Shown: positions 1 to 64,000, numbered from the stretch's first letter. The stretch: 64,000 nucleotides of DNA from an uncultured Acidobacteriota bacterium (GCA_963770895.1 CAVYRF010000001.1:768001-832000); one strand, 5' to 3'. Notes: a model not told the origin generated them from the sequence alone. A program made the numbers and translations.

Positions 1-126
1 CAGCCGCGCGTGCGCCGCCGGCGCCGCCGTGCGCGCCCCGCCCGTGGCGCCGGCCGCGGGCGCCGCGCCGCCCAGGTCCCCCGCCCCCGCTCCTGCCTCC
101 GCCCCCTCCCCCTCCCCCTCTGACAT
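1..126 (-). CDS. 5' end of an unidentified gene that runs off the window edge (MSEGEGEGAEAGAGAG...)
   Basis: ATG at 126 (minus strand), 9 bp after the bcp stop, open to the window edge; only a low-complexity N-terminus is visible. Confidence 0.4.
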   Translation of the reverse strand, partial: MSEGEGEGAEAGAGAGDLGGAAPAAGATGGARTAAPAAHARL

Positions 127-135
127 CGCGACGGC

Positions 136-615
<480 letters not shown>

Positions 616-800
616 CGCGGCTCCTTTCGGTCATCGCCGGGTGCCGCCGGCTGGCGGCGGCACCCGGCACGCGCGCCGCAGTCTACAGCAGGGTGGCCGC
701 GTCGTGTGGCAGTCGTGCAACAGCTCGCCGCGGGCGTCCCCAACGGCTTGCGTTTCTTGTTTGGCATGTCTATATTGATATTCAATAAAGGAGGTTGCTT

Positions 801-2216
801 ATGTTCGACGCTTCGCTAGTTCGTCGCCTGTCTTCGTCCCTGTCCCTGGCCGCTTTTCTGCTGCTTGTCGCCGTTGCGGCGCAGGCGCAGGTGATCGTGC
901 CCAACCTGGTGTACACCACCATCAAGCCGTGCCGCATCTTCGACACGCGATCGTCGACGGGCGGCAAGCTGATGGCCTCGACGGCGCAGACCTTCAACGT
1001 CGTCGGCAACACCACCGGCACCTACTTCACCAACCAGGGCGGCCCCAGCGGCGGCTGCGCCATTCCCGGCTTCGTCTCCTCGGTGCCGCAGGTACAGGCC
1101 ATCGCCATGAACATCACCATCGTCGCGCCCAGCCTGGCGGCCTTTCTCAACGGCTGGCCGACGGACATCACGATGCCCAGCACCTCGCTGCTCAACTTCC
1201 CGGCGGGCGGCACGGTGGCGTTTGCCAACACGGTGATCCTGGGCGTGCGCCAGGACACCCAGGGTGGCGACATCAGTCTTGAGATCAACGCCGGTAGCGT
1301 CGACGCCTTCGGCGACGTGGTCGGCTACTTCAGTGCCGACAGCGTCACGCCCACCAGCGGTGCCGGCAACGTGCTGCGGGGAGCCGGCGCCGGCAATCAG
1401 GCCTCCAGCTCGGCCACCGGCGGCGACAACGTCGGCATCGGCGTCTCCGCCCTGGGCGGGCTTACCACGGGTGAGCTGAACACCGCGGTCGGCTACCAGT
1501 CCCTCCTCGGCGGCACCACCGCCACCGACGACGTGGCCGTGGGCTACACGGCGCTCAAGACGCTGACCACCGGCAGCGTGAACACGGCGCTGGGAACAGA
1601 AGCGCTGCTCAACCTGGAGACCGGCAGCGGCAACATTGCGGTCGGCTACTTTGCGGGCAGCTCCCTGCTGACCAGTGAAAGCAACAACATCGACATCGGC
1701 AACAGTGGGGTGGTCAGCGACAGCGGCGCGATCCGCATCGGCGGCTCGGGGCAGACCTCCGCGTACATCGCCGGCATCTACGGCTCCACCAGCTCCAGCG
1801 GCGTGGCGGTCTACGTCAACAGCAACGGCCAGCTGGGCACCGCCACCTCCTCGCTGCGCTTCAAGGAAAACGTCCAGGACATGGGCGACGCCAGCGACGG
1901 CTTGCTGCAGCTGCGTCCCGTGACCTTCAACTACAAGCCGCAATACGACGACGGCTCGCACCTCCTGCAGTACGGCCTGATCGCCGAAGAGGTGGCCAAG
2001 GTCTACCCCGGACTGGTGCAGTACGACCAGGACGGCCAGCCGCTGACCGTGCGCTACCAGTTCGTCAACGCCATGCTGCTCAACGAGGTCCAGTCGCAGC
2101 ACAAGACCATCGCCGACCAGCAGACCCAGATCACCCAGCTCAAATCGCAGCTCGAAGACATCCAGAAGACCCTGCGCGCCCTGGCCCAGCCAGCCGCCGC
2201 CCACCCCGCCCAATAG
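801..2216 (+). CDS. Secreted tail-fibre/tailspike-like protein with C-terminal intramolecular chaperone (peptidase S74-like) domain
   Basis: RBS AAAGGAGG before ATG 801; signal peptide ending AQA; NTAVG/NxAxG beta-helix repeats; SSLRFKENV autocleavage motif; GLIAEEV motif; C-terminal coiled coil. Confidence 0.8.
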   Translation: MFDASLVRRLSSSLSLAAFLLLVAVAAQAQVIVPNLVYTTIKPCRIFDTRSSTGGKLMASTAQTFNVVGNTTGTYFTNQGGPSGGCAIPGFVSSVPQVQAIAMNITIVAPSLAAFLNGWPTDITMPSTSLLNFPAGGTVAFANTVILGVRQDTQGGDISLEINAGSVDAFGDVVGYFSADSVTPTSGAGNVLRGAGAGNQASSSATGGDNVGIGVSALGGLTTGELNTAVGYQSLLGGTTATDDVAVGYTALKTLTTGSVNTALGTEALLNLETGSGNIAVGYFAGSSLLTSESNNIDIGNSGVVSDSGAIRIGGSGQTSAYIAGIYGSTSSSGVAVYVNSNGQLGTATSSLRFKENVQDMGDASDGLLQLRPVTFNYKPQYDDGSHLLQYGLIAEEVAKVYPGLVQYDQDGQPLTVRYQFVNAMLLNEVQSQHKTIADQQTQITQLKSQLEDIQKTLRALAQPAAAHPAQ

Positions 2217-2279
2217 GTGCCACCCGCCGCCGCGGCGCCCTCGCGCGCCGCGGCGCCTTGCCGCCGCTACAATCGCCGT

Positions 2280-3446
2280 GTGACCACGCCGCCCCTGTCC
2301 GCCGCGCCGCTGCCGCGCGGGCCGCAAGAGCTGGCGGCGCTCCTCAAGTCGTGGGCGCTGGCGGCCGGCTTCGACCGCGCCGGCGTGGCCTCGCTCGCGC
2401 CCGCCGCCCACGGCACGGCGTTCGTGCGCTGGCTGGCGCGCGGCGACTTTGCCGGGATGGCGTACCTGGAGCGGCGGCTGGAAGCGCGGCTGCACCCCGC
2501 GACGGTCCTGGAAGGGGCGCGCAGCGCCCTGTGCGTGGCGTTGCAGTACCACCCCCTGGCCGGCCAGGGGGAGCCTGCCGGGGACCTCTGGCCGCGGGTG
2601 GCGCGCTACGCCCGCGGCAGGGACTATCACGAGGTGATGGGGGAGCGCCTGCGCGCCCTGGCCGCCCGCATCGCCGCCGCGCTGCCCGGCATCCAAAGCC
2701 GGCCCTACGTCGACACCGGCCCCGTCCTGGAGCGCGACCTGGCGGCTCGCGCCGGCCTGGGTGTGGTGGGCAAGAACACCAACCTGCTGCACCGCCAGGC
2801 GGGCTCCTGGTTCCTCCTGGGCGAGCTGTTCCTGACCGCCGACCTGTCCCCCGACGCGCCCGTCGCCGACCTCTGCGGGCACTGCACCCGCTGCCTGGAC
2901 GCCTGCCCCACGGGAGCCCTGCCGCAGCCCTACCGCCTCGACAGCCGCCGCTGCATCAGCTATTGGACCATCGAGCATCGCGGCGACCTGCCGCCCGCGG
3001 CGCGCGATCTGGTGGGCGATTGGGTCTTCGGCTGCGACGTCTGCCAGGAAGTCTGCCCCTACAACACCCGCCCCGCCGCCGCCGACCATCCCGAGCTCGG
3101 TCTGCCCCCCGAGCGCGCCGCCCTCGACCTGGTGGCCCTGCTGCGCCTCGATCGCGAATCCTACGTCGCGCGCTTCCGCGGCAGCCCCATGAAGCGCGTC
3201 AAACAGGAAGGCCTCCAGCGCAACGCCGCCGTCGCCATGGGCAACCGCCGCGACCGCCGCTACGTCCCCGCCCTGGCCGAGGCCCTGGCCCAGGACCCCT
3301 CATCCACCGTCCGCGCCCACGCCGCCTGGGCCCTGGGCCGCCTCGGCGGCCCCGCCGCCGACCAGGCCCTGGCCGCCGCCCTGCCCGGCGAAGCCGACGC
3401 GCAAGTCCGCGCCGAGATCACCGCCGCCCTGGCCGCCGCAAAGTAG
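2280..3446 (+). CDS. queG: tRNA epoxyqueuosine(34) reductase
   Basis: YARGRDYH, VDTGPVLER, CGHCTRCLDACPT and FGCDVCQEVCP Fe-S motifs; C-terminal HEAT repeat. Confidence 0.95.
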   Translation: MTTPPLSAAPLPRGPQELAALLKSWALAAGFDRAGVASLAPAAHGTAFVRWLARGDFAGMAYLERRLEARLHPATVLEGARSALCVALQYHPLAGQGEPAGDLWPRVARYARGRDYHEVMGERLRALAARIAAALPGIQSRPYVDTGPVLERDLAARAGLGVVGKNTNLLHRQAGSWFLLGELFLTADLSPDAPVADLCGHCTRCLDACPTGALPQPYRLDSRRCISYWTIEHRGDLPPAARDLVGDWVFGCDVCQEVCPYNTRPAAADHPELGLPPERAALDLVALLRLDRESYVARFRGSPMKRVKQEGLQRNAAVAMGNRRDRRYVPALAEALAQDPSSTVRAHAAWALGRLGGPAADQALAAALPGEADAQVRAEITAALAAAK

Positions 3447-3451
3447 AAAGG

Positions 3452-4027
3452 CTAGCCGCCCGCGCTCAAGGCGCGATGGAGGAGGTCGGCAACGTCGAGC
3501 TGGGCGGCCCAGGCGCGCAGGTAGGGAAGGTCGAGGCGCCCGGCCTGAGTGCGGACGATGCCCAGGACATCGGTCCACTGGCGGTCCGAGACCTCGCCGC
3601 CCAGGCGGTACCAGGCCAGCTTGCGGAGCAGGGTGTCTTCGGCGGACTTGATGGCGACCGAGCGTGGCGGATCCTCACCCAGGGAATAGGCCACGGCGCG
3701 CTGCATCTCGGCGCGGTCGAAGGCGCCGGCGCCGGACACGAAGACGTCCACCTTGAAGCCGGAGGCGCGGTGGATGAGATTGAACTGGGCGTGCCGCTCG
3801 ATGGCCCGCCGTATCGCCTCGTCGTCCAGATAAAAGTCGGCCTGGAGGCTGGCGGCGAAGGCAGCGACGTGCCCCGTCGTCAGGTCGGCCACAAGGTCCA
3901 AGTCGCGGGTCTGGCGCGGGACGCCGTGGATCGAGCTGGCGAACGAGCCGCCGACGTGGTGGCGGACCCCCAGCTTCTCCAGGACGGCGATCACTTGCAG
4001 CGGCACCGCCCAGAGCGAAACCGTCAT
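3452..4027 (-). CDS. Putative nucleotidyltransferase (polymerase-beta superfamily), candidate toxin
   Basis: GGSFASSIHG..RQTRDLD (GS..DxD) motif, KVDVF, EDTLLRKL and DRQWTD motifs. Confidence 0.7.
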   Translation of the reverse strand: MTVSLWAVPLQVIAVLEKLGVRHHVGGSFASSIHGVPRQTRDLDLVADLTTGHVAAFAASLQADFYLDDEAIRRAIERHAQFNLIHRASGFKVDVFVSGAGAFDRAEMQRAVAYSLGEDPPRSVAIKSAEDTLLRKLAWYRLGGEVSDRQWTDVLGIVRTQAGRLDLPYLRAWAAQLDVADLLHRALSAGG

Positions 4028-4410
4028 GGCTTGCGGGAGTCGTGCGGGAGAGGGCCGTAGGCCTTGGTTGCAAGCTCCTCGCCCAGCTCCAGGCCGTACA
4101 GGCGACGGCGCAGCTCGTCGGGTCCGGCTGCCGGATGGCGACCACGCAGGCCGGCAAGGGCGAGGTCGCGGGAAAGGTGGATGGCTTCGACGACCAGCTG
4201 AACCTTCCGCGCCGGAGTCATGTCGCGATAGATGGCCAGCTGCATGCGCTCGGCCGCAGGATCGGTGTCCGCCGCCAGGGTAGGGTAGGCGACCTCATGC
4301 GGCCGCGGGCGGCGGCCGGCCTCGGGTGCAGACGACAGGCGCGCACCGGGGGCGCCCGTCTCCTTTGGATCCACACCCACTGGCGCGTCAGTCGGGGAGG
4401 GCGCGGCCAT
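4024..4410 (-). CDS. Small helical protein coupled to the nucleotidyltransferase (candidate antitoxin); start uncertain
   Basis: Core DTDPAAERMQLAIYRDMTPARK...AGLRGRHP; 4-bp stop/start overlap with the downstream gene. Confidence 0.6.
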   Translation of the reverse strand: MAAPSPTDAPVGVDPKETGAPGARLSSAPEAGRRPRPHEVAYPTLAADTDPAAERMQLAIYRDMTPARKVQLVVEAIHLSRDLALAGLRGRHPAAGPDELRRRLYGLELGEELATKAYGPLPHDSRKP

Positions 4411-4579
4411 GGTGCGATCGTAGCGCAATGTCCGAGGCGTGAGCTCCCTGGCCGCGTGCGAGAGAGTGCGTCCCGCGCCCGCGCCGTCGGCCCACCTGAC
4501 GCCAGCCGGGAACTTGCCGCGGCGTGTCCGTCTCCTCTTCCTGGGAGGACTCCATCGCTGGTCCTGCCACGGAGGAACC

Positions 4580-7045
4580 ATGCGCCGGGACGACCGCCAG
4601 AGCCATTTCGACCTCATCGATGCGCTTGAAAAGGTGAAGGCAGATCTCCGGGAGCGCCTCGGCGTCGATCAAGGGTTCCCCTCACAGCTCGACGCCAGCG
4701 TGCAGGACATCGACCGGTTGATCGGGGAGGTCCAAAAGCGGCGAAGCTCCGGCCTGGGCGGCAGGGAACTGCAAGCGGAGGTGCCCGACGAGGCGGCGGG
4801 GCCGGAGCCGCCGGCGTCGATGCGCGGCAGGGGTCTGGCCGCGGAGGACATCGCCGAGCTACGGCCGCACGTGATCGATTTGAATCAGGGCTTCTTTGCC
4901 GACGACGGCGAGTTCACCACCACCGCGGCGCAGGTCGACCAGCTGTTCGACGGCCTGCGCTCCCGCGCGGCGGAGGCCAAGGCCGCGCGCAAGACGTTGA
5001 ACCTGCTCTTCTATGCCCACGGCGGCCTGGTGGACAAGGATTCCGGCCTGCACCAGGCGCTGGATCAGCGCCGATGGTGGCTCGACAACGACATCTATCC
5101 CATTTTCTTCGTCTGGGAAACCGGGCTCTGGAACACCGTGGAGCACCTGCTGGCCGGCGTGCTGCAGCGCTCGCTCGCCGCCGGCGCTCGCAGTCTGACC
5201 GACACCACGACCGATCCCCTGCTGGAGCTGCTGGCGCGGGCGGCCGGGGGACCCAAGATCTGGGGCGGCATGAAGCTCAGCGCGCTGGCCGCGTCACAAC
5301 GTGGCGCGGCGGCCGCCAACGCCCCGGCGGGAACCGCCGCCGCGGGAGAGGGGGGCGCGCACTACGTGGCGCGCCGGCTGCGCGCCTTTCTCAAGCAGGC
5401 AGCGGGCGACGTCGAGCTGCACGCCCTGGGCCATAGCGCCGGCGCGATCTTCCACTCCTACTTCATGCCGACCGTGCTCGACCTCGTTCCGGATGCGAGC
5501 TTCAAATCGCTCCATCTGCTGGCGCCGGCAATCCGGATCGACGCGTTCAAAGAGCGCCTTCTACCGCTTGTCGGCGCCGACAACCGCATCGAGCGGCTGA
5601 CGATGTACTCGATGAAAACCGATCTCGAAAAAGCGGACAACTGCGCCGGGATCTATCGCAAGTCGCTGCTCTACCTCATCTACTACGCCCTCGAGGACCA
5701 CCGCCGGACGGACCTTCTCGGACTGGAGGAGTCGGTCTGGCGCGACGCCGGCATCAAGGCTTTCTTCGGGCTCGACGGCGCCACCGACTCGCCGGCCGAC
5801 GCGATCTGGTCGCAGACTCCGCCGGGCGGCGACAGCGCATCGCGGGCAACCAGCCACGGCGGGTTTCACGACGACCGATCCACCATGGAAAGCGTGGTGC
5901 GGCGGATCCGCGCTCTGCCCGACACCGTGCCGGTGAGCCCCAACCGGCACCAGACCGACGGCGGCCGCAACCTCGATCTGCACAATGTCGGCCTGGCGTC
6001 GAAGTTCGCGGCGGCGGTCGCGGCCAGCTCGTCGGGGGTGGTCGTGCCCGGCTTTGCTCCGGGCGCGCGCCTCGCCGCCCGCGGCGTCGGGGGCCGCCGC
6101 CGCGCGCTGTGCGTCGGCATCAACGCCTATCCAGGCGTCAACGCTCTATTCGGCTGTGTCGCCGACGCGCAGCTGTGGACGCGCACCCTCCAGCTGCTGG
6201 GCTTCGAGGTGCAGACGATGGTCGACGCCACCGCCACCTACGACGGGATCAAGGCGGCGCTGTCGGGCCTGATCGCCGACAGCGCGGCCGGCGACGTCGT
6301 GGTGTTCCAATACGCCGGCCACGGCACGCAGGTGCCCGATCCCACGTCCGCGCAGACCGACGAAGCGATCGTGCCCGTCGATTTCAGCCGCGGCGCGCTG
6401 CTCCTCGACAAGGAGCTGCGGGCGATCTACGACACCACGCCGCAAGGCGTCAACCTCACCTGCTTCCTGGATTGCTGCCACTCGGGCGACCTCGACCGCG
6501 AGCTTTTCGCGGGCGCCTTGGGTCACCTGGCACGCCGCATCGTCCTCACCAAGGCGCAGATGGCGGCCTACCAGCAGTTCGCCCGCCGCCGCGGCCCCAT
6601 CGCCGCGCGCAGTCTCGCGGCGGTCCGCGGCGACCTCAAAGACGTCAGCTTCGCCGCCTGCCAGAAAGATCAGGTGGCGTACGAAAATGGCGGCCAGGGC
6701 GACTTTACCTTGCGCACCACCCGGCTGCTGCAGCACGGACTGCCGGCGGCGACCAACCGGGAGTTCTGCGATCAGATCGTCGCCGCCTTCGGCGCCGGCG
6801 CGCAGCAACTGCCGCGCCTCGACGGCGGTGCGAGCCGCTTCGCGCAGCTCCTGCTGCTACCCCTCACCGCGGCATCGGCGGCGACTCCGGCCGATGGCGG
6901 CGCTCCAGCCGCGGTTCCAGCAGCCGGCGGGGCCAGCCCTGAACCGGCGGCGCCTGCGCCCAATCGCGCCAATGGGTCCGACCGGTCGCAGGCGCTGCAC
7001 CTGCTGGCCCAACTGGCCGAGCTGCTCGCGGTAGACCGCCCGTGA
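4580..7045 (+). CDS. Alpha/beta-hydrolase + caspase-like (peptidase C14/metacaspase) fusion protein
   Basis: RBS GGAGG before ATG 4580; YAHGG oxyanion motif and GHSAG nucleophile elbow; ALCVGINAY, YAGHG and LDCCHSG caspase His-Cys dyad. Confidence 0.85.
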   Translation: MRRDDRQSHFDLIDALEKVKADLRERLGVDQGFPSQLDASVQDIDRLIGEVQKRRSSGLGGRELQAEVPDEAAGPEPPASMRGRGLAAEDIAELRPHVIDLNQGFFADDGEFTTTAAQVDQLFDGLRSRAAEAKAARKTLNLLFYAHGGLVDKDSGLHQALDQRRWWLDNDIYPIFFVWETGLWNTVEHLLAGVLQRSLAAGARSLTDTTTDPLLELLARAAGGPKIWGGMKLSALAASQRGAAAANAPAGTAAAGEGGAHYVARRLRAFLKQAAGDVELHALGHSAGAIFHSYFMPTVLDLVPDASFKSLHLLAPAIRIDAFKERLLPLVGADNRIERLTMYSMKTDLEKADNCAGIYRKSLLYLIYYALEDHRRTDLLGLEESVWRDAGIKAFFGLDGATDSPADAIWSQTPPGGDSASRATSHGGFHDDRSTMESVVRRIRALPDTVPVSPNRHQTDGGRNLDLHNVGLASKFAAAVAASSSGVVVPGFAPGARLAARGVGGRRRALCVGINAYPGVNALFGCVADAQLWTRTLQLLGFEVQTMVDATATYDGIKAALSGLIADSAAGDVVVFQYAGHGTQVPDPTSAQTDEAIVPVDFSRGALLLDKELRAIYDTTPQGVNLTCFLDCCHSGDLDRELFAGALGHLARRIVLTKAQMAAYQQFARRRGPIAARSLAAVRGDLKDVSFAACQKDQVAYENGGQGDFTLRTTRLLQHGLPAATNREFCDQIVAAFGAGAQQLPRLDGGASRFAQLLLLPLTAASAATPADGGAPAAVPAAGGASPEPAAPAPNRANGSDRSQALHLLAQLAELLAVDRP

Positions 7046-8892
7046 GGTCTCAGGCGGCGACGGGCCGCTTCGTCGTCGCGCCCTCCGTCACCCGGGCGGC
7101 GCGCAACCGCCCCTACGAGCGGCGCCCCGGCGACCCGTTGTTCCGGCCGCTGCGCATCTACACCCTCGATCCGGCTGCCTCCCTCCCGGACTGTCCGACC
7201 GCCACGCTGAAGATCCCTTACGAGCCGCTTTCCCCCGGCCCGCAGGGGTCCCGCTTCGCGGTGGTCGACGCCTTGGGAGAGCGCCGCAACCAGCCGGTCG
7301 ACCTCGACGACGTCAGGCTCGCCATGGGCGAGGGCTTCGCTCCCTCGCCTTCGCAGATTCAGTTCCACCAGCAGATGGCCTATGCAGTCTGCAGCGCGGT
7401 CCATGCCACCTTCCGCCACGCCCTGGGGCGGCCGCCCGCCTGGGGTTTCGACGAGCGACAGGACCCGCTGCACCAGGACCGCCTGGTCATCCGGCCGCAC
7501 GGCACCCACGACCGCAACGCCTATTACGACAAGGCGCGCGGCGAGCTGGTCTTCGGCTATTTCGCGGCCGATCCCCAGGTGCTGGGCAACAACCTGCCGC
7601 GTGGCACGATCTTCACCTGCCTTTCGCACGACATCGTCGTCCACGAGCTGACCCATGCGCTGCTCGACGGCCTGCGCTGCGAGTTCCACCGCCCGACGGG
7701 CGCCGACGTGCTCGCCTTCCACGAAGCGTTCGCCGACCTCGTGGCGTTCTTCCAGCGCTTCAGCTACCGGGAGGTGGTCGTCGCGGCGCTCAAGGCGAGC
7801 CACGGCAGCTTGCCGCAGGCGCCGCGGCTCATCGACCTGGCGGCGCAGTTCGCGCAGACGATCGGCGCCGGCCAGACGTTGCGCCGCGCCCTGCAACCGG
7901 AGCTCACCGAGGCCGACCTCACGCGCATGCACAACGATTCCGACCCCCACGTCCGCGGCTCGCTCCTGGTCGGCGCCGTGGTCGACGCCTTCGATCGCAT
8001 CTATCGCAAGAAAATCGACGTCTACCTGCGCCTGGCGACGAACGGCACCGGCGTCCTGCCGCACGGCGACCTCAGCACGGATCTGCTGGCGGCCCTGGCG
8101 GAGGAGATCTGCCAGCTGGCCTCCCAATTCCTCAGCATCCTGGTGCGAGCGATCGACTACTGCCCGCCGGTCGACATCCAATTCGGCGAGTACCTGCGCG
8201 CGCTGATCACCGCCGATTACGCCCTGGTTCCCGACGATCCCTGGGGCTACCGTGAAGCCTTGATCCAATCGTTTCGCCGCCGCCTCATCTATCCGCCGGA
8301 CGTCGACGACCTGGCGGAGGATTCGCTGCTCTGGCGTCCGCCACCGCGGCCGATCGGCTGCAAGGACCTGAGCTTTTCGATCCTGCACTTCCATGGCGAC
8401 CCGTCGAACGCGGCCGATGCCGGCGAACTGCATCGGCAAGCCGACGCCCTGGGCAACCTGGTCACCGATCCCGCCAACCTGGACCTGTTCGGCCTGGTCG
8501 CGGCCGGCGACATGGGCGCCGACCCGCCGTGCGTGCAGACCATCCGTTCCACCCGCCGCGGCGGCCCCGACGGCCAAGTGGTCTTCGACCTGGTCGCCGA
8601 GGTCACCCAGCGCCGCACGGGGCGCGCCGCCGATGGTCTGGCCTTCGACTATTACGGCGGCGCCACGATCATCTTCGGGCCCAGCGGCGACGTCCGCTAC
8701 GCCATCCTCAAGCGCGTCGATCACCAGCAGCGCGAAGCCACCGTCGGCAGCTACGTCGCCGGCGACGGCAAGAGCCAGTGGCAGCGCGCCGGCGGCCGCT
8801 GGGCGCCGCTGCCCGACCCCTTCCGGCGCCTGCACGAAGGCCGCTTTCAGCCAGCCACCGCCGACAGCCATCCGGAGTCAGCACGCGTCTGA
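7042..8892 (+). CDS. Gluzincin (M4/M36-like) zinc metallopeptidase with no signal peptide
   Basis: NAYY, HELTH (HExxH) and AFHEAFAD third-ligand motif; start overlaps the caspase stop codon. Confidence 0.8.
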   Translation: MRSQAATGRFVVAPSVTRAARNRPYERRPGDPLFRPLRIYTLDPAASLPDCPTATLKIPYEPLSPGPQGSRFAVVDALGERRNQPVDLDDVRLAMGEGFAPSPSQIQFHQQMAYAVCSAVHATFRHALGRPPAWGFDERQDPLHQDRLVIRPHGTHDRNAYYDKARGELVFGYFAADPQVLGNNLPRGTIFTCLSHDIVVHELTHALLDGLRCEFHRPTGADVLAFHEAFADLVAFFQRFSYREVVVAALKASHGSLPQAPRLIDLAAQFAQTIGAGQTLRRALQPELTEADLTRMHNDSDPHVRGSLLVGAVVDAFDRIYRKKIDVYLRLATNGTGVLPHGDLSTDLLAALAEEICQLASQFLSILVRAIDYCPPVDIQFGEYLRALITADYALVPDDPWGYREALIQSFRRRLIYPPDVDDLAEDSLLWRPPPRPIGCKDLSFSILHFHGDPSNAADAGELHRQADALGNLVTDPANLDLFGLVAAGDMGADPPCVQTIRSTRRGGPDGQVVFDLVAEVTQRRTGRAADGLAFDYYGGATIIFGPSGDVRYAILKRVDHQQREATVGSYVAGDGKSQWQRAGGRWAPLPDPFRRLHEGRFQPATADSHPESARV

Positions 8893-9006
8893 GCCTGGGC
8901 CGCTCGCTGCGATCGGGCTGAGGGGATTGCAGCGGCCGCTTCGTTGTCATGGCTGCGGCACGACTGTGGTGCGATCACGCCCCAGCCAGACAAAGAGAGC
9001 CCCCAT

Positions 9007-9942
9007 ATGCCTGAAAAGACCGTCGGTCCTTACAAAGTGCGCACCTATCCCGTTCCTCCCACCGGCTTCGACCCCTTCTCGGCCACGGCAGCCGACCTGC
9101 AGCGTCACGGCTTGCCGCGGCGCCCGGATGCGGAGACAGAGGCGCAAGCCTCCCTGACCTGGATGAAAGCCATGCATCATTACCGGGATCGCAAGTTCAC
9201 CCACGTCGTCCCGGAGTTCAAGGAGCATCCGGAGCGCGTCCACGGCCCCAACCAGCGGACCGCGGAGGCCAGCCGGGGTCTGATGGACGCCACCTCCTCC
9301 AATTGGTCGGGGGCGGTGGCTTTCGTCAACCCGGCGAAAGATCCCTTCGTCTGGATCACCGGAGAGTGGACGGTCCCCAATGCCTACAGTCCGACTCCCG
9401 GCAACGGTGAGACGTACTACCTGTCGGCCTGGCTCGGCATCGACGGGGATGGCTCCCCGGACGTTCTCCAGGCCGGTACCGCGACGCAGGTTACCGGCGC
9501 GTCCAAGGCCGTCTGCTACGCCTGGATGGAGTGGTATCCGCAATTTGAAGTCGAGATCTCCAACTTTCCGTTCGCTCCGGGAGACAGCGCCAGCCTGCTG
9601 ATCTGTTCGACGGGACCCACGACGGCCTCGTTCACCTTCACCAATCTCACCTCGCTCCTGGTCACCAGCTTCAAGCTCACCGCGCCCGCCGGCACGACCC
9701 TGATCGGCAACTGCGCCGAGGCCGTGCTCGAGCGCCCAGGAGTGGGCGGCAAGCTGGCGGAGCTGCCGCGCTACGGCGAAAATCTCTTCAACTCGGTGTC
9801 GGCCCACACCAAGTCGGCCGCCTCGTACACCATCGGCAACGCGACGCTCATCAGCATGCTTGCCGACAACGGAACCACCATCATCTCGACGCCTTCAACC
9901 CTGGATTCGGACTCGATTCGCATGCAGTACACCGGCCCCTAG
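9007..9942 (+). CDS. Glutamic endopeptidase, family G1 (scytalidoglutamic peptidase-like)
   Basis: PPxGFDP..GLPxRP propeptide, SSNWSG, SAWLGIDG, LQAG (catalytic Q), AWMEWYP and AEAVLERP (catalytic E). Confidence 0.88.
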   Translation: MPEKTVGPYKVRTYPVPPTGFDPFSATAADLQRHGLPRRPDAETEAQASLTWMKAMHHYRDRKFTHVVPEFKEHPERVHGPNQRTAEASRGLMDATSSNWSGAVAFVNPAKDPFVWITGEWTVPNAYSPTPGNGETYYLSAWLGIDGDGSPDVLQAGTATQVTGASKAVCYAWMEWYPQFEVEISNFPFAPGDSASLLICSTGPTTASFTFTNLTSLLVTSFKLTAPAGTTLIGNCAEAVLERPGVGGKLAELPRYGENLFNSVSAHTKSAASYTIGNATLISMLADNGTTIISTPSTLDSDSIRMQYTGP

Positions 9943-10231
9943 ACTAGCGTTTCATGCATCCGTTTTCCCGACGCCACAGACCCTCGCGTCGCGGCTCGCC
10001 GAACCGGTGCGGCGGGTCGCGGCGCGGGAAGCTGGCCGCGGGGCTCGCATTTCGCGGACCGGCCGGCGCGCCGGCCGCCGCGCACCGTCGCAGCCGGACC
10101 TGGTTTTGCCCGCCGAACTGCGCCGCCTCACCTGCAAACCACACTGTGGCTCCCACCGGGGCAGCGGGCGCACCCTCCCTGTCGTGGGCATCAGATCGTC
10201 TGGTGCCACGCGACCCATAGGAGGTGGGAGC

Positions 10232-10435
10232 ATGAAGCGATTCGTTTGGGTGGTAGCCCTGCTGCTGTCGGTTGTAGCTGCTTCGGCGTCGCAGGCCAGC
10301 CTCTTGGGCAAGCGGCCGTCGTCGACCCATCCCGCCGTATGCGGAGGCGGCTGCACCTACACCATCCAGTGCGTGAAGGTCTGCGGCGGCATCGGCAATG
10401 CCATCTGCGAGGATGGTCGCTGCGTGCCGGAATAG
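10232..10435 (+). CDS. Small secreted cysteine-rich peptide (67 aa, 6 Cys)
   Basis: RBS GGAGG; signal peptide MKRFVWVVALLLSVVAASASQA; C-x3-C-x5-C-x3-C-x7-C-x4-C core. Confidence 0.7.
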   Translation: MKRFVWVVALLLSVVAASASQASLLGKRPSSTHPAVCGGGCTYTIQCVKVCGGIGNAICEDGRCVPE

Positions 10436-10649
10436 CACCCCGTCAAGCTGAAACCGTTGCAGGGGCGGGCCGCCAGCCTGGGCCCGCCCCTCAGCGGCGA
10501 CGGCCGGAGCTCGACGACACGCCGAGCTCGTTCAAGGTCATCGACGCCGCGGTGCAGGAACAGCTGTAAGCTCCGCGGCAGGCGCCGCTCCGCGGGTGTG
10601 CCTGGAGTGGTGATCGCCTTTCGTCTTGCGACCCCAGGAGGCAGTCAAA

Positions 10650-10817
10650 ATGAAGACCATCAAGGCCTTGTCCTCGATCCCGGCGCGCCGGCAACCGCTT
10701 GTCGACCTGACCCGGACCGCGCTCCAGACGGCGATCGGCGGCGGCGCCACGATCAATAACAATCCCCTGTACAGCCCTGGCGGGGAGGCCGGAAACAACC
10801 CGCTGAACCGGCCTTGA
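10650..10817 (+). CDS. Double-glycine-leader peptide (putative RiPP/bacteriocin precursor, 55 aa)
   Basis: RBS AGGAGG 8 bp upstream; leader ends LTRTALQTAIGG; core has NNPL twice. Confidence 0.65.
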   Translation: MKTIKALSSIPARRQPLVDLTRTALQTAIGGGATINNNPLYSPGGEAGNNPLNRP

Positions 10818-11154
10818 GACGGTGAGCCCTGCAAGCCGCGCGGTCCCCGCCCGATAGTGCCGGAACGGGATTGCAGCAAGACGACCGCCACGTTCGATCA
10901 TGGCAGATCCTGCTCGATTTGCTCGAGCAGGATCAGTACCTGAACCGTGGCAGCTGCCCGGAAGATCATCCGCTCTGGAAGATCGTGCGCACCGACCAGC
11001 TCTTCCTGCAGGACATGCTGACACCACCGCGGATACCGAGACGTGCGAAGCGTTCCGCAATGGGTTGGCCCGACCGCGGCGCGCCTGACGGCGCGACCGC
11101 GATCGGGCCGGGGGGGCGCGGGCGGAGCGTCTTGCCGGCCGCGGCGGCGGCTGG

Positions 11155-11469
11155 TCAGTGGAAGCCCAACGCGAACAGCAGCGCTGTGCGGACCTCTTCC
11201 ATGCGGTGGGGACGAAGGGTGGTGATCAACCCGGCCAGCCGCTCGCGGGATACGGTCTGCAGGTGGTCGAGGTTGGCCACTGAGGCGCGGGGCATGCCGT
11301 CGTCCTCGGTTAACAGAACCTCGGAGGGTATGTCGCGGATGGTGGAGGTGATGGGAGCTACGGTGACCTGGCCGAGAAACTCCAAGGCGGAGTCCCGCGT
11401 CAGCACCAGGACTGGGCGCGTCTTGTCAGGCGCTCCGAAGCGATACCAGCGAATTTCACCGCGCTGCAT
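11155..11469 (-). CDS. Type II toxin, PemK/MazF family endoribonuclease
   Basis: MQRGEI..KTRPVLVL..VTVAPITS..NLDHLQTV motifs. Confidence 0.92.
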   Translation of the reverse strand: MQRGEIRWYRFGAPDKTRPVLVLTRDSALEFLGQVTVAPITSTIRDIPSEVLLTEDDGMPRASVANLDHLQTVSRERLAGLITTLRPHRMEEVRTALLFALGFH

Positions 11470-11699
11470 CAGTCCGGCCAGACCTGCTGGTCTTCCCAGG
11501 CATCCAGCTCACCGGCGACCACGGGCTTGGCGGTATAGCCGGCACGGTGGCGGCGCTCCAGCTCCAGCTCGTGGCGTCGTGCCAGTGCGGCTCGCAATGC
11601 CTCCCGGGTGAAGGCGGAGCGACTGGTCCCCAACGCTTCGACGGCACGATCGACTTCTTCGATCAAGGCTTCGTCGAGCGTCATTTGCACGGTCTTCAT
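11469..11699 (-). CDS. Ribbon-helix-helix (CopG-type) antitoxin
   Basis: MKTVQMTLDEALIEEVD..SRSAFTREAL; overlaps the toxin start. Confidence 0.88.
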   Translation of the reverse strand: MKTVQMTLDEALIEEVDRAVEALGTSRSAFTREALRAALARRHELELERRHRAGYTAKPVVAGELDAWEDQQVWPD

Positions 11700-11718
11700 C
11701 CGCTAGCTTCCTCATGCG

Positions 11719-11740
11719 AATAGCTATGTCAATCGCTATT
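11719..11740. promoter_or_regulatory. Inverted repeat AATAGC-N10-GCTATT, probable autoregulatory operator of the TA operon
   Basis: Palindromic half-sites in an AT-rich patch about 20 bp upstream of the RHH antitoxin start. Confidence 0.45.
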
Positions 11741-11869
11741 ATGGTCCAAGCGGCCGAATGCACGCAATCGCTCGGCCGGGTGCGGGACCATCCGCATCTA
11801 TAATGGGATTGGCGCCACCAGCCAGGTTGGAGCTGCGCCGGCACCTGTCGCAAAGGATCTCGTTTAGCG

Positions 11870-14083
11870 ATGTGTGGAATCTGCGGTTACGTCACGTTCC
11901 GCCCAGAGGGGCTTGGTCCCGAGCCGGCGAACGCCGGGGCGCGGGCGGATGCCTCGTCGGCTGCCCGCGGCGTGGCCGCGGTGGAGGCGATGCTGGGCGC
12001 GCTGGCACATCGGGGGCCGGACGCGTCGGGCTTGCAGGTTTCTGGGCCGGCGGTGCTGGGCGCCACCCGCCTGGCCATCCGCGGCATCGCCGACGGCCGG
12101 CAGCCGCTGGTCGATCCCGCGAGCGGGGTGGTGGCGGTGTGCAACGGCGAGCTGGACAACCACCGGGAGATCAAAACCTGGCTGGCGGCGCGCGGCAGGC
12201 CGGTGGCCCAGGCGACCGACGTGGCGGTGATTCCGGGCCTGTACCTGGAGCTGGGCGACGATTTTCCCGCCTATCTGGTCGGGGCGTTCGCGATCGCCCT
12301 GTGGGATCCCCGCCGCCGGCGCTTGCTGCTGGCTCGCGATCGGGCGGGAGAGAAGCCGCTGTTCTTCCGCGCGGTTCGCGTGGCTGCGGCCCAGCCTTCC
12401 CAGGCTTCGAACTCGCCGGGCGGTGCGCCTGCTGACGCCCTGGACGTGGCGCTGGTCGCGACCGAGCTCGCCGCCCTCGCCGCCAGCCGATCCCGGCCCG
12501 CCGCGGGCGAATCGCGGGACGCTGCCGGCGCACCGTCAGCGGATCTGGACCAGGCGGCGCTGGCGCACTACTTGCGCTTCGGCTGCTTTGCCGTGCCGGG
12601 CACACCGTTCGCCGGGGTCCAGAAGGTCGGGCCTGGCGAACGGATCGTGCTCGACGCTGGTGGAATCCATCGCCACCGCTACTGGCGCTGGCGGCAGGGG
12701 GCGTCGCCCACCCTCCCCGCTACGGAGCCGCTCTCTGCCTCGCCGGCGCTCCCGGCTGCCTCTGCAGCCCCTGCGCTGCCGCCAAGCTCGGCGCAGCCGG
12801 CGGGCAGCTCCGCCGTTCGGGTGGCCGACTTCGATCGCGTGTTCCGGCAGGCGATCGGACGGCAGATCGACGTGGAGGTGCCTTGCGGGGTGTTTCTGTC
12901 GGGCGGGCTGGATTCGTCCCTGGTGGCGGCGGTGGCGCGGGACGTGCGGCCGGACGTGGCCTTGGCCGCGTTCTCGCTGCGCTTCCACGAGGATAGCTAC
13001 GACGAGGGCGAAGTGGCGGCGCGGGTGGCGCGGCGGCTGGGGCTGGCGGCGACCGAGGTGTGGGTGCGCCCCGAAGACTTCATGGCGTCGCTGCCCGAGC
13101 TGGTGCGGATGGCCGGCGAGCCGCTGGCGGACCCGGCCTGGGTGCCGGCGGCGCTGCTCGCTCGCCGGGCGGCGGCCGACGTGCGGCAGGTGCTGGTGGG
13201 GGAGGGGGGCGACGAGCTGTTCGGCGGCTATCCGACCCACAGCGGCGTCTGGCTGGCCGAGCGCTATGCGCGTCTGCCGCGGATGGTGCGGCGGCTGGCG
13301 GCGGGCGCCGTGGCGAAGCTGCCGCCCAGCGACAAGAAGGTGACGGTCTCCTTTCTGCTCAAGCGCTTCATCGCCGGCGACGGCATCGAGGGCCTGGCCC
13401 GCCACCAGCTGTGGACTTCCAACATCGCGCCGGACATCCTGGCCCGCCTGGGCATCGCGGCGGCGCCGTCGGCGGTGCCGGCGGGTCTGCCGCCCGGCAC
13501 GCTGCTCGACCGCGTACAGCAGTACGACCTGGAAACCTCGCTGGCGGAAGGGCTGCTGACCAAGGCCGACCGCGCCAGCATGCACTTTGCCCTGGAGCTG
13601 CGGGCGCCCTTCCTGGACCGCGACGTCATGGAGTGGGCCGCCGGGCTCCCCGATGCGCAACGCGTGCGCGGCCTGCGCACCAAGGTGTTCCTCAAGCGCT
13701 ACGCCCGCTCCTACCTGCCCCGCTGGGTGGTCGAGCGCCGCAAGCGCGGCCTGTCCGTCCCCCTGGCCTCCTGGCTGCGCGGCCCCCTGCGCGCCTGGGC
13801 CGCGGACCGCCTTCACGGTGGCCGCCTGGCCGCCGCCGGTGTCGACGAAGCCGCCGCCGCCGCCCTGTTCCGCGAGCACCTCAACCGCGAGCGCGATCAC
13901 GCCCGGTCGCTGTGGACCCTGATCGTCCTGGCAGAGTGGCTCGACTGGGTCGCCGGCCTGAGCACCGCCTCGACCGCCTCGACGCCCGCCAACGCCGCCG
14001 TCGTCGCGCCGCCAGCCGATGCCCTGCTTACGGCCCTTGCCGCAGAGCCGGCCGCCGCCGAAGTGGCTGTGGCCCACGGCTAG
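11870..14083 (+). CDS. asnB: Asparagine synthase (glutamine-hydrolysing) family amidotransferase
   Basis: MCGICG N-terminal nucleophile, HRGPD, NGE, RDRAGEKPL, LSGGLDSS, GEGGDELFGGY and LELRAPFLD motifs. Confidence 0.9.
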   Translation: MCGICGYVTFRPEGLGPEPANAGARADASSAARGVAAVEAMLGALAHRGPDASGLQVSGPAVLGATRLAIRGIADGRQPLVDPASGVVAVCNGELDNHREIKTWLAARGRPVAQATDVAVIPGLYLELGDDFPAYLVGAFAIALWDPRRRRLLLARDRAGEKPLFFRAVRVAAAQPSQASNSPGGAPADALDVALVATELAALAASRSRPAAGESRDAAGAPSADLDQAALAHYLRFGCFAVPGTPFAGVQKVGPGERIVLDAGGIHRHRYWRWRQGASPTLPATEPLSASPALPAASAAPALPPSSAQPAGSSAVRVADFDRVFRQAIGRQIDVEVPCGVFLSGGLDSSLVAAVARDVRPDVALAAFSLRFHEDSYDEGEVAARVARRLGLAATEVWVRPEDFMASLPELVRMAGEPLADPAWVPAALLARRAAADVRQVLVGEGGDELFGGYPTHSGVWLAERYARLPRMVRRLAAGAVAKLPPSDKKVTVSFLLKRFIAGDGIEGLARHQLWTSNIAPDILARLGIAAAPSAVPAGLPPGTLLDRVQQYDLETSLAEGLLTKADRASMHFALELRAPFLDRDVMEWAAGLPDAQRVRGLRTKVFLKRYARSYLPRWVVERRKRGLSVPLASWLRGPLRAWAADRLHGGRLAAAGVDEAAAAALFREHLNRERDHARSLWTLIVLAEWLDWVAGLSTASTASTPANAAVVAPPADALLTALAAEPAAAEVAVAHG

Positions 14084-14247
14084 TGGCCTGTCCTGTTCGA
14101 ATCGAAAGCGCCTGGCTTGCCCTCGACGGCGGGGGCTGCGTTGCGCCTCCTCGACATAGTCTCAGCTATGCCTGCGTCGGCGCGCCTGGCCCGCGCCGTC
14201 GAATGGCGGCGCCATCCGCTTTCGAATTCTCCAGGACAGGCCGCTAG
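14080..14247. mobile_element. MITE-like palindromic element bounded by CTAG
   Basis: Terminal inverted repeats CTAGTGGCCTGTCCTG / CAGGACAGGCCGCTAG (1 mismatch in 16); nested internal inverted repeats. Confidence 0.7.
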
Positions 14248-14299
14248 GTAGGCGCCGGCGGGCCGCGCTGCGGCATCTTCGCCGCTGCACAGTCATGGA

Positions 14300-14328
14300 T
14301 TGACATCTGAGGGACCCTGGCCTATAGT
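14300..14328 (+). promoter_or_regulatory. Sigma-70 promoter of the rpsA operon
   Basis: TTGACA-17 bp-TATAGT about 105 bp upstream of rpsA. Confidence 0.8.
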
Positions 14329-14434
14329 TCTACGTCCCGAGTTCTAAACGAGTTAGGCAGAACTCGAGCCCCACGTTCGTTGGGGACTACAGGCCAAGTG
14401 CCTGAATCCACGCCCAAGGAGGTACGTCTTTACT

Positions 14435-16366
14435 ATGCCGGCCAGTGAAGAAAGCCAGGACCAGCTGACCATGACGGCTGAGTCCGACGCCGAGGAGCAG
14501 CAACAGCAGGCGGATTACCAGAAGCTCCTCGATCTGTACGACGAGAGCATGCGCAATCTCACCGAGGGAGAGATCGTCCCGGGTCGCGTCATCGGGGTGA
14601 CTTCCAATTCGGTGATCGTGGACGTCGGCTACAAGTCCGAAGGTCTGATTCCCATCGAGGAGTTCACCGATCGCGAAGGCCGCCTCACCGTGGCCGTCGG
14701 CGAAGAGGTGGACGTGTTGCTCGAAAAGACCGAAGACCTCGAAGGCCACGTGCTGCTCTCCCGCATCAAGGCGCAGCGCATGCGCCGCTGGACCGAAGTG
14801 GAGCGGGCCTACAAGGACGGGCGGGTCATCAAGGGGCGCATCACCGACCGCATCAAGGGCGGTCTCACCGTGGACGTCGGCTTGCGCGCCTTCCTGCCGG
14901 GGTCGCTGGTGGACATCAAGCCGGTCAAGAACCTCGAATCGCTGCGCGGCCAGGAGATGGAATTCAAAGTCATCAGCCTGGACCGGCGCCGCAACAACAT
15001 CGTGCTGTCGCGCAAGGCGGTGCTGGAAACCGAGCTGGTCAAAAAGAAGGCCGAAACCCTCAAGAAGCTCGAAGAGGGTGCGCGGCTCAAGGGCGTGGTC
15101 AAGAACATCACCGACTACGGCGTGTTCATCGACCTGGGCGGCATCGACGGCCTGCTGCACATCACCGACATCTCGTGGGGCCGCGTCAATCACCCCTCGG
15201 AACATTTCTCGGTGGGCGATGAAGTCGAAGTCGTGATTCTCAAGTTCGACCCTGAAACCGAGCGCGTCTCGCTGGGTTACAAGCAGAAGGGCGACGATCC
15301 CTGGACGCTGGTGGACAAGAAGTATCCCATCGGCTCCCGGGTGCACGGCCGCGTCGTTTCGCTGGTCGATTACGGCGCCTTCGTCGAGATCGAAGAGGGG
15401 GTCGAAGGCCTCATCCACGTCAGCGAAATGTCGTGGACCAAGAAGGTGGTCAACCCGGCCAAGATCCTGGAAGTGGGCGACGAAGTGGAAGCGATCGTCT
15501 CCGAGCTGGACATGGATCAGCGCCGCATCAGCCTGTCGCTGCGCCAGACCGAGCGCAACCCCTGGGAAGAGCTGGAAGACACCCATCCGGAAGGCACCGT
15601 CATCGAAGGCAAGGTGCGCAACCTGACGGAATTCGGCGCCTTCGTCGAAATCACCGACGGCATCGACGGCCTGATCCACGTCTCGGACATGAGCTGGACC
15701 AAGCGCGTCAAGCATCCCAGCGAAGTGCTCAAGAAGGGCGATCTGGTCAAGGCGCGGATCACCAACATCGACGTGGAAAATCAGCGCGTTTCGCTGTCCA
15801 TCAAGGAATTCGTGCCCAACGAATGGGACGACTTCGCGCGGCAGCACAAGATCGGCGACGTGCTGGCGGGACGGGTCGTCAACGTCACCGACTTCGGCCT
15901 CTTCATCGACATCTACAACGGCCTCGAAGGGCTCGCCCACGTCAGTGAGATCGACATCCCCAGCGGCGCCAAGCTCGAAGACCGCTTCGCCGTGGGTGAC
16001 TACGTGCGCACCCGCATCCTGCGTATCGAAGAGGACGACAAGAAAGTCGGCCTGTCGATGCGCGGCGTGACGCAGCCGACGCCCAACGAGGTTTCCGAAA
16101 TGAAGGCGGAAGCGGCAGCCCGGCGTCACCAGGCGCTGATCGCCAGCGCCCCCGACTCCGACGCCGACTCCGACGCCGAAGGCGGCGGTGGTGCCGCCGC
16201 CGAGCCCGGCTCTGTCGTCGCGGCGGGCTCCGCCGAAGACGGCGGCGCCAGCGCTGAACCTGCCGACGAAGCGCGTGCCAAGAAGCGCGGCAACAAGAAG
16301 AAGGCCGCCGCCGCCGAGCACCACCACGACACCGACCAGGTTGCCGACGGCGAGGAAGAAGGCTGA
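14435..16366 (+). CDS. rpsA: 30S ribosomal protein S1
   Basis: Six S1 repeats (DYGVFIDL/GLLHITD, YGAFVEI/GLIHVSE etc.); RBS AAGGAGG. Confidence 0.98.
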   Translation: MPASEESQDQLTMTAESDAEEQQQQADYQKLLDLYDESMRNLTEGEIVPGRVIGVTSNSVIVDVGYKSEGLIPIEEFTDREGRLTVAVGEEVDVLLEKTEDLEGHVLLSRIKAQRMRRWTEVERAYKDGRVIKGRITDRIKGGLTVDVGLRAFLPGSLVDIKPVKNLESLRGQEMEFKVISLDRRRNNIVLSRKAVLETELVKKKAETLKKLEEGARLKGVVKNITDYGVFIDLGGIDGLLHITDISWGRVNHPSEHFSVGDEVEVVILKFDPETERVSLGYKQKGDDPWTLVDKKYPIGSRVHGRVVSLVDYGAFVEIEEGVEGLIHVSEMSWTKKVVNPAKILEVGDEVEAIVSELDMDQRRISLSLRQTERNPWEELEDTHPEGTVIEGKVRNLTEFGAFVEITDGIDGLIHVSDMSWTKRVKHPSEVLKKGDLVKARITNIDVENQRVSLSIKEFVPNEWDDFARQHKIGDVLAGRVVNVTDFGLFIDIYNGLEGLAHVSEIDIPSGAKLEDRFAVGDYVRTRILRIEEDDKKVGLSMRGVTQPTPNEVSEMKAEAAARRHQALIASAPDSDADSDAEGGGGAAAEPGSVVAAGSAEDGGASAEPADEARAKKRGNKKKAAAAEHHHDTDQVADGEEEG

Positions 16367-16429
16367 AGAACGACGCAGCGGGCTTTCTACAGACCAGCGG
16401 GGCCAATCTGAGGAAAGAGGGGTGGGAGC

Positions 16430-16735
16430 ATGACGGTACCTTTGAAGGACGGCATGACCAAAGCCGAGCTGGTCGAAGAGGTAGCCCGCACCACGCAGCT
16501 GACGAAAAAGCACGCCGAGATCATCGTCAACACGGTGTTCGACAGCATCGTCCACTCTCTCAAGGATGGCGAGAAGATCGAGCTCAGGGGATTTGGCAGC
16601 TTCCGCATCCGCCACCGCGGGGCGCGCACCGGGCGCAATCCAAAGACCGGCGACAAGGTGAAGGTGCCCCCCAAGCGGATTCCCTATTTCAAGCCGGGCA
16701 AGGAGCTGCGCGAGCTGCTCAACGACGAGTGTTGA
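16430..16735 (+). CDS. ihfB: Integration host factor beta / HU family DNA-binding protein
   Basis: MTKAELV..IELRGFGSF..GRNPKTG..PYFKPGKEL; position after rpsA. Confidence 0.85.
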   Translation: MTVPLKDGMTKAELVEEVARTTQLTKKHAEIIVNTVFDSIVHSLKDGEKIELRGFGSFRIRHRGARTGRNPKTGDKVKVPPKRIPYFKPGKELRELLNDEC

Positions 16736-16784
16736 GCCGGCGCGCGGCTCCCGCGCTCCGCACCGCTCCGGCAGCTTGCCTCGC

Positions 16785-17294
16785 ATGCAGACCCTGTTCA
16801 CTCCGTGGAGGCAGGCGTATATCACGCAGATCGAGTCCGCCTCCGAATGCTTCTTCTGCGCCGCGGCCAGCCGTCCAGACGATCCGGATGGGCTGGTCGT
16901 GGCGGTCAGCCGTTACCACCTGGTGATGCTCAATCTGCACCCGTATTCGAGCGGCCACCTGATGGTGGCGCCGCTGGCGCACCTGGCGACGCCGCAGGAC
17001 AGCGCGGAACCGGCGCGCGCGGAATTCTGGCCGCTGGTGCTGAAGACCCAGCGCATCCTTGCCGCCGCGTACGCACCGCAAGGCTTCAACATGGGCCTCA
17101 ACCTCGGCCAGGCGGCTGGCGCCGGGGTGCCGGGGCACTATCATTTCCACGTGGTGCCGCGCTGGACCGGTGACACCAACTTCATGAGCGTCCTGGCGGA
17201 GGTCCGGCTGGTGCCGGAGGAGCTGCGCCAGAGCCGCGAGCGCCTGCGGGCGCTCTTTGCGCAGGAGGAGGATTCGCTTGCCGGACACCCTTGA
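16785..17294 (+). CDS. HIT domain hydrolase
   Basis: PWR..CFFC, LNLHPYSSGH, GAGVPGHYHFHVVPRW histidine triad. Confidence 0.92.
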   Translation: MQTLFTPWRQAYITQIESASECFFCAAASRPDDPDGLVVAVSRYHLVMLNLHPYSSGHLMVAPLAHLATPQDSAEPARAEFWPLVLKTQRILAAAYAPQGFNMGLNLGQAAGAGVPGHYHFHVVPRWTGDTNFMSVLAEVRLVPEELRQSRERLRALFAQEEDSLAGHP

Positions 17295-17775
17295 CTCCGC
17301 TTCGCCGTCCGCGTCGCCCACGGCGCCGCCGCCCGCGGTGACGCCGGCGCCCCCGGTGTCGTTCGACCCGGATGCCGCGGACGGTCAACCCCCGCTGCCG
17401 TCCCTGCCGCCGGCGCAGCTGGTGGTGGCGGTGGTCCTGGCCTGGCTGGTGCCGGGCCTGGGGCACATCTACGTCAAGCGCCTGGCGCGCGGCGTGGTGT
17501 TCTTCGTGCTGGTCGCCGTCGCCATCGCCGTCGGCTGTTCGCTGCAGGGCAACCTCTATCAGCCGATCAAGGGGCAGCCGCTCAGCTACCTGGCCACCTA
17601 CGCTTCGATGGGCATGGGCATCCCCTACTTCTCGCTGCGCAGCGGGCTGCACTACGAAGGCGAGCAGGAAGCCTCCGGCTACGAATACGGCACCGCCTTC
17701 CTGCTCACCGCCGGCTTGATGAACCTGCTGCTGGTGCTGGATGTCTGGGACATCGGCACCGGGAAGAAGGAGTGA
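17278..17775 (+). CDS. Conserved membrane protein (DUF6677-like)
   Basis: LAWLVPGLGHIY and EYGTAFLLTAGLMNLL motifs; start approximate. Confidence 0.7.
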   Translation: MPDTLDSASPSASPTAPPPAVTPAPPVSFDPDAADGQPPLPSLPPAQLVVAVVLAWLVPGLGHIYVKRLARGVVFFVLVAVAIAVGCSLQGNLYQPIKGQPLSYLATYASMGMGIPYFSLRSGLHYEGEQEASGYEYGTAFLLTAGLMNLLLVLDVWDIGTGKKE

Positions 17776-17972
17776 CCGTGCTTTCGCATTTCTTCCTGAT
17801 GGTGGTGTACGCCCTGCTGGTGAGCGTCTTCTTTACCGCGCTCTGGCGGCGCGGCCGCCGCCCGCAGGTGACGCTCTTCCTGCAGCTCTTCCTCGGCATG
17901 GTGGTGGGCGGCCTGGTGGTGGCGTGGCTGATGTACCCCTTCCCGTCGGGACCGCCGGCGCCCATCCCCTGA
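17772..17972 (+). CDS. Small two-helix membrane protein
   Basis: SHF..AWLMYPFP; overlaps the upstream stop; two hydrophobic segments. Confidence 0.7.
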   Translation: MTVLSHFFLMVVYALLVSVFFTALWRRGRRPQVTLFLQLFLGMVVGGLVVAWLMYPFPSGPPAPIP

Positions 17973-18018
17973 TGTGGGCTACGGCGGCCTCCGGGACCGC
18001 CGCGACCGCCGCCTTATA

Positions 18019-19496
18019 ATGGCCGCAATGGACCGCGGTGCCGCAGCCAGCTCCCCGCCGGGCAAGCCGTCCCCGGCGGTGGAGCCTGCCGCTGCCGCAC
18101 CACATGCGCCGCAGGGGCCGCTCGTGCCTCTCCTGCCCCTCCTGCCCCTGCTGATCGTCGCCGGCGAAGCCTCGGGCGACCTGCACGGCGCCAGGCTGCT
18201 CAGCGAGCTGCGCCGGCTGGTGCCGGGGCTCAGCGCCTTCGGCCTGGGCGGCGGTGAGCTGCGCGCCGCCGGCCTCGATGCGGTGGCGGACAGCTCCGAG
18301 GTGGCGGTGGTGGGGCTGGTGGAGGTGCTCAGGGTCCTGCCGCGCATTCGCCAGGTGTTCGCCGCGCTGCTGGCCCAGGTCGACCGGCGGCGGCCGCGCG
18401 CCGCGGTGCTGATCGATTTCCCCGACTTCAACCTGCGCCTGGCCCGGCAGCTCAAGCGCCGCGGCGTCCCGGTCATCTACTACATCAGCCCGCAGGTCTG
18501 GGCCTGGCGCCGCGGACGGCTCAGGACGATCGCCCGCCGGGTCGATCGCATGCTGGTGCTGTTTGACTTCGAGGTCGACCTGTACGCCCGCGCCGGGGTG
18601 CCGGTGGCGCACGTCGGCCATCCGCTCATCGACGAGGTGCCGCAGCTGCCCACCGCCTGGGATCACGCGCCCTCGGCGCCCTTGGCGCGATCGTTGCCGC
18701 CATCGCCGTCGCCATCATCGTCATCGCCATCTTTGCCGCCTCCGTCGTCGCCGCCAGCGCAGCCCCTGGCGGGGCCGCCGTTTCGCATCGCGCTGCTGCC
18801 CGGTTCCCGGCGCGGCGAGGTTGCCAAGCTGCTGCCGGCGATGTTGGGGGCGGTGGCGCTGCTGGGGGCGCAGGTGCCGATCGAAGTGTCGCTGATTCGC
18901 GCCTCGACGATCGCGGACGATCTGCTGGCGGGTTACCTGGCCGGCTTCACGCCGGCGGCGGGCGCTGCCGGCGGCGCGGGTGGGGCCATGCCGCGGCCGG
19001 CGCTGCCGGCGTTGCCGCCCGTGCGGGTCGTGGGGGGCGACGATCGCTTCGCCGCCATCGCCGGCGCGCACGTGGCGCTGTGCGCTTCGGGGACGGCCAC
19101 GCTGGAGGTCGGCCTGCTCGGCACGCCGATGGTCGTCGTCTACCGCCTTGCCGCCTGGACCTACCGCATGGCAAAGATCCTGGTGCGGCTGCCCAATTTC
19201 GCCCTGGTCAACCTGGTGCTCGGCCGCGAGGCGGTCCCCGAGCTGCTGCAGCACGAAGTGGTGCCGCAGCGCCTCGCCGCCGAGGCGCTGCACCTGCTCA
19301 CCGACGCGGCGGCGCGCGAGCGCCAGCGTGCCGCCCTGGCCGAGCTGCGTCCGCGCCTGGGGGAGGGCGGCGCCAGCGCGCGGGCGGCGGCGCAGGTGGC
19401 GGACCTGCTGGCGCGTCTGGCGCCGCCGCCGCCGGCCGTACAGCCGCCCGCGGCGGTGGCCAGCGGCACCAGCGGCACGGCGGCAAGGGTGCCGGC

Positions 19497-19500
<4 letters not shown>
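18019..19500 (+). CDS. lpxB: Lipid-A-disaccharide synthase
   Basis: AGEASGDLHG, IDFPDFN, SPQVWAWR, VGHPL, LLPGSRRGE, SGTATLE and VPELLQ motifs. Confidence 0.95.
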
Positions 19501-21434
<1,934 letters not shown>

Positions 21435-21457
21435 TCCAGGGCCCCGACCGCTGGCGC

Positions 21458-22099
21458 GTGCCGCTGCTCGCGCTGGCCGCGGTGGCGGCGATCCGCGCGC
21501 TGCGCTCGACCGTCCGGGTGCGCCACCACGGCGCCGCCGCGGTGCGCGCCCGCGAGGCGGCCGGCCAGCGCTTCATCCTCGCCTTCTGGCACCGCCACCT
21601 GCTGCTGATGCCCTACGCCTACCGCGGCCGGCGCATCTCGGTGCTGATCAGCCGCAGCCGCGACGGCGAGCTGATCGCCCGCACGGTGGCGCGCTTCGGC
21701 ATCGACGCGTCGCGCGGCTCGAGCAGCCGCGGCGGCGCCGCCGGCCTGCGCGACCTGCTGCGCAAGGCCGCCGCGGGCTACGACCTGGCGTTCACCCCGG
21801 ACGGACCGCGCGGCCCGGCCGGCGTGGTGCAGCCCGGCGTGATCCTGGCGGCGGCAGCCACCGGTCTGCCGGTCTTTCCGGTCGCCATCGCCGCCTCGCG
21901 CTGCCGCCGCCTGCGCTCGTGGGACCGCTTTCTGGTGCCGCTGCCGCTCGCGACCGTCCACATCGTCTACGGTGAAGCCTTCAACGTCCCTCGCGGCGAG
22001 GCGCGGGCGCCGGACGCCGCCGCCGCCGAGCTGGGCCGCCGCCTGGACGGCGCCGCGGCACGCGCCGAGCTGCTGGCGGGCCATGGCAGCGACGGATGA
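21458..22099 (+). CDS. Lysophospholipid acyltransferase family protein (DUF374)
   Basis: AFWH, SRSRDGE, RGSSSRGG, TPDGPRGP and SWDRF motifs. Confidence 0.88.
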   Translation: MPLLALAAVAAIRALRSTVRVRHHGAAAVRAREAAGQRFILAFWHRHLLLMPYAYRGRRISVLISRSRDGELIARTVARFGIDASRGSSSRGGAAGLRDLLRKAAAGYDLAFTPDGPRGPAGVVQPGVILAAAATGLPVFPVAIAASRCRRLRSWDRFLVPLPLATVHIVYGEAFNVPRGEARAPDAAAAELGRRLDGAAARAELLAGHGSDG

Positions 22100-22211
22100 C
22101 GAACCGTGCGCGGGACTCGGACGGAGGCGGCCGCCGCCGCGCGGGCGGCCGGCGCCAACCGCCGCACAGGCCGCTGCTTTAAACCAGCTTTCGATGGATG
22201 GGAGAACGACG

Positions 22212-23087
22212 ATGCGGAGCATGACCGGGTACGGCGAAGCGAGCGGGCGCAGCGAACGGCGCGCCGTCACGGTGGCGCTCAAGGCGGTGAATCACCGCTT
22301 CCTGGATCTCCAGGTGCGCCTGGGCGACGAGCTGCGGGCGAGCGAGCCGGCGCTGCGCGAGGCGCTGTCGCGCGAGCTGGCGCGCGGCCGCGTGGAGGCG
22401 CGGGTGGAGGTGCGCGCGGCAGGGGAGCGCGGCCAGGTGGAGATCGACCTGGGGCTGGTCAAGGCGGTGCAGGCGGCGGTCGGCGCGCTGGTGGCGGAAG
22501 GGGTGGTGGCGTCAGGCCTGACCGCGGGCGACCTGCTGCGCCTGCCGGCCGTGCTGCGGGTGGAGAGCGCGGCCGCCGGCTGGGACGAGCGGGACGACGA
22601 GCTGCTGCTGGGCACCGCCGCGGCGGCGGTCGCGCAGCTGGTCGCCGGGCGCGAGGCGGAGGGCGCCGGCCTGGCGGCGGCGCTGGGCGAAAGGCTGACG
22701 GGGATCGGCGCGGCGGTGGAGCGCCTGGACGCCTTGCGCGGCCCGGCGCTCGAAGAGACCGCCGCCGCCCTGCGCCGGCGGGTCTCCGAGCTGCTCGCCG
22801 GGCACGAGATGGACCCGGCGCGCATCGCCCAGGAGGTGGCGCTGCTCGCCGACCGCGGCGACGTGAGCGAGGAGATCGATCGCCTGCGCTCGCACCTGGA
22901 GCATTTCCGCGCCGTGGCCGGCGGCGCCGGGGCGAGCGGCAAGCGGCTCGACTTCCTCACCCAGGAGATCTTTCGCGAGCTCAATACCCTGGGCGCCAAG
23001 TGTCGCAACGCCGAGATGATCCGCTGCGTCCTGGACGCCAAGGTGCTGTGCGAGCAGCTGCGCGAACAGGTGCAGAACGTGGAGTAG
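22212..23087 (+). CDS. yicC: YicC/YloC family endoribonuclease
   Basis: MRSMTGYG, VNHRFLD, EEIDRLRSH, GKRLDFLTQE..RELNT and EQLREQVQNVE. Confidence 0.95.
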   Translation: MRSMTGYGEASGRSERRAVTVALKAVNHRFLDLQVRLGDELRASEPALREALSRELARGRVEARVEVRAAGERGQVEIDLGLVKAVQAAVGALVAEGVVASGLTAGDLLRLPAVLRVESAAAGWDERDDELLLGTAAAAVAQLVAGREAEGAGLAAALGERLTGIGAAVERLDALRGPALEETAAALRRRVSELLAGHEMDPARIAQEVALLADRGDVSEEIDRLRSHLEHFRAVAGGAGASGKRLDFLTQEIFRELNTLGAKCRNAEMIRCVLDAKVLCEQLREQVQNVE

Positions 23088-23215
23088 CAGGGGCAGGGGG
23101 CCGCGTGCGGGGGCCCCGCGGGAACCGGCGCCGCGAACCTGGCGACCTGCCGCCATGTCCCCCGAGCCGGCGCCCGCGGCGCCTGCTGTTGCCGGTAAGC
23201 CTGTCTGGCAGGAGC

Positions 23216-23362
23216 CTACGGGCAGATCTCGACGCAGGAAACCACCTGCGTCGGGCACCACGGGTGGGTGGTGGCGGCCGCCGCGATTCCGGCCAGGCTG
23301 GCGGGGTCGAGCCGGTTGAGGGTTTCGCGGTGCAGGCGGATGCGCTGGATCTGCTTCTTCAT
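23216..23362 (-). CDS. Putative lanthipeptide-type RiPP precursor, 48 aa (MKKQIQRIRLHRETLNRLDPASLAGIAAAATTHPWCPTQVVSCVEICP); absent from the ORF track
   Basis: Translated by hand; RBS AAAGGAG 6 bp upstream of ATG; IxLxRETL leader motif; Cys/Thr/Ser-containing core. Confidence 0.75.
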   Translation of the reverse strand: MKKQIQRIRLHRETLNRLDPASLAGIAAAATTHPWCPTQVVSCVEICP

Positions 23363-23520
23363 GGTCTTCTCCTTTGGTTGTGGAACCGTCTACCCATCAG
23401 ATTGCAGCGAATGGTTCAATGCGTGACAATCCAGGTGCTGGACGACGGCAGCGGCGCCGGCGCGGGGGGCGGGGCACCGGCGAGGAGCGCCGCCGGCGGC
23501 GTGGTAGCATCCAGAAGCAA

Positions 23521-24183
23521 GTGAACGATCCAACCCCTCGTCGCGGCGACCTGTTCATCCTCTCCGCCCCGTCCGGCACCGGCAAGACGACGCTGATCCG
23601 CGGTCTCTTGGAAGGGCCGATGCACGGTTGCGCGGAGCTGGCGTTTTCGGTCAGCCACACCACGCGCGCGCCGCGCACCGGCGAGGTCGACGGCCAGGAC
23701 TATTACTTCGTCGACTCGGCGACGTTCCAGTCGATGGTGGCGGCGGATCTCTTTCTGGAGTGGGCGGAGGTGCACGGCAATTTCTATGGCACCGCGCTCG
23801 CCGAGGTGATGCCGCGCCTGGAGCAGGGGATGGACGTGTTGCTCGATATCGACGTGCAGGGGGCGGCGCGCGTCGTCGCCCGCCACCCGGCGGCCTACAG
23901 CATTTTCGTGATGCCCCCCAGCTACCAGGTGCTGGCGCGGCGCCTGGCGCGGCGCGGCCTGGACGATCCGCAGTCGATCACCCGCCGGCTGGCCACCTCG
24001 GCCGTCGAGATGGAGCGCTGGAACCGGTACAACTATGTAATAATCAACGATGACGCCGCTCGCGCGAGCGAGGCCCTGGCCTCAATCATCCGCGAAAAGC
24101 GTTACCGGCAGGACTCGATGCGCAGCCGGGTGCAGAGCATCCTGAAAGACTTCCAAGAGCGGGGCGACCCGCAGACCCTGTGA
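23521..24183 (+). CDS. gmk: Guanylate kinase
   Basis: SAPSGTGKTT, SVSHTTRAPR, EWAEVHGNFYGT and DIDVQGA. Confidence 0.96.
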   Translation: MNDPTPRRGDLFILSAPSGTGKTTLIRGLLEGPMHGCAELAFSVSHTTRAPRTGEVDGQDYYFVDSATFQSMVAADLFLEWAEVHGNFYGTALAEVMPRLEQGMDVLLDIDVQGAARVVARHPAAYSIFVMPPSYQVLARRLARRGLDDPQSITRRLATSAVEMERWNRYNYVIINDDAARASEALASIIREKRYRQDSMRSRVQSILKDFQERGDPQTL

Positions 24184-24261
24184 CTGGAACCGGAAAACCC
24201 GTCCGGCCTGAAAGCGGCGGCGCCCGCGATCTCTGTTCGCGCCGCCTGGGAGACCGTTTGC

Positions 24262-24519
24262 ATGGATGAGAGGAACACCGATCGCGCCCCCGAGGTGGAC
24301 AGCAAGTTCCGCCTCGTGCTGGTCGCCGCCACCCGCGCCGAGCAGCTGATCCGCGGCGCCCGCCCCAAGCTGGACAACGCCAGCAAGCGCAAGTCGACGC
24401 GTCTGGCGATGGATGAGGTCGCCAGCCACCTGGTGGAATGGGGCTACGGCCCGCCGCCGCAGCCCGAACCGGCCCCCGAAGCCGCGGCCGAGGAGCAGCC
24501 GGCGGCGGAAGTCCACTAG
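24262..24519 (+). CDS. rpoZ: RNA polymerase omega subunit
   Basis: DSKFRLVLVAATRAEQL; gmk-rpoZ-coaBC synteny. Confidence 0.92.
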   Translation: MDERNTDRAPEVDSKFRLVLVAATRAEQLIRGARPKLDNASKRKSTRLAMDEVASHLVEWGYGPPPQPEPAPEAAAEEQPAAEVH

Positions 24520-24595
24520 CGGCCCGGCCGGTGGATCACACGGTCCGCCGGCCAACAAGCCCACCCACCGCCTATCTATCGATCGTCCGGCGGCC

Positions 24596-25888
24596 ATGAT
24601 GAGCACCACCGCGTCGCCGGCCGATCCTTCGCCAAGCGCGCCGCCGCCCCCCTTGCACGTGCTGCTGGGGGTGAGCGGCGGCATTGCCGCCTTCAAGGCG
24701 GCCGAGCTGGTGCGCCGCCTGCGCGCCCGCGGCCATCACGTGCGCTGCGCGCTGACCCGCCACGCCGCCGCCTTCGTCACCCCCCTGACGCTGGAGGTGC
24801 TGAGCGGCCATCCGGTGCATGGCGAAGAGTACCTGCAGGCCGGCCCGGCGGGGGCGCAGGGCGAAGAAGCCCACATCGCCGCCGCCGCCTGGGCCGACGT
24901 GCTGTGCGTCGCGCCGGCCACCGCCAACCTGCTGGCCCGCCTGGCGCTCGGCCTGGCCGACGACTTTCTGTCGACCGCCGCGCTCGCCTTCGCCGGTCCG
25001 CTGGTGGCCGCTCCCGCCATGCACAGCACCATGTGGCGCCAGGCGGTGATGCAGGAGCACGTGGCGGCGCTGCTGCGCCGCGGCGTGCGCCTGGTGGGAC
25101 CGGTCGAAGGGCCGCTGGCCTCGGGAGAAACCGGCATCGGCCGCATGGCCGAACCCGACGCCATCGTCGCCGCGATCGAAGCGGCCGCCCGTGCCGCTGT
25201 CACCGCCGGCTCGCTGCGCGGCCGGGCGGTGCTGGTCACCGCCGGTCCAACGCATGAACCGCTCGATCCGGTGCGGTTCCTGGGCAACCGTTCCAGCGGC
25301 AAGATGGGCTTCGCCCTCGCCGCCGAAGCGGCGCGGCGCGGCGCCGGCGTCACCCTGATCGCCGGGCCGGTGGCGCTGGCAACGCCCGCCGGCGTGCGGC
25401 GCATCGACGTCACCACGGCGGCCGAGATGGCGGCGGCGACCCGCGGCGAAGCGGCGCGCGCCGACATGATCGTGATGGCGGCGGCAGTGGCCGATTTCCG
25501 TCCCCTCCAGGTTGCCCCCGCCAAGATCAAGAAGTCGCAGGGCGGCCTGCAGGCGATCGAGCTGGCCGAAAACCCCGACATCCTGGCCAGCCTGCGGCAG
25601 GCGGCGCCGGCCGCCCTGCTGGTCGGCTTCGCCGCCGAAACCGAGCAGCTGGAAGCCAACGCCCGCCAGAAGCTGGCAGCCAAGGGCGCCGACCTGCTGG
25701 TGGCCAACGACGTCTCGCGTCGCGACATCGCCTTTGGCAGCGAAGCCAACGAGGTGACCGTCTACCGTCGCACCGGCGACCCGATCTTCCTGGCGCGCCG
25801 GCCCAAATCGGAGATCGCCGGCGCGCTGCTCGACCTCTTCGCCGCGGCGCTGCCGCCGCCGGCCGCCGCCGCGGGTCCAACAGGCTGA
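24596..25888 (+). CDS. coaBC: Phosphopantothenoylcysteine decarboxylase/ligase
   Basis: GVSGGIAAFK, APATAN, PAMH, TAGPTHEPLDPVRFLGNRSSGKMG and VGFAAET. Confidence 0.97.
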   Translation: MMSTTASPADPSPSAPPPPLHVLLGVSGGIAAFKAAELVRRLRARGHHVRCALTRHAAAFVTPLTLEVLSGHPVHGEEYLQAGPAGAQGEEAHIAAAAWADVLCVAPATANLLARLALGLADDFLSTAALAFAGPLVAAPAMHSTMWRQAVMQEHVAALLRRGVRLVGPVEGPLASGETGIGRMAEPDAIVAAIEAAARAAVTAGSLRGRAVLVTAGPTHEPLDPVRFLGNRSSGKMGFALAAEAARRGAGVTLIAGPVALATPAGVRRIDVTTAAEMAAATRGEAARADMIVMAAAVADFRPLQVAPAKIKKSQGGLQAIELAENPDILASLRQAAPAALLVGFAAETEQLEANARQKLAAKGADLLVANDVSRRDIAFGSEANEVTVYRRTGDPIFLARRPKSEIAGALLDLFAAALPPPAAAAGPTG

Positions 25889-26751
25889 TGCCCCTTATCC
25901 CCAACGACGATCCGGCGGCCCTGGCGCAGCTCCTGGGCTACCTCGACGAGATCGGCTACGGCGAGCTCTACCTGGGGCGGCCCGCCGGCACCCCCGCGGC
26001 GGCGCCGGGCAACGCCGGTGGGCGCGGCCCCGACCCTGCTGCCGGCGCCGATGCCGATGCCGCCGCGGCCGCCCTGCGCGCCGTGGCCGACCTGGCGGCG
26101 GCCGCCCGCGACGCCACCCACGCGGGCGAAGGCGCCGGCGAGCCCGCGGCCGCCGCCTCCGGCGAACCCCTGCCCGCGGCCGGCGACGCGCCGGCGCGCG
26201 CTGCCGCTCTGGCCGCCCTGGCGGAGGTGGTGGCGCCCTGCCGGCGCTGCCGCCTGTGCGAAGGCCGCAACAAGACGGTGTTCGGCTCCGGCGACCCCGA
26301 CGCCGACCTGATGTTCATCGGCGAAGGGCCGGGCGCCGAAGAAGACCGCCAGGGTCTGCCCTTCGTCGGCCGCGCCGGCGAGCTGCTGACGCGCATCATC
26401 GAGGCGATCGACATGACGCGGCAGCAGGTCTACATCGCCAACATCGTCAAGTGCCGGCCGCCCGGCAACCGCGATCCGCAGCCCGACGAAGTGACCGCCT
26501 GCCGTCCCTACCTCGAAAAGCAGATCGCCTTGGTGCAGCCGCGCTTTCTGGTGGCGCTGGGCCGCATCGCGGCGCAGACCCTGCTGGGCACCGACATGCC
26601 GATCGGCCGCATGCGCGGCCAGTGGTTCCAGGTCTTCGGCGTGCCGACCATGGTCACCTACCACCCGGCGGCGCTGCTGCGCAATCCCGCCCTCAAGCGC
26701 CCGACCTGGGAAGACATGCAGCAGGTGCGCGACCGCCTGCGCACGCCGTAA
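25888..26751 (+). CDS. Uracil-DNA glycosylase, family 4
   Basis: [30 protein letters not shown] and TYHPAALL. Confidence 0.95.
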
Positions 26752-26786
26752 CGGCGCGCCGCAAGGGAGCGGCACAGCGGCGCACC

Positions 26787-27581
26787 ATGACGATGCCTGC
26801 CTCGGACGTGCTCGGCGAACCGCTGCACGGACTGTTCGTGCTGCTGGGGACGGCCGTCGCCATGCTGGCCTTCGCCGCTGCGGCGCGCCGCAAGGTGCTG
26901 ACCGAAGACGTGGTGGTGCTGCTGGCGGGAGCCCTCGCCGGCGGCGCCCTGGGGTCGAAGCTGGCGGTGCTGTGGCGGTACCTGGACAGCGCCGCGGCGC
27001 CTTCGCCCTGGGGCCTTTTGGTCAGCGGCGGCCAGAGCGTGCTGGGCGGGTTGTCAGGAGCCTATCTGGGAGTGGTGCTGACCAAGCGCCTGATCGGCTA
27101 TCGCGCCGGCACCGGCGACCTGTTCGCGCCCGCCGTGGCCCTGGGGATCGGCATCGGCCGCATCGGTTGCCTGCTGACCGAACCTCCCGGATCGCCCACC
27201 GGCGGCAGCTGGGGAGTGGTGGTGGACGCGGCCAGGGCGGCGCGGATCGCCGGCTTCCCGCCGCGCTGGGTGGGTGTGCCGCTGCACCCGTCGTTCCTCT
27301 ACGAGATTCCCTTTCACCTGGCGATGGCGGTCGTGCTGTTGCATCTGCGCGCCCGCGGCGCCCTGCGCGGCGAGCTCTTCACGCTCTACTGCCTGGCCTA
27401 CGCGCCGGTGCGCTTCCTGCTTGAGTTCGTGCGCGGCAATCCGGTCGTGTGGCACGGCCTCACCCGCTCGCAGCTGTTCCTGATCCCCGCCGCCGCGGCG
27501 CTTGCCGTGAGCTTCGGGCGCCGGTGCCGCAAGGTGCCGCCGCCGTTCAACGCCGCCCTGGAGGTACCCGCGGATGCCTGA
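26787..27581 (+). CDS. Prolipoprotein diacylglyceryl transferase (Lgt) family protein, atypical
   Basis: GRIGC, LHPSFLYE and RFLLEFVR motifs; the HGG motif appears as SVLGG. Confidence 0.8.
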   Translation: MTMPASDVLGEPLHGLFVLLGTAVAMLAFAAAARRKVLTEDVVVLLAGALAGGALGSKLAVLWRYLDSAAAPSPWGLLVSGGQSVLGGLSGAYLGVVLTKRLIGYRAGTGDLFAPAVALGIGIGRIGCLLTEPPGSPTGGSWGVVVDAARAARIAGFPPRWVGVPLHPSFLYEIPFHLAMAVVLLHLRARGALRGELFTLYCLAYAPVRFLLEFVRGNPVVWHGLTRSQLFLIPAAAALAVSFGRRCRKVPPPFNAALEVPADA

Positions 27582-27861
27582 ACAACCGACCGCCCAGCAA
27601 GGTTCCGGCAGTGGAGCCGTCCGCATCACCTGCAGCATTCTGCTCATTCTCCTGGCGGTGGGGATCTTCCTGTTCGGCACCTGCCTGGGGCTGCTCGCAA
27701 ACTCCAACCACGCCGACCCGCGGAACATATTTTTCTTTCTTGGCGCCGGCCTCGTCGCTCTCGTGCTCATCGGCCTGGCGATCGCCTGGCTGGTCATCGG
27801 GGCAAAGCGCGCGCGCCAGCCGCCCCTGGACCACCCTGACGAAAGGAATCTCCGGCAGTAG
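27574..27861 (+). CDS. Small two-helix membrane protein with FLFGTC motif
   Basis: Overlaps the Lgt-like stop; two hydrophobic helices. Confidence 0.7.
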   Translation: MPEQPTAQQGSGSGAVRITCSILLILLAVGIFLFGTCLGLLANSNHADPRNIFFFLGAGLVALVLIGLAIAWLVIGAKRARQPPLDHPDERNLRQ

Positions 27862-27879
27862 CCGGCGGAGGTCTCACCG

Positions 27880-29472
27880 ATGCCTGGCATGCCTCTGCGC
27901 GGCGACCGCTTGCTTCGCTACGTTTCGGCCTTCTGCCCCCACTGCCACGCCGAGGAGCCGGAACGGCCGCTCGCGGACGTGCGGCGGCTGAGCGGCTACC
28001 TGGTGGCGGAGCAGGGTCAGGTGTGGCTGGTGCGCGGCTGTCCGCAGCACGGCCGCGTGCGCACGTTCTACGACGAATCGGCCGAGATCCTGGCCTACCT
28101 GGAAGAGTGGACGGCTCCAACCAAGCGCCACACCGCCGACACGGCCGGCAACTTCGATCCCATACCCCTGGCCTATCTGCGCGGGCTGCCCGAAATGCAG
28201 ACGCAGCACACCTGCATCCTGCTGCAGGACATCGACCTGTCGTGCAACCTCTGCTGCCCCAACTGCTTTGCCGCCAGCTCGCCGCAGCTGCGCGGCGTGG
28301 TGCCGATCGCCCAGGCGCTGCAAAGCCTCGACGCACGGCTGGCGCGCGAGGACGGCTGGCTCGACGTGCTGATGCTGTCGGGGGGCGAACCCACCTTGCA
28401 CCCGCAGCTCCTCGACCTGCTCGACGCCGTGCTGGAGCGTCCCGTCGGGCGCGTCCTCCTCAACAGCAACGGCATCGCCATCGCGCAGGACGACCGGCTG
28501 CTCGCCTACCTGGAGCGCCACCGCAAGCGGATCGAGGTCTACCTGCAATTCGACGGCTTCCGCGCCGAAACCCATCGCTACCATCGCGGCGCCGACCTGC
28601 GGCGGATCAAGCAGCTGGCCGTCGAGCGGCTGTCCGCTGCCGGCGTGTTCACCACCCTCACCATGACCGCCTCGCTGGGGGTCAACGACGACGAGATCGG
28701 CGACGTGGTGCTGCATGCGCTGGACACGCCCTTTGTCGGCGGAGTTTCGATCCAGCCGCAGTTCGGCAGCGGCCGCGCCACCGCCATCGACTCGCTGCGC
28801 CGGTTGACGCACACCGGCGTGCTGGCCCGGCTTGGGCCGCAGACCGACGGCGTGGTCACCTGGCGCGACCTGACGGCGCTGCCGTGCAGCCACCCCCACT
28901 GCTGCAGCATCGGCTACCTGATCCAGACCGATTCCGGCGCCTGGCGCTCGCTCACCGCGCTGCTCGGTACGGAGCAGCTGAAGAACCACCTGCAGCTGGT
29001 GAGCAACCGCATCGTGGCGCCCGATCTCACGGCGGAGCTGCGGGCCCTGCTCAAGTCGTCGCTGCTCGGCCTGCTGTCGGAGGCCAGCTCGCTGGCGCAG
29101 CCGGCGATCGGCGAGCTCTTCCACAACGTCTGCCGCAGCTGCGACCTGGGGCTGACAGACCTCCTGCGCCTGGCCGGCGGCGCCCTGACGGGCCGCGACG
29201 AAGCGCTGCGCAACCTGCTCGGCAGGCGGGTGAAGCGCATTACGGTCAAGCCCTTCATGGACATCCAGACCATGATCGAAGAGCGCTTGATGCAGTGCTG
29301 CGTTCACGTCGCGACCGCCCGCGACCAGCCCGGCACCCCGGCGGACGCCCACCAGTGCGTTCCCTTTTGCGCTGCCCAGGCCTGGCCGGAGCTCAGCCGC
29401 GGCAAGCTCGCCGAACGGGCGGGCCGGCGGCCCGAACCGGCCGCGGCGGTTCCGTACCAGGTGCCGCGATGA
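27880..29472 (+). CDS. Radical SAM protein with N-terminal CxxC..CxxH and C-terminal Cys-rich extensions
   Basis: CNLCCPNC, SGGEPTLHP, YLQFDG, CPHC..CPQHG, QCCVH and VPFC; RBS GGAGG. Confidence 0.92.
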   Translation: MPGMPLRGDRLLRYVSAFCPHCHAEEPERPLADVRRLSGYLVAEQGQVWLVRGCPQHGRVRTFYDESAEILAYLEEWTAPTKRHTADTAGNFDPIPLAYLRGLPEMQTQHTCILLQDIDLSCNLCCPNCFAASSPQLRGVVPIAQALQSLDARLAREDGWLDVLMLSGGEPTLHPQLLDLLDAVLERPVGRVLLNSNGIAIAQDDRLLAYLERHRKRIEVYLQFDGFRAETHRYHRGADLRRIKQLAVERLSAAGVFTTLTMTASLGVNDDEIGDVVLHALDTPFVGGVSIQPQFGSGRATAIDSLRRLTHTGVLARLGPQTDGVVTWRDLTALPCSHPHCCSIGYLIQTDSGAWRSLTALLGTEQLKNHLQLVSNRIVAPDLTAELRALLKSSLLGLLSEASSLAQPAIGELFHNVCRSCDLGLTDLLRLAGGALTGRDEALRNLLGRRVKRITVKPFMDIQTMIEERLMQCCVHVATARDQPGTPADAHQCVPFCAAQAWPELSRGKLAERAGRRPEPAAAVPYQVPR

Positions 29473-29855
29473 CCGGCGACACCGGCGCTCCCTCGCCGGC
29501 GAGCTCCGAGCTGAGCGCCGCCCGCCGCGCCCGCGCCGTGCAGCAGGCGCTGGCCGCCGCGGGCGAGCTGCCGCAGCCAGCGCCGCGACCGGCGGTCCGC
29601 GACCCATTGCCGCTCTGTATCTACGCGACCGTCGCGCTGCTTGCCTGGTTTTTCTCACCCGCCCTGGTGGCGGCGCTGTTCGCGCTCGCCGGCCTGCGCG
29701 CCTATGCCGTGGCGTACAGGGCCGGCTTGCGCAAGAGCGACTGCGTCCTGGGCGATCCGCGCTGGGTGATGCTCTACCTGGGAGTGGTGGCGACCTGCGG
29801 CCTGGCCTGGACTGGTTGGAAGCTGTGGGCGATCGCCGGCGCATGGCACGGCTGA
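29469..29855 (+). CDS. Small membrane protein
   Basis: ATGA overlap with the radical SAM stop; DPLPLCIYATVALLAW..SDCVLGDPR; about three hydrophobic segments. Confidence 0.7.
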   Translation: MTGDTGAPSPASSELSAARRARAVQQALAAAGELPQPAPRPAVRDPLPLCIYATVALLAWFFSPALVAALFALAGLRAYAVAYRAGLRKSDCVLGDPRWVMLYLGVVATCGLAWTGWKLWAIAGAWHG

Positions 29856-29942
29856 GGGCGCTGCCGCCCCGCGCGGCCGGATGGTGCCCGACGCGCCCGC
29901 GGCTTGCCTTGACCGGTTGCGGCGAAAGGTTTACCTTGGGCC

Positions 29943-30548
29943 ATGGCACCCGACGATGCAGCGTCCCACTCGTCGGATTTTGATCAATTTCTGAAGGCGA
30001 TGGGGCCGCGCATCAAGCGGCTGCTGGCGGCGCACCGCATTCCCCCCGAAGACGCCGAAGACGTGCTGCAGCAGGCGTTGCTCGCCCTGGTGCCGCAGTG
30101 GACGTCGATCCGCGAACCCGAAGCCTGGTTGACCGTGACGCTGCAACGGCACTGTTTCATGTACTGGCGCAAGACCCGCCGGCGGCTCTATTCGGCGGTC
30201 GACGCGGCGCTGCTGGAATTCCTGTCGCAGCCGGTGGCGCCGCAGCAGGAGCGCGACGGCCTGATGCTCGACCTGCAGGGCGTCCTGCAACGCCTGCCGG
30301 TGCGCTGCCGGCGTTTGCTGGACCTGCGCTACGCCCGCGGCTACGATCCGCCCGAGGTGGCGCGCCAGCTCGGCTATCGCCAATCGAGCATCGGCAAGGT
30401 GACGGCCCGCTGCCTGGCGGCGCTGACGCGCGAGCTGCTCCTGGCGCAGCCCCGCCGCGCCGCCCGCAACGCTGCCGCGGACGGCGGCGCCGCCCGCCGC
30501 CGCCGCCCCGCCGCCCCTCGCCACCTGCGAGAGCCGTTCATTCCCTGA
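29943..30548 (+). CDS. ECF-type RNA polymerase sigma-70 factor
   Basis: DAEDVLQQ..EAWL region 2; LQRLP..LRY..EVARQLG region 4 HTH. Confidence 0.85.
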   Translation: MAPDDAASHSSDFDQFLKAMGPRIKRLLAAHRIPPEDAEDVLQQALLALVPQWTSIREPEAWLTVTLQRHCFMYWRKTRRRLYSAVDAALLEFLSQPVAPQQERDGLMLDLQGVLQRLPVRCRRLLDLRYARGYDPPEVARQLGYRQSSIGKVTARCLAALTRELLLAQPRRAARNAAADGGAARRRRPAAPRHLREPFIP

Positions 30549-30617
30549 CGCCAACGCACGCCGGACCTGGGCGTGGGGCATGCTGCCGCGCGCCGGGCTG
30601 CCGGCGGACGGCCGACG

Positions 30618-32276
30618 ATGAAACTCGCCACCCACCTGCTGCCGCAAGCCGAACGGCTGACCGGGCGCATCGAAAGGCTGGAGGCGCCGCTGGTGCAGCT
30701 GTGGGGTTGGCCGGGCAGCGGCGGCGCCGGCGTGCTGCAGGCGTTTCTGGCGCGGCCCGACGCGGTGGGTCTGGCGCTCGCCGACTTGGCGGACCCCGAG
30801 GCGGCCCGCACCGCGTTCGCCGCCGCCGCCGCCGGCGCCGCCCGCTGGCTGGTCCTGGCGGGCGATCCGGGCGAGCGCGCGGCGGAGCTGGTGCGCTGGC
30901 TGCGCCCGCAGCAGCAGCTGGTCTTCGCCAGCACGCGGCGGTGGACCGACCTGCCGCAGCAGGTGGCGCTCATCCCGCCGCAGGAGCTGCTGCTGACCGC
31001 CGCCGAGGTGGGGCGCCTGTGGTACCTGATGACCGGACGCCAGCCCGGCAGCGCCACCCTCCAGGCCCTGGCCAAGGCCAGCGACGGCTGGTACCGCCCG
31101 CTGCGCCTGGCGATCGAGGCGACCGGCGGCGCCGGCCTGGACAGCGCCAGCCCCGACCGGCTGCTGGAAATCGCCGAAGTGCGGCTGTTCCTGCGTCACG
31201 AGATTCTGGACCTGCCGCCCGCCGCAGACCGCGACCTGCTGCTGGAGGCGCCGCGCGACCGCCCGCCCGCCGCGCAACAGGGCGCCTGGGAGGTGGTGGA
31301 GCGGCGCGGTCTGTGGGTCGAGGGGCAGGACCGCGACCGCCTGCCGGCGCTGCTCACCGCCTACCTGGAGCGCGAAAAGCGCCGCCGGCCCGCCTCCCCC
31401 CAGGCCTCCCTCCAGGCCACCGCCACCGCCGCCGCCGCCGCTGCCGGCGCCGCCGCCGGCCGGGGAGCCGCCGCGCGTGGGCGCAAGCGGCAGCGCGAGC
31501 CGCCGGCCGGCGCCGCGTACCAGGTGCGCCTGTTCGCCGCGCCGGTGGTGCGCCAGATCGCCGACGGCCAGGTGCGCGACGTCACCTGGTCGCTGCGCCG
31601 GTCGTTTCTGGTGTTGGCGTTTCTGGCCTCCTCGCCCAACCTTTCAGCGGTGCGCGAAGATCTTGAGGAAGCGGTCTGGCCGGCCGACGGCGAGCACACC
31701 ATCGACCGCAACTTCCATCCCACCCTGAGCCACCTGCGCCGCTCGCTGGAGCTGTCGGCGGCGCGCTCGTCGTCGGCCAGCCCGTTGCTCTACCGCGCCG
31801 GCAGCTACCGTCTCAATCCCGAGATCGAGTGGGACATCGACGCCCAGACCTTCCAGAAGCGCATCGAAGAGGGGCGCGACCTGGCTGCCGCCGGCGACCT
31901 GCCGGCCGCCGCCGAGGCCTGGCGGCGCGCCTGGAAGGTGTACGGCGGTCCCTTTCTGCAGGGCCACTACGAAGCCTGGACGGTGGCGCGACGCGAAAGC
32001 TACCAGAGCCAGTACGTCGAGCTGCTGCGCAGCCTGGGCGACCTGTCGGTGCGCCTCGATCACGCCGTCGACGCCCTGGACGCCTTCCGTGCCGTACTGT
32101 TCGAAGACCCGCTGCAGGAGCGCACCCACCTGGCGGTGATGCGCCTGTACGCCGGCCAGGGGCGGCGCGACCTGGTGCGCCGCCAGTACGAGCGCCTGTG
32201 CACCCTGCTGCTCGACGAGCTGGGGGTCGAGCCGCTCCCCGAAACCGTGCAGGAATACCACCGCCTGATGAGTTAG
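30618..32276 (+). CDS. Bacterial transcriptional activator domain (BTAD/SARP-like) regulator with degenerate MalT-like N-terminus
   Basis: wHTH (VWP..NFHPTLSHLRR..YRLN) and BTAD (YGGPFL, DPLQE..MRLY..ELGVEP). Confidence 0.85.
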   Translation: MKLATHLLPQAERLTGRIERLEAPLVQLWGWPGSGGAGVLQAFLARPDAVGLALADLADPEAARTAFAAAAAGAARWLVLAGDPGERAAELVRWLRPQQQLVFASTRRWTDLPQQVALIPPQELLLTAAEVGRLWYLMTGRQPGSATLQALAKASDGWYRPLRLAIEATGGAGLDSASPDRLLEIAEVRLFLRHEILDLPPAADRDLLLEAPRDRPPAAQQGAWEVVERRGLWVEGQDRDRLPALLTAYLEREKRRRPASPQASLQATATAAAAAAGAAAGRGAAARGRKRQREPPAGAAYQVRLFAAPVVRQIADGQVRDVTWSLRRSFLVLAFLASSPNLSAVREDLEEAVWPADGEHTIDRNFHPTLSHLRRSLELSAARSSSASPLLYRAGSYRLNPEIEWDIDAQTFQKRIEEGRDLAAAGDLPAAAEAWRRAWKVYGGPFLQGHYEAWTVARRESYQSQYVELLRSLGDLSVRLDHAVDALDAFRAVLFEDPLQERTHLAVMRLYAGQGRRDLVRRQYERLCTLLLDELGVEPLPETVQEYHRLMS

Positions 32277-32397
32277 CGGCCTGTCATCGAGACAGGCGCC
32301 AGCTTGCACCGAGACGGGCGCCAGCTTGCCGCCGGCGACGCTGCGCCGGCGGCAAGCTCAGCTCCCTCCCCGCCGTCCCCGCGCGTTTACGGCCGGA

Positions 32398-32961
32398 TCA
32401 CCGGTGCTGCCAGTGGCCGCCCTGGAAGTGCCAGTGGTGGTCGAAGTTGACCCAATGCCCCGGCGCCCAGTATTGGCCCGGCCGGTTCAGCTCCCAGCGT
32501 CCGCCGACCCAGACGTGCGTCCTGCCGTCCCAGCGCCAGTAGCCGGGGATCCAGAAATGGTTGGGCGACGGCGCGACCGGCACCACTTCCACCTGCGCGG
32601 CCGGCGGCGGCGTGTCGGTCGTCACGTCGACGTAGCCGGCGGGAGGGGCGATCGGCCCCCAATAGCCGGCATGGAACACCCAATCGCCGTTGACCTGCAC
32701 CCACTCGGGCCGCACCCAGACCTGGTGAGCGCGGCCGACCTCCCAGTGGCCGCCGTTCCAGGCCCAGGAGTTGTGCTCCCAGCCCCAATGGCCGCCGATC
32801 CAGTAATGCCCCGGCCCCGGCGAGGGCGGAATCCGCTCCACCCGCAGCGCCGGCGGCGCCGCGTGCACGCGGATCTCCATCCGCATGGCGCTGGCCGGAG
32901 CCGCCGCCGCAAAACACGTCAAGATCAGGCACAACATCAGCAACGCATGGCGTTTCTTCAC
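32398..32961 (-). CDS. Secreted YXWGXW-repeat protein
   Basis: Signal peptide; two blocks of PPP..E..P.P..WIxG(H/Y)WxW..WxxGxW repeats. Confidence 0.88.
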   Translation of the reverse strand: MKKRHALLMLCLILTCFAAAAPASAMRMEIRVHAAPPALRVERIPPSPGPGHYWIGGHWGWEHNSWAWNGGHWEVGRAHQVWVRPEWVQVNGDWVFHAGYWGPIAPPAGYVDVTTDTPPPAAQVEVVPVAPSPNHFWIPGYWRWDGRTHVWVGGRWELNRPGQYWAPGHWVNFDHHWHFQGGHWQHR

Positions 32962-33146
32962 AGTGGTCTCCTCGATCGATCGGTAAGCCCGGCTTGGTAA
33001 ATCCGACGTGCCAATTCTACCAGCCTCGACCCGGCGATGATCGGCGCCTTGCAGCCCATCCAGAGCTCCCGCGTCCGCGCCGCCTGCCCCTGAACCCAGG
33101 CGGTAGGCGCGCAGTTTGCACTAGTGGTATGGCAGGAGGTGCAGGG

Positions 33147-33362
33147 ATGCCAACTGCCAAAAAGTCCACCTCGTCAAGAAAGAAGTCCAGCACCACCGGT
33201 GAGAAGAAGGTCGAGCGTGCCATGCACGAAAAGAAAGAGGGCACGCTGCGTTCCGGCAAGTCCGGCAAAAAGGTGACCAGCCGCAAGCAGGCGATCGCCA
33301 TCGGGCTGTCCGAAGCGCGCAAGGAAGGGGCCAAGATCCCCAAGAAGAAGGCGAAGAGCTGA
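33147..33362 (+). CDS. Small basic protein (DUF6496-like)
   Basis: KVERAMHE.K.GTLRSG..KVTSRKQAIAIGLSEAR; RBS AGGAGG. Confidence 0.85.
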   Translation: MPTAKKSTSSRKKSSTTGEKKVERAMHEKKEGTLRSGKSGKKVTSRKQAIAIGLSEARKEGAKIPKKKAKS

Positions 33363-33461
33363 ATCACAAGCAGGTCGGGCACGGCGCCCCGGCACGGATC
33401 TGACCTTTCCGCGCCTGGTCTGTCGACGATGACCGTCCACAACTTTGAGAAGGAGACCGAC

Positions 33462-33971
33462 ATGAAGATGGAATCGCTGACCGATCTCTACCTGGAACAG
33501 CTGCGCGACCTGTACGACGCCGAAAACCAGCTGGTCGAAGCCCTGCCCAAGATGGCCGAAGCGGCCCACAGCCCCGACCTGAAGAAAGGTTTCAACGACC
33601 ACTTGCGCCAGACCCACGAGCACGTCACCCGCCTGGAGCGCATCTTCAAGGCCCTGGACGAAAAGCCCGACGGCACCACCTGCAAGGCGATGAAGGGGCT
33701 GGTCAAGGAGGGCGACGAGATGATCAAGGCCAAGGGCGATCCCGACGTCCTGGACGCCGGCCTGATCGCCTGCGCCCAGCGCGTCGAGCACTACGAGATC
33801 GCCGCCTACGGCACCGTGCGCGCCTACTCCAAGGCGCTCAACCGCGCCGACGCGACGGCGCTCATCGAGAAGACCCTGCAGGAAGAGAAGGAAGCCGACC
33901 ACAAGCTCACCCAGCTGGCCGAAAGCCACATCAATTCGGACGCCAGCCGGGCGATGGCGGCCGTGGTCTGA
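33462..33971 (+). CDS. YciE/YciF ferritin-like stress protein (DUF892)
   Basis: LRDLYDAENQL, CKAMKGL, AQRVEHYEIAAYGT and TLQEEK; RBS AAGGAG. Confidence 0.93.
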   Translation: MKMESLTDLYLEQLRDLYDAENQLVEALPKMAEAAHSPDLKKGFNDHLRQTHEHVTRLERIFKALDEKPDGTTCKAMKGLVKEGDEMIKAKGDPDVLDAGLIACAQRVEHYEIAAYGTVRAYSKALNRADATALIEKTLQEEKEADHKLTQLAESHINSDASRAMAAVV

Positions 33972-33995
33972 TCGACCCGGTCCGCTACCGGCAGT

Positions 33996-34025
33996 GCGAC
34001 GCCCCGGCCGCGGCCGGGGCGTCGC
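33996..34025. terminator. Perfect 30-bp palindrome (hairpin / possible terminator)
   Basis: GCGACGCCCCGGCCGCGGCCGGGGCGTCGC about 25 bp after the ferritin-like gene; no U-tract. Confidence 0.5.
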
Positions 34026-34117
34026 CGTCTCTGGGCTCGGCGGCGCAGAAGTTGCATGGGTGTCAGGCATTTGCCGCCTAGCTTTGCTTTTGCAGCGACA
34101 CGACCGCCACCAAGGAG

Positions 34118-34660
34118 ATGTTCATGGACAATCAGGCGATGCCCGGCGTTTCCGTGCAGGATCTGGAGCTGCCCCTGGAGCGCGACGTCTTTTTGCGCAC
34201 CCTGATCCGCGAGCTGTCGGGCACTCTGCAGGACATCGTGGGCATGGAAGAGGCCTCCGGCTTCATCAGCGTCGTCGGACAGAAGGTGGGCGACCAGATC
34301 AACGAAGATTACAAGCGGGCCCTGTCCGTGTCCCAGCTCGATCGCGGCCAGGTGGCGCAGGTCCTGGTGGACCTCAAGCGGCGGATCCAGGGGAAGTTCT
34401 ACGTCGTCGAGGAAGACGACCAGAAGATCGTGCTCGGCAATACCGCCTGTCCCTTCGCCGAAAAGGTCCAGGGGCGGCCGGCGCTGTGCATGATGACCTC
34501 CAATGTCTTCGGCGTCATCGCGGCGACCAACCTGGGCTACGCCAAGATCGCCATCGACAGGGCGATCGCCAGGGGCGACGCCGATTGCCGCGTGGTGATC
34601 TACCTCAAGCCGACCGAAGAGGCGCAGAGCGCCCAGGGGCGCGAATATTTCCAGGCCTAG
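34118..34660 (+). CDS. Methanogen output domain 1 (MetOD1; V4R-like) protein
   Basis: [34 protein letters not shown] and IARGD..C. Confidence 0.85.
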
Positions 34661-34688
34661 CCGCGGCTGAGCGAGCGAGCCTCCCAGC

Positions 34689-36293
34689 ATGCCCGTACCC
34701 TCGTTCTCGCGCTGGTCCGAGCTTTTACCGGAGCCGATGCTGCTGCTGTCGGCGCCGGACGGCCGCATCGTCGCCGCCAACCGCAGCGTCGACAAGCTGG
34801 ACCTGGACGCGGCGGCCCTGCCCGGCCGCCTGCTCGCCGACCTGGTGGTCGAAGACGCGGACCACGTCGCCGCCTACCTGCGCCAATGCGCGCGCAGCCG
34901 GCAGCTGATGCCGGGCTCCCTGACCATCCGGGGAGCGGACGGCGCGGCGACCCCCTGCCGCGGCGAGGGTGCGGTTTTCGAGCCGCGCACCGCCGCGGCC
35001 CCGGCCCTGCTGCTCTTGCGGCTGCTGCGCAAGCAGGACTCGGTCTACCGGTTCCTGGCCTTGAAGGAGCGCATCGAAGCGCTCAACCGCGAAATTACGC
35101 GGCGCCGGCAAGCCGAAGAAGAGGTCAAGCAACAGCGCGAGTTTCTGCACGTCACCGTGCAGCGCCTGGCCGAAGCGGACCAGCGCAAGGACGAGTTCCT
35201 GGCCATGCTGAGCCACGAGCTGCGCAACCCGCTGGCCCCCATTCGCAACGCCCTCACCATCCTCGGCTCGCCTGACGCGCCGGCCGATGCCCAGCGCGAC
35301 GCACGAGCGATGATGTCGCGCCAGATCCGCCACCTGGTGCGCCTGGTGGACGACCTGCTCGACATCTCGCGCATCACCCAGGGCAAGATCCGCCTGCAGA
35401 AAGAGCGCGTCGACCTCGCCGAGCTGGCGGCGCGCACCGCCGACTCGCTGCGGCCCGCCGCGGATGCCAAGGCGGTGGCGCTCGCCCTGCGCCTGCCCGG
35501 CGAACCGGTGTTCCTGGACGCGGACCCCGTGCGCCTGGAGCAGGTGCTCTTCAACCTGCTGCACAACGGCGTAAAATTCACCCCCGCCGGCGGCCAGCTG
35601 TGGCTGGAGGTCGCGGCCGCCGCCGGAGAAGTTTCGCTACGAGTGCGCGACACCGGGGTGGGGATCGCGGCCGACCTCCTGCCGCAAATCTTCGAGCCCT
35701 TCGTGCAGGCCGACCGGTCGATCGACCGCTCGCAAGGCGGCCTGGGCCTGGGCCTCACCCTGGTGCGCAGCCTGAGCGAGCTGCACGGCGGCTCCGTCGC
35801 CGTGACCAGCGAAGGCGAAGGGCGCGGCAGCGAGTTCACCGTGCGCCTGCCCCTGCCCGGCCAGCCCGCCGCCGCCGCCGCGCCGGCGCCCAGCCCGGAC
35901 CCACAACCGGAGCACCCGCGGCGGGTCCTGGTGGTGGACGACAACGAAGATGCCGCGCAGTCGATCGCCATCCTGCTCGGCCTGTGGGGCTACCAGGCGA
36001 CGACCGCCTACGACGGCAATGCCGCGCTGGCGGCAGCGGCAGACTTCGACCCCGACCTGGTGCTGCTCGACCTGGGGCTGCCAGGCCTCGACGGTTGCGA
36101 AGTGGCGCGCCGCCTGCGCGCCGGCGGCTGGCGCGGGCTCCTCGTCGCGCTCACCGGCTACGGTCGGGACGAAGACCGCGCCCGCGCCCGCGAAGCGGGC
36201 TTCGATCGCCATCTCCTCAAGCCCGTCGACCCCGACGCGCTGCGCCGGCTCCTGCCGGACTGGTCGCCGCCCCAACCGCTCACTCGGCGCTGA
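34689..36293 (+). CDS. Hybrid sensor histidine kinase/response regulator with N-terminal PAS-like domain
   Basis: LSHELRNPL H-box, NLLHNGVKFT, DTGVG and GLGLGL; receiver domain VVDDN..LDLGLP..KP. Confidence 0.95.
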   Translation: MPVPSFSRWSELLPEPMLLLSAPDGRIVAANRSVDKLDLDAAALPGRLLADLVVEDADHVAAYLRQCARSRQLMPGSLTIRGADGAATPCRGEGAVFEPRTAAAPALLLLRLLRKQDSVYRFLALKERIEALNREITRRRQAEEEVKQQREFLHVTVQRLAEADQRKDEFLAMLSHELRNPLAPIRNALTILGSPDAPADAQRDARAMMSRQIRHLVRLVDDLLDISRITQGKIRLQKERVDLAELAARTADSLRPAADAKAVALALRLPGEPVFLDADPVRLEQVLFNLLHNGVKFTPAGGQLWLEVAAAAGEVSLRVRDTGVGIAADLLPQIFEPFVQADRSIDRSQGGLGLGLTLVRSLSELHGGSVAVTSEGEGRGSEFTVRLPLPGQPAAAAAPAPSPDPQPEHPRRVLVVDDNEDAAQSIAILLGLWGYQATTAYDGNAALAAAADFDPDLVLLDLGLPGLDGCEVARRLRAGGWRGLLVALTGYGRDEDRARAREAGFDRHLLKPVDPDALRRLLPDWSPPQPLTRR

Positions 36294-37690
36294 GCGCCTG
36301 CTTGGGGTCCATCTGGATCGCCGCCAGCGCCGGCACCAGGTTGGCCGCCAGGGCCAGCGCGGTCACCAGCGCCGCGGTGAGCAGCAGAATCGCCGGGTCG
36401 ACCGGGTCGACGCCGTACAGCAGGCTGGCGGCCAGCCGATTGACCGCGAGGGCGACGGCAATGCCGATGGCGACGCCCAGGCCCGGCGGCCAGCCCGATC
36501 TGCATGGTCGCGAAGTAGTCCGGCGCGACCGCGTTGACGGAGATCTGCGGCGCGCCCTCTCCCGGGTGCGGCGGCACGTAGCGCTCGGGCGCCGCGCCGA
36601 CGCTCGCGAGCTTGACGCTGAACGGCAGCTGCGTCGCCAGGCTGACCGCGCTCACGCCGGGGAGCCCTCGCAGCCGCGTCTCGATCCGCGCGAGCAGCTG
36701 CGGGCCGGTCCGCGCGTCGTAGCCCGCGTAGCCGAGGTTCAAGGAGGCGACCAGCAGGCCGTCGGAGCGGAACCCCAAGTCCGTGGCCTGGGCGTTGCCG
36801 AGGCTGCGAAAGAAGAGTCCGGCGCCGGCCAGCAGCACGAAGGTGGCGGCGATCTGGGCGATGACCAGCATGCCGCGCAGCTGCAGCGGCGACCGCCGCC
36901 CTGCCGCCCCCACGTCCCCGTCGCGCAGCGCCACGCCCAGCCGCGGGCGGACGATCTGCAGCGCCGGCAGCAGTCCGAACAGCACCCCGGTGCCGAGCGC
37001 CAGGCCGAGAGTGAGCAGCAGGACGCGCGCGTCGAATTCGATCGGAAAGGAGATCGGGATCTGCATCGGCAGGCGCAGCGAGCGGAGCACGAAGGAACAG
37101 CCCGGCGGCATTGGCGCAGGCAACCAGCAGCACCAGGCCGACGACGCCCTGCAGCAGCGCCGACAGCGCGACCACGCCGTCGCGCATCCCCGGATAGATC
37201 CTGGCCTCGGACTCGGGCAGCAAGCGCAAGCTGATGCCGGCGTTGGCGCGCGGATAGAGCTGGCGCAGCTGGGTCGCGATCGCATTCATCGCGTCCGCCG
37301 CCTGGTGCAGGCTGACGCCCGGCCGCAGCCGCCCGGTGATCTGCAGCCAGTTGCCGTCGCGCTGCTGCAACGGGTCGGACCCCGCCGTGAAGGCCTTCTG
37401 GAGCGACGGGGTCATGGACAAGGGGACCCAGATCTCCTCCAAAAGGCCGGTGTTGGGGCCGGTGAAGCCGGCCGGCGCGACGCCCACCACCTTGAAGCCG
37501 GTGCCGTTGAGCACCAGCGCTCCGGCGCCGCCACCGGCAAGGGGCGCAGCAGGATCGCGTCGACCAGGCTGAACACGGCGGCGTTGGCGCCGATCGCCAG
37601 GCCCAGGGTGGCGACGATCACTGCCGAGAAACCGGGTCGCCGCGCCAGCGTGCGCACGGCAAGGCGAAGGTCATCGGCCAGGCCGGTCAT
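36280..37690 (-). pseudogene. ADOP/MacB-FtsX type ABC permease remnant with multiple internal deletions and frameshifts
   Basis: N-terminus (DDLRLAVRTLARRPGF..GANAAVFS), middle (LLVACANAAGL; LVIAQIA) and C-terminus (MDPKQALSAE) are in different frames; only about 1.4 kb. Confidence 0.8.
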
Positions 37691-38546
37691 GTGCTGTCCT
37701 CCCATCGCCAGGGCTCGCCGCGTGCAGCACGTGGCCGCCCTTGTCGGGAAGCTCGTGCGCCCGGCTGGGAAAGTAGAGCGCGGCGATCTGTGGCGGCCCC
37801 AAGTCTGCGATCTCGGTAAAGCCGAGCGCCGTCAACATCTCGCGCAGCTGGTCGCGGTCGAAGTAGCTCACCCACGCTTCGCCCAATGCGGCCACCCGCG
37901 CGGCGCGCTGCTCGTGAGCCGCACGCCATTCGGCCGGCAGCGTTGCCGGCGGATCGCTGTAGTCGAAGACCACGTGCGCACCGTCGGGCAGGCTGCCGAT
38001 GAAGCCCAGCGTCGACCGCACGGCGTCCGCGGTCAGGTAGGGCACCACGCCGAGCCAGGTGAAGAACGTGCGCTGCGCCGGATCGAAGCCGGCCGCCGCC
38101 AGGCCGCCGGCCAGCGTCTCGCGTTCGAAATCGACCGGCGCAAAGGTCAGCGACGCCGGCAGCGCGATCGCCGCCTCTTCCAGCCGCCGGCGTTTCCATT
38201 GCTGCGTCGCAGGATGGTCGACCTCGAAGATCCGCACCCGGCCGCCAAGCTCGCTGCGGTACGCGAACGTGTCCAGGCCGGCGCCCAGCACCACCACCTG
38301 GCGCACGCCGCCGGCGACCGCGGCGGCCAGCGCATCTTCGGCAAAGCGCGTCCTGGCGGCGATGAAAATCCGCATCCTGCCGCCCCCAGGATGCTCTTCC
38401 GCCCAGCGGGCGATGCCCGCCGCGTCCTCGCCCAGGATGCGCAAAGCCAGCGGATCGGCGAAGATCCGCCCCTGCTCCAGCACCTGGTGGGCGGCGCGAT
38501 GAGCCGCCGCGGCCCACGCCGTCCGGCTCGGCGTTCCCAACTGCAT
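37671..38546 (-). CDS. SAM-dependent methyltransferase (LCM/YktD-like)
   Basis: SRTA..AAHRA, ARTRFAED, QVVVLGAGLDT, FEVDHPATQ and WLGVVPYL. Confidence 0.9.
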   Translation of the reverse strand: MQLGTPSRTAWAAAAHRAAHQVLEQGRIFADPLALRILGEDAAGIARWAEEHPGGGRMRIFIAARTRFAEDALAAAVAGGVRQVVVLGAGLDTFAYRSELGGRVRIFEVDHPATQQWKRRRLEEAAIALPASLTFAPVDFERETLAGGLAAAGFDPAQRTFFTWLGVVPYLTADAVRSTLGFIGSLPDGAHVVFDYSDPPATLPAEWRAAHEQRAARVAALGEAWVSYFDRDQLREMLTALGFTEIADLGPPQIAALYFPSRAHELPDKGGHVLHAASPGDGRTAHDRPGR

Positions 38547-38658
38547 GCGCGGAGCATACAACGCGGCACCGCACCGTCCGGCCGCCGGCTGCCGTGCCGC
38601 GCCGGCGCCGTGCCGAGGCTCGCAGCCCGGCGGCCGATGTCGGCTAAGCTTGGGGGCG

Positions 38659-39714
38659 ATGTTCGGCACGCGCTATCCCATCGTGCAGGCGCCGATGGCC
38701 GGGGGCACCGATACTCCCGAGCTGGTGGCGGCGGTGTCCCAGGCGGGCGGCCTGGGGTCGCTCGGCTGTGGGTACCTGAGCCCGGAAGCCATCGCCGCGG
38801 CCATCGGGCGGGTGCGGTCGCTGACCAGCAAGCCCTTCGCGGTCAACCTGTTCGCTCTCGACTACCCGCCGCTCGGCCGCGACCCGGCGCCGATGCTGGC
38901 GCTGCTCGGCGCCTATCACCGGGAGCTGGGGCTGCCGGCGCCGGCGGCGCCGGAGCTGCCCGGACAGACCTTTGCCGACCAGGCGGCGGTGGTGCTCGCG
39001 GCGCGGGTGCCGGTCTTCAGCTTCACCTTCGGGATTCCGCCGCGCGACATGCTGGCTGCCTTTGCGGCGGCCGGCACCGTGACCGTCGGCACCGCGACGA
39101 CGGTGCGCGAAGCGGCCGTGCTGGCCGCCGCCGGCGTCGACGCGGTGTCGGCGCAGGGCGGCGAAGCGGGAGCGCACCGCGGCACCTTCGACGGCGACTT
39201 TGCGGCATCCATGGTGCCGATGGCCGACCTGGTGCGCGACATCGTGCGCACGGTGGCGGTGCCGGTGATCGCGGCGGGTGGCATCATGGACGGCGCCGAC
39301 ATCCGCGCGGCGCTGGGGCTGGGCGCCGCGGCCGTGCAGCTGGGTACCGCCTTCCTGGCCTGCCCGGAATCGGGAGCCGCCGCGGCATACAAGGCCGCGG
39401 TCCTTGGCGCCGGGGCCGCCGGCGCGTCGACCGAAGCCGGCGGGAACGCCGGCCCCACGGCGGTGACGCGCGCCTTTTCGGGGCGGCCGTCGCGCGGCCT
39501 GCGCAACCGCTTCATGACCGAGGTCGAAGCGCACCCCCAGGCCATCCTGCCGTATCCCTGGCAGAACTCGGCGACGCGCCCCCTGCGTGCCGCCGCGGGG
39601 CGCGCCGGCAGGGCGGAATTCCTGTCGCTGTGGGCCGGCCAGGGGGTCGGCCGCGCGCGGGCGCTTGCCGCGGGCGACCTGGTCGCGACCCTGGCCCGCG
39701 AGGCGGGTCTGTAG
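38659..39714 (+). CDS. Nitronate monooxygenase family flavoprotein
   Basis: PIVQAPMAGG, QGGEAGAHRG, IAAGGIMDG, LGTAFL, FSGR and LWAGQG. Confidence 0.92.
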   Translation: MFGTRYPIVQAPMAGGTDTPELVAAVSQAGGLGSLGCGYLSPEAIAAAIGRVRSLTSKPFAVNLFALDYPPLGRDPAPMLALLGAYHRELGLPAPAAPELPGQTFADQAAVVLAARVPVFSFTFGIPPRDMLAAFAAAGTVTVGTATTVREAAVLAAAGVDAVSAQGGEAGAHRGTFDGDFAASMVPMADLVRDIVRTVAVPVIAAGGIMDGADIRAALGLGAAAVQLGTAFLACPESGAAAAYKAAVLGAGAAGASTEAGGNAGPTAVTRAFSGRPSRGLRNRFMTEVEAHPQAILPYPWQNSATRPLRAAAGRAGRAEFLSLWAGQGVGRARALAAGDLVATLAREAGL

Positions 39715-39751
39715 CGCGCGCACGGCCGCGGTCGTCAGACTTGAGAACCTT

Positions 39752-41098
39752 TTGAACGAGCGGGCGGACCCTTCAGATTCACGGCGGGGGCCTCGCCCCG
39801 GCCGTTCGCTGGCGCACGCGTGGCGGGCGCTGCGATCGCGCAACTTCAAGCTGTTCTTTGCCGGCCAGACCATCTCGGTGATCGGCAACTGGATGACGCG
39901 GCTGGCGACAACGTGGCTGGTCTATCACCTGACCCGTTCGGCGCTGCTGCTGGGCATCGTTACCTTTGCGGGACAGATCGTCACCTTCCTGCTGGCGCCG
40001 TTTGCCGGCGTCCTGGTCGAGCGCTTCGATCGCCGCAAGCTCCTGGTGTGGACGCAGGCGGGCGGCGCCGTGCAGTCGCTGGCGCTGGCCGCCCTGACCC
40101 TGGCGCACGTCATCAACCTGCGCGAGATCGTCGCGCTGACGGCATTGCAAGGATTGATCAACGCGTTCGACATGCCCGGCCGGCAGTCGTTCCTGGTGCA
40201 GATGGTCGACGATCGCGACGACCTGAGCAATGCCATCGCCATCAACTCTTCGATGGCCAACGGTGCGCGGCTGATCGGGCCGGCCATCGCCGGCCTGGTC
40301 ATCGGCGCCGTCGGCGAAGGCTGGTGCTTTCTGATCGACGGCCTCAGCTACTTCGCGGTGATCGCATCGCTGCTGTCGATGCGGATCAAACCTTTGCAAA
40401 GCCACATCCATACGGCCGGCATGCTGGCGCAGGTGCGCGAAGGTTGGAACTACGTCCGCGGCTTCCGTCCCATCCGCTCGATCCTGCTGCTCTTTGCGCT
40501 GCTCAGCCTGATGGGACACCCCTATGCGGTGCTGATGCCGATCTTCGCCGGCCAGGTGCTGCACGGCGACGCCTCCACCCTCGGCTGGCTGATGGGGGCC
40601 ACGGGAGCGGGCGCGCTGGTGTCGGCGCTGTCGCTCGCGGTGCGCAGGTCGGTCGTCGCCCTGCCGCGCATGGTGCAGATCGCGGCGACGATGTTCGGCG
40701 CCGCGCTCATGCTCTTCGGCCTGTCGCACGCGCTGTGGCTGTCGCTCCTGCTGATGCCCTTCGTCGGCTTCGGCATGATGCAGAGCGCCTCCGCCAGCAA
40801 TACCATCATCCAGTCCCTGGTCACCGAAGACAAACGCGCGCGCGTGATGAGCTATTACACCATGGCCTTCTTCGGCGCCGCCCCTTTCGGCAGCCTGCTG
40901 GCCGGCGCCCTGGCCCACCGCATCGGCGCCCCCCACACCGTCATCCTGACCGGCGCCGTGTGCGTCGCGGGATCGCTGTGGTTCTCCCTGGAGCTGCCCA
41001 AAATCCACGCCGCCCTGGGGCCGCTCGATCACCAGCAAGGCCCGCTGCCCGCGCTCATCCCGGACCTGGTCTCCGACCAGCCCGAACCGACGATCTGA
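39752..41098 (+). CDS. MFS transporter (start approximate)
   Basis: ALRSRNFKLFFAGQ, ERFDRRKLL and FDMPGRQS; about 12 hydrophobic segments. Confidence 0.92.
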   Translation: MNERADPSDSRRGPRPGRSLAHAWRALRSRNFKLFFAGQTISVIGNWMTRLATTWLVYHLTRSALLLGIVTFAGQIVTFLLAPFAGVLVERFDRRKLLVWTQAGGAVQSLALAALTLAHVINLREIVALTALQGLINAFDMPGRQSFLVQMVDDRDDLSNAIAINSSMANGARLIGPAIAGLVIGAVGEGWCFLIDGLSYFAVIASLLSMRIKPLQSHIHTAGMLAQVREGWNYVRGFRPIRSILLLFALLSLMGHPYAVLMPIFAGQVLHGDASTLGWLMGATGAGALVSALSLAVRRSVVALPRMVQIAATMFGAALMLFGLSHALWLSLLLMPFVGFGMMQSASASNTIIQSLVTEDKRARVMSYYTMAFFGAAPFGSLLAGALAHRIGAPHTVILTGAVCVAGSLWFSLELPKIHAALGPLDHQQGPLPALIPDLVSDQPEPTI

Positions 41099-42413
41099 CC
41101 GGCCGCTCGCGGCCTCATTTCCTGGTGCCCCCGCCTGTTGCGCCTCCCTGGCGTTCACGCGCGCCACCGTCCGTGCCGGCAGGTACGCGGCGCTCAGCCC
41201 CAGGGCGAGCAGCAGCAGGTAGCCGCTGGTATTCAACTTAGTATATTTAGCGCAGTTGGTGATATGGTTTCCCCACAAAGCGCCACGGGTTCTGGTGCAC
41301 GCGGGCGGGAGTGCCTGCGACGTGGTCGTCCACCTGACGGGGTGCCTGGAAGATGGCGATCCCGACTACCTGATCGAGTACGGCTACGCCACCTACGGCT
41401 GCGGCGACAGCACCTGCTGAGTGGCCGATCCGCCCCGGTGCTCTGTGATTTGAGTGGCCGGTTATGCCCTGGTTGGCGTCCCTGGCCGGCTGCGCCCGGC
41501 CTTGTACAGCCGGCCGGGCGCCGGCCACCCAGCAACGCCACGCTACCCGGTCGGGGTCAGGGACAGGTCGCCAGGGCGCTGGTGTCCTGCACCGGTTGCA
41601 GCGGCGTATTCTGGCGCTGAAGGTCGTTGCTTTCCGCAGTCCGCTCCAGCTGGCCGAGCGCCCGTCGCACCCGATCCAGCGCCGCCACCTCGCGCTGGGC
41701 GGCATGCCAGGCCCGGGAAGGGCTTGCCCGCCCAATCTCCTTCGATTCCTTTGCCTCGCGCGCACCACGGCCCCCGTGCGCTTCTCACTCCGGGCCACAA
41801 CGCCAAAGCCATCCACCTGCCCCACCAGGACCGTTGCCCCCTCGACCGCGCACTCGCCAAACCCTGAGCCCGCGGTGCGCGCTCGGGCAACAACCTAGCC
41901 CTTCGAACAGAAACCGCACCGGCTTGCCCTTCCTCACCCACCCAGCTGGCGCACTCCTTTCCGTCACGCCTCGCCCCCCGCCGCCGCAACGCGCTTTCCG
42001 CCCCCACTCCCACCGCCGCCGGCCTGCCGCCCACACGCCTCCTCGCACAACGCAGGCCCCACGCTCCGAAGGAGTGGAAAGAACGCTCGGGCGAGCGCTC
42101 GCCGTACCTGCGAGCGCCCTTCATTGAGGAGCACTCGCCCGCATGCCCACGTCACCAACCGTGGGTTCCTGCGCAACGTCCGGCCGAAGCCACGGTCGTC
42201 GGCTACGGCGCGATCACCGACCGCGAAACGCGCGAACGCCACCGACCTTGGCGAAGCTCCCGGCATCCTTCCGACTTCCTTCTCCGCCATCTCTTGCCCA
42301 TCGGCCTCATCATGCACAAGGCCGACCTCGGGCGGCTCCGCGCTGATGCGAGCTGCAAACAGCGGGACCTCCGGCTCGAAGGCCGCGGACGCGGGTGCAA
42401 TACACTCCAGTGT

Positions 42414-44558
42414 ATGGGTCGCTCCCGATTGGCTCGCCTGGTGCCGCTCGCGGTGGGTACCGCGCTTCTGGTGCTGCTGGCGATCCTCGGCACCCTGCAG
42501 TACCGCTGGATCGGGCAGGTCAGCATCCTGGAAAGCCAGCGCCTGCGCGCCGCCCTCTTCAGCGCCGGGGCGGCGTTCGCGGAAGACTTCGACCATGAGG
42601 TGACGCGAGCCTTCGTCTTGTTCCGGCCCCCGGCGCCGGCAGCTGAGGCGGCAGCGCCGATGGCGATGTCGGTGCCGGAGGTAGCGGCGGCGCCGGTGGC
42701 TCCAGCAGCGCAAGCGCTGGCGGCCGCCGGGCCGGATGCGCAGCTGGCGGCGCGGGTGGCCCGCCAGTACGCCGCCTGGCGGGCGGAAGCCCCGTTCCCG
42801 GAGCTGATTCGCGACATTTTCTACGTCGACGTCGATCCTGGCGCTGTCGGCGGCGCTGCCGGTGGCGCGGCGAACGCGCCCGCCCTGGCGATCCTCCAGG
42901 GCTCGCCGCCGCGCTTCGTGGCGGCGGCGTGGCCGCCGGAGCTGGCGGACTTGCGGCGCCGGCTGGGGCGGCTGGGGCAGCTGGGCGATCGCGGCGGCGA
43001 CGGCGGCGGGCGCGGCGGTGCCTTCCTGCCGCCGGTCGCGCCCGACGTACCGGGCCTGCTGATCCCGGCCTGGTGGCGCGCTGCCGGCGGCGCGGTCGAT
43101 GCGGGCGGCCGCCGGCCGGCGCCGCTGCCAGGCGGCTACCTCATCGTGCGGTTCGACGCCGCGGCCATCTCGTCGGAGATCCTGCCGGAGCTGACCCGCC
43201 GGCACTTTGGCAGCCTCAAGGGCCTCCACGATGCGGTCGCCGTCGTCGAGAACACCGAGAGCGCCGGGAGCGCCGAGAACGCCGAGCGCGTTGCAGGCGT
43301 TGCAAGCGGCGCGAGCGTCCCGGGCAGCGACGCGAACGTTTCCGGCGCCGCGGGCGCACACCCGCGGCCCCACGTGGTATTTCTGTCCGACGCGACCCTC
43401 CCGGCTGACGACGTCCGCGCCGGCGACCTGGCGCTGCCGATGTTCGCCGTGCGCCACGTTACCGACCATGGCACCGCCGCCGCGGTGGCGGAGTCCGGCG
43501 TGCCTCCGAGGCACCAACCCCCTCCCGCGGCAGCCGATGCGCTCCACGGCACGCCGCCGGTTGCAGCCCACCATGGCGAGCGGCACCGCGACCCGGGAGC
43601 TGGCCACATGCGGGCCGACGGCATGGACCAGCTCTTCGGGGGGCCGCAAGGGCCGCCGGGGCAAGGGCAGGGGCCGCAAGGACAGCGGGGGCCGCGGGGG
43701 GCCTGGACCCTGGTGGTGCGGCGGCGCGGCGGGTCGCTCGACGAAATGGTGGCGGCATTCCGCCGGCGCAACCTGGCGATCGGCGCCGGGATCGTGGCGC
43801 TGGCGGCGGTGACCACGGCGTTGATGACGATCGCCACGCAGCGCGCCCAGCGCCTGGCGCGCCAGCAGATGGAGTTCGTGGCCGCGGTGACGCACGAGCT
43901 GAACACGCCGCTGACGGCGATCCGCTCGGCGGGGCAGAACCTGGCGGACGGGGTGGTGGCCGAGCCGGCGCAGGTGCGGCGCTACGGCGACCTGATCCTG
44001 GGCGAAGGGCGGCGGCTCTCGCGGCTGGTGTCGCAGGTGCTCGACTACGCCGGCATCGAGTCGGGGCGCCAGGCGTACGCCCTGCAACCGACGGCGGTGG
44101 GGGAGGCGGTGGCCGGCGCGCTGGAGGACTGCCGGGCGCTTCTCGCCGAGCGGCGGGCGCGGGTCGAAAGCGATCTTGACCCGCGGCTGCCGGCGGTCGT
44201 GGCGGACCCGGCGGCGTTGCGCCGGGCGCTGCGCAACCTGGTCGAAAACGCCGCCAAGTACGGCGGCCCGGACCCCTGGATCGGCATCCTGGCGCGGCAC
44301 GCGGGCGGCGAGGTGGCGATCACGGTCGAAGACCACGGCCCCGGCATCCGCCGCGAGGACCTGCCGCACCTGTTCGAGCCGTTCTTCCGCAGCCGCCAGG
44401 CGGGCGCCGACACGCCGCCCGGCAGCGGCCTGGGCCTTAGCGTGGTCAGCCGCATCGCGCGGGCGCACCGCGGGCGGGTGACCTGCGCCAGCGGCGGCGG
44501 GCGGCGCGGCAGCGCCTTCACCCTGCACCTGCCGGCGGCGGTGGAGAAGCCGACGTGA
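42414..44558 (+). CDS. Membrane sensor histidine kinase
   Basis: Two TM helices; VTHELNTPL H-box; NLVENAAKY, DHGPG and GSGLGL. Confidence 0.93.
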   Translation: MGRSRLARLVPLAVGTALLVLLAILGTLQYRWIGQVSILESQRLRAALFSAGAAFAEDFDHEVTRAFVLFRPPAPAAEAAAPMAMSVPEVAAAPVAPAAQALAAAGPDAQLAARVARQYAAWRAEAPFPELIRDIFYVDVDPGAVGGAAGGAANAPALAILQGSPPRFVAAAWPPELADLRRRLGRLGQLGDRGGDGGGRGGAFLPPVAPDVPGLLIPAWWRAAGGAVDAGGRRPAPLPGGYLIVRFDAAAISSEILPELTRRHFGSLKGLHDAVAVVENTESAGSAENAERVAGVASGASVPGSDANVSGAAGAHPRPHVVFLSDATLPADDVRAGDLALPMFAVRHVTDHGTAAAVAESGVPPRHQPPPAAADALHGTPPVAAHHGERHRDPGAGHMRADGMDQLFGGPQGPPGQGQGPQGQRGPRGAWTLVVRRRGGSLDEMVAAFRRRNLAIGAGIVALAAVTTALMTIATQRAQRLARQQMEFVAAVTHELNTPLTAIRSAGQNLADGVVAEPAQVRRYGDLILGEGRRLSRLVSQVLDYAGIESGRQAYALQPTAVGEAVAGALEDCRALLAERRARVESDLDPRLPAVVADPAALRRALRNLVENAAKYGGPDPWIGILARHAGGEVAITVEDHGPGIRREDLPHLFEPFFRSRQAGADTPPGSGLGLSVVSRIARAHRGRVTCASGGGRRGSAFTLHLPAAVEKPT

Positions 44559-45271
44559 GCGAGCACCCCGCCGCCGCCGCGGCGCCGGTGCGCCGCATCC
44601 TGCTGGTCGAGGACGAAGCGAGCCTGGTGCTCACCCTGGCCGACCGGCTGCTCGCTGAAGGGTACGCGGTCGATACGGCGCGCGACGGTCGAGCGGGCGT
44701 CGCGGCGGCGCTCGCCAACTCCTACGACCTGGTGCTGCTCGACGTGATGCTGCCCGGACAGGACGGCTTCTCGGTCTGCCGCGAGCTGCGCCAGCGCGGC
44801 TTCGAGATCCCCATCGTCATGCTGACCGCGCGCGGCCAGGTGGTCGATCGCGTGGTGGGGCTGCGGCTGGGCGCCGACGACTACGTGACCAAGCCGTTCG
44901 AGATGATGGAGCTGCTGGCGCGCATCGAAGCCCTGCTGCGGCGCTCGCGCACCTTTGGCGCGGCGGCGGCCGGGACCTATGCTTTCGGCGAGGTGCGGGT
45001 GGACTTCCGCCGCGGCGAGGTGTTCCGCGCCGATCGGCCGGTGCCGCTGTCGGCCCTGGAGTTCAAGCTGCTGGCCTATTTTGTCCAGCACCGCGGCGAG
45101 CTGCTGTCGCGCCAGGAGCTGCTGGACAAGGTCTGGGGCTACCAGGCGACGCCCACCACGCGCACCGTGGACGTGCACGTCGGGTCGCTGCGGCAGAAGC
45201 TGGAGCGCAATCCGCGCCGCCCCGAGCTCATCCTGACCGCGCACCGGCGGGGCTACCGCTTCGACGGCTGA
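44555..45271 (+). CDS. OmpR-family response regulator
   Basis: LVEDE, LLDVMLP, GADDYVTKPF and TRTVDVHV..LRQKLE..GYRF. Confidence 0.96.
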   Translation: MSEHPAAAAAPVRRILLVEDEASLVLTLADRLLAEGYAVDTARDGRAGVAAALANSYDLVLLDVMLPGQDGFSVCRELRQRGFEIPIVMLTARGQVVDRVVGLRLGADDYVTKPFEMMELLARIEALLRRSRTFGAAAAGTYAFGEVRVDFRRGEVFRADRPVPLSALEFKLLAYFVQHRGELLSRQELLDKVWGYQATPTTRTVDVHVGSLRQKLERNPRRPELILTAHRRGYRFDG

Positions 45272-45417
45272 GGTCCGTCCCGTCCGGCCCCGTCGCCTTT
45301 ACATTTCTTGCAAATAAATTTCGGCGTCTTGCGGACGGCTCGCCGCCGCGTGCCATAGTCTCTGCGTGACGGGTCCGCCAAGGACCCGGTTTGAGCCTGA
45401 AAAAGGAGAAGACCCTC

Positions 45418-45888
45418 ATGCAGAAGAAAACCATCCGCACCTTCACGCTGGGCCTGGCGGCCGCGGCCTTGCTGGTCTCCGTCGCGTTTGCCCAGGGCCC
45501 CGGCCCCGGCGGCCACGGTCCCGGCGGTCACGGCAGCATGCTGGACCACCTGGTCACCGCCCTCAACCTGACCGCCGCGCAGAAGGTGACGGCGACCCAG
45601 CTGCACAGCGACATGGTCACCAAGTCGATGCCCCTCATGCAGCAGAGCCATCAGCAGTGGACCGAGCTCCACACGCTGCTCGAAGGCGCCAACCCGGATG
45701 CCACCGAGCTGGGCCAGAAGCTCATCGCCGCCCATGCCACGGAGACCCAGCTCAAAGCGCTGCACGACAACTTCGTCACCCAGCTGAGCGCCATCCTGAC
45801 CGCCGACCAGAAGGCCACGCTCACCCAGATGGAGCAGAAGCACCAGCAGATGAACGCCGACGGCCCGCACGGCCCCGCCGGAATGTAG
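45418..45888 (+). CDS. Spy/CpxP family periplasmic chaperone
   Basis: Signal peptide ending AFA; two LTxxQ motifs (LNLTAAQ, ILTADQ); RBS AAGGAG. Confidence 0.88.
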   Translation: MQKKTIRTFTLGLAAAALLVSVAFAQGPGPGGHGPGGHGSMLDHLVTALNLTAAQKVTATQLHSDMVTKSMPLMQQSHQQWTELHTLLEGANPDATELGQKLIAAHATETQLKALHDNFVTQLSAILTADQKATLTQMEQKHQQMNADGPHGPAGM

Positions 45889-46047
45889 CCCGCCGGCCGG
45901 CACCCCGCCGGCCGCCCGGATGGTCACGCCGCTCCGCCCGGCCGGGTTGCCATGCAGCGCATCCGCATGGCAGCTCACCGGGCGGAACGCTGTCTGCCCT
46001 GAGCCATGTCATGATCGCGGCAGGGCTCCCGCGGTCAAGCGATGACG

Positions 46048-46512
46048 ATGAAGATCTGGATCGATGCGGACGCGGCGCCGCGCGACGTCAAGGACGTGGT
46101 CTTCCGGGCCGCGTTGCGGCTCGGCATCGAGGCGGTGCTGGTGGCCAACCAGCCGCTGTCGCCGCCGCCGGGAAACGGCCGCGTCTCGGTGGTGCGCGTG
46201 GCGGGCGGGCCGGACGTGGCGGACCGCTACATCGCCGAGCATGCGGCGGCGGGCGACCTGGCGGTGACCGCGGACATCCCCCTGGCCGCCCGGCTGGTCG
46301 AAAAGCAGGTCATGGCGATCGATCCGCGCGGCGACGAATATTCGGCGGAGAACGTGGCCGACCGCCTGGCGTCGCGCGATCTGCTGGCAGGGCTGCGTGA
46401 CGCGGGGCTGCCGATCGGCGGGCCGCGCGCCTACGGAACGCGCGACCGGCAGGCGTTTGCCGCGACCCTGGACCGCCTGCTGACCCGCGCCAGGCGCGGC
46501 GGGGTGATATAA
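46048..46512 (+). CDS. YaiI/YqxD family protein (UPF0178)
   Basis: MKIWIDADA, DVADRYI, VTADIPLAA and DPRG. Confidence 0.92.
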   Translation: MKIWIDADAAPRDVKDVVFRAALRLGIEAVLVANQPLSPPPGNGRVSVVRVAGGPDVADRYIAEHAAAGDLAVTADIPLAARLVEKQVMAIDPRGDEYSAENVADRLASRDLLAGLRDAGLPIGGPRAYGTRDRQAFAATLDRLLTRARRGGVI

Positions 46513-46519
46513 GCGGGCC

Positions 46520-48331
46520 ATGACGGAAACGCAACAGGACGCCGCTCCTGCCAACGCCTTCGCGGCTCTCGGCCTCAACCAGGGACTTGTCCAATCGCTG
46601 GCCGACGTCGGCTACGAAGCGCCCACGCCGATCCAATCGGCGGCGATCCCGCCGCTGCTGGCCGGCCGCGACCTGATCGGCCAGGCGCAGACGGGGACCG
46701 GCAAGACGGCGGCTTTCGGCCTGCCGATGCTGCAGGCCATCGATCCGGAGGCGGCGCACGTGCAGGGCCTGGTGCTGGTGCCGACGCGCGAGCTGGCAAT
46801 CCAGGTGGCCGAAGCGCTGCACACCTACGGCAGGCATCTCAAGGGAGTGGTGGTGCTGCCGGTCTACGGCGGGCAATCGCTCGACGAGCAGCAGCGGCGC
46901 CTGCAGCGCAAGGTGCACATCGTCGTCGGCACGCCGGGGCGCGTCATGGACCATCTGCGGCGCGGCGCCCTGCGCCTGGGCCAGCTGCGCATGGCGGTGC
47001 TCGACGAAGCCGACGAGATGCTGCGCATGGGCTTCCTGGAGGACGTGGAATGGATCCTGGCGCAGACGCCGCCCTCTTCGGCCGGCCGCCAGACGGCGCT
47101 CTTTTCGGCCACCATGCCGCCCGAGGTGCGGCGCATCGCGCAGAGTCACCTGACCGACCCCCTGCAGATCGCGCTCGAATCGAAGGCGCTCACCGTGCCC
47201 GCGGTGGAGCAGAAGTACCTGCTGGTGTCGCAGCAGCAGAAGTTCGACAGCCTGACCCACCTGCTCGAAACCGAATCGATCGAAGCGGTGCTGGTCTTCA
47301 CCCGCACCAAGACCGCGGCGGCGCAGGTGGCCGAACGCCTGGAGGCGCGCGGCTACTCGGTGGCCGCCCTGCACGGCGACATGACCCAGCCGCTGCGCGA
47401 GCGGGTGCTGGAGCGGCTGCACAAGGGCACCGTCGAAATCGTCGTCGCCACCGACGTCGCCGCCCGCGGCCTGGACGTGGAACGGATCACCCACGTCATC
47501 AACTACGACGTTCCCAACGACGTGGACGCCTACGTCCATCGCATCGGCCGCACCGCCCGCGGCGGCCGCAGCGGCACCGCCGTCCTCTTCGTCACCCCGC
47601 GCGAGCGCCGCATGCTGCACGAGATCGAGCGCCACACCGGCATGGTCATCGCGCCGATGCGCATGCCCACCTCGGCCGACATCGCCGCCCGCCGCACCGA
47701 GCTGCTCAAGGAAGACCTCCGCAAGACCCTGGAGCAGGGCGACCTGGATCTCTATCTGGCCGTCGTCGAAGAGCTGGTGGAAGAGGGCTTCGACATCGCC
47801 GAAGTCGCCGCCGCCGCGGCAGCCCTCTCCCGCCGCGACCGGCCCCTGGCGCTGCCGCCGATGCCCGCCACGCCGCGCGACTTCGCGTCGGACGACGGCT
47901 ACCGCGGCGGCTCCGGTTCAGGCACCGGCGCCGGTGGCACCGCCACGGGCACCGGCATGGTGCGCCTGTTCTTCAACTCCGGATCGCAAAACGGCGTCCG
48001 CCCGGCCGACATCGTCGGCGCCATCGCCAACGAGGCCGGCGTCTCGGGCAAGGAGATCGGCGCCATCGACATCCACGAGCGCTTCTCGCTGGTCGAAGTG
48101 CCGCAGCGCCTGCACAAGAAAATCCTGGAGCGCATGGCCGGCGCGTCGCTGCGCGGGCGCACCCTGCAGATCCGCATCGCCGACACCGGTCCCGCCGCCC
48201 GCGCCACCCGTCCCCCGAGCGCCGCCCAAGGCGCCGACCGTTCCCACCGCGCGCAGCGTGCGACGCCGGCCGCCGGCCTGTCCGCTCACCGCCCGAAGAC
48301 GAAGGCGCCCAAACCGCCAAAGCCGCGGTGA
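46520..48331 (+). CDS. deaD: DEAD-box RNA helicase (DeaD/CsdA type with DbpA RNA-binding domain)
   Basis: AQTGTGKT, PTRELA, LDEADEML, SAT and HRIGRTAR; C-terminal RPADIVGAIANE. Confidence 0.9.
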   Translation: MTETQQDAAPANAFAALGLNQGLVQSLADVGYEAPTPIQSAAIPPLLAGRDLIGQAQTGTGKTAAFGLPMLQAIDPEAAHVQGLVLVPTRELAIQVAEALHTYGRHLKGVVVLPVYGGQSLDEQQRRLQRKVHIVVGTPGRVMDHLRRGALRLGQLRMAVLDEADEMLRMGFLEDVEWILAQTPPSSAGRQTALFSATMPPEVRRIAQSHLTDPLQIALESKALTVPAVEQKYLLVSQQQKFDSLTHLLETESIEAVLVFTRTKTAAAQVAERLEARGYSVAALHGDMTQPLRERVLERLHKGTVEIVVATDVAARGLDVERITHVINYDVPNDVDAYVHRIGRTARGGRSGTAVLFVTPRERRMLHEIERHTGMVIAPMRMPTSADIAARRTELLKEDLRKTLEQGDLDLYLAVVEELVEEGFDIAEVAAAAAALSRRDRPLALPPMPATPRDFASDDGYRGGSGSGTGAGGTATGTGMVRLFFNSGSQNGVRPADIVGAIANEAGVSGKEIGAIDIHERFSLVEVPQRLHKKILERMAGASLRGRTLQIRIADTGPAARATRPPSAAQGADRSHRAQRATPAAGLSAHRPKTKAPKPPKPR

Positions 48332-48355
48332 TCGCACCTGGGTTTCATTCCTAAG

Positions 48356-48637
48356 TTGCCACTCTGCCGCGTCACCCTGCGAGGACGTAAATCCAGGGTC
48401 GCCGGCTATCCCGAGAACCCCAAGACCTTGGGTGAGCACCTCCGCCGGGCGCGCCTAGCTGGACCGGGGGCCTCTCGCAGCGGAAGGTGGCAGCGGCGAT
48501 CGGTTGCCACCACGCCTCGCTCCTCAATTGCGGCCGGAGAGAGCCCAAGCCGCGCCACCTCCCTGGCATCCTCCGCTTCCTGGGCTACGACCTGTGGCCC
48601 GGTCTATCCTTGCTCAGCCGCCCTGAGGAGTGCATGA
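48356..48637 (+). pseudogene. Frameshifted XRE-family HTH regulator, N-terminal part
   Basis: YPENPKTLGEHLRRARL in one frame continues as GLSQRKVAAAIG..EPKPRHLPGILRFLGYD in another. Confidence 0.65.
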
Positions 48638-48788
48638 TGGGCTTGCCGTATGGAGGGAGGGTGGGGGGGGGGGAAGCACGAACCCTGCCTGCCTCGACCT
48701 AATCGGAGGTAAACCTGCCCGCCCCAGCAAGTACAATTGGTGGCGCGGTGGCCCAGGACAGCTGGGCGCTGGTCACGGAGGCAAAGCG

Positions 48789-49028
48789 ATGGAGCGTGCC
48801 GCATGGCAGCACAGGGTGGTGGCAGACCCCGCTGTGCACCATGGAGAACCGTGCATCCGCGGGACGCGGATTCCGGTGCGTATCGTTGTAGGCAGCCTTG
48901 CGGACGGCTACTCGGCCGATCAGATCATCGCTGAGTACCCTCAGCTGACGCGCGAAGACATCCAAAGCTCCCTGGCCTACGCAGCCGAGGTGCTGCACCA
49001 GGAGAGCATGGTCCCACTGGTTCAGTAG
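48789..49028 (+). CDS. DUF433 family protein (putative antitoxin)
   Basis: DPAVHHGEPCIRGTRIPV..EYPQLTREDI..LAYA. Confidence 0.92.
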   Translation: MERAAWQHRVVADPAVHHGEPCIRGTRIPVRIVVGSLADGYSADQIIAEYPQLTREDIQSSLAYAAEVLHQESMVPLVQ

Positions 49029-49037
49029 GCCCCTGGC

Positions 49038-49418
49038 GTGCGCATCAAGGTAGACGAGGACCTCCCGCGCGCCGTCACGGCGCTGCTCGTAACAGCCGGC
49101 TACGCGGACACGAAGTCGGTGACGGACCAGCGCATGGGTGGCTGGCCTGATACAACCCTGTGGGAAGCGGTGCAGAAGGAAAGCCGCTTTCTCGTCACTG
49201 CCGACAAAGGTTTCGCCGATGTGCGCTCGCACCCGCCCGGCGGGCACGCCGGAGTGCTGCTCCTGCGCCCCGATGCTGACGGCCTTCAGCCGCTGATCGA
49301 CCTTCTGCAGCGAGTTCTGGCTGCCGGAAATATCTCGACCCTCGAGGGCACGGTCAGCGTCGCGACTCCCAGAGGTGTGAGAACTCGTTGGCAAGCGCCA
49401 CCCGAGGGGAAGCGCTGA
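49038..49418 (+). CDS. DUF5615 / Mut7-C-like PIN-domain protein (putative toxin)
   Basis: IKVDEDLP, D..LW, LVTADKGF and HAGVLLLR; paired with DUF433. Confidence 0.88.
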   Translation: MRIKVDEDLPRAVTALLVTAGYADTKSVTDQRMGGWPDTTLWEAVQKESRFLVTADKGFADVRSHPPGGHAGVLLLRPDADGLQPLIDLLQRVLAAGNISTLEGTVSVATPRGVRTRWQAPPEGKR

Positions 49419-49583
49419 GCACCTGCGCCGGCCCAAGCGTCAATTACCCTTCATAAGTCATGCGCTTAGGGACCGAATCGCTCGACACGCTGGCCGCCTG
49501 GGAGCAAGGCGAGATGAGCCCGGAATATTCGCGGACCTGGTGGGTCTTCGAACGCTACCTGGCTTCGGTAGAAGGTGGGCCGG

Positions 49584-49772
49584 TCAGCCGTCGAGGAAGA
49601 ACGTGATCGGCTTCCCGTATAGCTTCGCGAACTCCTGAAGCTCGGTGGGGTCGATGCGCCGCTCGCCGGTCTCCACCTTGGAGACGAAGGACTGCGGCTT
49701 CTTGAAGTGCTTCGCGACCGCCTCCTGGGTGAGGCCGGCCGCTTCCCTGGCCTCCCGCAGCCGCTCGCGCAT
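49584..49772 (-). CDS. XRE-family HTH protein; the natural N-terminus (SIHTPEY) appears cut off from its ATG by a frameshift
   Basis: LREAREAAGLTQ..PQSFVSKVETGERRID. Confidence 0.8.
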   Translation of the reverse strand: MRERLREAREAAGLTQEAVAKHFKKPQSFVSKVETGERRIDPTELQEFAKLYGKPITFFLDG

Positions 49773-49842
49773 CCGCGTGTACTCGGGGGTGTGGATGCTT
49801 CATGGTAACGGGGGCCTTCCGCTTCTCGCCTCGCACCTCAGT

Positions 49843-50274
49843 TCAGGCTGGTGCCGGCGGCATAAAGGGATTGACGATCTCGATGCCGCATTCAAAGAAG
49901 TCGCGGACGTTGCGGGTGGCGATTGCGAAGCTATGCAAGCGGGCAATCGCCGCGATCTGGCCGTCAGGTACACCGAGAGGCCGGCCGATTTCCTTGCGCC
50001 GTGCCATCACCTCCCCATAGTGTGTAGCTGCGTGCTCGTCAAAGGCCAGAATGCGGCCTGCGAAGGCGTTCGCGATGATCTGATCAAAGCCTCGCTCGAT
50101 CGCGTGGCGCCGTTGCCCCTTGGGCGTGATGCGAAGGCCGTAGCGAATCTCGCCCACTGTGACAGCGGTCAGGAAGAGCGACGCCGAGTCCTGTGCGTTG
50201 AACCATGTGACGACGGCTGGCGCTGGAGACGGTTTCATGACCTCCGCCACGACGTTTGTATCGACGATGATCAT
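49843..50274 (-). CDS. VapC/FitB PIN-domain toxin
   Basis: IIVDTNVVAE, EIRYG, DGQIAAIA and ATRNVRDF. Confidence 0.95.
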   Translation of the reverse strand: MIIVDTNVVAEVMKPSPAPAVVTWFNAQDSASLFLTAVTVGEIRYGLRITPKGQRRHAIERGFDQIIANAFAGRILAFDEHAATHYGEVMARRKEIGRPLGVPDGQIAAIARLHSFAIATRNVRDFFECGIEIVNPFMPPAPA

Positions 50275-50291
50275 CGCCTGGGCGCGCGTGG

Positions 50292-50522
50292 CTACTCGAG
50301 CTCGGGTGGCTCATGCGGCTGGCGTGTAGGCAGGCTCAGCTCGAGGCCTCGAGCGGCGCCGAAGGTCTTCACGAAAAGATCTCCCAGCCGGCCCGGCGGT
50401 GCGACAGCCCTGGCGAGGATGCGTCGGGCTTCCTCTTCCATGGACACTCTGTCACGCGCGGCCCGCTCCTTGAGACGCTCATACGTCTGGTCGTCGAGTC
50501 TCCGAATGGTCAGGTTCGCCAT
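50292..50522 (-). CDS. FitA-like ribbon-helix-helix antitoxin
   Basis: MANLTIRRLDD..LKERAA..SMEEEARRIL. Confidence 0.92.
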   Translation of the reverse strand: MANLTIRRLDDQTYERLKERAARDRVSMEEEARRILARAVAPPGRLGDLFVKTFGAARGLELSLPTRQPHEPPELE

Positions 50523-50542
50523 CTGCGAGCGCCTCCGATCAC

Positions 50543-50562
50543 CATGCTAGCACATGCTAGCA
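50543..50562. promoter_or_regulatory. Tandem palindromic TGCTAGCA boxes, probable FitAB-type operator
   Basis: CATGCTAGCA x2 about 20 bp upstream of the antitoxin start; resembles the TGCTATCA half-site bound by Neisseria FitAB. Confidence 0.6.
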
Positions 50563-50733
50563 CAGTGACTGATCTTGATCCGCGGTGACCGCGGCGCCAC
50601 GACCGCCGGCCGGCCAGCCGGTGCGGCCGCCCCTTGCAACGTCCGCGCGACAATGCTAAATTAGTTCGTGCTGCAACTAAGCGTGCGCAGACTTTGCCTG
50701 CGCGCGTCCATTTCAACTTGGGAGGAGGATCTC

Positions 50734-51279
50734 ATGCGTCAACAGAAATATCGTCGTGGTGTGTCCGGAGCGGTCGTGCTGGCCGCGGTCGTCCTGTTGC
50801 TGGGCGCGGCAGCGCAAGCCAACGCCGGGCCGACCTGTAAGATCAACGCGGAGGGCGTGAGCGTCTGCTTCGGCGCCTATGCGCTGTGCGACAAGGCGGT
50901 CTGCAAGCAGCTGCCCGGCGGCAAGAAGGCGGAATGCACCTGCCCGGTGGACGACGGTCCGTCCTTTGCCAATCTCAGCCAGACCAACGGCACCTGCACG
51001 CCGAGCACCAAGGGCGGCGTCTATTCGTTTTTCTCGCTCAAGGGCTTTGGCTCCAGCGGCACGCTGACCTGCCCGAGCGGCTCGCACTGGGCCCAGTGCT
51101 GGAACGCCCCCTGCGAAATGCTCCCAGGCGGCAAGGAAGCCAAGTGCGTCTGCCCGCTCTGCACCAGCAGCTACGCGACACCGGGAGGCGACTGCAATCC
51201 TGCCAACTGCGGGACGGAAATCCTGATCGGCGCGCCGTTCCCGGTCAAGGGTACCAGCGGCATGTGCAAGGCAAAGTAG
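50734..51279 (+). CDS. Secreted cysteine-rich protein (16 Cys, internal duplication)
   Basis: RBS GGAGGAGG; signal peptide ending ANA; two C..C-x4-C..LPGGK.A.CxCP repeats. Confidence 0.8.
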   Translation: MRQQKYRRGVSGAVVLAAVVLLLGAAAQANAGPTCKINAEGVSVCFGAYALCDKAVCKQLPGGKKAECTCPVDDGPSFANLSQTNGTCTPSTKGGVYSFFSLKGFGSSGTLTCPSGSHWAQCWNAPCEMLPGGKEAKCVCPLCTSSYATPGGDCNPANCGTEILIGAPFPVKGTSGMCKAK

Positions 51280-51841
51280 CGCCAGTCCACGCCGCACCTG
51301 ACCGCCGGCCAGCTCGGCTGGCCGGCGGGCGCCCCCCGGGACGGGAAGATGGGGCGACCGCCATCGCGACCGGCGCTGTCGAGGGTGCTGTCCTGGGACA
51401 GCACGCTGCCGATTGACGGATTGCGAAATCCGCGTGGTTTGCGGTATAGGTTAACAATCCAAAAACGGCAGCGCGCCGGGCGCGATGGCACTGACCAACC
51501 TCTGCGCCAGGAGCACCAGAGCACCGCGATCGCCGGCCCGTTCCAGCCGCCGCCGGCCGCGACCGGTGATGCGCCTTCCCCCAAAGCCTGCCTCCGGACG
51601 ACAACCCCGTCCGTCGCGCCACACCCCCGGCGCCCGCCTCGCTCACCGCGAGCGCCCGCCCGGCCGTGCCGCGCCCCGAGCCGCCCCCCGGCGGCAAGGG
51701 GCTCGTTCTGGAGCCGCCGTAGCACTCGCAGCGTCCCCCGAGCGCCGGTCGAATTCCCCCCAGGCCAGGCCTCCTCCCGGAGTCGCCGCGGCGGCCGCGG
51801 CGGCCGGCGCCCCCGCGGTGCGCCGGAGGGCCAGCTCATCT

Positions 51842-51870
51842 TTGATATAGGCAATGCTGGTATATAGTAT
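51842..51870 (+). promoter_or_regulatory. Possible sigma-70 promoter
   Basis: TTGATA-17 bp-TAGTAT in an AT-rich patch about 60 bp upstream of the 51928 gene. Confidence 0.35.
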
Positions 51871-51927
51871 GACGACAGGGCTGATTTCGTAAGTACTGGT
51901 TGCACGCAAGGACCAGGGGAGGGTCGT

Positions 51928-52743
51928 ATGACCACCACCGCCTCGCAGCCTCTTATGAGCACCCTATCCGCTTCGTCGTGCAGGGATTATCGCCGTTCGG
52001 CAACGGGCCGCCGGCGTCTCACGATCGCCATCCTGGGGCTGGCCATCGCGCTTGTCGCGCTGGGGAGCCAGGCCGCATCCGGCCAGCTGCTGCAGGCCGG
52101 CAACAGCTCCGCCTTTGGCGAATCGATCTCGCTGCAGCTGCTGTCGCTGCTCGGACCGCCGCTGGTGACGGTGAGCAGCGGACCGCTGCCGACCGTCGCC
52201 GGTTCCGCGCCGCCCTCCTACTCCGCGACCCAGACGGCCGTCTCGGTCGGGGTTTCGGCGCCGATTCTGGGCAACATCCTCCAGACCGGGCTGCTGCGGG
52301 TGGATGCGGCCTCCCAGACGACGCCGGCCGGCGTCGAAAGCGACTCCACCGTCTCAGGCGTTCAGCTCAGCGTCGGCGCGCTGGGAGCGCTGGTGAACCT
52401 GGCCGCGGACACCATCGGCACCCAGACCATCCTCACCTGTGCCGGCTACCTGCCCGCGACGACGGGCACGCTCACCTTGACCAATCCGCGCCTGAGCGTG
52501 CTGGGCGTCGCCGTGGCCGTCGCCCCCAATCTGCCGCCCAACACCGTGCTGATCAACCTCCTGGGCATCACGGTGACGGCCAACGAACAGATCCTGGTCA
52601 GCACCGGCCCCACCAACGATCTGGTGGTCAACGCCATCCACGTCTCCTTCAACGGGGCCTCCATGGTCGGCCTGGGACTGCTGAACGGCGACATCGTGCT
52701 GGCGCAGTCCCACGTTCAGCTGCGTTGCCTCTCGCCCGAATAG
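51928..52743 (+). CDS. Secreted beta-rich protein (choice-of-anchor P-like)
   Basis: Hydrophobic signal region; PPNT, NEQ, VNAIHV and DIVLAQS..C C-terminal motifs. Confidence 0.7.
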   Translation: MTTTASQPLMSTLSASSCRDYRRSATGRRRLTIAILGLAIALVALGSQAASGQLLQAGNSSAFGESISLQLLSLLGPPLVTVSSGPLPTVAGSAPPSYSATQTAVSVGVSAPILGNILQTGLLRVDAASQTTPAGVESDSTVSGVQLSVGALGALVNLAADTIGTQTILTCAGYLPATTGTLTLTNPRLSVLGVAVAVAPNLPPNTVLINLLGITVTANEQILVSTGPTNDLVVNAIHVSFNGASMVGLGLLNGDIVLAQSHVQLRCLSPE

Positions 52744-52856
52744 CCGCAATGCGGGCGCAGCCGCGCCAGCAGCTCGCGCCCGCCCTGCCTGACACCATCC
52801 CATCCCGCCCCCGGCCGCCATCCTGCCGACCCGCCGGGGGCGGCCTTAGTACGCCT

Positions 52857-55800
52857 CTACTGCCCCTGCGTCCGCACCGGCGGCTCCGGCCGCTTGGGGT
52901 AGGCCTTGGGATCGGCAGCGATCTTCTTCATCACCTCCGCCACCCCGCGCTCCAGCTGGGGATCGCGGCCGTCGAGGACGGACGCGACGTCGTTGGGCAC
53001 CACGATGTCCGGATCGACGCCGTGCCCTTCGATGATCCATTTGCCTTCCAGCGACACCGACCCGGCCTCGGGCACGAAGATCTGGCCGCCGTCGATCATG
53101 GGGCCGTGATAGTTGATGCCCACGACCCCTCCCCAGGTGCGCGTGCCGATCAGCGGACCCAGGCCGAGCTGGCGGAACATGTAGGGGAAGATGTCGCCGT
53201 CCGAGCCGGAGCCCTCGTTGAGCAGGCACGCCATGTGGCCGTAGAACGCCTCCTGCGGATAGGGCATCGGATCGGCGTCGGTGCGCCCGAAGTCCACCGC
53301 CAGCGGGTGACGCGCCAGCCGCTCCAGCAGGATCGGCGAGATGAAGCCGCCGCCGTTGTCGCGCACGTCGACGATCAGTCCTTCCTTGCGGACCTGGCCG
53401 AAGTACCACTTGTCGAATTCCCGCATCCCGTCTTCGCCCATGTCGGGCAGATGGATGTAGCCGAGCCGGCCGCCGCTCAGGCGGGTCACCTCTTCGCGGT
53501 TGTGGTTCACCCAGGCCAGGTAGATCAGGTGCTCCTCGGTCTCGATCGGCCGGAAGGTGATCTCCCTGGCGCCGTCCAGGGTGGGCTTGGCGTTGACCGT
53601 CATGCGCACCGGCCGGTCCGCCTTGTGGCGCAGCAGCCGGTAGGGATTGTCGCTGCCGGCAAGATCCTCGCCGTCGATCGCCAGCACGTAGTCGCCCGCG
53701 TGAACGTGCACGCCCACCTCGGTCAGCGGCGAGCGGTACAGGTCCTCTTCGTTCTGGCCGTCGTAGATCCTGGCGATCCGGTAGCGTCCGGCCTTGGCAT
53801 CCAGCTCGAAGCGCGCGCCCGGCAGCGCCACCTTGGGGCTGGGCGGCGCCTTGTAGTCGCCGCCGGCGATGTAGGAGTGCGAATTGTTCAGCTCGGCGAT
53901 CATCTCGCCGATGATGTAGTTCACGTCCGACCGGTGGCCGGCGTAGGCGAGCAGCGGCTCGTACTGCCGGCGCAGCGCCTCCCAGTCGTAGCCGTTCATG
54001 GTCGGCACGTAGAAATAGTCGCGGTAGCGGCGCCACGCCTCGCGGAACACCTCAGCCCACTCTTCGGCCGGCACGCGATCGACCATCATGCCGCCAGTAT
54101 CGATCGTCTTTTTGGCATCCTTGCCGGCGACCGTGGCGTCGTACACGTTGTAATGCCCGTCCTCGGTCGCCAGCAGCTTGCTGCCGTCCTGCGACAGGGC
54201 ATAATCGCTCACGTTTTCGGCGAACGTCACCATCTTGCGGTCCTTGATGGTAAAGATCAGCAACGCCGGCTTGAACGGCGGTTCGTTCAAGGTGTTGGGC
54301 GGCTGCTTGACAAAGAACAGCCGGCCGTCGGCGGCACGCAACGAACCGTAGTTGTCGAAGGGCACCGGCGCCCGCACCACCCGCGAGCCAAGCCCGTCAA
54401 AGTCGATCCTGGTGCAAGCCGGCGCCGCCGCCGCCTTGCCGTCCTTGTCCTTGCCGTCCTTGCGATCCTTGCCGTCCGTGTCCGCCTGGCCGGCCGCGCC
54501 CTTCTTGCCGCCCTTCGCCGCGTGCCCGCCGCCCTCTTCGCCGGCGTTCTTTTCCTCCGCCAGCGTCACCGAATCCTCCTCGGGAGAGAACAGGTTGGCG
54601 ACGTCCTTGCGCAGCGCCAGAGCGAAGACGCCGACGTTGCGGTCCTGGGCAAAGTTGAAATCCACCGCGTCGAACTGCCCCAGGTACGAGCGCGCCGACA
54701 GGTAGAACAGGTAGTCCCCCTTGGGATCCCACGCCGGGCTGAAGGCCTGGAACAGCGGGTCGGTCACCTGCCGCAGCTTGCCGTCCGCCACGCTCCACAT
54801 CCACAGCGAGCGGAAGGTGTTGGCGTTGGCCATGCTGAACGCCAGGTGGCCGCCGCAAGGCGACCACGCGTAATCGTGGATCTGGCCGCGCACGTCGTGC
54901 GCCACTTCGATCAGCGTCCGATCGGCCACCGACACCACCCACAGCCGGCCGTCCTTGTCGGAAAACGCCAGCCGTTTGCCGTCCGGCGCCCACTCGGGCG
55001 CAAAGCGCTGCACCTTGCCGCCGCTGGTCAGCCGCTCCGGCTTGCCCACTCCCAGGGCGTCGACGACGTAGATCTCCTCTTCGCCGGTGCCGTCCGAGAT
55101 GTAGGCGATCTTGCGGCCGTCCGGCGACCAGCGCGCCCCCTTGTCGTGAGCGTCCGACGAGCGGGTGAGATTGCGCGTCACCCCCTTTTCGATCGGCGTG
55201 TTGAATATGTCGCCGCGCGCCGCGAACACCGCGCGCTCCCCCTTGGGCGACAGCGCGGCGTCCTCGACCTGGTCGGCCGCCGCGACCTGGGACGGCCGCG
55301 TATCCAGCCCGTCGCTGGGAACGTCGATCGCCAGGTGCCGCGCTTGCCCGGAGCGGGTATCGAACACGTTCAGCTCGCCGTTCAGCTCGTAGACGATCTG
55401 CCCCTCCGCGTCGGCGCTCGGCCAGCGCACGTCCCACTGCGTGCTGGAGGTCAGCTGCGCGGTGGCGCCGCTCGCCAGGTCGTAGGAGTAGAGGTTGAGC
55501 GTGCCGGTGCGGTCCGAATCGAAATAGATCTTGTTGCCGATCCACATCGGATCGCGCTCGGTGCGCGGCGTGTTGGTGATCTGCCGGGTCGCATGCGTCG
55601 TCAGGTCGAAGATCCAGAGATCCTGCGCCCAGCCCCCCTGGTAGCGCTTCCAGGTGCGGAAGTCGCGAGCGAACGGGGTGTAGACCACCTTCTTGCCGTC
55701 CGGAGACAGGTTGGCGCCGCCGCTCGCCGGCATGGGCAGCGGCTCGGGCAGCCCCCCGGTCACCGGCACGGAGTAGATGCGGCTCTGGCCGTGCGACCAG

Positions 55801-56276
55801 CCGTCGCGCATGGATCGGAAGTACACCGCCTTGCCGTCCGGCGTCCAGCCGTAGACCTGGTTGTCATACCCCCAGCGCGGCGGCAACGGTCCGCGCGCCG
55901 GGTAGAAGGTCAGCTGCTTGGGCACGCCGCCGGTCGCCGGAATGACGTAGACCTGCTCGTCGCCGTCGTATTGCCCGGTGAACGCGATCCACTTGCCGTC
56001 AGGCGAAAACCTGGCAAACAGCTCCAGCCCAGGATGGGCGGTCAGCCGCGTCGCCGTCCCGCCGCCGACCGGCGCCGTCCACAGGTCGCCGGCATAGGTG
56101 AACGCCACCTTGTCCCGATAGATCGCGGGAAACCGCAGCAGCTTGGTCTGGCCGAACGCCGCGCCGGCAGCCGCTCCAGCCGCCACGACGAAGCACACGA
56201 CGAATCGCGCCACGCGGGCGATGCGCGCGACGCGAGCCCCGCCAGCGGCGGGGGTGCTGCGGAAAACTCGCTGCAT
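52857..56276 (-). CDS. Tricorn protease homologue (peptidase S41 with beta-propellers and PDZ domain)
   Basis: LLRFPAI..FTYAGDLW, WKRYQGG, GYIHLPDM, DVRDNGGG, GSDGD (catalytic Ser), RTWGG and EGHGVDPDI. Confidence 0.95.
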   Translation of the reverse strand: MQRVFRSTPAAGGARVARIARVARFVVCFVVAAGAAAGAAFGQTKLLRFPAIYRDKVAFTYAGDLWTAPVGGGTATRLTAHPGLELFARFSPDGKWIAFTGQYDGDEQVYVIPATGGVPKQLTFYPARGPLPPRWGYDNQVYGWTPDGKAVYFRSMRDGWSHGQSRIYSVPVTGGLPEPLPMPASGGANLSPDGKKVVYTPFARDFRTWKRYQGGWAQDLWIFDLTTHATRQITNTPRTERDPMWIGNKIYFDSDRTGTLNLYSYDLASGATAQLTSSTQWDVRWPSADAEGQIVYELNGELNVFDTRSGQARHLAIDVPSDGLDTRPSQVAAADQVEDAALSPKGERAVFAARGDIFNTPIEKGVTRNLTRSSDAHDKGARWSPDGRKIAYISDGTGEEEIYVVDALGVGKPERLTSGGKVQRFAPEWAPDGKRLAFSDKDGRLWVVSVADRTLIEVAHDVRGQIHDYAWSPCGGHLAFSMANANTFRSLWMWSVADGKLRQVTDPLFQAFSPAWDPKGDYLFYLSARSYLGQFDAVDFNFAQDRNVGVFALALRKDVANLFSPEEDSVTLAEEKNAGEEGGGHAAKGGKKGAAGQADTDGKDRKDGKDKDGKAAAAPACTRIDFDGLGSRVVRAPVPFDNYGSLRAADGRLFFVKQPPNTLNEPPFKPALLIFTIKDRKMVTFAENVSDYALSQDGSKLLATEDGHYNVYDATVAGKDAKKTIDTGGMMVDRVPAEEWAEVFREAWRRYRDYFYVPTMNGYDWEALRRQYEPLLAYAGHRSDVNYIIGEMIAELNNSHSYIAGGDYKAPPSPKVALPGARFELDAKAGRYRIARIYDGQNEEDLYRSPLTEVGVHVHAGDYVLAIDGEDLAGSDNPYRLLRHKADRPVRMTVNAKPTLDGAREITFRPIETEEHLIYLAWVNHNREEVTRLSGGRLGYIHLPDMGEDGMREFDKWYFGQVRKEGLIVDVRDNGGGFISPILLERLARHPLAVDFGRTDADPMPYPQEAFYGHMACLLNEGSGSDGDIFPYMFRQLGLGPLIGTRTWGGVVGINYHGPMIDGGQIFVPEAGSVSLEGKWIIEGHGVDPDIVVPNDVASVLDGRDPQLERGVAEVMKKIAADPKAYPKRPEPPVRTQGQ

Positions 56277-56494
56277 TGGGACCTCCCCTGAGAACCGACC
56301 CGGCCAAGTCTATGCGCGAAGGGCCGGCGTCCGCGAGCCAATACGACGCGACAGCCTTCTTTGTTTCCCACGACCGGCATTGCCTAGCCTGCCGCTCTTG
56401 CTTCGCGGAACCCGTCGAACCGGTTTGCCAGCCGCACCCGGCGGCCGCCGAAACGCCGCGCGCCGCGACCGGAGGCGGGCGCCTGGCGCCGGGG

Positions 56495-56642
56495 CTAGTA
56501 CTACAGTGTCACAAACTCGCACAGGCTGCCGTGCAAGTTGTTCTGTCTCAGTACTTTGCGTATTTCAATTGAATACTTCTGAAAATTTCGTGGAATTCAA
56601 CGCTGGCAGGCTTTTTCTGCTGGCGTGACACAGTAGTACTAG
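56495..56642. mobile_element. MITE-like element with terminal inverted repeats, bounded by CTAG
   Basis: CTAGTACTACAGTGTCAC ... GTGACACAGTAGTACTAG (1 mismatch in 18); AT-rich interior. Confidence 0.75.
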
Positions 56643-56723
56643 CGCCCGGAATCGTGCTTCACGGCAGGGCCATGGCGGGCCACCCAGGAGGGCGGCCCGC
56701 CGCCGGGGGCCTGGCGCTGCCGG

Positions 56724-57548
56724 TCAGCCGGCTTGCCCGAAGCGCTGCGCGGCAAGCCGTGCATCGGCCGGCGCGTCGCCGGCGGTAGACACGCTGGACC
56801 GGCAGACCGAGTCGTCACCCTGTGCCGCGACATCCGGCGATGCCGCCGCGGAGCTTTCCGCCGGCCGGTGGAAGGCGCGGATCAGCTGCCGATGGTCAAT
56901 CAGGCCGCACAGAACCGCGAGCGCGCCATAGACGCTTGCAGTCTTGTAGAAGGCCATCCAGGTATCGGGATCGAGCAGGTGCAGCCCACCGCCGCTGCAG
57001 GCGATTGTCAGCAGGATGGTGCCCGCCAAGGCGACGTGCGCCTGGTCAGGCCGGTGGTCCCGCTCGATCCACCAGTTGCCGAGAAAGGCCGCCGCCGCAA
57101 GCAGGTACAGGCCGCTCGCCATTGCGAGCTTGTGATTGGAGAGCACGGCCGGCGGAAAAATCGCCGCAAGCGCGATGAACAGGCCGAGCACGAGGCCCAC
57201 TCCGATGGGGATGAGTTGTCGCTGCGTGACGGGGGACTGCAACGGCGATCCGACTGGATTGGCGACGGCGAGCTGTTGCGCGGGGCCGGCACGACGATCC
57301 AAGGGATTGACCACGCCGACCCTTGCCGCGTAGTACGGCCTGGCGTACCGGAACTGCCAGTAGAGCACCAGGCCCATGACGCACAAGGACAAGACCTGGA
57401 GAGAAATCGCCAGCTCCGTTCGCCCGGCCAGGTGGGGCACGCCTGTTGCCATCAAGATCAGGCCGACCGGAACGGTGCAGCGCAATCCCTGGAGCTGGTT
57501 GAAATGGCGGGTCAGAAAGCTGATCCTGTCGAGCTCGCTTGCTTGCAT
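56724..57548 (-). CDS. Hypothetical multi-pass membrane protein
   Basis: TRHFNQLQGL N-terminal and GLIDHRQL C-terminal motifs; about six hydrophobic segments; RBS AGGAG. Confidence 0.7.
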   Translation of the reverse strand: MQASELDRISFLTRHFNQLQGLRCTVPVGLILMATGVPHLAGRTELAISLQVLSLCVMGLVLYWQFRYARPYYAARVGVVNPLDRRAGPAQQLAVANPVGSPLQSPVTQRQLIPIGVGLVLGLFIALAAIFPPAVLSNHKLAMASGLYLLAAAAFLGNWWIERDHRPDQAHVALAGTILLTIACSGGGLHLLDPDTWMAFYKTASVYGALAVLCGLIDHRQLIRAFHRPAESSAAASPDVAAQGDDSVCRSSVSTAGDAPADARLAAQRFGQAG

Positions 57549-57720
57549 ACATGTCTCCTCGCTGCAAACAGTCTCGCAGACATCTCAATTCATGTCAACA
57601 GGTCTGTCATGCAAACTTTGCTCGCCGGGAGGGCCAGGGCGAGCTCGTCGGCGCAAAGCGCGGCACCAGGTTGTCGCCGCGGCGCCGTGGCGCGGCACTC
57701 CGGCATGCCGCGCCGTGCCG

Positions 57721-57762
57721 GCGGCATCGCGCGACATCGCGCGGCATCGCGGCGGCATTCGC
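57721..57762. repeat. Four phased ~10-bp direct repeats (GCGGCATCGC)
   Basis: gcggcatcgc gcgacatcgc gcggcatcgc g gcggcattcgc. Confidence 0.75.
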
Positions 57763-57810
57763 GCGGGGCTCGCAACCCATGCCGCACCCTATGAAAAGCG
57801 CTTGCGGGCC

Positions 57811-57826
57811 GGGCATGGGCCTTGCG
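57811..57826 (+). promoter_or_regulatory. Putative sigma-54 (-24/-12) promoter
   Basis: GGGCATG-GGCC-TTGCG has the GG-N10-GC spacing of TGGCACG-N4-TTGC; upstream of the AidA/PixA-like operon and near a sigma-54 activator gene. Confidence 0.55.
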
Positions 57827-58011
57827 ATGTAGGAATCGCGAAACGCCACAACGGCCGCTCCTGACACGGCGGCTCCGATCACAGATCTGAAGGAGGTTCG
57901 CGATGAGCTTGCCGTCCGACCGTGGCCGTGCTCCGCCTGTCAGGGCGCGGCGACCGATCAGAAGTTCCGTCAAAACATTGCCAACGTGGGTACCATGAAA
58001 GGAGAAACGGA

Positions 58012-58449
58012 ATGTCATTCACTACCAATCAGGCCAGCGTCTTCGTGCAGATCTGGGTGGACACCAACGCGGCCAAGCAGGGCTCGACCGCCGGCGTCTA
58101 CCTGGTGGACAACCGCTTCAGCAGCGGCAGCGGCAACGAGGGCACGCCGAACCTCTCGACCGCCGCCAGCAAGAACTCGATCGTCTGCTGGCAGGCCTCG
58201 TCGATCGATCCCAACGACACCTCGCTCATCCAGATCCAGGCGTTCGGCAACAGCAACGTCTGGGGCCCGACGGGCATCCCGCAACCCGCCGGCGACATCC
58301 CGACGGCATGGGTCGGCCAGGTGCAGAACGCCGGCCAGGCGGGCTACACGATCACCCTCACCGTGCAGCTCGGCGCCGGTTCGGGCCAGACCATCACCGT
58401 CAGCCCCTCCATGAACGTCCTGGCGTCCGCCGCGGCGGTCGCCGCCTGA
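58012..58449 (+). CDS. AidA/PixA (inclusion body protein)-like protein 1
   Basis: RBS AAAGGAG; IWVDT..GVYLVDN..GSGNEG..L..IVCW..IDPN..WVGQ..YTI; paralogue of the next gene. Confidence 0.7.
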   Translation: MSFTTNQASVFVQIWVDTNAAKQGSTAGVYLVDNRFSSGSGNEGTPNLSTAASKNSIVCWQASSIDPNDTSLIQIQAFGNSNVWGPTGIPQPAGDIPTAWVGQVQNAGQAGYTITLTVQLGAGSGQTITVSPSMNVLASAAAVAA

Positions 58450-58475
58450 CCCTCAGTTCCCAGGAGAGACAAATC

Positions 58476-58934
58476 ATGTTCCCCAATCGAATGGTCGTCG
58501 CGCAGGCTCCGCTGCTCAAGCCCCAAACCTCGATTCAGATCGCGGTCGACACCGCGTACGTGATCGGCCAGGCCGGCAAGGACATCGGCGCCGGCGTCTA
58601 CATGATGGACAACCGGGTCTCGAACGGCAGCAAGGGCGAGGGCAACCTCGAGTTGCACACCTCGGCGAACGTCGGCGACCTGGTCGGCTTCCGCGTCCAC
58701 CCGATCAATCCCAACGGCAACGACAGCGTCGAGATCACCGGCTTCAACGTGTCGAGCGGCAGCGTCTTCGGCAGCAACGGCACGCCGCGCGAGCAGCAGA
58801 CACCGGACTACTGGATCGGCCAGGCGCTGAATGCCGGAAACCAGACCTACCAGATCCAGATCAAGGTCACCAGCGGCGGCCTCCAGCCGCTGTCGTACTT
58901 CGTCAATTGGGACCCGTTCCTCACCGCTCACTGA
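58476..58934 (+). CDS. AidA/PixA-like protein 2
   Basis: RBS AGGAG; IAVDT..GVYMMDN..GEGNLELHTSANVGD..YQIQI..YFVNWDPFL. Confidence 0.78.
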   Translation: MFPNRMVVAQAPLLKPQTSIQIAVDTAYVIGQAGKDIGAGVYMMDNRVSNGSKGEGNLELHTSANVGDLVGFRVHPINPNGNDSVEITGFNVSSGSVFGSNGTPREQQTPDYWIGQALNAGNQTYQIQIKVTSGGLQPLSYFVNWDPFLTAH

Positions 58935-58952
58935 GGCGGGGCGCGATCCACC

Positions 58953-58981
58953 GGGCGGCGGTGCTTCCTGCGCCGCCGCCC
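58953..58981 (+). terminator. Intra-operon GC-rich hairpin
   Basis: GGGCGGCGGTGC-TTCCT-GCGCCGCCGCCC between genes 2 and 3 of the operon. Confidence 0.5.
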
Positions 58982-59018
58982 CCCCTTAAACGCGGTTCGC
59001 CACTAGGAGGGAATTCCG

Positions 59019-59402
59019 ATGATCAACCTGACCACGTTCGCAATCTACGCGTCGCCGGCGACACAGGCCGGCGGGATGCCGGTGTTGGGCGGCGACCTGG
59101 CATCCGACGGCACCAACTCCATCATGGCCACCCAACCCGGCCCGGTCTTCATCGACGTCAACGCGGTGGGCGGGCTCCAGTTCAGCCCCGCCGGTCCGCC
59201 GGTCGCGGCGGGCACGGGCAGCAGCTTGCCCAGCTCATCCTGGGGCTGGCACGTCGTCGAACCCGCGGCGCCGTCCATCACCGAGATCGCCATCAGCGAC
59301 GCCAACGGCCTCGCCGGCACGATCCAGCTGCAGCTCAACCTGCTCGATGCATCGGGGGGGCCGCTGCCTCCGGTGCCGTTCACCATCGTCAACGCCGCTT
59401 AA
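59019..59402 (+). CDS. Hypothetical beta-rich protein ending PFTIVN
   Basis: RBS AGGAGG; typical codon bias; no signal peptide. Confidence 0.75.
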   Translation: MINLTTFAIYASPATQAGGMPVLGGDLASDGTNSIMATQPGPVFIDVNAVGGLQFSPAGPPVAAGTGSSLPSSSWGWHVVEPAAPSITEIAISDANGLAGTIQLQLNLLDASGGPLPPVPFTIVNAA

Positions 59403-59447
59403 CCGCGCTCGACCGGCTGTCGCATCGGACGCAGGAAAGGAGACCCC

Positions 59448-59921
59448 ATGCTGCCTATCACCCCATACCAGATCTATCTCTCGGGCTTGCTGACCAACCC
59501 CCAGATGAGCGGAAATATCGACTCGGACAACCATGTCATCACCATGGCCGCCGCGGGCGGCGCGGCGATCGCAATCTCGCTCGCCGGCTTGCACGACGCG
59601 AGCGGCCAGCCGGTGACCTACCAGCCCAGCAAGCCCATCGCCTTCGTCGACAAGCTTGGCGTGGAGATACCGCAACCAAGCTTCATCTCCTGGGTGCTGC
59701 TGTCGTCGCTTGACATCCTGATCACCAATCTCAACTACAACTCGCACCGCACCCACTTCGTGCTGCTCTTCGAAACCAGCGATCACCTGGTCGTTGCCAG
59801 CAACGCCGTCGGCTTCGATCCGACCATCGTCAACACCTACGTGCCGCCGCCGCAGGACGTCGTGCCGGAGGCGGCGCCCGCCCCGGCGCCGGCGCTCAGA
59901 GTGGTGGCGGGCCGGCGGTGA
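59448..59921 (+). CDS. Hypothetical beta-rich protein with DPTIVN motif (DP-EP-family-like)
   Basis: RBS AAAGGAG; FDPTIVN near the C-terminus followed by a Pro-rich tail. Confidence 0.72.
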   Translation: MLPITPYQIYLSGLLTNPQMSGNIDSDNHVITMAAAGGAAIAISLAGLHDASGQPVTYQPSKPIAFVDKLGVEIPQPSFISWVLLSSLDILITNLNYNSHRTHFVLLFETSDHLVVASNAVGFDPTIVNTYVPPPQDVVPEAAPAPAPALRVVAGRR

Positions 59922-62900
59922 GGCGGTCGCGCAGCTCGGGGGCGGAGCGCAGGGCGTCGAACCACGGGAAGCTGAACCACCGCGGATCGACGCCCTGGCG
60001 CAGGGCCTGCTGGGCGTTCCACACCGCGGAGGCGTGGTCGCCCAGCACCGCGAAGACCACCGCCACCTCGCTTTCGGCCTGGGCATTGCCGGGAGCCAGC
60101 GCCAGGACCTGCTGCGCCGCCGCGACCGCCGGCAGGCGCTGGCCCAGGTGGGCGAGCGCCTGGGCGCGCGCCGAAACCACCTGCCACTGCCCGGCGGCGG
60201 GGTCCTCCGCGGTCAGGCGCAGCAGCCGGCGGTACTGCTCGTGCGCTGCCGCCGCGTCGCCCTGGAGCAGCAGCACGTCGGCCAGGTTGAGGGTCACGAA
60301 GGGGTTGTCGGGCTCGCTCGCCAGCGCTTCCCGGAAGCGCGCCGCGGCCTCGGGATAGCGGCGCAGCAGCATGTAGGCGGTGCCCAGGTTGATGACCTCG
60401 GTCTCCTGGGGCGACCGGCGCAGCAGCTCGACGTAGAGGTCCGCGGCGCGCGCCGGGCTGCCGCTCAGCAGCTCGATCTGCGCCAGCAGCGACTGCGCCG
60501 GGTAGATGCCGGGCGCGCGGGCGAGCAGCATGTAGAGGTCGCGGCGCGCCGCGGCGGCTTCGCCCAGGCGGTACTCCATGTCGGCGAGCGCCAGGTAGTG
60601 GCCCCACGACGGGCGGCGCCGGCACGCCTCGCGCTGCAACGCCAGGGCGGCGGCGGTCGCGCCGCGCCGCTCGGCCAGGCGGGCGCGCTGCGCCAGCACC
60701 ACCGGGTCGCCGGGTTGCAGGCGCTCGAGCTCCTGCAGGTCGGCCGCCGCGCGCTCCAGGCGCCCGGCCTCGAGCGACAGCGAAAAGTCGGTGATCAGCG
60801 GCGCCGGGTCGCCGGGAACCAGCCCTCGCGCCGCGGCCAGCAGGTCGAAGGCGCGCGCCAGGTCGGCGGCGTCGCGGTGGTCGCGGAAGCGGTAGCGCAG
60901 GATCTCCGCCTCCAGCAGCGCCGCCTCCAGGAAGCGCGGCGACCCGCGGCGCAGCGCGGCCAGGCGCGCCAGGAGCGCGCTGGTGCGGTCGGTGCCCCCG
61001 CGGCGCGTGAAGTCACGCTGGACGTCGAGGTACTCGCGGTAGGCGGCGGCGGAAGCCACCTCCAGGTGCGCAAAGCCCTCGCGCGCCGGGTGGCGCGGGT
61101 AGCCGAGGTGGATCTGCGACTCGACGGCGTGCTCGATCGCGTAGGGATCGCCGGCCGGCACGTCGAAGGCGTACTCCCAGAGCAGCCGTCCGTCCGCCCC
61201 GCGCAGCCGGGCGAGCGCCACGCGGCACTGGAAGGCGCCGGCGCCGCAGCGGATCGCGGCGGTGAGCAGCTCGTCGGCGCCGGTGGCCCGCGCCACCGCG
61301 ACCGGCGGCCCCGGCACCGGGTCCACCTGCTCGGGCGCGATCGCCGAGATCCCGCGCCGCGACAGCAGGCCGCGCAGCAGTGCCGAGCGGATGATCGATG
61401 CCAGCAGGTCGGCGCTCAAGCTGGCGGCAGGAGGCGCGGCGCTGGTGGCGGCGCTGGGACCCGCGACGGCGGCGGTGCCGGCGGGAGCGGCCGAGCCGCC
61501 GCGCGCGGACGGGTCGGCTCCCGCGACCGCGACCTGCGGCGCCAGCACGGCCACGGCGAGCGGCGGCGCGACGGCGCTCGCGTCGCGGCTCCGCCACAGT
61601 GCGAGCCCCGCCAGAGATGACAGGATCAGCGCCAGGCTGAGCCCCGCGGCGACGGCGACGCGGCGGCGGCCGGCGACCGCGAAGGCGGTGGCGAGGGTGG
61701 AACCGATGCCGGCGCTGGACGGCGGACCGGACGCCACGGTCGGCGGCTCGGCGGCGCTTGCGGACGGGGCGGCCGCGGCGGACGGGGCGGACGCGGCAGC
61801 CAGGGCGGCCCCGGATGCCGCGGCGGCGACCGGCGCCCCGGATGCCGCGGCGGCGACCGATGCCCCGGATGCCGCGGCGGCGACCGATGCCCCGGATGCC
61901 GCGGCGGCGACCGATGCCCCGGATGCCGCGGCGGCGACCGGCGCCCCGGATGCCGCGGCGGCGACCGATGCCCCGGACGCCGCGGCGGGAAGGGTGGGCG
62001 GCGACGTGGCGGCGCCGGGCTGCCGGGAGGCGGGCAGGCCGTCGATCACCGTCGAGGCCTGGGGCGGCGCGGCCGCTCCGGCCGGCGCGCGGCTGGCGGC
62101 GGCGGCAGGGCCTCCCGCCGCCGCCAGCGCGGCGAGCGCCGCCACCACATCCTGGGCGCTCTGCGGCCGGTGCGCGGGCTCCTTTTCGAGCAGGCGATCG
62201 ATCAGGTCGGACAGCGCCGCGGGGATCGCCGCGTTCAGGGCGCGCGCCGGCGGCTGGCGCAAGGTGCAGACGTTGGTGAGCGTGGCGAAGGCGCTGGCGC
62301 CCAGGAAAGGCGAGCGTCCGGCGACCATCTCGTAGAGCAGCGTGCCGAAGGAGAACAGGTCCGAGCGGTGATCGATCGCCACACCGCGCGCCTGCTCGGG
62401 GGACATGGCGCGGTAGGTGCCGACGACCGCGCCGTCCTGCGAGATCAGGCTCTCGCCATGCTCCTCACTCTCCTCGGCGCGCCGCCTGGCCAGCCCGAAG
62501 TCCAGCACCTTGGCGTGTCCCGCCGGCGTCACCATGACGTTTTCGGTCTTGAGGTCGCGATGGACGATGCCCAGCGCGTGGGCCGCGGCAAGGCCGCCGG
62601 CGATCTCAAGACCCAGGCGCACGGCGCGTTCGACGGCGAAGCCGCCCTCGCGCCGCAGCGCGGCGGCCAGCGTCGAGCCCGCGACCAGCTCCATGACGAT
62701 CGCGTCCCCCTGCTCGGTCGCCAGCACCTGATGGACCTTGACCACCGCCGGGTGATCCAGCGCCGCGGCGGCGCGCGCCTCGCGCCGGAAGCGGCGGCGG
62801 GCGTCGTCGCCGGCAGCCGCGGAGCGGCGGATCACCTTGATGGCGACAGGCCGCTCCAGGCGCTCGTCCCAGGCGCGGTAGACCTCGCCCATGCCACCCT

Positions 62901-62997
62901 CTCCCAGCTTGGCATCCAGGCGATAGTGCCCGAGCCGCCGCGGCGCCGGCGGCGACGTCGGCGGCGGTGGTGGCGGGGGGAATGCCGATGCGGCCAT
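59896..62997 (-). CDS. Membrane Ser/Thr protein kinase with C-terminal TPR region
   Basis: LGEGGMGEVY, VAIK, HRDLKTEN, DFG, MSPEQ and DLFSFG; one TM helix; TPR-like helical repeats. Confidence 0.93.
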   Translation of the reverse strand: MAASAFPPPPPPPTSPPAPRRLGHYRLDAKLGEGGMGEVYRAWDERLERPVAIKVIRRSAAAGDDARRRFRREARAAAALDHPAVVKVHQVLATEQGDAIVMELVAGSTLAAALRREGGFAVERAVRLGLEIAGGLAAAHALGIVHRDLKTENVMVTPAGHAKVLDFGLARRRAEESEEHGESLISQDGAVVGTYRAMSPEQARGVAIDHRSDLFSFGTLLYEMVAGRSPFLGASAFATLTNVCTLRQPPARALNAAIPAALSDLIDRLLEKEPAHRPQSAQDVVAALAALAAAGGPAAAASRAPAGAAAPPQASTVIDGLPASRQPGAATSPPTLPAAASGASVAAAASGAPVAAAASGASVAAAASGASVAAAASGASVAAAASGAPVAAAASGAALAAASAPSAAAAPSASAAEPPTVASGPPSSAGIGSTLATAFAVAGRRRVAVAAGLSLALILSSLAGLALWRSRDASAVAPPLAVAVLAPQVAVAGADPSARGGSAAPAGTAAVAGPSAATSAAPPAASLSADLLASIIRSALLRGLLSRRGISAIAPEQVDPVPGPPVAVARATGADELLTAAIRCGAGAFQCRVALARLRGADGRLLWEYAFDVPAGDPYAIEHAVESQIHLGYPRHPAREGFAHLEVASAAAYREYLDVQRDFTRRGGTDRTSALLARLAALRRGSPRFLEAALLEAEILRYRFRDHRDAADLARAFDLLAAARGLVPGDPAPLITDFSLSLEAGRLERAAADLQELERLQPGDPVVLAQRARLAERRGATAAALALQREACRRRPSWGHYLALADMEYRLGEAAAARRDLYMLLARAPGIYPAQSLLAQIELLSGSPARAADLYVELLRRSPQETEVINLGTAYMLLRRYPEAAARFREALASEPDNPFVTLNLADVLLLQGDAAAAHEQYRRLLRLTAEDPAAGQWQVVSARAQALAHLGQRLPAVAAAQQVLALAPGNAQAESEVAVVFAVLGDHASAVWNAQQALRQGVDPRWFSFPWFDALRSAPELRDRLTAGPPPL
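61808..61988. repeat. In-frame 27-bp tandem repeat, about 6.7 copies (VAAAASGA[S/P])
   Basis: Unit gccccggatgccgcggcggcgaccg(gc/at) at 61808, 61835, 61862, 61889, 61916, 61943 and 61970 (partial). Confidence 0.9.
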
Positions 62998-63039
62998 GGG
63001 AACGCGAGCGGTCGCTGGTGTCCCAAGCCGGGCCGGCCG

Positions 63040-64000
63040 CTAGCTGATGAGCCGGCTCATGCGCCGCTTGAGGCCGGGTTTGGAAACCTCCAGCGCTTCG
63101 GCCATGCGGTCGAGGTCGCCGCCGCAGCGCGCGGCGCAGCTTTCGATCTCGGCGCGCGTCAGGTCGGCGGCCTTGCGAAAGCGTGTGCTGCCGTCGATGC
63201 GGTCGTAGAGCGAACCGCGCGGCACGCCCAGGTGGCGAGCGGCCAGCTGCAGCCGCCAGCGATGGGCGCGCAGCGCCTCCAGGATCTCGTCGTCGGCGAT
63301 CTGATCGAGGCGGCGGCGGGGTGGGAGTCTGGGGTCTGCCGCTCGGGCGGCGGCGGCGGTCCCGTCGCCGCCGGCCGCGGCCGGCGCGTCGGCCGGCGCG
63401 GTCGGGTCGTGCGCCCCGGCTCCGGCAGCTCCGGTGGCTCCGGCGGCGTTGGTGGCTCCGGTGGCGTTGATGCCGTTGGTGGCTCCGGTGGCGTTGGTGG
63501 CGTTGGTGGCGGCGTTGGCGTCGGTGGCGTTGATGGCGCCGGTGGCTCCGGTGGCGCCGGGCGGTGGCGCGGTGAGCAAAAGCGCCGATGCGGGGTCGAG
63601 CGACGCCTCCGCGGCGTCGTGGCAGCGGACGGCGAGCTGGCGCGCCAGGTTGCGCAGCTGGCGGACGTTGCCCGGCCAGTCGCCGGCCGCCAGGCGGGCC
63701 ACGAGCGGTGCCGGCAGCCAGGGGCGGCCCTCGCCGGCGGGCGCCGCCAGGCGGTCGGGCGCACCGATCGCCGCCAGCTCGGCGGCCAGGAAGTGGTAGA
63801 GCAGGCGGCCGAAGTCTTCGCGCCGCTCGCGCAGCGGCGGCAGGCGGATCTCGTAGCCGCCAAGGCGGTGGAACAGCGGCGCCTTGAAGCGGCCGTCCCG
63901 CACCGCTTCGTCCAGCCGCGCGTCGGTCGCCGCGATCACCTGCGCGTCCACGGCCTGCGTCTCGCCGCTCCCCACCGGCTGCACCTCGCGGGTTTCGAGC
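63040..64000 (-). CDS. Sigma-54-dependent transcriptional activator (3' part; N-terminus outside the window) with two C-terminal HTH motifs
   Basis: VIAAT, GRF..LFHRL, LPPLRERRED and WPGNVRQL; HTH motifs AARHLGVPRGSLY and MAEALEVSKPGL. Confidence 0.92.
   Translation of the reverse strand, partial: LETREVQPVGSGETQAVDAQVIAATDARLDEAVRDGRFKAPLFHRLGGYEIRLPPLRERREDFGRLLYHFLAAELAAIGAPDRLAAPAGEGRPWLPAPLVARLAAGDWPGNVRQLRNLARQLAVRCHDAAEASLDPASALLLTAPPPGATGATGAINATDANAATNATNATGATNGINATGATNAAGATGAAGAGAHDPTAPADAPAAAGGDGTAAAARAADPRLPPRRRLDQIADDEILEALRAHRWRLQLAARHLGVPRGSLYDRIDGSTRFRKAADLTRAEIESCAARCGGDLDRMAEALEVSKPGLKRRMSRLIS
63421..63560. repeat. Degenerate 9-bp repeats encoding an (N/G)AT-type linker in the activator
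   Basis: GATGATGAINATDANAATNATNATGATNGINATGATN peptide. Confidence 0.75.

Follow-up and report, generated by a model that had tools for sequence, protein, structure and literature searches.

What is a gene for a prolipoprotein diacylglyceryl transferase (Lgt) doing beside a gene for a relative of the archaeal tetraether enzyme? Lgt is viewed as a housekeeping enzyme with a single job and as an antibiotic target. Tes, in turn, is viewed as the enzyme of archaeal tetraether synthesis, and homologues from bacteria have been put forward as the makers of the branched tetraethers that find use in palaeoclimate work. The two meet in a stretch of 64,000 nucleotides from an uncultured Acidobacteriota bacterium (GCA_963770895.1 CAVYRF010000001.1:768001-832000), hereafter the window. 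This is not an isolated case: in two subfamilies of bacterial Tes-like enzymes, the gene is tied to those of an Lgt paralog and of a private cysteine-bearing membrane protein. As for what such a cassette does, our leading answer is tentative, and we put it at slightly less than an even chance: it would be a self-contained membrane unit whose product is a small membrane protein with a special lipid modification.

Gene organization and distribution

The cassette consists of the four ORFs listed in Table 1, which span positions 26787-29855 of the window. They were recovered on one strand where the first-pass annotation had placed four coupled genes, together with both of the overlaps that it claimed: 8 nt between LgtL and p95 (27574-27581), and 4 nt, ATGA, between the radical SAM enzyme (rSAM) and p128 (29469-29472). 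The GC pattern is of the coding type in all four frames (GC3 0.80-0.91, GC2 0.45-0.62). A GGAGG precedes the start of rSAM and that of p95, where it lies 8 nt upstream of a frame with a GC3 of 0.80. A scan for promoters and terminators gave nothing usable.

Table 1. Genes of the cassette, with positions counted from the first nucleotide of the window
Feature	Position	Strand	Description
LgtL, Lgt paralog, 264 aa	26787..27581	+	Membrane transferase with seven helices; prolipoprotein diacylglyceryl transferase family
p95, two-helix membrane protein, 95 aa	27574..27861	+	The window's version of the hypervariable G-x-C protein
rSAM, Tes/GDGT-MAS-like radical SAM enzyme, 530 aa	27880..29472	+	PF23545 + PF04055
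p128, membrane protein, 128 aa	29469..29855	+	Narrow unnamed family

How stable is this association? The comparison set comprised 79 related loci from Acidobacteriota, Actinomycetota, Chloroflexota, Gemmatimonadota and one Rhodothermales MAG. LgtL adjoins the rSAM gene in 75 of the 79, the four misses being loci cut by the start of the examined DNA, and p128 lies 3' of the rSAM gene in 64, so that the linkage on which the first-pass reading depended is conserved. The other neighbors in the window are not: homologues of UDG and BTAD were found in 0/79 loci and of the sigma factor in 1/79, and all-against-all clustering of the ORFs gave no further neighbor family in more than 10 loci. Searches for longer proteins with rSAM and with LgtL returned one match each, neither of them an Lgt-rSAM fusion; this is weak evidence, a fusion of ~800 aa falling in the "near" length class, with the best 120 of 4433 matches listed.

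Hosts of the cassette include mycobacteria/Mycolicibacterium, Nocardioides and Actinoplanes. Within groups its occurrence is patchy, and in the window's own class just 2 of 150 other genomes have it. Recent transfer across phyla, considered as the main pattern, found no support, the rSAM tree needing five changes of phylum label where the minimum is four. The cassette was also considered as a candidate for the acidobacterial iso-diabolic acid synthase, and this was set aside given its rarity in the class and its presence in mycobacteria and Nocardioides. No paper describing the combination of an Lgt paralog, a Tes-like rSAM and Cys proteins was found, in agreement with the initial statement that no characterised function is known for it.

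The Lgt paralog

LgtL belongs to the Lgt family. It scores 101.8 bits with PF01790 (gathering cut-off 24.9) and 65.9 bits with the TIGR00544 equivalog, which is under the cut-off of 118.9, and a phmmer comparison with E. coli Lgt (5AZB) gives an E value of 2.7e-5. Its AF2 model (pLDDT 86.2) has 5AZB as the sole PDB fold match at E <= 0.001, with an E value of 8.8e-6 and TM scores of 0.57/0.54, which identifies the Lgt fold. The motifs claimed at the outset (GRIGC, HPSFLYE, RFxxEFxR, and SVLGG in place of HGG) are all there, the third as RFLLEFVR.

In the alignment to 5AZB, SVLGG falls on H103GGL, the Cys of GRIGC on N146, and H14 on Y26. The residues Y26, H103 and N146, reported as essential or critical in E. 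coli, are not retained in LgtL, which has H14, L86 (in S-V-L-G-G-L) and C128 in their stead; these are kept in 70, 71 and 73 of 73 LgtL orthologues, respectively. What, then, is left of the active site? In E. coli Lgt, the network for phosphatidylglycerol binding and catalysis includes R143, E151, G154, E202, Y235, R239, E243 and R246 (PMC4728403). The LgtL counterparts of all of these except E151, namely R125, G135, E173, Y205, R209, E213 and R216, align with them and show little or no variation, and by this measure the network is preserved. E132 is invariant as well, but it stands one column ahead of E. coli E151. The residues invariant in the 73 orthologues are R125, C128, E132, Y172, E173, Y205, R209, E213 and R216; in addition, an alignment of 69 sequences has 19 columns without any variation, which counts against a decaying LgtL.

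The first-pass annotation gave weight to the loss of the His of HGG. The loss is real, and H103 has been reported as essential or critical in E. coli; however, this His is not universal among Lgt proteins (PMC13251419), and a Tyr takes its position in the other Lgt of the window genome. That other gene, on contig C2, scores better than LgtL and also has a Cys at the position of N146; its TIGR00544 score, 97.7 bits, is likewise under the cut-off. LgtL is therefore not the sole lgt, as the initial reading presupposed, and a separate, higher-scoring Lgt was present in all six cassette genomes checked. Because His103 is not universal, and because the other Lgt shares the Cys at N146, the changes specific to the LgtL family come down to Y26 to H and HGGL to LGGL. 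The changes at Y26, H103 and N146 nonetheless speak against a lipidated protein as the product, since MSMEG_5408 of Mycobacterium smegmatis, which carries Y26H and N146C, is described as having "presumed low Lgt activity" (PMC13251419).

The radical SAM enzyme

The Pfam content of rSAM is limited to PF23545, PF04055 and a weak PF13353; no SPASM/twitch, RRE or other peptide-recognition domain was detected by Pfam. Among the NCBIfam models, TrsS (NF045646) gives 177.9 bits against a cut-off of 490, and Tes (NF045702) 137.9 against 450. The ORF is open, with no in-frame stop codon, and lacks the selenocysteine expected of TrsS.

The closest relative of known structure is GDGT-MAS, or Tes (7TOL, 7TOM). 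With phmmer, rSAM matches 7TOL over residues 34-482 (E 6.6e-30). The top folds for its AF2 model (pLDDT 81.6) are 7TOM and 7TOL, at TM 0.66-0.74, followed by a next match at TM 0.33; with Foldseek, 7TOM gives an E value of 1.4e-29 and TM 0.70/0.74. RiPP maturases match the model over the radical SAM core only (TM 0.30-0.34). The model thus predicts the whole-length architecture of GDGT-MAS: a Zn-ribbon/rubredoxin unit, a radical SAM core and a C-terminal cluster domain. A RiPP-type maturase, which the first reading of the locus implied, is not what these comparisons point to.

A total of 145 positions are invariant across 77 rSAM orthologues, among them the rubredoxin-like Zn-ribbon C19-X2-C22...C54-X2-H57 and the radical SAM motif C122-X3-C126-X2-C129. 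Extra Cys clusters had been claimed for both ends of the enzyme, and they are indeed found, as the N-terminal CX2C...CX2H and as further Cys groups in the C-terminal half. The invariant residues C336, C341, C418, C421, C473, C493 and C497 are new relative to GDGT-MAS. In that enzyme, an N-terminal auxiliary [4Fe-4S] cluster is held by C73-X3-C77-X2-C80 plus a His (PMC9433317); the stretch of rSAM aligned to it is free of Cys, with just H110 and C112 coming after it. Because this CX3CX2C is missing, the chemistry of rSAM may differ from that of GDGT-MAS.

Small membrane proteins of the cassette

Does the cassette encode its own substrate? In p95, as claimed, a hydrophobic helix ends in FLFGTC: the sequence ...IFLFGTC occupies residues 31-37, at the outer end of the first such helix, and G35 and C37 are invariant in the five sequences of the window's clade. 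The protein has nothing above cut-off in Pfam, nothing in NCBIfam and no named cluster in the Atlas, and with tblastn it matched none of the cassette loci (0/79). Even so, about 68 of the 79 loci (67 by a loose motif count, plus L012) have between one and three small membrane proteins of very divergent sequence, whose sole common trait is an N-in/C-out helix ending in G-x-C.

A strict form of the motif was defined on the operon strand, within the cassette zone, for ORF tails with at least two TM segments, a G at -2 and the Cys 4-15 residues from the C-terminus. It occurs in 74/119 candidate ORF tails (63/79 loci) vs 1/57 controls, so the conservation of the motif among small neighbors, on which the first-pass reading turned, is borne out. 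The motif counts are anchored on the stop codon, as calling the longest ORF in G+C-rich DNA runs small genes into upstream frames. Among 86 of these proteins, 79 have the G at -2; bulky residues prevail just before the Cys (L 18, V 16, F 13, I 8), and a small one stands there only in part (A 14). A short variable tail follows the Cys in 76; in the window's own clade, another transmembrane helix and 56-81 residues come after it. The proteins have 66-260 aa, are polytopic and cannot be aligned outside the motif, although the accompanying rSAM enzymes are 56-81% identical. Family scans of five of them gave nothing above any cut-off, and tandem copies occur at L007, L011, L054, L055 and L061. Adjacent, hypervariable, often multicopy and with a conserved site for modification, they resemble precursors of the RiPP type, except that they are polytopic membrane proteins and not short soluble peptides.

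On which side of the membrane does the Cys lie? The density of K+R is 0.202 per residue ahead of the last helix vs 0.017 past the Cys, and K or R precedes the helix in 74/74 cases. From this skew, the Cys is predicted to lie on the outer side of the cytoplasmic membrane, where the active site of Lgt is located (PMC4728403). This position favors lipidation by LgtL; it also speaks against a lipidated protein as the joint product, as radical SAM enzymes act in the cytoplasm and rSAM would have to reach a Cys-linked lipid from there. No G-x-C protein is found within 1.6 kb in 11 of the 79 loci, six of them from Gemmatimonadota, and LgtL looks intact there; these loci, too, weigh against that reading.

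The last gene, p128, has the core D-P-x-x-x-C ... Y-x-[RK]-A-x-R-x-G-L-x-x-S-x-C-x-L. Its two conserved Cys, C50 (65/65 rows) and C92 (64/65), lie on either side of the first hydrophobic segment, close to a basic loop with a probable location in the cytoplasm. A p128 profile run against 1.84 billion representatives returned 173 matches, all of 45-328 aa. Pfam and NCBIfam have no match for p128, the Atlas has "hypothetical protein" clusters only, and family scans of two orthologues gave nothing above any cut-off. Twelve mycobacterial loci lack p128 and keep the rest of the cassette. Since p128 has conserved Cys of its own, it could be the real target, a point against a lipidated G-x-C protein.

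A second Lgt-linked subfamily

The window's class also holds a second subfamily of Tes-like enzymes, 31-34% identical to rSAM. An Lgt-like gene lies alongside in 4/4 loci, and in 3/4 these are also flanked by a 3-TM protein ending in G-[IV]-C-G-x(8-9). This subfamily keeps the N-terminal cluster motif that rSAM lacks, as CPYDCGLCPDH, and scores 309-320 bits with TrsS (NF045646), under the cut-off of 490. The recurrence of a Tes-like enzyme with an Lgt and a small Cys protein speaks for a lipidated protein.

Proposed function and alternative explanations

Because a separate Lgt accompanies the cassette (6/6 genomes), because LgtL and rSAM are linked (75/79 loci) and because the G-x-C motif recurs (~68/79), the best reading is a dedicated pathway acting on a Cys-bearing membrane protein. 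Of the lipo-RiPP or dedicated pathway put forward in the first-pass annotation, this part stands, whereas the RiPP-type maturase does not.

How could such a pathway work? In a first step, LgtL would act as Lgt does, on the outer side of the cytoplasmic membrane; its acceptor would be the lone conserved Cys of the small membrane protein encoded in the cassette, instead of an ordinary lipoprotein. The G-x-C at the outer end of the helix would then serve as a built-in, uncleaved and non-canonical lipobox. The change of HGGL, a proposed peptide-binding motif, to LGGL may reflect an altered acceptor, with which it fits. In a second step, which we advance with less confidence, the cytoplasmic Tes-like rSAM, probably docked at the membrane via p128, would carry out radical chemistry on a lipid hydrocarbon tail. 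Its substrate might be the donor phospholipid before transfer or the diacylglycerol already linked to Cys, and the reaction might be, for example, a tail-to-tail C-C coupling as in GDGT-MAS. The end product would be a protein with a remodelled lipid, be it cross-linked, macrocyclic or membrane-spanning. In its boldest and, in our judgment, unlikely form, this would be a novel type of protein lipidation: LgtL would place a diacylglycerol on the internal, uncleaved G-x-C site, rSAM would then weld the tails of the protein-bound lipid together or join them to a lipid in the other leaflet, and the protein would be covalently stapled to a macrocyclic or membrane-spanning lipid.

Or is the product a free lipid? 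LgtL could move diacylglyceryl or headgroups between lipids, with rSAM making or remodelling a membrane lipid, such as a cross-linked, macrocyclic or membrane-spanning glycerolipid, and the small proteins acting as scaffolds, anchors or regulators. This best surviving alternative is also unlikely: it leaves unaccounted for the lone lipobox-like Cys in otherwise unalignable proteins and their tandem copies; the cassette is rare in the window's class; and it occurs in mycobacteria, Nocardioides and Actinoplanes, which are not known to make membrane-spanning lipids. In its favor are the fold of rSAM, which over the whole length is that of a lipid-tail-coupling enzyme, the binding of ordinary phospholipids by GDGT-MAS (PMC9433317) and the 11 loci with no G-x-C protein; moreover, the iso-diabolic acid enzyme of aerobic Acidobacteria is given as not known in the available text of PMC13159169.

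It is rather improbable that rSAM acts on protein, modifying, in p128 or in the G-x-C protein, a Cys or a neighboring residue (by a thioether, methylation or a cross-link), with LgtL acting separately on the same protein or merely holding it. The two Cys of p128 near its probably cytoplasmic loop, the cluster-Cys pattern that sets rSAM apart from GDGT-MAS, and the carbon-sulfur bond through which the mechanism of GDGT-MAS proceeds (PMC9433317) would suit it; the lack of detected SPASM, RRE or other peptide-recognition domains, the core-only match of RiPP maturases compared with the whole-length match of GDGT-MAS, and the 12 mycobacterial loci that do without p128 argue against it.

The chance is slimmer that the cassette is a RiPP-like lipopeptide factory, in which the C-terminal tail of 4-15 residues, starting with the Cys, would be cut off after lipidation and released as a signal or an antibiotic, the hypervariable upstream part being the leader. 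Hypervariability, one conserved site, one to three tandem copies and a short tail (76/86) do look precursor-like, but the cassette has no conserved protease or exporter, the residue ahead of the Cys is only in part small, and the window's clade continues past the Cys into a second helix. A bulky residue before the Cys does not suit signal peptidase II.

That LgtL is simply a second Lgt for ordinary lipoproteins, redundant or in decay, with unrelated neighbors, is already disfavored and deserves very little credence: LgtL is a clear family member with the substrate-binding Arg residues, and redundancy between the two Lgt homologues of M. smegmatis has been speculated upon (bioRxiv 10.1101/2025.01.07.631728), but the rSAM linkage across phyla, the 19 invariant columns, the second subfamily pair with the same arrangement and the enrichment of the motif over controls all stand against it.

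Returning to the dedicated pathway, several consequences follow for neighboring fields. Counts of Tes homologues in bacterial genomes should not be taken as tetraether potential before the gene neighbors are checked. Second Lgt homologues of the Y26H/N146C type, as in M. smegmatis, may have a dedicated substrate instead of a weak redundant activity. Common bacteria of soil and freshwater may harbor a hitherto undescribed conjugate of lipid and protein, encoded in a small set of three or four genes. Were the lipid-stapled protein to prove true, the Tes fold would gain its first role in bacteria, and the "second Lgt" of fast-growing mycobacteria would be explained.

Comparison with known systems

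LgtL shares family and fold with E. coli Lgt (5AZB/5AZC), and the presumed acceptor resembles a lipoprotein signal peptide in that its Cys would lie at the outer end of an N-in/C-out helix after basic residues. Lgt transfers diacylglyceryl from phosphatidylglycerol onto the lipobox Cys of many prolipoproteins. Unlike E. coli Lgt, LgtL has 264 aa, its signature motif is one residue shorter and its gene always keeps company with that of a Tes-like rSAM. The candidate acceptor motif, in which G occupies -2 and bulky residues predominate at -1, is unlike the lipobox consensus given in PMC12462473, and its Cys is found C-terminally in a small polytopic protein, whereas an ordinary lipobox is in an N-terminal signal peptide.

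The homology of rSAM with GDGT-MAS/Tes (MJ0619) extends over the whole length in sequence and fold. They have in common the CX2C...CX2H, the CX3CX2C radical SAM motif, and the FMD and CC-x-H of the C-terminal domain. In contrast to GDGT-MAS, which joins the phytanyl tails of archaeal ether lipids, rSAM is hosted by bacteria with ester lipids and its gene is paired with an Lgt paralog; archaea are described as having no Lgt (PMC12462473). TrsS is the best-scoring NCBIfam model for rSAM, under its cut-off, and because the literature offers just a table entry for it, in a selenoproteome review (PMC13188914, as far as its available text goes), the match is uninformative on function.

As for MSMEG_5408, the second Lgt homologue of M. 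smegmatis (PMC13251419), its Y26H/N146C pair is the same as H14/C128 of LgtL; the literature on the neighbors MSMEG_5405-5411 held nothing that places it in a cassette. Finally, Mss of Thermotoga and Clostridia is a radical SAM enzyme that couples the acyl tails of phosphatidylglycerol-type lipids and reportedly has the catalytic architecture of Tes (PMC13274423, whose available text mentions no Lgt partner). It is reported to be no more than remotely related to Tes and to occur in anaerobes only (PMC13159169); it offers a model that works like the lipid-coupling step proposed here.

Locus anatomy and conservation

The four cassette genes are tightly packed: LgtL, an Lgt paralog, overlaps the gene of the small membrane protein p95 by 8 nt, and the radical SAM enzyme (rSAM) overlaps p128, a second small membrane protein, by 4 nt. 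All four frames have a coding-type GC pattern in a window of about 70% G+C (the source genome has 8.16 Mb in 3 contigs), and GGAGG stands upstream of the p95 and rSAM starts. The sequence details from which the first-pass annotation built its four-gene operon are all found in the window's ORFs. A housekeeping run (yicC-like, guanylate kinase, rpoZ and coaBC-like genes, names read from translations and not from profile matches), then a family-4 uracil-DNA glycosylase (UDG), precedes the cassette at 21972-26751.

Table. Coordinates of the cassette, its flanks and features of related loci (L-numbers denote loci in other genomes)
Feature	Position	Strand	Length	Remark
LgtL	26787-27581	+	264 aa	
p95	27574-27861	+	95 aa	
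Radical SAM enzyme	27880-29472	+	530 aa	
p128	29469-29855	+	128 aa	
Family-4 UDG	25888-26751			flank before cassette
ECF sigma factor	29943-30548			flank after cassette
BTAD regulator	30573-32276			after ECF sigma factor
G-x-C protein with ~45-aa domain	L006:5523-5990			among others
G-x-C protein with ~45-aa domain	L009:5496-5936			among others
G-x-C protein with ~45-aa domain	L017:2798-3280			among others
G-x-C protein with ~45-aa domain	L059:4752-5303			among others
Nocardioides-type Cys-less protein	L069:8199-8723			
Nocardioides-type Cys-less protein	L070:7076-7444			
Nocardioides-type Cys-less protein	L073:7857-8516			
Nocardioides-type Cys-less protein	L074:7085-7612			
Nocardioides-type Cys-less protein	L079:4450-5139			
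Nocardioides-type Cys-less protein	L084:7941-8648			
Second Lgt-like/Tes-like pair	L085:5450-7903	-		
Second Lgt-like/Tes-like pair	L086:4793-7304	+		
Second Lgt-like/Tes-like pair	L087:5115-7490	-		
Second Lgt-like/Tes-like pair	L088:5376-7797	+		

A scan of species-representative genomes revealed at least 79 cassette loci, 79 being the number among the matches listed. The hosts of these listed loci are Acidobacteriota (mostly Thermoanaerobaculia), Actinomycetota (Mycobacterium/Mycolicibacterium, Nocardia, Nocardioides, Actinoplanes, Microbacterium, Acidimicrobiia and others), Chloroflexota, Gemmatimonadota and one Rhodothermales MAG. By tblastn, LgtL adjoins the rSAM gene in 75 of the 79: 72 have it upstream on the strand of rSAM, 2 have it downstream, and in 1 it is upstream but on the other strand. 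In the four loci with no LgtL match, the available sequence begins only 163-894 nt from rSAM. The same method finds p128 in 64 listed loci, and the other 15 are either mycobacterial (12) or cut by contig ends (3). The linkage of the cassette genes, proposed earlier as a check, is thus borne out.

The surroundings of the window's cassette, from the housekeeping run and UDG to the ECF sigma factor and BTAD regulator, are not conserved across the 79 related loci: tblastn places the UDG and BTAD genes in none of those listed and the sigma factor in one, and ORF clustering shows every other neighbour family confined to 10 loci or fewer. Nor does tblastn find p95 itself in any of the 79. The conserved unit comprises LgtL, a Tes-like rSAM and a small membrane protein bearing a single lipobox-like Cys; in the window's subfamily, p128 usually belongs to it as well.

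The distribution is patchy at close range. Of 150 other genomes sampled within the window's class, 2 have close rSAM orthologues (76-80% identity), and both belong to the window's family. In the family of Mycolicibacterium llatzerense, 13 of 201 sampled genomes have an orthologue, with the query genome and an unpublished one (G224) counted among them. A FastTree phylogeny built from 77 rSAM sequences largely keeps the phyla together, needing 5 label changes where 4 is the minimum, and places Thermoanaerobaculia next to Oscillochloris-type Chloroflexota.

Two local variations were also seen. In one MAG locus (L030:2459-7975) the cassette seems disrupted or duplicated: LgtL is matched only in part, a gap of 3.2 kb is present, the rSAM match spans just 407 residues, and an ORF of 665 aa begins as rSAM and continues in another frame. 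Nocardioides-type loci carry, beyond the cassette, an extra conserved small membrane protein without Cys and with the motif W-H-R-D-H-P-x-F-x-x-L-x-G-F-F-x-G-L.

Small G-x-C membrane proteins

Of the 72 collinear loci, 53 have 291-3225 nt between LgtL and rSAM, a space occupied by ORFs for small membrane proteins. Loci with a short gap often have comparable ORFs upstream of LgtL or downstream of p128. What these proteins share is a last hydrophobic helix ending G-x-C, and almost nothing else. Conservation of this motif in the small neighbours had been suggested as a check, and it was assessed on 119 ORF tails (at least two TM segments, operon strand, cassette zone), with ORFs counted from stop codons, which avoids start-codon artefacts. 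A loose motif, [GAS]-x-C after a hydrophobic stretch, is found in 86 tails from 67 of the 79 loci, with G at -2 in 79 of the 86 and, in 76, a Cys that lies 4-15 residues before the C-terminus. The strict G-x-C definition retains 74 of 119 tails (63 loci) versus 1 of 57 controls (0/16 on the same strand outside the zone, 0/15 on the opposite strand inside it and 1/26 on the opposite strand outside); the motif is conserved well above the control level. Several loci have 2-3 tandem G-x-C copies. In 11 of the 79 loci, among them 6 from Gemmatimonadota, G-x-C proteins were not seen.

In a variant found in the window's clade, G-x-C closes helix 1 and is followed by a second helix; all five sequences of this clade keep both G35 and C37. 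Lysine and arginine amount to 0.202 per residue before the last helix versus 0.017 after the Cys, and all 74 G-x-C proteins have K/R before that helix. Since the segment before the helix is basic and the tail is not, the helix is predicted to run N-in/C-out, with the Cys towards the outer face.

Five G-x-C proteins scanned against Pfam and NCBIfam gave no match above cut-off. Many of the acidobacterial and Chloroflexota proteins have a conserved N-terminal soluble domain of about 45 aa, with no family match and the pattern ...L-x-x-Y-L-R-x-H-x-x-x-Y-S-L-x-A-L-R-x-x-L-x-x-x-G-Y-D...; the window's p95 lacks it, and mycobacterial G-x-C proteins have Pro/Tyr/Gln-rich N-termini in its place.

LgtL, an Lgt paralog

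LgtL matches PF01790 at 101.8 bits and falls below the cut-off of the Lgt equivalog TIGR00544 (65.9 vs 118.9). The only significant PDB match of its model (pLDDT 86.2) is E. coli Lgt (5AZB), for which residue roles are taken from Mao et al. 2016 (PMC4728403). In the alignment, R125/G135/E173/Y205/R209/E213/R216 of LgtL correspond to R143/G154/E202/Y235/R239/E243/R246, E132 lies one column ahead of E151, and H14, L86 and C128 occupy the positions of Y26, H103 (HGGL motif) and N146; all these LgtL residues are invariant, or almost so, in 73 orthologues. H103 is not universally conserved in Lgt, according to a 2026 mBio paper (PMC13251419).

Is there another Lgt in the genome? A separate lgt had been proposed as a check, and a second, higher-scoring PF01790 gene is present in 6 of 6 cassette genomes tested, including that of the window. 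There it lies on contig C2, scores 160.5 bits with PF01790 and 97.7 with TIGR00544, and has Cys, Phe and Tyr in the N146, Y26 and H103 columns; because it shares the Cys, N146C is not distinctive of LgtL. The other five cassette genomes tested each have exactly two PF01790 matches, of 168-225 bits elsewhere versus 95-128 bits at the cassette.

A comparison of the outward-facing loop after the signature motif (window 27255-27266 against loci L015-L068) showed a C-P-x-C pair in 46 of 73 LgtL orthologues, which may be a redox-active pair keeping the acceptor thiol reduced. Thermoanaerobaculia, including the window (residues 157-160), have F-P-x-x-W instead, and the loop is deleted in the Nocardioides clade.

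The radical SAM enzyme and p128

Pfam recognizes in rSAM, a single-copy gene in the window's genome, an HMPTM/MJ0619 zinc ribbon and a radical SAM core. The two best NCBIfam scores fall short of their cut-offs, TrsS at 177.9 against 490 and Tes at 137.9 against 450. Residues 34-482 align with the archaeal tetraether synthase GDGT-MAS (7TOL; E 6.6e-30), and the predicted structure (pLDDT 81.6, pTM 0.86) matches 7TOM/7TOL at TM 0.66-0.74, the next fold matches covering only the common core (TM ~0.33). An alignment of 77 sequences drawn from several phyla has 145 invariant positions out of 530, among them the rubredoxin-like CX2C...CX2H and the CX3CX2C motif. The motif of the N-terminal cluster in GDGT-MAS, C73-X3-C77-X2-C80 (PMC9433317), is not found in rSAM by sequence alignment; a new set of invariant Cys is present (336, 341, 418, 421, 473, 493 and 497).

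The core of p128, about 80 residues, has two invariant Cys, one in D-P-x-x-x-C opening the first hydrophobic segment and one in S-x-C-x-L in a basic loop. When 1.84 billion representatives were searched with its profile, 173 matches came up, all small. The protein is a putative membrane partner of the soluble rSAM.

A second Tes-like subfamily occurs in 7 further genomes of the 150 sampled, with an identity to the window's rSAM of 36-38% in the search of those genomes and 31-34% by tblastn. In all 4 loci examined, the gene directly beside it is Lgt-like, and in 3 of the 4 there follows a protein of 104-119 aa with three helices and the ending G-[IV]-C-G-x(8-9). This subfamily retains a CPYDCGLCPDH cluster motif and is nearer than the window's rSAM to both TrsS (309-320 bits, the closest model; cut-off 490) and Tes (257-265 bits), again below the cut-offs.

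A possible pathway and its relation to known systems

A full-text search found no paper linking Lgt with Tes or radical SAM enzymes. A 2026 review of lipid-modifying radical SAM enzymes (PMC13459092) has headings on Tes, Mss, Gms, GrsA/B, Gmm, Cds, HpnH, HpnJ, HpnP/R, Jaw5 and ladderane biosynthesis, and none on an Lgt-linked enzyme. Bacterial Tes homologues have been proposed for branched tetraethers (Zeng et al. 2022, PMC8941075) and reported absent from diabolic-acid producers (Sahonero-Canavesi et al. 2022, PMC13159169). The supplementary homologue tables of these papers could include the window's rSAM family.

How might the enzymes work together? The simplest reading is that LgtL would keep Lgt chemistry and direct it to a private acceptor; the altered part of its active site is the HGGL motif, which is proposed to hold the lipobox peptide (PMC4728403). 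The Tes-like enzyme would perform radical chemistry on a lipid tail. As a cytoplasmic enzyme, rSAM would have to reach a lipid on a Cys predicted in the outer leaflet; this topology problem would be avoided if the donor phospholipid were remodelled by rSAM before its transfer by LgtL.

Tes joins lipid tails at their ends, and GDGT-MAS can bind ordinary phospholipids as well (PMC9433317). MSMEG_5408, the second Lgt homologue of M. smegmatis, carries Y26H and N146C (PMC13251419), the same pair as H14 and C128 of the window's LgtL. The active site of Lgt opens at the outer face (PMC4728403), the very side on which the charge pattern places the Cys of the G-x-C proteins.
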